DNA of 31,767 nt from Candidatus Kapaibacterium sp. (lineage in GTDB: Bacteria; Bacteroidota; Ignavibacteria; Palsa-1295): assembly GCA_046598695.1 (NCBI GenBank), contig JBKJHR010000118.1, positions 1-31,767 of the forward strand, in the 5' to 3' direction. The notes under the pieces are model-generated. The model worked only from the letters and a program-made list of their open reading frames with translations. It made no database searches and had not been told where the DNA came from. The translations under genes and the position numbers were made by a program. The first letter of the stretch is position 1. Each line of letters starts with the position of its first letter. Positions 1 to 31,767 of the stretch are shown in pieces.

Positions 1-2315
1 GTCAAAGTGCCCGTTAACGTTTTACCCTCTGCAGTAAATTTATAGATGTAACTTCCACCTAACAATTTATCAACACTGAGATTGGTTTCGTATGTACCTT
101 TCTCATGCCATTCATTAGAAACAACTTGAGCAATCTCACGCCCTAAAACATCATAAACCGCAATAGAGACGATTGATGGCTTTGTGAGCGAGTACACGAA
201 ATTTGTGTTCTTTAAAGCTGGGTTTGGATAGTTGGATACCAAAACTGCTTTCGCATCATCTGATGTCTTTACTGAGCTTACTTGGCTTTCAAGAGGGATA
301 GATTTTGCTTGAAGAACTGAACCCAAAGTAGATGTTCCTTTTACAACATTAGCGATAAAGACAATGTCAGCTTCAGATGTGACATCTACAGTGTCGTTTA
401 CAGTAAATGAGACATTTACTGTTACCTTGCTACCTGGTTCAACGATATTTCCATCTATTATCGTACCCGTACCAAAATTAACAGTAGTACCAAGCTCATT
501 GGGTATCATCTGGCGTACTACGTCCTTATGTTCATAATCCGTATGGTTTCCATTGACGTAATCAACTTGCGAACTAATGATGCCACTTTCCTTTACAACG
601 GTCGTCAAACGAATTGTTGATGTTGCATCATTTATCATGGCATGTGCTCGTTGTAACTCAATCTTTGCATCAACCTTGCGGGTTGTCTTATCAAACTTAT
701 AGGAGAGTATATTTATTGTAACAGGCGATGTAGGGGTCTCTTCAAGGACTCGGTCTACATAACTTGCCCACGCCCCTCTATTAGTCATTTGATAAGTCTC
801 ACCTGGGAAAAACCAACGCTGTATAGAAGCATTAGGATACCCCTGAATATTCATCTTGCTGAGTAATTTTACTCCAGAAGCAATTTGATAGGGCTCTGTT
901 GTAGAACCTCCATGATATTGAAGACTGATAAAGTTATCGGGATAGTTACCGTGAATTAGTGCAACAATTTCATGACCAGAAGGGCACCATCCACACCAAT
1001 CGCCGGTACCTTCTTCCAAGAGAACATTTGTTGACTGTGTAACAATGCTACTGCCAAGAACATACATCTTAACATCAAAAGTAATCGTTGCCTTTGCAGG
1101 GTCGTTAGTTTTGAGAGTCACTGTTGTCTTATACAAACCTTGGGCGAGAGATCCCGCATTTGCTATAAGGGAAATATTATCACTCTGAAGTGGATTGACA
1201 GAAAGTGAAGCCGACGATGATGAAAGCCACTTAGCATCTGAAGGTATCTCGATATTTACGGTGAGAGGTGCAACACCTAAGTTTTGAACAGAATACATAA
1301 GTTCACGAGTTTCTCCTTGAGGCAAATTGATCAATAAAGAAGGTGTATTTATCACAGCAAGAGGTTGTTTAGCATCACTTATTGTGAACTTGAACGCTCT
1401 ATCATTAGCCAATCCGCCCGCAAAATAAAGATCACTTCCTGCACCAAAAAGTTGCCCTGCATTATATGTAGCCACTGGTAGTGCGTATGATGATGACCAC
1501 TTACTTGTCGCTTCATCAAATATATATGTGTTAGAATAACCTGCTGGAGATTGGTTGTTCACTCCTCCGGTAAAGATGATTTTACCATTAGCAGCACCAG
1601 CTGATGGACGTGTTAATCCATTTGGCATCGCTGAAAGCTCAGACCAAGTAACATTATCACCACTTACTGTTCCACTCCATGCTTGATCGAGGTACCCCGA
1701 GGCATCGTTACCACCCATCACATAAATTTTACCGTTTGATACTGCACTTGCAGCATAGCGAGTAGTATATGGAGGTTTTGAAGTTGACTTTACCCAAGTA
1801 TCAGTAGTCGGGTTATATACTTGTATAAGGTTTGAGTCCACAACTGATGATGCTGTTCCTGTCGCTCCACCGATTACAAATATCTTCCCACCTACCTGTG
1901 CACCTGCAAAAAATGCAAGTTTAGCAAGAATGGGTGCTTTGGTAGTGAATGTTCCTGCGACGGGATCAAATTCATAGGTCTCGTTATTTGTAGCATAACT
2001 TGTACCACTGATGATCATACCGCCAACAATATAAATTTTACCGTTTACTGCAGCAGCGTAACCGCCGAATTTTGCCTTTGGCATAGTGACGGTAAGCTTT
2101 GTCCAACTTGCATCACCAGGAGAGTATACATATACGTTTTTTGACGCAGCATTGTCTGTGCCACCAAAGACGTAGAACTTACCATCAAGTTGTGCTGTCA
2201 TTGGCCAATTAAGCAAAACAGGTAGTCTAGGTATTTCAGACCACTGTGCCTTCGTCACCGTAAAGGCAACGATCATAAGCACGAATATAAAGAAATGACG
2301 TAACATTGTTTTCAT
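1..2315 (-). CDS. Secreted Kelch-repeat / Omp28-like (CxxC) / T9SS C-terminal domain protein, 3' end truncated by the window edge (absent from the ORF track)
   Basis: Hand translation from ATG at 2315: signal peptide MKTMLRHFFIFVLMIVAFTVTKAQW; Kelch units (GKFYVFGG, GKIYIVGG, GKIFVIGG, GKIYVMGG, GKIIFTGG); LLEEGTGDWCGWCP; then NYPNPA...VYDVLGREIA...GSYIYKF. Frame is open to base 3. Confidence 0.85.
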   Translation of the reverse strand, partial: MKTMLRHFFIFVLMIVAFTVTKAQWSEIPRLPVLLNWPMTAQLDGKFYVFGGTDNAASKNVYVYSPGDASWTKLTVTMPKAKFGGYAAAVNGKIYIVGGMIISGTSYATNNETYEFDPVAGTFTTKAPILAKLAFFAGAQVGGKIFVIGGATGTASSVVDSNLIQVYNPTTDTWVKSTSKPPYTTRYAASAVSNGKIYVMGGNDASGYLDQAWSGTVSGDNVTWSELSAMPNGLTRPSAGAANGKIIFTGGVNNQSPAGYSNTYIFDEATSKWSSSYALPVATYNAGQLFGAGSDLYFAGGLANDRAFKFTISDAKQPLAVINTPSLLINLPQGETRELMYSVQNLGVAPLTVNIEIPSDAKWLSSSSASLSVNPLQSDNISLIANAGSLAQGLYKTTVTLKTNDPAKATITFDVKMYVLGSSIVTQSTNVLLEEGTGDWCGWCPSGHEIVALIHGNYPDNFISLQYHGGSTTEPYQIASGVKLLSKMNIQGYPNASIQRWFFPGETYQMTNRGAWASYVDRVLEETPTSPVTINILSYKFDKTTRKVDAKIELQRAHAMINDATSTIRLTTVVKESGIISSQVDYVNGNHTDYEHKDVVRQMIPNELGTTVNFGTGTIIDGNIVEPGSKVTVNVSFTVNDTVDVTSEADIVFIANVVKGTSTLGSVLQAKSIPLESQVSSVKTSDDAKAVLVSNYPNPALKNTNFVYSLTKPSIVSIAVYDVLGREIAQVVSNEWHEKGTYETNLSVDKLLGGSYIYKFTAEGKTLTGTL

Positions 2316-2516
2316 ACGAAGCCGTTTTTTTTAAGTGAAAGTGGACACGATGTCCGTGAGTTAAAATTTTTTCGTGGAACAGGGCTTAGTCTGTCCGAAC
2401 GAAGCTTAAATATAACCCAAAAACCTGACAGATGTTTCCAGAATGTATAGAGAATGTTTCCTGGAAATATCTGTGATTTAGAGCGACACGCGAAGAGGTT
2501 GCTTTGTGACAAATGA

Positions 2517-2557
2517 CAGATCGGTAGCACAACCCAGGAATTTGTGCTACCGATCTG
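2517..2557. other. Perfect 16-bp stem / 9-nt loop hairpin between the TonB receptor and the Kelch gene (terminator-like or mRNA-stabilising)
   Basis: cagatcggtagcacaa-cccaggaat-ttgtgctaccgatctg; no clear U-tract. Confidence 0.6.
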
Positions 2558-2599
2558 ACTTCAAGTGCATTAAAACGGAGAGGTTATGGACCCTTTCCC

Positions 2600-4966
2600 T
2601 TAAAATTCTACGCGGAAACCGCCATAGGGGAATATCCCTAATTGGTTGATCTGCTTGATCCTTTGGTTACGTGGATCGTAGGCATAGCTCAGGACGTTCG
2701 CACGGTTCAGGACGTTTTCTGCTGTGAAAAACCCGATGATTGAGACGGAGCCGAGGTTCTGACGGAATTCCACTTTCACATCCAATCGCTGATATGTCGG
2801 GTATCGCTCCCCATACGCGCGGGATTCATCATAATAAAACTGCCCGAATTGCCCCGACGCATTATATTTTTTTGCCTTGAAGGTATCGATCGGAGTATAT
2901 GGAGCTCCACCGGCTGCAGTGTATTTCCCTGAGAATTCTATTGAGAATGTCGGGCTGATCTTCCAATCATATCCTGCAAGCACGTTGACGATGAATTGGT
3001 TATCAAATGCACCGTCGCGCCAAACGCCATCCGAACCAGTGAAACGTTGATGGAAGAATGAGCCTGTCGTTGTAAAATAATATCCATCAGAGAAATGCTT
3101 CATCATCGTTAGCTCAACTCCATACGCTTTGCCTAATCCCGTACTGATAAGTGCCTTATTCGTTGATACATTTCCGAAAGTGCTTCCTGAATTCAACATA
3201 CTGAAAGAACTCTGCGTATCACGTGCCACCGCGGCATGGGATATGTCTTTGTAGTAACCCTCAACTTTCAAGAGCAAGTCACTTGCGAGTTGATTGGAGT
3301 ATCCTAAGATATAATGGATAGATTGAGAGAAGTCAAGATCCTTGTTTGCGGCATTTCCGAAATAGATCACAAGCGGCAATGATTGACGATGAATACCAAT
3401 ACCTGCTGTGAGTGATTGCCCTTCAGCAAAAGCCCATGCTGCGCCAAATCGAGGTTCGATTGATGTTTTCTTGCTGATCTCGAAATACTGAAGATGCACT
3501 CCAGTGTTAAATGTGAACTCGTCGTTCGGACGCCATTGCCAATTCAAAAAACTCAGTGCATGAAACGAAGAGCCGTCTGCGTTGATAGAATACGGAATAC
3601 CATTTGCTTCATCACGCACCGTGCTTCGCGCCTCATTCAGATCATAATAGGGCAGACGCGCTTCAATGCCGCCGCTAAACACATTTGATACATCAGCACT
3701 ATAGCTGAGTTTATACTTTGCAGAATAAAATCCTTCTTTGGAATCGCTTTTATAAAAGAGGTCTTTGCTTGTGACGTGATTGTTATTATCTGTTGTAAGC
3801 GAATCAACCTGCGTCCTGAATTTTGCATAGACAGTGCTGAGGGTAAATTGTCCAACAGTTTTATCATTGAAGAGATGTTTCCAATTTGCACCAAGCACCC
3901 CAAGATCACTGCCATTGGTGATGTCAAAGTCTCCAGTATAGACAGTATCTTGCTTGCTTTGTTCGATATTAATATCACTTCTGCCGCCGAGGGCGATTAT
4001 AGAGAGTGCGTCATTCGCACCGAGTTGAATATCTGCTTTTAACGTAAGATCATCGTACTTCGGCACTCCTGCAAATCCGAAATCAATACCGAGTGCATCG
4101 AATATCTGTAACGTTGATTTACGGTAGCTTGCGATGAAAGAACTTCCATTGCCAAAAAGCGGACCTTCGATCAACGCTTCAAATCCTGCAAAGCCGAGTT
4201 GACCAACGAATTCAAATCGCTCGCTATTTCCTTTGCGCGTCCGAAGATCAAATACACCTGACATCTTATCCCCATATTCTGCGGGGAAAGCACCGGTAAG
4301 GAAGTCGCTATTATTTAGAAGATTGACGTTGATCGCATTCACGGGTCCGCCCGTTGCGCCTTGTGTGGCAAAGTGATTTGGGTTGGGGATGTCAATGTTA
4401 TCGAGTCGCCAAAGTAACTCTGTTGGTGAGCCGCCACGTATGATAATATCATTGCGTTGATCGTCAACCCCGACAACTCCTGCGAAGCTCTGTGCCATGC
4501 GTGCGGGGTCCTCACGGCTTCCAGCAAAACGCTTGACTTCATCAACCGAGAATGTTGCTGCACTGATGAGTGCCTCTTCGTTATTGGGTTTGAAGTTATC
4601 ACCAGCGCGAACGATGATCTCTTCGCCCTTGACGACTTTTTCTTTCATCTGAATTGTCAGCACGACTTGCTTGCCGCTTGTTGCGAGAATGTCCTGCGTG
4701 ATCGTCTCAAATCCCGCGGCTGTGATTCGGAGCGTAAGTCTACCCACGGGGACTTTCTCGATTCGGAATGTACCGTCTGTTTTGCTTTTTGCCCCGAGCT
4801 TGGTATCAATAATGTAGATGTTCGCACCAATGACGGGTTGATCGTTATCAAGTGCAGTGATCGTGCCTTTGACGGTCTGGCTTGGTGTTGTCTCCTGAGC
4901 GCTTGCGAATTCAAACCCCAGGATAAGTGATATGACGATAATGAACTGTATGAATGATGTTTTCAT
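2600..4966 (-). CDS. TonB-dependent receptor with N-terminal carboxypeptidase-regulatory-like domain
   Basis: Signal peptide; VKGTITALDNDQPVIGANI domain; plug motifs IIIRGGSP, DNIDIPNPNHF, GAFPAEYG; C-terminal aromatic GGFRVEF. Confidence 0.93.
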   Translation of the reverse strand: MKTSFIQFIIVISLILGFEFASAQETTPSQTVKGTITALDNDQPVIGANIYIIDTKLGAKSKTDGTFRIEKVPVGRLTLRITAAGFETITQDILATSGKQVVLTIQMKEKVVKGEEIIVRAGDNFKPNNEEALISAATFSVDEVKRFAGSREDPARMAQSFAGVVGVDDQRNDIIIRGGSPTELLWRLDNIDIPNPNHFATQGATGGPVNAINVNLLNNSDFLTGAFPAEYGDKMSGVFDLRTRKGNSERFEFVGQLGFAGFEALIEGPLFGNGSSFIASYRKSTLQIFDALGIDFGFAGVPKYDDLTLKADIQLGANDALSIIALGGRSDINIEQSKQDTVYTGDFDITNGSDLGVLGANWKHLFNDKTVGQFTLSTVYAKFRTQVDSLTTDNNNHVTSKDLFYKSDSKEGFYSAKYKLSYSADVSNVFSGGIEARLPYYDLNEARSTVRDEANGIPYSINADGSSFHALSFLNWQWRPNDEFTFNTGVHLQYFEISKKTSIEPRFGAAWAFAEGQSLTAGIGIHRQSLPLVIYFGNAANKDLDFSQSIHYILGYSNQLASDLLLKVEGYYKDISHAAVARDTQSSFSMLNSGSTFGNVSTNKALISTGLGKAYGVELTMMKHFSDGYYFTTTGSFFHQRFTGSDGVWRDGAFDNQFIVNVLAGYDWKISPTFSIEFSGKYTAAGGAPYTPIDTFKAKKYNASGQFGQFYYDESRAYGERYPTYQRLDVKVEFRQNLGSVSIIGFFTAENVLNRANVLSYAYDPRNQRIKQINQLGIFPYGGFRVEF

Positions 4967-4985
4967 ATTAACGACGGGTTATTTA

Positions 4986-5005
4986 TGAACAATGTTTAGT
5001 TGAGT
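4986..5005 (-). promoter_or_regulatory. Candidate TetR operator before the TonB receptor
   Basis: Minus strand ACTCAACTAAACATTGTTCA, imperfect palindrome TAAAC-nnn-GTTCA; a near copy lies before tetR. Confidence 0.55.
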
Positions 5006-5018
5006 GTAAAAAAAATGT

Positions 5019-5624
5019 TTATCTGCTTATGAGTAAAAAGAAGCTCTCAACGATTGCCTTTGTCATTTGCTCAACTTCTTCATTCGGAATGATGATTCTC
5101 TTCTTGATGATGAGGGATGATACGCCATGGAGCATATTCCATACCATCATTGAAGCGAGTTCAGCATTCTTGATCTTGAGTGTGCCACTGTCAATGCATT
5201 CGGCAACGGTCTCCTTCAATTGTTGGTATGCCAATTTACCAATATCTTCGCAGTGTTCTTCAGCGATGACATTCATCGGTATTTCGATGATGAACATCAG
5301 GTCATAGAGCTTGGGGTTATCCATCGCCCATTTAACATAGGCTTTCGCGCGTTGATACAGGCGTTCATGGGGGTCGCTAATTCCAGAATATCTTGCCTGG
5401 TCAGCGACGAACAAACCGAAAGATAGGTTATAGAGCGCATAAAAGATCTCATCCTTATCTCTGAAATACAGATAGATCGTTGCCGGGCTGAACTCTATCT
5501 TCTCTGCAATGCTTCGGATCGTTACTTTCTCAAAACCTTCTTCAAGGTACAACTCCATCGCCGCATTCATAATGAGGCTCTTCATTGACTCCCTATCTCG
5601 TTCTTTTCTTTCTGATATTCCCAT
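5019..5624 (-). CDS. TetR/AcrR family regulator
   Basis: N-terminal HTH GFEKVTIRSIAEKIEFSPATIYLYF; C-terminal WNMLHGVSSL typical of the WHG-type ligand domain. Confidence 0.95.
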   Translation of the reverse strand: MGISERKERDRESMKSLIMNAAMELYLEEGFEKVTIRSIAEKIEFSPATIYLYFRDKDEIFYALYNLSFGLFVADQARYSGISDPHERLYQRAKAYVKWAMDNPKLYDLMFIIEIPMNVIAEEHCEDIGKLAYQQLKETVAECIDSGTLKIKNAELASMMVWNMLHGVSSLIIKKRIIIPNEEVEQMTKAIVESFFLLISR

Positions 5625-5640
5625 AACTACGATTATTAAC

Positions 5641-5660
5641 TAAACGACGTTTACTTGAGT
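5641..5660 (-). promoter_or_regulatory. Candidate TetR autoregulatory operator
   Basis: Minus strand ACTCAAGTAAACGTCGTTTA, palindrome TAAAC-nnn-GTTTA, 16 nt before the tetR ATG. Confidence 0.55.
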
Positions 5661-5682
5661 TCCGTCTGATTGAGGTGGGTAT

Positions 5683-5712
5683 AAAAAAAGACCCTACAAA
5701 AGTAGGGTCTTT
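5683..5712 (-). terminator. Intrinsic terminator after the ECF sigma gene
   Basis: Minus strand aaagaccctac-tttt-gtagggtcttt followed by a T-run. Confidence 0.85.
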
Positions 5713-5738
5713 CATGCTGATCGCTTTTTGCGAAGAGC

Positions 5739-6401
5739 TTAATTCTTATGAATTCCGCCTGCCGCGCCAACGAGTCCCAATTCTTCCTCGTGACGGGTCT
5801 TGCGATGACGCTCTTCGTCAACGTTGTAGCCTCGGATGCGGGCATACTCGATGAGCTTGGAGCGCAGAAGCTTTCTGCCTCTGTGAAGTCTTGAACGGAC
5901 AGTCCCTATTGGGCAGTCCACGAACTCAGCGATCTCCTCGTACGTAAATCCTTCGATGTCGCAAAGAATAACGACGGTGCGGAAATCTTCGGGAAGAGAT
6001 TCCACAGCACGGGTCAGATCATCATCTAAAAGATTACGATAGAGACGCGCTTCCATATCGTTCGGGTCAGTGTATTCCGAACGGATGGTGTTGTAAAAAT
6101 TCTGAATGTCTTCGTAATCAACTTTATCCGGCTCTTTCGATTCCTTACGATAAATATTGATGTACGAGTTCTTCATGATACGGAATAACCACGCCTTGCA
6201 GTTCGTGCCTGGCTCGAACTTATCCCAAAAACGGTACGCCTTCATGTACGTCTCTTGGAGGAGATCATTCGCGTCGTCAGGGTCGCTCGTCATACGCAGA
6301 GCGAAGTTATACAGTGCAGTGACGTGCGGCATCGCTTCGCGTTCGAAGTCCTTATGCCGTGCACGAATCACCTTATCATCTAATTGTCCTACAGTATCCA
6401 T
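5739..6401 (-). CDS. ECF sigma-70 factor, SigR/SigH-like
   Basis: Region 2 DANDLLQETYMKAYRFWDKFEPGTNCKAWLFRIMKN; region 4 LPEDFRTVVILCDIEGFTYEEIAEFVDCPIGTVRSRLHRGR; tail YARIRG resembles actinobacterial SigR/SigH (from memory). Confidence 0.92.
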   Translation of the reverse strand: MDTVGQLDDKVIRARHKDFEREAMPHVTALYNFALRMTSDPDDANDLLQETYMKAYRFWDKFEPGTNCKAWLFRIMKNSYINIYRKESKEPDKVDYEDIQNFYNTIRSEYTDPNDMEARLYRNLLDDDLTRAVESLPEDFRTVVILCDIEGFTYEEIAEFVDCPIGTVRSRLHRGRKLLRSKLIEYARIRGYNVDEERHRKTRHEEELGLVGAAGGIHKN

Positions 6402-6844
6402 TGTGCTATGCCTTCTTTTTCTTCCTTAAGACCATTCGTAATCGTAGCCTACAAGAAATCATTTTCATATTGTGGGATTTTTTTCCATAAAGGGGGAGTT
6501 GTTATTATGCTCCCACCGAGAAGAACCCCTACCGTCATCTCTTCCAATCAAGAATAACAAATATACGACATTTTTCAGACCTATCCACAAAAAACGTTCC
6601 TAAACCACAGAGGATTTTATCAAAAATTGTGGATTTCTTGACTATTTCTTATTCGTAAAACCCGTCGCATAGTTTCGGAACCCACAGTTCCCGACTGATA
6701 ATTCTACTCTAATGACACCAAAAACCGACTTTTCGGGTCGCTTTCTTAGCGATTATGAATAAAAATTCACGTTTGGAAATAGAGAACTGGCTAGCACGGA
6801 GTGGCGTCTGGCTACTATAAGTTACCACAGGCTCATTCATGTCG

Positions 6845-6852
6845 TATTTTTG
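6845..6852 (+). promoter_or_regulatory. Possible Bacteroidota-type -7 promoter element (TAnnTTTG)
   Basis: tatttttg 25 nt before the Fe-S gene ATG; the motif is short and AT-rich, so chance is not excluded. Confidence 0.4.
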
Positions 6853-6877
6853 CCTTTCTAACTTGCGACTTTAATTT

Positions 6878-9013
6878 ATGACTGTTAAGACGATTATCTT
6901 TCTGGGGGTGCTGGTGGCGGCGTTTGGTGGGGTTGCGTATAATGTACGCAAGCTCACGGATTTCCTGCGTGTCGGCAAATGGACGAACCGATTCGATAAC
7001 ATCCCTGAGCGCTTGCGCCGCACGTTCGTCATTGCCATCGGGCAATCGAAGATCATGCGCGATCCCGTCGCCGGTCCGATCCATGCCTTCATTTTCTGGG
7101 GCTTTATCGTTCTCCTGTTTGCCGTTATTGAGTCTATTGGTGAAGGGATCATCGGGCGATTCTCGCTGTCTTTCCTCGGCGGAGCATATTCCGTGATAAC
7201 GGTATCGCAAGATATCTTCATCGCACTTATCATCTTTTCGCTATTCGGCGCATGGTATCGCAGAGTTGTTTCGAAGGTCAAACGTCTGCAAGGTGATGCA
7301 CACGAGAAGAAGGATGCGATGATGGTGTTGGCAACAATAGCCGTGATCTGTATCGCACTTCTTTTTACGAACGCAACGCGTATAGCTGTTGGCGGTATCT
7401 ATCCGCATGAAGTACGTCCTCTCACAAGTGCTCTATCGGGTTTTTTCTGTAGCTGTGGCAAGACGGAAGTTTTGTTTGAAGTCTTCTGGTGGATACATAT
7501 CATTGCCGTTCTCGGCTTTATGAATTACTTGCCGTACTCGAAGCATTTGCACGTAATGACGAGTATCCCAAATGTATTCCTCTCCGATCTTCGTAAAAAG
7601 AATTATCTCAAGGCAATAAATTTTGAGGACGAGACGCTTACACAATATGGAGCGAAGGATATTGAAGATCTTTCATGGAAGCAGCTTTTTGATGGCGATA
7701 CATGTACGCATTGCGGAAGATGCTCGTCAGTCTGCCCTGCAAATTTAACGGGCAAATCACTTGATCCGAAATGGATCATCATCGCTACGCGCGAACGGAT
7801 GCTCGATAAGGCTCCGTATTTGATGGCAGATAATGCGTTCGGATTTCCTTCATGGGAAGATGCGATCGCCGGAAAAACACCCGACCCGCATTCCACTCAT
7901 AATCCATCACTCGAAACTCATCAGTCCCCAAACCCTGGGACGTTGCTCGGTACAAAACCTCGCATGAGCAAGGAAGAAGCTGAGGCGAAGACATTCATAG
8001 GTGATTATATCCCGAACGAAATGCTTTGGCAATGCACGACCTGCCAGGCATGTATTCAGGAATGTCCTGTAATGATCGAGCACGTTGACGAGATCGTTGA
8101 CTTGCGCCGTAATCTCGTGATGATGGAAGCGAACTTCCCACCGGAATTGCAATCAGCATTCAGCTCGATGGAGAATAACTATTCGCCGTGGGCATTCTCA
8201 CCAAGCGAACGTGCCGATTGGGCTGATGGTCTTGGCATTGAGACAATGGCAGAGTATTCAGCAAAAGTAAAACCTGAAGAGAAAGAAGATATGATCCTCT
8301 TCTGGGTTGGATGTGCCGGTTCATTCGATGCACGAGCAAAAAGTATTTCACGCGCCTTTGCAGAGCTGATGCAAATAGCAGGAAAGAATTTCAAGATACT
8401 CGGCACCGAAGAAAAATGCACTGGCGACCCTGCACGGAGAATGGGCAATGAATACTTGGCGCAGACGCTCATCAAAGAAAATGTCGAAACGCTTAATCGC
8501 TACAACGTGAAGAAGATCGTTACGACGTGTCCGCATTGCTTCAATGCGATCAAGAATGAATGGGGCGATTTCGGAGGAAATTACGACATCGTCCATCACA
8601 CCGAATACGTTGCCGAGCTTCTTGCCAAGGGTGATCTTGTCATTACCAAAGACCTTGAAGAGCGCGTGACGTATCACGATTCATGCTATCTCGGCAGATC
8701 GAATGATATTTACGATGCACCTCGCGCTGTGTTGGAAAATATCCCCGGCTTGGAGATCGTCGAGATGGATCGTAATAAATCCAAAGGACTTTGCTGCGGC
8801 GCAGGCGGCGGACAGATGTGGATGGAAGAAACCGAAGGCAAGCGCATCAACATCGAACGGACCGAAGAAGCATTAGCGACCGACGCAAAGACCATCGCCT
8901 CAGCCTGCCCCTTCTGCATGACAATGATGTCAGACGGCGTTAAAGCCAAAGAACAAGTAGACAACGTGCGAGTAAAAGACATCGCCGAGATTCTGTTGGA
9001 GGTGGTGAGGTAG
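6878..9013 (+). CDS. Membrane-bound Fe-S oxidoreductase (HdrD/GlpC/FadF-like): transmembrane domain, two 4Fe-4S motifs, CCG domains
   Basis: About 5-6 TM helices; [12 protein letters not shown]; [12 protein letters not shown]; CCG-domain motifs [35 protein letters not shown]. Confidence 0.93.
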
Positions 9014-9018
9014 GGATC

Positions 9019-9435
9019 ATGGCCAAATACGAAATCAAAACCAAGCTCAATGACGCTTCTGTCAAGGCGTTCTTGGATGCTTTGGAGGATGAGGTTAAGC
9101 GCGAGGATTGCTACGCTGTTTCGGAGATGATGCAGAAAGCAACGAAGGCGGAGCCGAAGATGTGGGGTTCTGCTATCGTTGGTTTTGGCTCGTATCATTA
9201 TCAAGGTAAAAGTAGCGAAGGTGAGTGGATGCTTATTGGTTTCTCTCCTCGTAAGGCGAACATCACACTCTATATTGGCTCAGCCTTTGAGGAGTATGAA
9301 ACACTTGCGCCGAAATTAGGTAAATACAAGGTCAGCGGCTCATGTTTACACATCAAGAAGCTCGCAGATGTTGACACGAAAGTTTTACAGCAAATGATAA
9401 AGGCCTCGGTCGCACACAGGAAGAAAAAGAAATGA
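9019..9435 (+). CDS. DUF1801 (YdhG-like) protein
   Basis: PKMWGSAIVGFGSYHY...GFSPRKANITLY...LGKYKVSGSCLHIKKLADVD pattern. Confidence 0.88.
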   Translation: MAKYEIKTKLNDASVKAFLDALEDEVKREDCYAVSEMMQKATKAEPKMWGSAIVGFGSYHYQGKSSEGEWMLIGFSPRKANITLYIGSAFEEYETLAPKLGKYKVSGSCLHIKKLADVDTKVLQQMIKASVAHRKKKK

Positions 9436-9956
9436 GTTCATATTATCAACATCGGCTTTCATCAGGCAATAACAATACTGTTATTGCCATCTCCGCCACT
9501 GAGTGCGGAAAGCTCTTTGCTGATGATACACGAAGCGATATTGGCTCCGAAGCAGAGAAGATGAAGTTTGCAAATGTTATTAATGACCTCGTCGCAAAGT
9601 TCATACGTTTGGATACTGACCCCAACTCCGGCTCAGAAATGATCGTTATGGAGCGTCTATATCCCCTTGACTATCGCGGACTCGAAGTAGAAAAGCGCGA
9701 ATTGCTGTATGAAGTCTTTGAAGATGAATTGATACAATTACACAAAGCAGGATTTGTACATCATGATATTAAACGCCCTTTAAGTGAACGCGGCGAACCT
9801 TATGATAATATCTTTCTCACGGAGAAAGGCGTCCGATTGATAGATGTTGGTATATCGGCATTGCGTTCGCAGGTTGGTGAGAAATTGTTTGCACGATATG
9901 TGGAAGAAGAGCTGAAAGAACTTGCGCAGTTCAAAATATATTTTCTTGAACGCTAA
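9432..9956 (+). CDS. Small protein-kinase-like protein (Bud32/RIO-like minimal fold)
   Basis: IVMERL hinge, LHKAGFVHHDIK catalytic loop, DNIFL, LIDVG; ATGA overlap with the DUF1801 gene. Confidence 0.8.
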   Translation: MSSYYQHRLSSGNNNTVIAISATECGKLFADDTRSDIGSEAEKMKFANVINDLVAKFIRLDTDPNSGSEMIVMERLYPLDYRGLEVEKRELLYEVFEDELIQLHKAGFVHHDIKRPLSERGEPYDNIFLTEKGVRLIDVGISALRSQVGEKLFARYVEEELKELAQFKIYFLER

Positions 9957-9963
9957 CAACCCT

Positions 9964-10638
9964 ATGAAACTTCGTCCTCTTTTTATCTTTGCTCTTCTTT
10001 TGACTTTATCATCTATCTCATATAGTGCTGATTCGATGCGCTATTATTTCGTATTCTTAAACCCCCCAGTTGAGCTTCTGAAAATAGATGATTCAACCTA
10101 CACCTATATCCAACAAAAGCATTTGCTTGATATGACTCGCTTTTTGCAATCGGGCTTTCTTGTTGCGGCTGGTCCTTTTGAGGGGGGTGGGGGGATGTTT
10201 ATTGTGAAGGCACATTCCGTGAAAGAAGTAAGTGATAGTATGCAAACAGATGAAGCTGTTGTTGCGGGGAGAAGTATTCCGGAGATCCTTCCGATGAATT
10301 TCTATAAAGGAAAACTCTGCGAAGGGGATGGAGAGGATATGCGTTCGTATGAAGCACTGCGGTTGAATAATGTTCGTTTCGGACAAAAAGATATCACCCT
10401 TGAACGTATCAATAGGGAAATAGATGGATGGATCGCCAATACTGAGAAGCAAGGGAAAGTACATTTTGTTTGTACGCTTGGCGATGGTGATATACCCGAA
10501 AGTGTGTTCATTGTTGCCGATGTAGCGGAAAAGCAACGCGTTGTAACCAAACGCTTTATGCCCAAAGAGCCTGGTGCTTTCATTCCTATTATGAAGAATT
10601 TTTATATTGCACATGGTACCTTCTGCGAAACGGAGTAA
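9964..10638 (+). CDS. Exported YciI-like domain protein
   Basis: Signal peptide from ATG 9964 (MKLRPLFIFALLL); QQKHL...LVAAGPF..GGGMFIV..S.....D.AV pattern of YciI. Start revised from the track's 9922. Confidence 0.6.
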   Translation: MKLRPLFIFALLLTLSSISYSADSMRYYFVFLNPPVELLKIDDSTYTYIQQKHLLDMTRFLQSGFLVAAGPFEGGGGMFIVKAHSVKEVSDSMQTDEAVVAGRSIPEILPMNFYKGKLCEGDGEDMRSYEALRLNNVRFGQKDITLERINREIDGWIANTEKQGKVHFVCTLGDGDIPESVFIVADVAEKQRVVTKRFMPKEPGAFIPIMKNFYIAHGTFCETE

Positions 10639-10654
10639 GTATTTTTCCGTTATA
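10627..10654 (+). promoter_or_regulatory. Candidate ECF-sigma promoter 1, before msrB copy 1 and the Kir channel
   Basis: GAAAC(10627-31)-N15-CCGTTATA(10647-54). Confidence 0.7.
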
Positions 10655-10680
10655 GGTATAGAGACTATTATAGAAGCAAT

Positions 10681-11064
10681 ATGAATTTTTCAAAAGAAGA
10701 ACTCCAAACACGCCTTACCCCAATTCAGTATGAGGTAACCCAAGAAAAAGGCACAGAACGTGCTTTTACGGGGGAGTATTGGGATCATCACGAGCATGGG
10801 ATGTATCATTGCATCGTCTGTGACACGCCCCTTTTTGCCTCAGAAACAAAGTTTGAATCCGGTTGTGGTTGGCCCAGTTTTTATCAACCGACAGAGGCTG
10901 TCGTTGTCAAAGAATCCTCCGATCATAAATTTGGAATGATGCGTACAGAAATAACATGTGCTACCTGTGACTCACATTTAGGTCATGTCTTTGAAGATGG
11001 ACCTGCACCGACTGGTTTGCGATATTGTATAAATTCAGCATCATTGATTTTTCATGGCAACTGA
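10681..11064 (+). CDS. msrB: Peptide-methionine (R)-S-oxide reductase, cytoplasmic
   Basis: [16 protein letters not shown] zinc pairs, [28 protein letters not shown]. Confidence 0.97.
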
Positions 11065-12058
11065 AACAAAGCAAACCTTAAAAGCTTGGAAGCGCGGCTT
11101 ACGTGTAAAGCTTACCCCTCATCCCGAACAAGCGGCAGAGCTTGGGTTTGGCTCACGTGCTGTTTCGAGAGGTGAGAGGTTAGTGAATTCCGACGGCACA
11201 CCGAATGTACGTCGCAAGGGTGATGCACGAACATTGTTTTCTGATGCATATCATACAACGATCTCGCTTACGTGGCCCAAGTTTTTTATTATTCTCTTAA
11301 GCACATTCATCGTCCTCAATATATTCTTCGGCATCGTCTATTATATAATAGGGACTGAGCATCTTTCGGGGGTGATCGGTGAAACGTCGATGGAAAAATT
11401 CTCTGAAGCTTTCTTCTTTAGCTCGCAAACGCTAACGACACTTGGCTATGGGCGCATTAGTCCTGTGGGTTTTTTATCAAGTTCTGTTGCTGCCATTGAA
11501 TCCACTCTTGGTTTATTGGCATTTGCGCTTTCGACGAGCCTTCTTTGGGGTAGATTTTCTCGTCCAACAGCGAAGTTGCTTTATTCCGATCGTGCTCTCA
11601 TCGCTCCATTCCATGACGGAAAAGCATTGATGGTACGCCTTGTCAATGGCAGACGCAATCATCTTATCGAGATCGAAGCGAGAATGGTTGCTGCTCGAAA
11701 TGAAGTCATTGATGGGACAAAGGTCAGAAAATTTTACAACCTTCCACTTGAGCTTGACAAAGTAAACTTCCTTGCGCTGAGTTGGACACTTGTTCATCCC
11801 ATTGACGATGCGAGTGTATTTTTGGATATGACGCAAGATCAGATTCAGCAAGCAGATTACGAAATCCTTGTGATGATGAAAGCATACGATGAGATGTACT
11901 CCCAAATGATCTATTCTCGTACATCGTATAAAGCCGATCAAGTTATCTTCGGTGCGAAGTTCATCTCCATGATGAGCAATGAGAATATCGGAGGTACGGT
12001 GCTTGATCTACGCAAGCTCCACTCATTCGAGGTAACAGAGTTTGCGGAGAAACTCTAA
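11054..12058 (+). CDS. Inward-rectifier (KirBac-like) potassium channel
   Basis: Two TM helices around filter TLTTLGYG; cytoplasmic domain [13 protein letters not shown] and RTSY; overlaps the msrB stop by 11 nt. Confidence 0.92.
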
Positions 12059-12076
12059 AGAGATACATCCGTTATA
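12049..12076 (+). promoter_or_regulatory. Candidate ECF-sigma promoter 2, before msrB copy 2
   Basis: GAAAC(12049-53)-N15-CCGTTATA(12069-76). Confidence 0.7.
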
Positions 12077-12118
12077 CAAAAATCTGCGTATTAGAAATAG
12101 AACGTTTACTTGCATAAT

Positions 12119-12607
12119 ATGAATACCAAAGTACAAACACTACTCCTTATCCTTGCTCTTTTCGTTACGTCATCATGTACACAGGCGAAGACGGAAAGCA
12201 CCGAGCAAAAAGCAAAAAGCTTCCGCGTCCAAAAGACTGCCGCTGAATGGCGCAAGCAATTATCACCCGAAGCATACGAAGTAACCCGTGAGAAGGGCAC
12301 AGAACGTGCATTCACGGGTAAGTATTGGGATAACCACGAAGAGGGAAAATACTATTGTGCATGTTGTGATTGGCTTCTCTTTGATTCGAAAACGAAGTTT
12401 GAATCAGGCACTGGCTGGCCTAGTTTTTATCAACCGTCTTCCAAATCGCAAGTTATAGAAATTACCGATAAGACACTCGGCATGTCACGCACTGAGGTCG
12501 AATGCTCCAATTGTGGCGCACATTTGGGACACGTTTTCGATGATGGTCCTAAACCGACAGGCTTGAGGTACTGCATTAATTCAGTTGCGATCAACTTCAA
12601 GAAGTAA
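12119..12607 (+). CDS. msrB: Peptide-methionine (R)-S-oxide reductase, exported or lipoprotein form
   Basis: Signal/lipobox-like [11 protein letters not shown]; [40 protein letters not shown] 12119 preferred over TTG 12110. Confidence 0.95.
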
Positions 12608-12623
12608 AAAAGCATTTTTTGAC

Positions 12624-12650
12624 GAAACTATGAAGGGGAAATACCGTTAT
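12624..12650 (+). promoter_or_regulatory. Candidate ECF-sigma promoter 3, before the M42 peptidase
   Basis: GAAAC(12624-28)-N15-CCGTTAT(12644-50). Confidence 0.7.
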
Positions 12651-12658
12651 TTCCCCTT
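12633..12658 (+). terminator. Hairpin after msrB copy 2, overlapping candidate promoter 3
   Basis: aaggggaaata-ccgt-tatttcccctt. Confidence 0.6.
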
Positions 12659-12673
12659 TACTATTTTAAACTC

Positions 12674-13747
12674 ATGACACAGACCCAAGAGCAATTTCTA
12701 CAAAAGCTGATCGAAACACCGGGCGTATCAAATTACGAAGAGAACGTCCAGCAACTCTTCCGTGATGAGGTGAAGAACTCCGTTGATTCCATCGAAGTAA
12801 CTCCGCATGGTAATAACATTGCGACCATTAAAGGTAGTGAAGATATTTCCGTCCTTATCGTTGGTCACGCTGACGAGATCGGACTTATCATTCGTTATAT
12901 AAGTAGTGAAGGGTTTATTTATGTCTCACGCGTCGGTGGAGTTGATCCTGCGATCCTTCCATCGCATCGTGTTCGTATTTTCTCATCGAAGACGGGTAGC
13001 GTGGTAACTGGAGTTGTTGGGCGCACCGCACCGCATCAAATGCGTGGCGAAGATGGAGGTCCCAAAAAGATCACTTACTCAGACATTTGGATCGATATTG
13101 GTGCGAAAGATAAAGAAGACGCAGAGAAATATGTTGCCATTGGCGATGTCGCTATTTATGGAGAAGGTTATGAACGCCTCATAGATACGAAGGCAACAGC
13201 GCGTTGCTTCGATAATCGTATTGGTGTATATATTGTAGCTGAAGTATTAAAGAATATTGCGGCACGCAAAAGTGAATTGAAAGCGACCGTGTATGGAGTG
13301 AGCTCTGCACAAGAAGAAACAGGTGTATGGGGTGCGGGACAAGCGGGGTATCATGTGAACCCGACGCTTGCTATTGCACTTGATGTTACTCCGTCGACAG
13401 ACTCTCCCGGTATCTCCAAAGAACTCTGGGGACAAGTTGATGTATCGAAGGGTGCAGTTATCTCTCGCGGTATTCGTAATAATCGTAAGATCAGCGACAT
13501 GATGACGAAGGTTGCTGTTGAGAAAAATATCCCTCATCAAATAGAAGTAGATAATGGTCACACATCAACCGATGCAGACCCCATCAGTCAACAACGTTCA
13601 GGCATTCCTATAAATGTACTTAGCCCTGCAACACGCTATCTGCATTCATCAGTAGAAGTACTTGACCTTAATGATATTGATAACTGCGTAAATCTCCTAA
13701 CGGAGTTCATTTTGCAATTGAAAGGTGGAATGGATTTTCGGCAGTAA
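12674..13747 (+). CDS. M42 family (TET-like) metallopeptidase
   Basis: GHADEIG, CFDNRIG, QEETG, IALDVT, RYLHSSVE metal-ligand motifs. Confidence 0.94.
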   Translation: MTQTQEQFLQKLIETPGVSNYEENVQQLFRDEVKNSVDSIEVTPHGNNIATIKGSEDISVLIVGHADEIGLIIRYISSEGFIYVSRVGGVDPAILPSHRVRIFSSKTGSVVTGVVGRTAPHQMRGEDGGPKKITYSDIWIDIGAKDKEDAEKYVAIGDVAIYGEGYERLIDTKATARCFDNRIGVYIVAEVLKNIAARKSELKATVYGVSSAQEETGVWGAGQAGYHVNPTLAIALDVTPSTDSPGISKELWGQVDVSKGAVISRGIRNNRKISDMMTKVAVEKNIPHQIEVDNGHTSTDADPISQQRSGIPINVLSPATRYLHSSVEVLDLNDIDNCVNLLTEFILQLKGGMDFRQ

Positions 13748-13769
13748 CTGATATTTTGAGATGAATTAC

Positions 13770-13796
13770 AAAGCCCGCTTGATACAAGCGGGCTTT
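13770..13796. terminator. Bidirectional intrinsic terminator between convergent genes
   Basis: aaagcccgcttg-ata-caagcgggcttt with T-rich flank. Confidence 0.85.
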
Positions 13797-13821
13797 TGTT
13801 TTATAAAATATTTTGTCAAAG

Positions 13822-14367
13822 CTATTTCCCTTCATCTATCAAATAGATCCTATTATCTTCCACCTTATAGTGCATTGGTACCACTGTTACAAGAGGATAG
13901 ACGGTGCGTAGGCGTTCGGCTTCACTCGCGGCGAACTCAATTTCATTACCGATCTCATGGAGGTGGGCATGTGTATCAAATTGTTTTTCGGCATCAGCAC
14001 GATTCCATCCAGCGCATTCTATAAGTCCGGTAATAAATTGTTCTTTTCTCTCTTCGAGGTGTACCATGCCACAATTATTGTGTCCAACGATAGCGATATG
14101 CCGCAACCTTCCGAGCGCTATCGCATAGGAAACTCTGAACTCACTGTATCGCAAGTTCGCGCCGCCCGTGCGAATAATGTAAGCAAAATTTTCAGGGATC
14201 GTAAGATGCTTCCTGCTATCCATACACATTCCTATCAGTAATTGACCGTTGGAGTATGTATCGAAGGGTCTGCCCAAATTATGATACTCCAAAAATAAAC
14301 CTACCGGGGTACCTCGGTGCTCGATCGGAATATCCTCGGCCTTTGATATTTCAATAAGAGAGTGCAT
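13822..14367 (-). CDS. Beta-class carbonic anhydrase family protein
   Basis: Zinc ligands C-x-D-x-R (MCMDSR) and H-x-x-C (GHNNCGM); RTGG motif. Confidence 0.85.
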   Translation of the reverse strand: MHSLIEISKAEDIPIEHRGTPVGLFLEYHNLGRPFDTYSNGQLLIGMCMDSRKHLTIPENFAYIIRTGGANLRYSEFRVSYAIALGRLRHIAIVGHNNCGMVHLEERKEQFITGLIECAGWNRADAEKQFDTHAHLHEIGNEIEFAASEAERLRTVYPLVTVVPMHYKVEDNRIYLIDEGK

Positions 14368-14370
14368 GTA

Positions 14371-16395
14371 TTAATAGTGAAGAAGACGTTCTATAGCTTG
14401 CTTAATTTTTGAAACATTCGGAACTGCCGCTTCCATTAACCCTACATTATATGGAATAGGAACATCTATCGTGGATAGACGCTCGACAGGTGCATCGAGA
14501 TACTCGAAGCATTCTTGTGAGATAACACTTGTGATCTCGGCAGCGAAATTCGCTGTCCAATTATCTTCGCAAACAACGAGTGCTCGGCTCGTCTTTCTTA
14601 TTGATGCAAGAACTGCTTCCTTATCCCACGGCATGATCGTGCGAAGATCGATGACTTCAATGGCATCAGGCAAATTCAGAGCTTCGGCAGCTTGCAACGC
14701 TCTATCAACCATTGCTCCCCATGCAACAACCGTTACTTTATTTCCTTCACGCGCTACTCTCGCCTTCCCGAATTCTACCATGTACTCATCACCAGGATAG
14801 GCAGTGCGGGCTTGCGGAGTATCGAGCAATGCGCGATGCTCGAAGAAGAACGTTGGGTCATCGCCGCGAAGAGCAGTGCGAAGTAAACCAACAGCATCTT
14901 CCGCATTTGAAGGATAAGCAATGCGCCAACCTATTTGATGTGCGAATACTGATTCAGCACTTACTGAATGCCAAGGGTCACCGGTTTTCTTTCCGAAACC
15001 AACCGGAATACGCACAACCATCGGTGCGGCGAATTGCGAACGTGTGCGCCAACGCGAAGTACCGAGATCGTTGATCTGCTCAGTCGCTGGGTCAGCATAT
15101 TTACGGAATTGAATTTCTGGCACAGGCATAAGTCCATTATATGCCATACCAACGGCGCGTCCGATAATGCCTTCTTCTGAAAGTGATGTATCAAAAACGC
15201 GATCTTTCCCGAATTTCACTTGCAGATCAACCGTCGCACCATGCACACCGCCCTTTGCGCCGACATCCTCACCGAAGATAAGGAGTTTATCATTATGCGC
15301 AAGCTCCACCTCCAATGTTTTGCGAACAGCATCTTGCATATTCATGCGGATGCCCTCTTCTTTCGTGGAGTTGATCGCAATCTCTTTTACTGAGAAGACA
15401 TGTTCGGCAACCGTTGCGGGGTCAGGATCGGGAGAAGCGAGTGCTTTATCACGTGCCGCAGCTACTTCTTCTTTCACTTCCGCAACCATCTTATCCCATT
15501 CTTTTTGCGAAAGTAGATTCTTCGTTACATACTTTTGTAATTTCGGAAGTGGATCGTTCGCGTTTTCTTCCTTTAAGAGGTCTGAAGATTTATAACTTTG
15601 TGTATCAACGAATGAATGACCCGAGAGGCGAGGTATCTTCATTCTGATAAGTGCGGGTCCATTCCATTCGCGCACATAACTCACGGCATCATTGATATTC
15701 TTCCCTGCAATTTCCGGATCGGTACCATCGCAATCATAAATTTTCAGATTGGTAAATGATGCAAGATTCTTCGCGATGTTTTGTCCGGGCGTTTGGAAAT
15801 CGCTCGTGACGGAAATGCCGTAGCCGTTATCTTCGATGAAGAAAAGAAGCGGGAGCTTCTGCGTTGTTGCGACATTCAGCGCAGCCCAAAATCCATTCGA
15901 TGCTGTCGAGCCATCGCCGCCGAGTGCTACAGCTATCGCCCCTTTGCGAGTGTTGTCACCAAGCGCGTTGACATAATACGTCAACGATTGTGCCCAACCG
16001 ATCGCGGGGGAATACTGCGCACCGACATCACCCGAAGCGGGAAGCACCGTGCCTTTGCCGCGCGGACGCAAGAAATGCACAACGCCAATATCGCGTCCGC
16101 CATGTATGCCTCCGGAACGCGCCATCGAAGCAGCCATTGACTCTTCAGGCGTAAGTCCCTGACCAAGAACGAACGGACGCGAGCGATAATATACCGTTGC
16201 GCCGTCATGCGGATGCGAGATCAGATCGGAGAGGATGGATTGGATCATATCATGCCCGCGAGCGGAGAATTGATACGTCACAAGACCCTTCGGGACAAGC
16301 TCCGTCTCCTCGATCGTATCTATTGCCCGCGAGGTCAGGACGTTTCGCGCAACGCTTACCCAATTGATCCCTTGCGATGTTTTTTTCTTAGCCAT
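14371..16395 (-). CDS. 2-oxoacid dehydrogenase E1, fused alpha+beta (branched-chain type likely)
   Basis: TPP motif GDGSTASNGFWAALN...EDNGY; GEDVG..GGV; RVFDTSLSEEGIIG; EVIDLRTIMPWD. Confidence 0.93.
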   Translation of the reverse strand: MAKKKTSQGINWVSVARNVLTSRAIDTIEETELVPKGLVTYQFSARGHDMIQSILSDLISHPHDGATVYYRSRPFVLGQGLTPEESMAASMARSGGIHGGRDIGVVHFLRPRGKGTVLPASGDVGAQYSPAIGWAQSLTYYVNALGDNTRKGAIAVALGGDGSTASNGFWAALNVATTQKLPLLFFIEDNGYGISVTSDFQTPGQNIAKNLASFTNLKIYDCDGTDPEIAGKNINDAVSYVREWNGPALIRMKIPRLSGHSFVDTQSYKSSDLLKEENANDPLPKLQKYVTKNLLSQKEWDKMVAEVKEEVAAARDKALASPDPDPATVAEHVFSVKEIAINSTKEEGIRMNMQDAVRKTLEVELAHNDKLLIFGEDVGAKGGVHGATVDLQVKFGKDRVFDTSLSEEGIIGRAVGMAYNGLMPVPEIQFRKYADPATEQINDLGTSRWRTRSQFAAPMVVRIPVGFGKKTGDPWHSVSAESVFAHQIGWRIAYPSNAEDAVGLLRTALRGDDPTFFFEHRALLDTPQARTAYPGDEYMVEFGKARVAREGNKVTVVAWGAMVDRALQAAEALNLPDAIEVIDLRTIMPWDKEAVLASIRKTSRALVVCEDNWTANFAAEITSVISQECFEYLDAPVERLSTIDVPIPYNVGLMEAAVPNVSKIKQAIERLLHY

Positions 16396-16632
16396 GAATA
16401 CTCGTTTTAGCAGTATGAGACGGATGCAAACAAAACTTCTTACTCGGATAATTTCACTTAAAAAACCTCAGGTCGGATCGAAAATGGCGACCTTCCGGGT
16501 TGACAATTATGAACGTAATTTTTAGCTTGGGGAAGAACATTTCTTGTGGAAATTGGTTATATTTGTGTTGGAAGAATCGAAGTCTTACGCTTTTTGGGTT
16601 AGATCTTTATATCAGTTATAGAAAGAACGAAT

Positions 16633-17691
16633 ATGAAAATATTTACTAAGAATGCGAAATGGTTTTTATCATTCGCTATTGTTGCCCTGTTTGCAACGGG
16701 CACATTCACAGGCTGCGAGAACCAAGACAGTTCAGCGCCGACTCAATCACAACAAACATTCAACCTTCCGACCTCAGCCAATCCGCGCGCTGCTAACGGA
16801 GCGGATCTGGGGCAGGCGATCGCCACGCAGAACCGTCATAACGACGAGATCCTTGCAATTGATGGCGTGATCGGAACCGGCGCTGGCGTTAATGAAGATG
16901 GTACTCCTGCTGTGTATATATTTACAGAAAGACATGGCGTTTCAGGTATTCCCGCTTCGGTCGAAGGAATTCGTACACACATTGAACATGTCGGTACTGT
17001 CAAAGCTCGTCAAGTGTATACAGGCGCATATCGCAATCCGACATGGAGTGGAGTAAGTATTGGTAACGATAATGAGTGCGCTGCAGGGACGCTCGGATGT
17101 GTGGTGACAAAGAATGGAAAGAATTACATTCTCAGCAATAATCATGTCCTTGCCAGAGAGAATAAAGCTGTGATCGGCGAAAAGATTGATCAACCTGGAA
17201 GATATGAGTTGAATTGTAATCCGGGCGTACCAATTGCATCGTTGAGCGAATTCACAACGATCATCATGAAACGCAACGCCAACAATGTTATTGATGCGGG
17301 CATCGCTGAACTCAGTATTACCGGTTTCACAAGTCAGATGGCAATTGCATCCTATTTCCCTGCTATTGCGCCGATAGCCGCTACGGTGGGCATGCCCGTC
17401 AAAAAGACTGGGCGGACGACAGGGTTGACGAGAGGAACTGTGCAAGCGATCAATGTAACGATCACTGTTCAATATAGCAGAGGATCGGCACGATTTATCA
17501 AGCAGATCTATGTAACTCCTGGCAACTTTAGCGGCGCTGGAGATTCCGGTTCACTTATTGTTGAAGATCCGTCATCGGGAATAACGTATAGCCCAGTCGG
17601 TTTGTTATTTGCTGGTAGCTCATCGGGTACGTTCGCAAATCCGATTCAGGATGTTCTCGGCGCATTTAGTGTGACGATCGTTCCAAACTAA
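16633..17691 (+). CDS. Lipoprotein trypsin-like (clan PA, Nal1-like) serine protease with N-terminal pro-like domain
   Basis: Lipobox TFTGC; triad LSNNHVLA / IDAGIAE / GDSGS; KTGRTTGLTRGTV; VGLLFAG. Confidence 0.85.
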   Translation: MKIFTKNAKWFLSFAIVALFATGTFTGCENQDSSAPTQSQQTFNLPTSANPRAANGADLGQAIATQNRHNDEILAIDGVIGTGAGVNEDGTPAVYIFTERHGVSGIPASVEGIRTHIEHVGTVKARQVYTGAYRNPTWSGVSIGNDNECAAGTLGCVVTKNGKNYILSNNHVLARENKAVIGEKIDQPGRYELNCNPGVPIASLSEFTTIIMKRNANNVIDAGIAELSITGFTSQMAIASYFPAIAPIAATVGMPVKKTGRTTGLTRGTVQAINVTITVQYSRGSARFIKQIYVTPGNFSGAGDSGSLIVEDPSSGITYSPVGLLFAGSSSGTFANPIQDVLGAFSVTIVPN

Positions 17692-17708
17692 TTTTTGTGA
17701 GACATAGT

Positions 17709-17737
17709 GTGGCGCTTCACAAGTTGTGCTGCGCCAC
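17709..17737 (+). other. Intergenic stem-loop after the protease gene
   Basis: gtggcgc-tt-cacaa-g-ttgtg-ct-gcgccac. Confidence 0.5.
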
Positions 17738-17763
17738 CTATCTCCGCTTAATTGGAAACCTCC

Positions 17764-18087
17764 ATGATTCGATGTAGCACACTCGTTATATGCATCATTT
17801 TTTTCGGCATGACGTTGTCGCATAGCACACTTTCCCTTGCGCAAAAGCATACCAGTCCCAAACTTTTGCATCCTAAGATGACAATCACACAAGTCCTCGA
17901 AAAACATACCGACAAATGGATGAGGATTCCTGGCGTCACCGGCACAGGTGAAGGAATGTCCGATGGAAAGCCATGTATTATCGTTTTTATTCACAAGACA
18001 TCCGCAACGATCAAAAAGAAAATTCCGAAAATGGTTGGCGGATATACTGTAATTCTCGAGGTGACAGGTGAAATCAAAGCTCAATAA
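17764..18087 (+). CDS. Small exported protein homologous to the protease N-terminal domain
   Basis: Signal-like MIRCSTLVICIIFFGMTLSHSTLSLA; HTDKWMRIPGVTGTGEGMSDGKP...IPKMVGG...TGEIKA aligns to the upstream protein. ATG 17764 preferred over TTG 17752. Confidence 0.8.
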   Translation: MIRCSTLVICIIFFGMTLSHSTLSLAQKHTSPKLLHPKMTITQVLEKHTDKWMRIPGVTGTGEGMSDGKPCIIVFIHKTSATIKKKIPKMVGGYTVILEVTGEIKAQ

Positions 18088-18525
18088 ATGATTTTTGTAA
18101 ATTCCAGAAAACTTCTCATCGGTATACTTTCTCTCCTTTTTCTTGCTTCGTGCGGGCAGACGCTTTATACCTATCGGCTTCCGAGCGAGAAGGAGAAAAA
18201 GCAGTATGCTGTTGATTCGTTAAAGTGGGTCTTTGAGTCATCAATCGTGAAGTCTATTCCTGTTGTCGGCAATGACGGAAAAATGTTGCGCTTGGCTGTG
18301 ACACCGAAAACGAAGGTTGAGATCCGCACGTCCTATAACGATCTCTATCGTTTCTATCTTCAATCCATTATCGTCTCCGGCGGCGAAGCACTTATCGGCA
18401 GCGGCGACTCGTGGACAGGTTACGACCTCATCCAGCATGCCGAACGCACGATCCTCTCCCGCGAGATCACCAGCCTTTCTATCCTGAGCGACGAAAAAGC
18501 CTACGTACCGATAAGTATGCGATAA
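18088..18525 (+). CDS. Hypothetical lipoprotein
   Basis: Lipobox LFLASC; starts immediately after the upstream TAA. Confidence 0.75.
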   Translation: MIFVNSRKLLIGILSLLFLASCGQTLYTYRLPSEKEKKQYAVDSLKWVFESSIVKSIPVVGNDGKMLRLAVTPKTKVEIRTSYNDLYRFYLQSIIVSGGEALIGSGDSWTGYDLIQHAERTILSREITSLSILSDEKAYVPISMR

Positions 18526-18543
18526 TTGTATAAAAGCACGCTC

Positions 18544-19644
18544 ATGGCAACGATCATAACAAAAATCGTACTTTTTATCCTCTTGGTCTTTTCTTTTATC
18601 TCTACAGGATGCTCCTTGTTCACAATGAAATTCCTGCGCAGATATACCATGGATAGCATTACCTATCAGCGAAAGGCTGTAGAACAGCAAAAAATGGTAT
18701 ATAAGAATGATGCATCATTTGTGTCGGGCTCGTGGGTGGGCAATATACAAGATGTACTTAGATGGTACCCGATCCAACTCAATATTGAAATCGCTGATGA
18801 TCTTCTTCTATCAGGTACCTATGAATATGCCTATTCATTTTCGAAACCTCATAAGACTGGGAATATACACGGGAGTTACAAAGATGGTGATCTCTTAATA
18901 ACCTTGGAAAATAGCAACATTATCCCCAAGAAAGAATCAGTTTCAATTCAGGCTAAATTTGGAAGTCATATTTCCATTCGAGGTAAGTCTGCAGGCATAA
19001 TATGTGGAAGTACTTCTTCAAGTAACAATTCATTTTTTTTAGATGGTATAATCGCTATTGGTAAAAGGGACCCCTATTATCCCCCCCTAGAAAACTACGT
19101 GCTTGAGAGTACAGAAAAGTACTATTATGATAGCAGGAATATACGCGAAAGAGGGAATCGTCTATTCGTAGATACTTTATGCTCAGGTAAATGGATTGGA
19201 TCTTATATAGACGCCTCTTTCGGCACAGAGCGACGACTGTATATGAACATTACAAGAGAAGAAGATTCTGTATATGGGAAGTTCTTCTTATGGGACGCGA
19301 AACCCGATATTATTACGGATGTTATATCTCAACCTCCTATTACATATGATTTTGGTTCGGTTTCAGGGCATATTCGTGGTGACAGTTCTTTTCTTGTGTT
19401 TGAACAGGTGGTTGACCCCAAAACAGATTTTTCCATTCATTTTTCATTGCGAGGTAAGACCTCCTCACATAATATTTACCAATTGGGTGTTGTGAATATG
19501 AAAGAAGTCGAAAATACCTTTCTTGTGAAAAATTACTATGGCTGGATGTCGCTTGATAAATCGGGTGGGGGTTTCACCGATGGGGTATTTACTCTTTCTC
19601 GCATTGAGCCTTGGAATTTGCCAAATAGCGATATTGAGAAGTAG
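18544..19644 (+). CDS. Hypothetical lipoprotein with two repeated beta-rich modules
   Basis: Lipobox FISTGC; SGSWVGNIQD and SGKWIGSYID modules; AT-rich. ATG 18544 preferred over TTG 18526. Confidence 0.7.
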   Translation: MATIITKIVLFILLVFSFISTGCSLFTMKFLRRYTMDSITYQRKAVEQQKMVYKNDASFVSGSWVGNIQDVLRWYPIQLNIEIADDLLLSGTYEYAYSFSKPHKTGNIHGSYKDGDLLITLENSNIIPKKESVSIQAKFGSHISIRGKSAGIICGSTSSSNNSFFLDGIIAIGKRDPYYPPLENYVLESTEKYYYDSRNIRERGNRLFVDTLCSGKWIGSYIDASFGTERRLYMNITREEDSVYGKFFLWDAKPDIITDVISQPPITYDFGSVSGHIRGDSSFLVFEQVVDPKTDFSIHFSLRGKTSSHNIYQLGVVNMKEVENTFLVKNYYGWMSLDKSGGGFTDGVFTLSRIEPWNLPNSDIEK

Positions 19645-19805
19645 GACATCCTGATTCCCTATCATTATTTACCTTTCTTATCATGAACTCCTACATCATG
19701 ATATATACTCTTGCCAGAAGATAATGCCCTGCACTACCACATTAATGTATCTATAATAAAGAGTTACGGGCTGTATTTTTGATGAAAATACTGGCGCATT
19801 GTTTA

Positions 19806-19862
19806 AATAATGTTTAGGTAACATTGAGATAACGCTATGGTAACTCCCTTCCCGTAATTTTG
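19806..19862 (+). promoter_or_regulatory. Pho-box-like direct repeats plus -7 element before the phosphate operon
   Basis: Four 11-nt units aataatgttta/ggtaacattga/gataacgctat/ggtaactccct (TAA(C) at 19808, 19819, 19830, 19841), then taattttg at 19855-62. Confidence 0.7.
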
Positions 19863-19913
19863 TAGTCTGTAAACAGAACCGTTTACCACGTATTGTTAAA
19901 ACTACTTATTTCT

Positions 19914-21497
19914 ATGAAATTCAGATTCCCTACTAAAGCCGCATTGCTCGCATTCGCCTTCACAGCACTTTTTGCTGTCGGAGCGAAAGCACAAACAGAA
20001 GACGAAAAAATTAAGGAGATCGAGACGAATATTGACGGTCTCGGTGAACGTGCAACGACGCTCGAAGCATCCATTGATAAGATCAAACAACTCAAGATCT
20101 CTGGTTATGTTCAGCCACAGTGGGTGTGGAGCGATATTGATTCTTTGGGTAATCAATCCCGCACACGTAGCTTCTTCCAGATTCGTCGTGGTAGAGTGAA
20201 ATTTTCTCACTTGATTCCGATTGATGGTACAACAGGAAGCATTGGTGCAGTTGTCTACCCTGATATTACTGAAGCAGGTTTGGTGATCAAGGAAGTCTAT
20301 GCGACGTGGAATGTATGGGGAAATCTTACGACACAAGCCCCTGAGTTCGCTATCCAAATGGGTTCGATGAACCGTCCATTCGGATATGAAATAGCATATT
20401 CCTCAAGCGCACGTGAATTAGTTGAACGCTCAACAGCAGAGAATCGCCTCTTCAATGGTGAGCGCGATCTTGGCTTGCAAGTTGCGTATGCCCCGGCATT
20501 TGGTGATATTAAGCCAGTTCTTGAGCTTGGTATCTTCAATGGATCGGACAACTTTGGTAAGGGTCCTATCGTAGGTGGTGGATCGGCAAGTGCCATGTTC
20601 TTTGGTTCAGGAAACGTGATCGGCGCAACGGCTGCAATTACAGCATCGGGCGCTGACTCTGCACATATTGTCGCAGTCAATACACTTATTCCTGGTATGA
20701 CAACAGCATATACGACTGTTGACGGTATCAGACAAGACCAGAAAGAATTTATCGGACACTTACGTTTACCATTCCTGATCTCTGATGAATTGTCACTTGA
20801 TGTTGGTGGCTCATGGAGCATCGGTGGCATCACGCCTGTATCGGATGTCGTTGCTGAATATAGCGGCACAAATGGTGCATTGAAGCTTTCAAAAGCTGAA
20901 GGCGCAACAGCTCCGCATAAGTTTAACCCGAAAAGTGGTTGGGCTCCTTCTGGTATTTTAAATAATAACCGCACGATTATGGGCGGCGATCTTCAGGTCT
21001 ATCTCTCAGTACTTCCTTTCGGTGGTACGATCTTAAAGGGTGAGTTATATACTGGTGCACAGCCTTTCTATGGAACAGCTGCGTTGTACGGTTCAGGTGA
21101 TACAGCAACGCTCGGTGCACCGACGGCAGTTCTTGTCAAGAAGAGCGTCATGGGATTCTATGGTATGCTTATTCAGAATATCACAGATAACTTCCAGCTT
21201 GTCGTTCGCTATGATTCATGGGATCCGAACACAAACTTCAAAGGCACGGACGCTGCTGATATGCCAAAGATCAACGGACAAAGCTATATCAAGACGAATG
21301 CTGATCTTGGTGGTGATCTTGCTCTCAACACACTTGCTGTTGGTGTAAATGCGTTCATCGGTGGCTCGCTTCGCCTCATGTTCGATTACGAAATGCCGAA
21401 GCTCGAAGAATACACAAAGAAGGTATCGGGAAATAATGTAACGGTTGGCGATCCACATGATGACCGCTTTACATTCCGTATGCAATACAAATTTTAA
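19914..21497 (+). CDS. Outer-membrane porin, probably phosphate-selective (OprO/OprP-like)
   Basis: Signal peptide, coiled N-terminal segment, ISGYVQPQW, FQIRRGRVK, GSMNRPFGYE, ERDLGLQ, C-terminal RMQYKF; first gene of the pst operon. ATG 19914 preferred. Confidence 0.8.
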   Translation: MKFRFPTKAALLAFAFTALFAVGAKAQTEDEKIKEIETNIDGLGERATTLEASIDKIKQLKISGYVQPQWVWSDIDSLGNQSRTRSFFQIRRGRVKFSHLIPIDGTTGSIGAVVYPDITEAGLVIKEVYATWNVWGNLTTQAPEFAIQMGSMNRPFGYEIAYSSSARELVERSTAENRLFNGERDLGLQVAYAPAFGDIKPVLELGIFNGSDNFGKGPIVGGGSASAMFFGSGNVIGATAAITASGADSAHIVAVNTLIPGMTTAYTTVDGIRQDQKEFIGHLRLPFLISDELSLDVGGSWSIGGITPVSDVVAEYSGTNGALKLSKAEGATAPHKFNPKSGWAPSGILNNNRTIMGGDLQVYLSVLPFGGTILKGELYTGAQPFYGTAALYGSGDTATLGAPTAVLVKKSVMGFYGMLIQNITDNFQLVVRYDSWDPNTNFKGTDAADMPKINGQSYIKTNADLGGDLALNTLAVGVNAFIGGSLRLMFDYEMPKLEEYTKKVSGNNVTVGDPHDDRFTFRMQYKF

Positions 21498-21529
21498 TCA
21501 CGATTATTATTACGAAAAGGAATATCACA

Positions 21530-22357
21530 ATGAAAAAAATATTTGCACTTATTGCAGGGCTACTCGTCGGTGCGACGATGACCGGATTTTTTGCTCCCGC
21601 GACAGTTATCACGATCAAAGGTTCGGATACGATGGTCCAGCTCGCTCAGCGTTGGGCTGAAAAGTATATGAAAGCTAATTCAAGCGTTCGTATCCAAGTT
21701 ACTGGTGGTGGTTCAGGTACGGGTATCAGCGCGCTCATCAACGGCACGACAGATATTTGTGCTTCATCACGCCCAATGAAAGATGTTGAGAAGATCAAAC
21801 TTCGTGATCGCTTTGGATCAACAGGTATTGAGATCCGCACTGCAAAAGACGGACTTTCGATCTATCTTAATGAAGGAAATCCAGTAAAAGATCTTAGCTT
21901 CGCGCAGATCAAAGGTATATATACTGGTTCGATCACGAACTGGAGCCAAGTCGGCGGTAAAGATGCACAGATCATCCTTTATGGTCGTGAGAATAGCTCA
22001 GGTACGTACGGTTTCTTGAAGGATAATGTTCTTGAAGGAGCGGATTTCTCTTCTTCAATGCAGGCACTTCCAGGAACTGCTGCTGTTGTAAACGCTGTGA
22101 AGCGTGACCCGAATGGTGTAGGCTTCGGTGGTGCAGGATATGCAAAAGGAATCAAAGAAGCATACGTCAGCAATGGAGGAACATCATATCAGCCGACCGA
22201 AGAGAACGTTATGAGCGGTAAATATCCAATTACGCGTTACTTATACTTCTATCTTCGTCAGAAGCCTGATGGTGAAATGAAAGAATTTATCAAGTGGGTT
22301 GTTGGTTCTGAAGGTCAGACGGTAGTCAGAAATGAAGGTTTCTTCCCTGCGAAATAA
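21530..22357 (+). CDS. pstS: Phosphate ABC transporter substrate-binding protein
   Basis: KGSDTM, GGGSGTG, SSRPMK, RENSSGT, YPITRYLY. Confidence 0.96.
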   Translation: MKKIFALIAGLLVGATMTGFFAPATVITIKGSDTMVQLAQRWAEKYMKANSSVRIQVTGGGSGTGISALINGTTDICASSRPMKDVEKIKLRDRFGSTGIEIRTAKDGLSIYLNEGNPVKDLSFAQIKGIYTGSITNWSQVGGKDAQIILYGRENSSGTYGFLKDNVLEGADFSSSMQALPGTAAVVNAVKRDPNGVGFGGAGYAKGIKEAYVSNGGTSYQPTEENVMSGKYPITRYLYFYLRQKPDGEMKEFIKWVVGSEGQTVVRNEGFFPAK

Positions 22358-22400
22358 ATGCAAGGATAACAGAAGCATATTGTTTTGTAAATACGATTCC

Positions 22401-22437
22401 GCTGGGAAAGAGTGTTATTGCAACACTCTTTTTCAGC
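22401..22437 (+). other. Stem-loop between pstS and pstC (mRNA stabiliser or partial terminator)
   Basis: aaagagtgtt-attgc-aacactcttt, extended by gctg/cagc. Confidence 0.65.
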
Positions 22438-22455
22438 TTTTTATCGAAAGACCCA

Positions 22456-23934
22456 ATGGCAGCGAATACTGACAAGAACACGAAAGGATTAGCGCGGACA
22501 CCTTTGAAGCTTGGCAAGAAGTTCAGGTTTCTGGAGGTGGTCGTTGAAGGGATCATCAAATCTCTCTCGTTTCTTTCTATCGCAGCGATTGTCCTCATTT
22601 TCGTTTTTGTCTTTAAAGAAGCGTCTCCTGTTTTTTTCGCCAAGAAGGAGGCTCCTAAAGATTCAACTGCTCTTCATAGCGGTAACGCAGCCTCTCCCAG
22701 TTCTGATAGCGGAGGATTGAAGCAAGAAGTCTATGATCCGCTTGCACCCGAAGAAAAAAAAGCCCCAACCGAACCAGCACCGAAAACTACGAAGAGAGAT
22801 AAAGTCTCATTTGTTGATAAGAGTAAAGTAGCGCAGGAAGTCTATGACCCTCTCGCTGATGATGAACCTGCAGAGCCTGTCAAGAAAGAAGAAAAAGAAA
22901 TTGCGAAAGCACCAGTCGTAACTCCTGCACCTGCAAAGAAAAAAGAGAAGATATCATTTGCTGATAAGAGCAAGGTCTCGCAGGAAGTCTATGATCCATT
23001 GGCTGATGATGCACCTACCGATAAAAATGCAAAGACAGCGACAACGCAGACACCTGATACAGTTGCCGTGCCCGTCGTTGCTTTAACTCCTGCTGAAACT
23101 GCCGCAGAAAAAGCAGAGGCTGATAGTGCCGCCGCACAAGAAGTAGGGAATGAAGAATTGCGTAAACACGCATCGAACTTCTTCACAATGCTAACAGGTA
23201 CGAATTGGCAGCCGGTATCTGACGTACCAAAGTTTGGTTTTGTACCGCTATTTTTTGGTACGTTAAAAGTAACATTACTCGCGCTTCTTTTTGCTGCTCC
23301 TATTGCTATTCTTGCAGCTTTGTTTACGAGTAGCTTCGCGCCGAAATGGGCGAGAGAAATTATCAAACCGGTGATCGAACTGCTCGCAGGTTTTCCGAGT
23401 GTCGTTATCGGGTTCTTTGCGTTGATCGTTCTTGCAACATTCTTCCAAGATATGTTTCATTACACCTTCCGATTGAATTCATTCGTCGGAGGTATTGCAA
23501 TGGCATTTGCCGTTATCCCGATCATCTATACAATATCAGAAGATGCGCTTATGGCTGTGCCACAACAATTGCGTGATGGAAGCACAGCACTTGGCGCAAC
23601 AAGATGGCAGACAGCATTTAAGATCGTATTGCCTGCGGCACTCCCCGGAGTGTTTGCCGCAGTAGTGCTCGGTTTTGGCAGAGCGTTTGGTGAGACGATG
23701 ATCGCACTCATGGCAACGGGTAATGCACCGCTCTCCAGTGCGAATATCCTTGAACCTGTCAGAACATTTGCAGCTACCATCGGTGCGGAGATGGCTGAAG
23801 TGGTTTTTGGTGATGAACATTACAACGTACTCTTCCTCATCGGCGCAATGCTTTTTGTATTTACGTTTTTGATGAATATGCTTGTAGAGTTCTACATTCG
23901 TAAACGCCTCATTAAACGTATTCAGGGAAAATAA
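22456..23934 (+). CDS. pstC: Phosphate ABC transporter permease with a long repetitive insert
   Basis: ELLAGFPSVVIGFF, IYTISEDAL, ALGATRWQT, RAFGETM; extra about 170 aa after TM1. Confidence 0.95.
   Translation: MAANTDKNTKGLARTPLKLGKKFRFLEVVVEGIIKSLSFLSIAAIVLIFVFVFKEASPVFFAKKEAPKDSTALHSGNAASPSSDSGGLKQEVYDPLAPEEKKAPTEPAPKTTKRDKVSFVDKSKVAQEVYDPLADDEPAEPVKKEEKEIAKAPVVTPAPAKKKEKISFADKSKVSQEVYDPLADDAPTDKNAKTATTQTPDTVAVPVVALTPAETAAEKAEADSAAAQEVGNEELRKHASNFFTMLTGTNWQPVSDVPKFGFVPLFFGTLKVTLLALLFAAPIAILAALFTSSFAPKWAREIIKPVIELLAGFPSVVIGFFALIVLATFFQDMFHYTFRLNSFVGGIAMAFAVIPIIYTISEDALMAVPQQLRDGSTALGATRWQTAFKIVLPAALPGVFAAVVLGFGRAFGETMIALMATGNAPLSSANILEPVRTFAATIGAEMAEVVFGDEHYNVLFLIGAMLFVFTFLMNMLVEFYIRKRLIKRIQGK
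22723..23010 (+). repeat. Intragenic peptide repeats in pstC
   Basis: QEVYDPLA at 22723-46; K(V/I)SF(V/A)DKSKV(A/S)QEVYDPLADD at 22801-63 and 22948-23010. Confidence 0.9.
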
Positions 23935-23942
23935 CGACGGCA

Positions 23943-24860
23943 ATGATCGAACTGAATTCAAAGCGAAGTAAACTCGGCGGAAATTTTGCGGCAGGCTTGA
24001 CAGGCACTGCAGCATTCTTGATCGTTGCGATCGTTCTCGTCGTCGTCTATTCTATTATCGCAGGTGGATACAAGAATTTCACGTGGGAATTCTTGACACA
24101 AGCACCAACAGAAGGAATGACCAAAGGCGGTATCTATCCCGCTATTATCGGTACGGTATTGATGACGCTCCTCATGTCGGTTATGGCTGTGCCACTTGGT
24201 ACGGTAACGGCGATCTATCTTTCAGAGTATGCGAAAGAGACTTCGGTATTTGCACGAGTGATACGTTTTGCGGTCAATACACTTGCAAGTATTCCCTCTA
24301 TCGTGTTTGGATTGTTTGGTCTTGGATTCTTCGTTCAATTTGTCGGCAAAGGTTTTGATGATGTGATGAATCCTGGTACACTCGTATGGGGGCAACCAAA
24401 CGTTCTCTGGGCATCACTTACGATGGGCTTGCTAACGTTGCCTGTGGTGATCGTATCAGTAGAAGAAGCGATACGAACTGTCCCGCGTGATCTGCGTGAT
24501 GCATCTCTTGCCCTCGGTGCAACGAAATTACAAACGATATGGAAGATCGTTCTTCCCGGTGCAACGACGGGAATCTTGACGGGCATGATCCTTGCCGTGA
24601 GTCGTGGCGCAGGGGAAGTAGCACCGATCCTCTTTACGGGAGCGGCATTCTTCTTGCCGCAATTGCCTCATGCTGTCACCGATCAGTTTATGCACTTGGG
24701 GTATCATATCTATGTGCTCTCGACGCAATCAGCAAACGTAGATCAGACGATACCATTGCAGTATTCAACGACGATGGTGCTTTTGCTTCTGACGTTCTCG
24801 TTGAACTTTACGGCTATCGTGTTGCGATCACGCATTCGTGCTCGTCAAAAAGCTTCGTGA
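23943..24860 (+). CDS. pstA: Phosphate ABC transporter permease
   Basis: GGIYPAIIGT, AIYLSEYA, LASIPSIVFGLFG, ALGATKLQT, RGAGEVAPI. Confidence 0.96.
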   Translation: MIELNSKRSKLGGNFAAGLTGTAAFLIVAIVLVVVYSIIAGGYKNFTWEFLTQAPTEGMTKGGIYPAIIGTVLMTLLMSVMAVPLGTVTAIYLSEYAKETSVFARVIRFAVNTLASIPSIVFGLFGLGFFVQFVGKGFDDVMNPGTLVWGQPNVLWASLTMGLLTLPVVIVSVEEAIRTVPRDLRDASLALGATKLQTIWKIVLPGATTGILTGMILAVSRGAGEVAPILFTGAAFFLPQLPHAVTDQFMHLGYHIYVLSTQSANVDQTIPLQYSTTMVLLLLTFSLNFTAIVLRSRIRARQKAS

Positions 24861-24889
24861 AATTTTGTGTACGGAAATAGTGTAGTATT

Positions 24890-25750
24890 ATGGAAACCAC
24901 TTCGGCTTCAACAACAGCTTCTATGGAAGAACAAAGAAGACAACCGACCATTCAAACGCACATGGCGGAGGAGAGCGGAGAGCCGCGTAAGCAGCGACCC
25001 GTCAAAGTCTCGACCAGAGGACTCGATCTTTTTTACGGAGCGAAGCAAGCTCTTACAAAAGTATCGCTTGATATTGGTTTGAATCAAGTAACGGCATTCA
25101 TCGGTCCATCAGGCTGCGGGAAGTCAACGTATTTGCGCACGCTCAACCGCATGAACGATACCATCGTTGGTTGCAAGATCACAGGTGATGTGATCATTGA
25201 CGGCGTGAACATTTACGATAAACAGCTTGACGTTGTTGAGCTTCGTAAGAGAGTCGGGATGGTATTCCAGAAATCAAATCCATTTCCAAAATCAATTTGG
25301 GAGAACGTCGCTTACGGTCCGAAGATCTTAGGTGAGAGTAATAAAACAACGCTTAATGAGATCGTTGAAAAAAGCTTGAAACAAGCCGCGATCTGGGAAG
25401 AAGTAAAAGATCGTTTGCAAAATTCTGCATTGGGGCTTTCCGGTGGTCAGCAGCAGAGGCTATGTATCGCACGTACATTAGCAACAAACCCGGAAGTGAT
25501 CTTGATGGATGAACCAGCGAGCGCACTTGATCCGCTCTCGACAGCGAAGATCGAAGAATTGATCTTCGAGCTCAAGCGCGATTACACGATCATCATCGTG
25601 ACGCACAACATGCAGCAAGCCGCACGCGTCAGCGATATGACGGCATTCTTTTATATGGGCGAACTCATCGAAGCGGGTGATACGCGAGAGATGTTCACCA
25701 ACCCAAAGAAAAAACAAACTGAAGATTATATCACGGGTCGTTTCGGATAA
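24890..25750 (+). CDS. pstB: Phosphate ABC transporter ATP-binding protein
   Basis: Walker [38 protein letters not shown]. Confidence 0.98.
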
Positions 25751-25765
25751 TATTTTTACTTTTTT

Positions 25766-26476
25766 ATGTCAGCAGCATTATCAACTCCGCGCATTCATCG
25801 TCATTTCGAGGACGAGTTAGAGAAGCTTCGCGCACTTCTGATCCGCATGGGTTCGCTCGTGGATGAGCAGGTGGAGCTTGCCTCTCGCGCTGTGCTCAAT
25901 GGCGAAGAAGATGCCGCACGTTTCGTTCTGAAGCGCGAGGCGCGCGTCAATGAATACGATCTGATGATCGATGGGCTTTGCCAGCGCATCCTTGCGCTGA
26001 CGCAGCCTGTGGCGATCGATCTTCGTCTGCTTATCGCCGCTATGCGATTGGATGCTGAGTTCGAGCGCATTGGCGATATTGCCGTGAACCTTGCCGAACG
26101 CGCAGTCGCTGTGAGCGAATCGCGCGAGCTATTGCGCCGCGTGAATATCCACGTCATGCTTGCCGAAGCGCACATGATGTTCCGCGATGCCTTTGATGCC
26201 TTTATCAATAACGATTCAGAGCTTGCACGCTCGATCTTCCGCCGCGATGATAAGGTTGATAATCTTGCACGTGAAGCATTTGATCTCTTGATCGGAGAGA
26301 TGAAGAAAGACCCTGTGCAGATCGAGCCGGCTGCCCATGCGATGTCGCTCCTGCGCCACATCGAACGCCTCGCCGACCATGCAACGAACATCGCCGAAGA
26401 TGTCGTCTTCATCGTCGAAGCCAAACTCATGAAGCATCACGTCCCCGAAGCCATTTCAGGGAGCGACGAGGATTGA
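25766..26476 (+). CDS. phoU: Phosphate signalling/uptake regulator
   Basis: Two PhoU repeats: QPVAIDLR...ERIGDIAVN and DDKVD...ERLADHATNIAEDV. Confidence 0.96.
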   Translation: MSAALSTPRIHRHFEDELEKLRALLIRMGSLVDEQVELASRAVLNGEEDAARFVLKREARVNEYDLMIDGLCQRILALTQPVAIDLRLLIAAMRLDAEFERIGDIAVNLAERAVAVSESRELLRRVNIHVMLAEAHMMFRDAFDAFINNDSELARSIFRRDDKVDNLAREAFDLLIGEMKKDPVQIEPAAHAMSLLRHIERLADHATNIAEDVVFIVEAKLMKHHVPEAISGSDED

Positions 26477-26542
26477 GAAATAATCTTTAGCATCGCACTG
26501 CCCCCGCGAATACAAGACCTTCAGAAAGATGAACCATCCCAA

Positions 26543-26563
26543 CCCCTCCTTGAAAAGGAGGGG
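26543..26563. repeat. Short REP-like palindrome
   Basis: cccctcctt-gaa-aaggagggg. Confidence 0.6.
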
Positions 26564-26660
26564 CGAATTATAGTTTGCGCTAAAATAGGGCATGCGCGGC
26601 AAGCCCCTAAGAGGTGAGTTTGAAAGAGCTTGCAGAGTTGAGCCAACTTCGGTGCTTATA

Positions 26661-26847
26661 GTCGCGGAGCGACGACGTACTCGCAGCCCAGGGTGCAACC
26701 CTGGGGAGAAGAACAAAACATTTATTAAGCCCTGAAAGGGCGAAGTACTCCGCCCTTTCAGGGCTGTAACAACCATTTGTATGCACGACCCAGGGTTACG
26801 ACCTTCGGTCTTCACCCTGGGCTGCGAGTACGTCGTCCCTCCGGGAC
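26661..26847. repeat. Nested inverted-repeat element (REP/BIME- or MITE-like)
   Basis: Outer perfect 24-bp IR 26672-95/26813-36; inner perfect 15-bp IR 26728-42/26751-65; small hairpins at both ends. Confidence 0.8.
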
Positions 26848-26903
26848 TTGGATGCGAAATGGCGATGTGTAAATTGTTGGCACCTGTTACAGAGGGTAAA
26901 TCA

Positions 26904-27821
26904 CTAATCGGCGGGGATCTCAAAACTCTCGACGATCTTATTCTTCTTATAAGAAAGATACGCCCTCGTTGCGACGATGGCAAGGATAATTGATCCGCCG
27001 ATCAGTGCCCATGAGCTTGGTTTCTCAGCTCTCCCAAGAAATACCCATACAGGATTCAAGACGGGTTCTAACATACAAAGCAACAGCGCATCAAGCGCGG
27101 ATACACTACGGATACCAACAGTGAAAAGCGAATATGGCACGCCGATCTGCATCACACCCAAAAAGATGAGCATACCGACATCATTCATATCACGCGGCAT
27201 TGGCGAGGTAATGCCTATGAGAGTGAGAACCGTCATGAGGATAACAATAATACCATGACCAACAATAACTGATTGCCACATCCCTGCTTCGCCCGTTTTT
27301 TCATGCTTCAGAAGGAGAGTATAGGCGGCGAAGAAAATACCGCTTGCTAAGGCAAGAATATTTCCGAGAACAGCTTGACTATCAAATTGCCCAACAAAGA
27401 ACAATGCCATCGCACCAATGGTGATAAGCACAGTGATGATGTCACTTCCTTTGATCTTCGTTTTGTTTAAGATCGGCTCGAAGAAGAGGACGTATATCGG
27501 AGCCGTGAATTGGAGGAAGATCGCATTCGCACTTGTTGTAAGTTTTGTTGCCAACACAAAAAGAACGAGCAATGCAGAATATACTGTAGCAGTAATGAGA
27601 ATCTGTGGGGTGAACCAACGAGATGCAATACGAACCTGCTTCGGGACGATGCGGCTATAGAAGATGAAGAGGGTGATCGCCGCAAGTGAGCTTCGCCAGA
27701 GCGAAACGGAGTATCCATCAAGCGAGACGGACTTGATGAACAGCCCACCCGAACTCCAAAGCAAAGCTGCGACAAGGATCAGCAGCGAGCCTTTGGAAGA
27801 ATGTTTTGCGGTAGCCGTCAT
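26904..27821 (-). CDS. EamA/DMT family transporter
   Basis: Ten hydrophobic helices in two repeats (TTSANAIFLQFTAPIYV; LEPVLNPVWVFL). ATG 27821 overlaps the upstream stop (TAATG), so preferred over 27839. Confidence 0.92.
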   Translation of the reverse strand: MTATAKHSSKGSLLILVAALLWSSGGLFIKSVSLDGYSVSLWRSSLAAITLFIFYSRIVPKQVRIASRWFTPQILITATVYSALLVLFVLATKLTTSANAIFLQFTAPIYVLFFEPILNKTKIKGSDIITVLITIGAMALFFVGQFDSQAVLGNILALASGIFFAAYTLLLKHEKTGEAGMWQSVIVGHGIIVILMTVLTLIGITSPMPRDMNDVGMLIFLGVMQIGVPYSLFTVGIRSVSALDALLLCMLEPVLNPVWVFLGRAEKPSSWALIGGSIILAIVATRAYLSYKKNKIVESFEIPAD

Positions 27822-28207
27822 TATGGAGTATTTGACCAACCTAATCTGTCGCCTTCTTCGAGGATCGCCTTCAATTCATCGAGAGTAATTTTCTTCTCTT
27901 GAAGATATTTTGTTACCTCCGGCGATGTTGCCTCAGCTTTGGATTTCCGCATCGGTTTGAAGTCATGATAGACATTTCGTACTTCCATCGGCAAGAATCG
28001 CTTCATCAGCGCAATATGCTGTGGAGTCCGAATCCTTGTTGCATCAATATACCACTCCGTCGCCTTTGGCTTGGTGATAGGAACGGTGTCAACGACAGGG
28101 TTGAGGGGCTTCTGCAGGAGGCTATCTGTCGCTACTTTCGGGGCAGAGTTCTCCTTAGAACAGCCGATAATGAGGAAGAAAAGAGCAATCGTAAAAAGGT
28201 ATTTCAC
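27821..28207 (-). CDS. Hypothetical lipoprotein
   Basis: GTG at 28207 gives MKYLFTIALFFLIIGC lipobox; coupled to EamA. Confidence 0.7.
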   Translation of the reverse strand: MKYLFTIALFFLIIGCSKENSAPKVATDSLLQKPLNPVVDTVPITKPKATEWYIDATRIRTPQHIALMKRFLPMEVRNVYHDFKPMRKSKAEATSPEVTKYLQEKKITLDELKAILEEGDRLGWSNTP

Positions 28208-28398
28208 AGGATAATCGCGTAGTATTATGAATAGTAGCAATCAAAATGTCGTATTTTCGTACTCAGTTCCATGTGTCTCAATACGTTTTGAGTGCCGGAG
28301 CTTCGTCGCACTGCCTTCACGCCTCTTGTATCTCCCTTTTGTGCCGGCACTGTCACGTTCATTTTTTTACACGTATTTAATTTACTAACACAACAACA

Positions 28399-29130
28399 AT
28401 GAAACGTTCTTATTCTTTTTTAGCGACGGCTGCACTCTGTGGTCTCTTGCTGAGTTCATGTGGAAAAAAAACCGATGCTGCGGCTGGTGGTGATTCATCG
28501 AAGAGTACTTCGACTACATCGACATCCGCTTCTTCTAATGCTCCTGCTGGAGCAAAATTGACCGTGAAGGCGGCTATCGCAGAAGGCACAATGGAATATA
28601 TGGGACAGAAAGTCCAGATGAAACTGTATTTTGATGATTACGGTACCAAGAGCGCAACCGAAACCTCGGGTGAGATGATGGGGCAGAAGATGCACCAGAT
28701 GAACATCACCAAAGATGGTTACGCATGGCAGCTTGATCTTGATAAGAAGACCGGATCGAAGCACAAGGCAAGCGGCAAAGAGAACTTTGACTTTGCGCAC
28801 ATGTCTGCTGAAGAGATGAAGGCTCAAGGTATTTCTGAATCTGGCAATGAAACACTTAATGGCAAGGAATGCAAAGTATATACGATCGACCCTGCTGCAA
28901 ATACAAAGCAGCCCGCACCAAAAGGCGCAGGAGATATGAAGGGTAAAGCATGGGTATGGAATGGCATCCCGATCAAAGTCGAGATGGGCACAATGATGAA
29001 GATGGAAATGACGAAGATCGAAGAGTCAACACCTCCATCATCCATCTTTGATGTACCTGCTGATATAAAGGTAACAGATATGGCGGATATGCCACAAGGC
29101 GGTGTGCAAACTGCTCCTACAGAAAAGTAA
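28399..29130 (+). CDS. Lipoprotein, possibly DUF4412/LolA-like fold
   Basis: Lipobox LLSSC, Ser/Thr linker, GNETLNGKECKVY...KAWVWNGIPIK...SIFDVPAD pattern. Confidence 0.75.
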   Translation: MKRSYSFLATAALCGLLLSSCGKKTDAAAGGDSSKSTSTTSTSASSNAPAGAKLTVKAAIAEGTMEYMGQKVQMKLYFDDYGTKSATETSGEMMGQKMHQMNITKDGYAWQLDLDKKTGSKHKASGKENFDFAHMSAEEMKAQGISESGNETLNGKECKVYTIDPAANTKQPAPKGAGDMKGKAWVWNGIPIKVEMGTMMKMEMTKIEESTPPSSIFDVPADIKVTDMADMPQGGVQTAPTEK

Positions 29131-29142
29131 TCTGTTGTTTAC

Positions 29143-29173
29143 TTGAGGGGCAACGCCAGCCGTTGCCCCTCAA
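29143..29173 (+). terminator. Intrinsic terminator
   Basis: ttgaggggcaacg-ccagc-cgttgcccctcaa followed by agtttt. Confidence 0.75.
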
Positions 29174-29228
29174 AGTTTTAGCCTGTTGATCTGTCCTTCC
29201 TTCCACTATCATTTCCAATGAGGTACAT

Positions 29229-29258
29229 AAAAAAAGCCCCGAACAATGTCGAGGCTTT
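29229..29258 (-). terminator. Intrinsic terminator for the T9SS protein gene
   Basis: Minus strand aaagcctcgac-attgt-tcggggcttttttt. Confidence 0.7.
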
Positions 29259-29278
29259 GATAAATACATGTACTTTCC

Positions 29279-31411
29279 TTATTTCAACTTTAACATCATT
29301 GCAGCTTTGGGCATCTTCCAAATGAGAGCGCCAGTCTCAGCGTCATGTGCAATAATGGAATAATAGAATGACCCAGCAGCACCAAGCTCTGATGAACGAA
29401 CCGAGACGCGGTGCAATCCGGCATCGAGTAATGAAGCCTTCATCGGAGTGGAGATCGTTCTTCCAAGCATATCATAGACTTCAACATCAACGATAGCTCT
29501 GACAGGCGATGAGAAAGTGATAGATGTTTGGTCTTGGAATGGGTTTGGTGAATTTGGATCAACGCTCCATGAAGCAGCGTCGCTAGCATCACCAACTTCG
29601 ATAGATTTAATATCATGCGTTGTATGCGAGCCGTCAAGTGCAAAATCAACGAGGCGATATTCATAGAAACCAGCTTTTCCTGGAATATCAAGATAGCTGT
29701 AGCTACGCTGAATGTTAGAATTTATTGTGCCGCGAAGATCAGCAGTATTGCGATAGCTTGCAACAACTTCAAATGCATTATCGGAATTTGGTTCGGAGAT
29801 CGCACGACGTTCGATCTCGAAGCCTGCATTGTCTTTTTCTGTCGCTGTCTTCCAATCAATGCTAACTGCATTTCCGCTATGCTTCTTCAGTGTGAATGAT
29901 GATAGTTCGATAGGTAATGTACCATTTGCGAATACGAGCTGTGCATAGACATCATATCCTGATGTTGCCCCTCTTTCATCACGCCAAGCGAGTATGGCTC
30001 CACTACTGCGCGGAGCAATAGCAAGCTGATCTTTTATGCCACCCGTTGCAGAAATAGAAACAGGCAACCCCCAACGTGATGTGGAGGCTGAATTACTTGG
30101 CCATAGTTTTCGGACGGGGGTTGTATCAACAACTTGTGCGTAGATGGAAGTCTGTGTTCCACCAGCACGAGCATCTACCCACGCCAAGAGCATTCCGTTG
30201 TATAGCTTTACTCCGACAGGTGCTGATTGATCGTACGCTAAATTACACACAGGGTAGATCGTATTTGGAGAAGGAGATATTGCATTGCCGTCCCCACCAA
30301 TTCTAGTAACTCCTATATCTCTCGTACCTGCGTAGCTTTCATAAGCAACAAGTACACCCGAGGGAGAGCCGGGAGCGTTATCGGAGAATGCGATAGCATG
30401 AGTTTGATCTCCCGCAGCTAAAGCGGTCGGATTGTTTGGACTGGCCCATCTCTTTGACCCATCATTTCCCATTCGCATCACCATGACCTCAATTCCTTGC
30501 GATGAGCTTATTTGTGGCTCTTCCCATGCGACGATCAAGTCGGTGCCGTCACGGGTAATGACGGGATTTGCAGCATTCTTTGTGTAATAATCAGCTTTAT
30601 TTATGACAACACCATATCCCTGAGTACCCCAAAGCACTGTGCCGGAAGAGCTGATTCTTGTGCCATATATTGAAATGGGTGTGCCGCCAAAATTCGTTGT
30701 CCAAACCAGAAAGCACCCACCTTGCCCGTCATTACAAAGGCGAACATTTTTTTGATCAGCACCTTGTGTAATAACAGCTGTTGCATACTGACCCCATGTG
30801 ATCCCACTCGGGGTGAGCCTATTCATATAGATATCAGGGATGGATGAGGAAGGGCTAATTGTTGAGCGATAATCTTCCCATGCGACGTAAGCATTGCCTG
30901 ACCCATCTTCACAGATAGCGGCATTGATCTGATCTTGTTTTAACGTATCACATAGCAAAATTCCACCTGCTTTGTAACCAAGTGTCCCATCCGCAAGAAT
31001 ACGTTGAGCGTAGAGTTTCGTGGCATATTTTGTGCTCCAACGTTTATCTTCCCACACGACGTATGCCCCACCATTGCCATCTGTGCAGATCTGTGCTTTT
31101 TGTGCGCTATTGTTTCCTTTTGGTGCGGCAGCAGTGCCGTTACTTAACAATACACCATCGGATGTCCATTTCGTATAGCCATTCTTATCAATACGTTGTG
31201 CATAGAGATCCCAAATGCCGGAGGCTCTGCGGTAATCCTCCCAAATAATGATGGCTCCATCATCGCCATCAGAAATCATCTTGATATTCTGTTGCGTGCC
31301 ACTTGCTTTGCATATCGGAGTGTTTTTTGTAGAATCCGAGAGCCATTGCGCGTTAGCGACAAGAGGTAATGCTAGCGCTATGAAAAGCGAGATGAATAGT
31401 TTTTTAGACAT
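29279..31411 (-). CDS. Secreted repeat (probable beta-propeller) protein with T9SS C-terminal domain
   Basis: Signal peptide; about 8 repeats of the form W(E/D)D.R....IYAQR...G; LPIELSSF Ig-like module; PNSPNPFQDQTSITF...VYDMLGR C-terminal domain. Confidence 0.88.
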   Translation of the reverse strand: MSKKLFISLFIALALPLVANAQWLSDSTKNTPICKASGTQQNIKMISDGDDGAIIIWEDYRRASGIWDLYAQRIDKNGYTKWTSDGVLLSNGTAAAPKGNNSAQKAQICTDGNGGAYVVWEDKRWSTKYATKLYAQRILADGTLGYKAGGILLCDTLKQDQINAAICEDGSGNAYVAWEDYRSTISPSSSIPDIYMNRLTPSGITWGQYATAVITQGADQKNVRLCNDGQGGCFLVWTTNFGGTPISIYGTRISSSGTVLWGTQGYGVVINKADYYTKNAANPVITRDGTDLIVAWEEPQISSSQGIEVMVMRMGNDGSKRWASPNNPTALAAGDQTHAIAFSDNAPGSPSGVLVAYESYAGTRDIGVTRIGGDGNAISPSPNTIYPVCNLAYDQSAPVGVKLYNGMLLAWVDARAGGTQTSIYAQVVDTTPVRKLWPSNSASTSRWGLPVSISATGGIKDQLAIAPRSSGAILAWRDERGATSGYDVYAQLVFANGTLPIELSSFTLKKHSGNAVSIDWKTATEKDNAGFEIERRAISEPNSDNAFEVVASYRNTADLRGTINSNIQRSYSYLDIPGKAGFYEYRLVDFALDGSHTTHDIKSIEVGDASDAASWSVDPNSPNPFQDQTSITFSSPVRAIVDVEVYDMLGRTISTPMKASLLDAGLHRVSVRSSELGAAGSFYYSIIAHDAETGALIWKMPKAAMMLKLK

Positions 31412-31568
31412 AAAAATTCTTTGTACAACACAAACAAGAAAAAAACCGTCCTTCTTTTAGTACAGGAAAGACGCTACGGGGGATAGAATCACGCTACTGT
31501 TAAGTCGTATTATGTATAATTGCAACATTCGTGCCATCAAAGTTGTTTCAGGTCTTCCTTCTATATAT

Positions 31569-31650
31569 GCCGGAGTGGCGAAATTGGCAGACGCGCCAGA
31601 CTTAGGATCTGGTATGGTGACATGTGCAGGTTCAAGTCCTGTCTCCGGCA
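31569..31650 (+). tRNA. tRNA-Leu (anticodon TAG)
   Basis: Acceptor gccggag/ctccggc+a; D-arm tggcgaaattggcagacgcg; anticodon arm ccaga-cttagga-tctgg; long variable arm; T-loop ggttcaagtcc; CCA not encoded. Confidence 0.97.
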
Positions 31651-31767
31651 CTCAAAAACAGCGATTTTAACATTATTTTACAGGATTACTGGAGTGGAAA
31701 CTAATGTTAAAATCGCTGTTTTTGAGTGCCGGAGACAGGACTTGAACCTGCACATGTCACCATACCA
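31610..31767. repeat. Perfect 66-bp inverted repeat (tRNA 3' half plus 25-nt trailer) with 26-nt spacer, cut by the window end
   Basis: 31610-31675 is the exact reverse complement of 31702-31767; spacer ttttacaggattactggagtggaaac. Confidence 0.95.

Follow-up and report, generated by a model that had tools for sequence, protein, structure and literature searches.

Recurrent GAAAC-N16-CGTTA boxes before msrB, Kir channel and M42 peptidase genes of Kapabacteria: probable ECF-type promoters and a SigH/SigR-like sigma factor as their candidate reader

Described ECF systems and the msrB-Kir-msrB-M42 row

Sigma factors of the SigH/SigR type (ECF12; SigH of M. tuberculosis and C. glutamicum, SigR of S. 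coelicolor) act in thiol-oxidative and heat stress. They are co-transcribed with a zinc-binding (ZAS) anti-sigma factor and autoregulated from GGAAT-N18-GTT. The B. subtilis SigW promoter consensus is TGAAAC-N16-CGTA, and Neisseria sigma-E reportedly controls msrAB. Nearly all knowledge of Kapabacteria comes from metagenome-assembled genomes, and we are aware of no experimental study of how their transcription is regulated. For M. tuberculosis SigH, the consensus is GGAAYR-N17-GTT, with msrB in the regulon (PMC4803200), and residues F72, T76, N77, W81, I85, N88, I91 and N92 read the GTT (G-11 T-10 T-9) of the -10 element (PMC6411747). The uncharacterised group ECF203 has a conserved TetR neighbour, no anti-sigma factor and no conserved autoregulatory motif (Casas-Pastor et al. 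2021, PMC7826278).

In the Kapabacteria DNA analysed here (the window, 31,767 nt), one two-box motif stands three times within one row of genes, before msrB1-Kir, msrB2 and an M42 peptidase gene. Pfam and NCBIfam agreed on the gene identities proposed by the first-pass annotation, with two SelR/MsrB proteins, a channel with IRK_C and Ion_trans_2 domains and a Peptidase_M42 protein. The row consists of the following features:

10627-10653, plus strand: site 1, GAAAC-N16-CGTTAT before msrB1-Kir, exact match
10681-11064, plus strand: msrB1, cytoplasmic peptide-methionine (R)-S-oxide reductase (SelR 3e-54; TIGR00357 198 bits)
11054-12058, plus strand: Kir-type K+ channel gene (IRK_C, Ion_trans_2 and IRK domains)
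12049-12075, plus strand: site 2, GAAAC-N16-CGTTAT before msrB2, exact match
12119-12607, plus strand: msrB2, exported MsrB with a lipoprotein-type signal (SelR 4e-52 on residues 51-165)
12624-12650, plus strand: site 3, GAAACT-N15-CGTTAT before the M42 peptidase gene, exact match, conserved in six further orthologous loci
12631-12660, plus strand: terminator-like hairpin after msrB2, 13-pair stem followed by a T-rich tail (dG -16.7 kcal/mol, z = -3.1)
12674-13747, plus strand: M42-family aminopeptidase gene (Peptidase_M42 3e-75)
13770-13796, plus strand: strong terminator-like hairpin closing the M42 transcription unit, 12-pair stem with 7 GC pairs

The Kir and msrB1 reading frames share 11 nt, which makes co-transcription of the two probable, and their adjacency was retained in genera g1, g2, g5 and g6. 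The reading frame of msrB2 is open from an in-frame TTG at 12110; an N-terminal signal and Cys were conserved among its orthologues. The -35 box of site 1 shares positions with the final codons of the preceding gene (stop codon 10636-10638), and that of site 2 with the 3' end of the Kir gene. The hairpin at 12631-12660 overlaps site 3 in its spacer and -10 box, a feature absent from the first-pass annotation.

As in ECF (group 4) promoters, each site has two short boxes with a stringent spacer, just upstream of a gene and oriented toward it. Judged from sequence, the three boxes are very likely such promoters, with GAAAC as the -35 element, a 16-nt spacer and CGTTA(T) as the -10 element. Transcription starts are predicted near 10660, 12082 and 12657 for sites 1 to 3. 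The probability that the boxes are promoters of a regulon, with a SigH/SigR-like sigma factor encoded in the same window as the leading candidate for their reader, is put at about 0.7. The three boxes would then allow independent stress-inducible transcription of msrB1-Kir, of the exported msrB2 and of the M42 gene within a tightly packed, co-directional row. The M42 promoter would be nested in the msrB2 terminator: the hairpin would form on read-through from msrB2, and transcripts starting near 12657 would carry only its 3' arm and should therefore escape termination.

Occurrence and conservation of the motif

A pattern search of the whole window gave three exact matches to GAAAC-N15-CCGTTAT, all on the plus strand. 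Positions and start-codon distances agreed with the first-pass annotation, the distances being 27 nt to the ATG at 10681 (msrB1), 43 nt to the ATG at 12119 (msrB2) and 23 nt to the ATG at 12674 (M42). None of 100 dinucleotide-preserving shuffles of the window contained a match (expected number 0). The whole draft genome (2,051,420 bases in 279 contigs, 74.6% complete) held no exact copy beyond these three, and at other spacings (N12-N19) the GAAAC/CCGTTAT pair occurred in 0-1 copies each. CCGTTAT by itself was found seven times in the window, with 3.1 copies expected. Its copies at 7122, 15824 and 23510 (plus strand) lacked a GAAAC partner, as had been reported, and so did one at 7196 (minus strand).

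The relaxed core GAAAC-Nx-CGTTA was present in nine copies at N16 across the genome, compared with a mean of 2.8 at other spacings. Six of the nine lay between genes and no more than 60 nt from an ORF start, compared with 4 of 48 at the other spacings (Fisher p = 4e-4); the background share of such positions was 2%. With the looser -10 element CGWWW, matches in promoter position numbered 12 at N16, 9 at N17 and 0-2 at each remaining spacing. The genome-wide scan for enrichment before genes, which the first-pass annotation had suggested, thus returned an excess of GAAAC-N16-CGTTA specific to both spacing and promoter position.

Since msrB1 and msrB2 are paralogues, the matches might have come from a duplicated sequence segment, or from chance. 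Both origins are effectively refuted by the shuffles, by the restriction of the excess to one spacing and to promoter positions, and by the presence of the motif at orthologous M42 loci. Spacers and flanks of the three sites are mutually unrelated in sequence, and the dissimilar spacers show that the sites did not arise by duplication of a single segment.

It is very improbable that the motif is the operator of a DNA-binding regulator (the TetR-family protein encoded next to the sigma gene, or one of the Fur or MarR type) and not a promoter, even though a Fur-family gene and a MarR gene stand behind motif-like sites. Operators of TetR and Fur proteins typically have palindromic geometry. The motif lacks symmetry: its two short boxes flank a spacer of free sequence whose length is limited to 16-17 nt, and it always points toward a gene, which is the geometry of a promoter.

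Conservation was assessed at M42 loci gathered by M42 orthology, not by the motif. GAAACT-N15-CGTTA was found 20-30 nt before the M42 ATG in 7 of 17 orthologous loci (genera g1, g5 and g2), with variable spacers and differing upstream genes; the six loci other than site 3 belong to two other genera, g5 and g2. These loci also bear on whether site 3 is nothing more than the msrB2 terminator, matching the motif by coincidence, which would leave two related boxes instead of three. CCGTTAT does form the loop and descending arm of the stable 13-bp hairpin and is followed by the T-rich tail. However, in the six other loci the motif is equally far from the ATG, has no hairpin and follows unrelated upstream genes, and this explanation of site 3 is improbable.

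The M42 site was the only one of the three conserved in the GAAAC-N16-CGTTA form. Orthologues of msrB1 had variant ECF-like boxes, namely GAAAC-N17-CGTA in genus g5, homologous to site 1, and GTAAC-N16-CGTA in genus g2. No motif was found upstream of msrB2 orthologues, and site 2 is specific to this genome. The conservation in related genomes that the first-pass annotation had called for was thus present at 7 of 17 M42 loci, in three genera, took a variant form at msrB1 and was absent at msrB2.

Genes behind the motif across the family

Beyond the three sites, the exact core in this genome also heads genes for a secreted thioredoxin-like protein, a VWA protein and a DUF4412 lipoprotein, and weaker matches stand before two HtrA genes, AhpC/TSA genes and RseP. 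When pattern scans were extended to six relatives within the family, 29 sites in promoter position were counted over seven genomes, all pointing to the gene and 3-66 nt (median 31) from the start codon. In five genera of the family the core precedes genes for M16 peptidase, HtrA, DUF4412 lipoprotein, secreted thioredoxin-like, AhpC/TSA and HlyD-type proteins. Total genome-wide counts of the core in the relatives did not exceed those of a reversed-pattern control, and the signal there was confined to position, spacing and the recurring downstream genes. In G028, which belongs to another family, the pattern scan found no copy in promoter position.

The view that the boxes are ECF-type promoters of a regulon therefore draws on enrichment by spacing and position, on conservation at M42 loci and on recurrence before stress genes in seven genomes, and the regulon is very probably common to related uncultured soil Kapabacteria. 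The first-pass annotation had named it an oxidative-stress regulon. ECF-type boxes heading a regulon were retained from that proposal, but its content is broader: exported proteases and lipoproteins (HtrA, M16, DUF4412) dominate, accompanied by thiol-redox proteins. With its M16, HtrA, DUF4412, thioredoxin-like, AhpC and HlyD targets, the regulon looks like one for protein damage in the envelope and of redox type. Across the Kapabacteria family, this promoter class would head genes that repair or remove damaged, mostly exported proteins, represented by HtrA, M16 peptidase, the DUF4412 lipoprotein, the secreted thioredoxin-like protein, AhpC/TSA, the HlyD-type fusion protein and M42.

Such a content resembles the RpoE envelope-stress regulons of Proteobacteria in its HtrA/DegP-type proteases, weakly in RseP, and in the repair of exported proteins, including an exported Msr. 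The -35 elements are also alike (GGAAC/GAAAC type), whereas the -10 element here is not GTC. No autoregulated operon of the rpoE-rseA type with the motif was found among the upstream regions of ECF genes in G000 and G001. In kind, the regulon is solid but ordinary, and the understanding of ECF sigma function is unchanged by it. A promoter class that can be recognised in sequence nevertheless offers a first regulon map for Kapabacteria, and it hints that exported MsrB, the secreted thioredoxin-like protein and HtrA/M16 proteases jointly counter damage to envelope proteins. The sequencing runs containing this sequence were DNA metagenome runs only.

The neighbouring SigH/SigR-like sigma factor

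The sigma gene and its surroundings comprise four features:

5019-5624, minus strand: TetR-family regulator gene downstream of the sigma gene, at the expected place of an anti-sigma gene (TetR_N, TetR_C_33)
5739-6401, minus strand: SigH/SigR-like ECF sigma gene, candidate reader of the three boxes (Sigma70_r2 and r4_2 domains)
6558-6565, minus strand: TATATTTG, fitting a TAnnTTTG '-7' box, between the CGAATA box and the sigma gene, conserved across orthologues
6650-6676, minus strand: GAAACT-N15-CGAATA box, some 250 nt ahead of the sigma gene, with the -35 element and spacing of the three sites and a different -10 element

The best family model for the sigma was TIGR02947, at 196.9 bits (below its cut-off of 251.55; next model 128 bits). 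Its top PDB match was M. tuberculosis SigH (5zx2_F, 1e-48, 169 bits; next match 103 bits, SigW 72 bits), with about 50% identity over 183 residues. Across Kapabacteria, Ignavibacteria, Chlorobi and Balneolales, identity of the gene ranges from 60 to 97%. In the alignment to SigH, the equivalents of all eight GTT-reading residues were identical. Of the three SigH residues that read the GGAAYA of the -35 element, S182 and R186 were conserved as well, and the specificity residue M181 corresponds to R169.

Proximity alone is weak evidence for this sigma, because the ~75%-complete genome has at least 14 ECF sigma genes. The assignment is strengthened because the SigH-type residues that read the -10 element are unique to it among the 14 paralogues here; the signature was likewise unique among 29 in a 100%-complete relative. 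From these residues we infer that the sigma at 5739-6401 is, on balance, the most likely reader of the three boxes. The GTT of the motif lies at precisely the distance from the -35 element that is seen in SigH promoters. The first-pass annotation considered the spacing closer to the SigW type; spacing does not discriminate here, as GAAAC-N16-CGTT is geometrically identical to the SigH consensus GGAAYR-N17-GTT. The pair of sigma and promoter is concrete enough to be tested in a heterologous host, and the residue-level match offers a small test of how ECF promoter specificity can be predicted across phyla from sigma-2 residues.

Possible, at odds well short of even, is that the boxes are ECF promoters read by another ECF sigma, which could be any of the remaining paralogues (at least 13) or a sigma that the assembly lacks, and that the neighbouring sigma is unrelated to them or acts upstream in a cascade. 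ECF genes are numerous (about 29 in a complete relative), and other paralogues here also use GAAAC -35 boxes; several promoter classes share this element and differ only in the -10 element (CGTT, TGTCAT, N17-CGTAA). The neighbouring sigma gene itself has a conserved upstream box with CGAATA in place of CGTT, and the msrB1 form of genus g2, GTAAC-N16-CGTA, also lies directly upstream of other ECF genes in G001. Against another reader, GAAAC-N16-CGTT does not stand before any ECF gene of G000 or of the complete G001, and only the neighbouring sigma has the residues for reading GTT. The sigma on contig C99, with its own GAAAC-N16-TGTCAT box, is already accounted for by the TGTCAT class.

The neighbouring sigma, as the preferred reader, shares with ECF12 the GTT-reading residues, the distance from cGTT to the -35 element and the presence of msrB, thioredoxin-like proteins and proteases among the targets. 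It differs in its sub-cut-off TIGR02947 score, in the arginine at the M181 position and in a -35 element of GAAAC instead of GGAAY, the base at the SigH G-34 position being not conserved in the motif. Most targets here are, in addition, exported proteins. The sites agree with SigW promoters in the GAAAC element, in a spacer of 16 nt and in a -10 element that begins with CGT, but they have CGTT(A) instead of CGTA and no conserved T before GAAAC, and thus are not of the SigW type; the sigma itself scored 72 bits to SigW and 169 bits to SigH in the PDB search.

The locus also departs from ECF12 in its regulation. The CGAATA box was kept in 21 of 22 orthologous sigma loci of Kapabacteria (CATATA in G001), and with no GTT in this conserved box, the GGAAT-N18-GTT arrangement of ECF12 autoregulation is lacking. 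The downstream TATATTTG is presumably a primary-sigma box, judged by the Bacteroidetes promoter consensus TAnnTTTG. A TetR gene, separated from the sigma gene by a hairpin near 5685-5712, occupies the place where an RsrA/RshA-type anti-sigma gene would adjoin. A domain search of the window found no anti-sigma gene next to the sigma gene; zf-HC2 had two weak matches in the genome, below cut-off and each immediately following another sigma gene. In Ignavibacteria and Chlorobi, a zf-HC2 gene does adjoin the orthologous sigma gene. The nearby SigR-like sigma proposed by the first-pass annotation hence stands as the best candidate by its unique GTT-reading residues, and the conserved CGAATA box and the missing anti-sigma neighbour speak against it.

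More speculatively, and rather doubtfully, Kapabacteria may have re-wired an ancient SigH/SigR-type sigma. The adjacent ZAS anti-sigma, kept outside Kapabacteria, would have been lost and replaced by transcriptional control through a primary-sigma promoter and a second, ECF-type promoter with a CGAATA -10 element (either a cascade of sigma factors or feedback kept deliberately weak, perhaps with the adjacent TetR taking part). The regulon would have moved from cytoplasmic thiol stress to the repair or removal of damaged exported proteins, including a Kir-type K+ channel co-transcribed with msrB.

The sigma-TetR pair resembles ECF203 of the ECF classification 2.0, a likeness by description and gene context only. 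It differs in that TetR adjacency occurs in only some Kapabacteria loci and that more distant orthologues have the zf-HC2 anti-sigma. The pair was likewise present in L020, L024 and G004; in the last of these, a relative, the gene order is msrB1-Kir-x-msrB2-sigma-TetR, with the sigma gene directly after msrB2.

The three boxes and the geometry of the motif

Three exact copies of GAAAC-N15-CCGTTAT were found on the forward strand, in agreement with the first-pass annotation. The distances reported there between box and ATG (27, 43 and 23 nt for the msrB1, msrB2 and M42 units, respectively) were confirmed, and the other CCGTTAT copies named there were present without a GAAAC partner.

Features of the window around the three boxes and the neighbouring sigma gene
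5739–6401, minus strand: neighbouring sigma gene (SigH/SigR-like ECF sigma)
6650–6676, minus strand: CGAATA box; −35 box and spacing as in the three sites, GTT absent
10627–10653, plus strand: site 1
10681–11064, plus strand: msrB1, first gene behind site 1
11054–12058, plus strand: Kir-type channel gene, 11-nt overlap with msrB1
12049–12075, plus strand: site 2
ATG at 12119, plus strand: msrB2, lipoprotein-type signal
12624–12650, plus strand: site 3
12674–13747, plus strand: M42 aminopeptidase, behind site 3

The motif had no match in 100 dinucleotide-preserving shuffles. In a scan of the whole draft genome (G000; 2.05 Mb in 279 contigs, 74.6% complete, with the window as contig C4), the exact motif was restricted to these three copies, and the alternative spacings tried between N12 and N19 gave 0–1 copies of the exact boxes each. 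Since the spacers of the three sites were unrelated to one another, the boxes alone were common to them.

The relaxed core GAAAC-N16-CGTTA occurred nine times in the draft, compared with a mean of 2.8 copies at spacings of 8–25 other than 16. Six of the nine copies were intergenic with an ORF start at most 60 nt downstream, as were 4 of 48 at the other spacings (Fisher p = 4e-4); the background share of such promoter-type positions was 2%. With a looser −10 box (CGWWW), 12 promoter-position matches were obtained at N16, 9 at N17 and 0–2 at each remaining spacing. The genome-wide enrichment suggested as a check in the first-pass annotation was found for position and spacing in the draft, but raw totals of GAAAC-N16-CGTTA in six same-family relatives did not exceed those of a reversed-pattern control, so that the signal came from positional analysis alone. 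The core matches fetched from these relatives were mostly intergenic, with recurrent downstream genes. A genome from a different family had seven core matches but none in promoter position; six lay within long ORFs and the seventh was without a close downstream ORF start.

In the promoter-position set of 29 sites from seven genomes, the start codon lay at a median of 31 nt from the site. Because the spacing was stringent, the spacer sequence free and the orientation fixed, together with this median, the sites are predicted to be ECF promoters; the combination is an ECF promoter signature without palindromic-operator character, and the operator reading is disfavoured. Judged from sequence, the assignment of the three boxes to an ECF regulon is well supported. 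The sequencing runs containing the window sequence were DNA metagenomes only (soil, rhizosphere and sediment); one of them (X1) matched 96% of the words sampled.

Genes behind the motif and conservation at orthologous loci

Apart from the three sites, the exact core stood in promoter position at three more places in the draft, before genes for a DUF4412 lipoprotein and for two secreted proteins, one thioredoxin-like and the other a VWA protein. A fourth additional copy lay within a long ORF, 187 nt ahead of the gene for an HtrA protease. One-base variants preceded genes for a second HtrA, a secreted AhpC/TSA protein and the RseP protease, and weaker or one-off variants those for a Fur-family regulator, Lgt, TypA/BipA and a heavy-metal ATPase. 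The genes recurring behind the core encoded M16 peptidase (4 genomes), DUF4412 (5), HtrA (3–4), thioredoxin-like (2) and HlyD-type fusion (2) proteins; AhpC/TSA and M42 also recurred in family relatives. We read the predicted regulon as one that would handle damaged, mostly exported proteins through proteolysis, methionine-sulfoxide repair and thiol-redox reactions. The oxidative-stress regulon proposed in the first-pass annotation stood in so far as redox and methionine-sulfoxide repair genes were present, but its scope was too narrow (HtrA, M16, DUF4412 and other exported proteins). The gene content resembled that of sigma-E envelope-stress regulons, and the predicted mode of working that of ECF stress regulons.

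Conservation was searched first from the genes and then from the motif. An M42 orthologue was identified in each of 17 relatives; with the window counted, seven loci from three genera had GAAACT-N15-CGTTA upstream, 20–30 nt from the ATG. In the window, site 3 is enclosed by a terminator-like hairpin 3' of msrB2 (13-bp stem, 12631–12660), missed by the first-pass annotation, and might be taken for a mere terminator. This was ruled out, since the six loci outside the window kept the motif before M42 without the hairpin, and both the spacers and the upstream genes differed among the seven loci. In the complete relative G001, the M42 box was degenerate (GAATC-N16-CGTTG). There, a sigma-70-family gene (open frame of 411 aa) adjoined the M42 peptidase gene divergently (G001:C7:1650733-1653069).

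The msrB1–Kir pair was kept in four genera. In the nearest genus its box read GAAAC-N17-CGTA; a second genus had GTAAC-N16-CGTA, and in a third the box was absent. The orthologues of msrB2 lay behind a divergent gene, with other boxes (AAATC/GAATC-N16-18-(T/C)GTA). In this form, only the M42 site was kept in relatives, at part of the loci, msrB1 having variant boxes and msrB2 different ones, so the state of three identical boxes is partly peculiar to the draft genome, where msrB2 and M42 have come to lie directly behind Kir.

In the four family genera, the msrB1 and Kir-channel genes were adjacent and often overlapping (window 10681–12058; loci L185–L198), which looks like a conserved operon joining methionine-sulfoxide repair to a K+ channel. 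The gene order DUF1801/YciI-like/msrB1/Kir was kept in genus g5. Directly downstream of site 2, AAAATCTGCGTATTA (12076–12096) was similar to the boxes before the msrB2 orthologues; it may be a remnant of a promoter of that type, or a second promoter (ACATC-N17-CGTATTA).

The neighbouring sigma as candidate reader

The proximity of the neighbouring sigma, which the first-pass annotation had put forward as candidate, says little, since at least 14 ECF genes were counted in the draft and about 29 in G001. Its best model was TIGR02947 SigH_actino, where its 197 bits fell short of the 251-bit cut-off (next model, 128), and its best PDB match was M. tuberculosis SigH (5zx2_F, 1e-48, with about half of 183 residues identical). 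Residues were mapped on the SigH open-complex structure (Li et al. 2019, PMC6411747). All SigH readers of G-11, T-10 and T-9 were identical (F72, T76, N77, W81, I85, N88, I91 and N92), and the −35 readers S182 and R186 were conserved in the alignment to SigH. SigH M181, which sets −31/−30 specificity, was replaced by Arg, and the G-5 pocket residues were not conserved. Among all ECF paralogues of both genomes, the GTT-reading signature was confined to the neighbouring sigma and its orthologue. The assignment is plausible and now has residue-level evidence behind it.

M. tuberculosis SigH has the consensus GGAAYR-N17-GTT and a regulon including msrB (PMC4803200). The spacing had been considered closer to SigW, an argument that proved non-discriminating because GAAAC-N16-C-GTT has the geometry of the SigH consensus; the −35 box and spacer are also compatible with the SigW type, and the sigma and −10 box resemble SigH/SigR (ECF12). 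The sigma is called SigH-like rather than an ECF12 member, since three ECF12 features were missed: the model cut-off, an adjacent ZAS anti-sigma and an autoregulatory GTT promoter. Its sigma–TetR arrangement is like that of ECF203, an uncharacterised group (Casas-Pastor et al. 2021, PMC7826278), a likeness in gene context.

Upstream of the sigma gene, a GAAAC(T)-N16-CGAATA box was present at 220–460 nt in 21 of 22 Kapabacteria orthologues; its CGAATA counterpart in G001 read CATATA. GAAAC-N16-CGTT was found upstream of none of the 15 sigma-family genes of the draft or the ~29 of G001. The CGAATA box counts against the neighbouring sigma as the predicted reader of CGTT −10 boxes. Since the −10 box may separate the ECF paralogues, CGAATA would belong either to another sigma, in a cascade, or to the neighbouring sigma itself as a weak site. 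The neighbouring sigma gene was followed by a hairpin and a TetR gene, with no anti-sigma gene beside it; more distant orthologues (Ignavibacteria, Chlorobi) had a zf-HC2 anti-sigma immediately downstream. Synteny of sigma and msrB would be weak support at best: among 80 orthologous loci, the relative G004 alone showed it, with the sigma gene directly following msrB2, and most loci had no msrB within 3 kb. The candidate is favoured by GTT-reading residues unique among its paralogues, but disfavoured by its own upstream box without GTT and the missing adjacent anti-sigma; we put the odds that it reads the three boxes slightly above even.

The SigH-like sigma was 62–78% identical across Ignavibacteria, Chlorobi-related lineages and Balneolales (loci L042–L099), unusually high for an ECF sigma, and a membrane-type zf-HC2 anti-sigma of 280–320 aa lay directly 3' at the loci checked. 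Its long leader (6402–6650, minus strand) was conserved across Kapabacteria, including a TAnnTTTG box (6558–6565) and blocks such as 'ataataaca' and 'aaatccc'. An Rfam search of the leader gave no matches; post-transcriptional control is a possible role for it. The two genes at 9432–10638, ahead of msrB1, had no Pfam matches; by eye, the 238-aa protein looked secreted and YciI-like and the 174-aa protein had a kinase-like HxDxKxxN-type motif. As anti-sigma candidates, both were unsupported.

Other promoter classes and sigmas in the draft genome

The GAAAC −35 box was common to several promoter classes of the draft with differing −10 boxes, among them GAAAC-N16-TGTCAT and GAAAC-N17-CGTAA, an observation that also counts against the neighbouring sigma as reader of the three boxes.

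Features on other contigs of the draft genome
C99, 346–798, minus strand: ECF sigma gene, TGTCAT-class site 12 nt before the gene
C11, C49, C108, C130 and C166: further contigs with TGTCAT-class sites
C149, about 10157–10185: GGAAC-N17-CGTAAT, 63 nt upstream of a sigma gene of primary (RpoD-like) type

The TGTCAT class comprised at least six sites, and 6 of 17 TGTC matches were in promoter position. As the C99 sigma gene is preceded by a site of this class and followed by a weak zf-HC2 (ZAS-like) match, the two genes probably form a sigma/anti-sigma pair that is autoregulated and has a regulon of its own. The C99 sigma shares the T-N specificity loop but was rejected as reader of the CGTT class, its own promoter being of the separate TGTCAT class. 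GAAAC-N17-CGTAA(G/T) formed a further promoter subclass, and GTAAC-N16-CGWWW was enriched in promoter position (12/39 genome-wide). By these predictions, the genome carries several ECF promoter classes with a common AAC −35 box. The C149 site was discarded as a case of ECF autoregulation because the downstream sigma was primary-type by its N-terminal sequence; this primary-like sigma may be expressed under ECF control.
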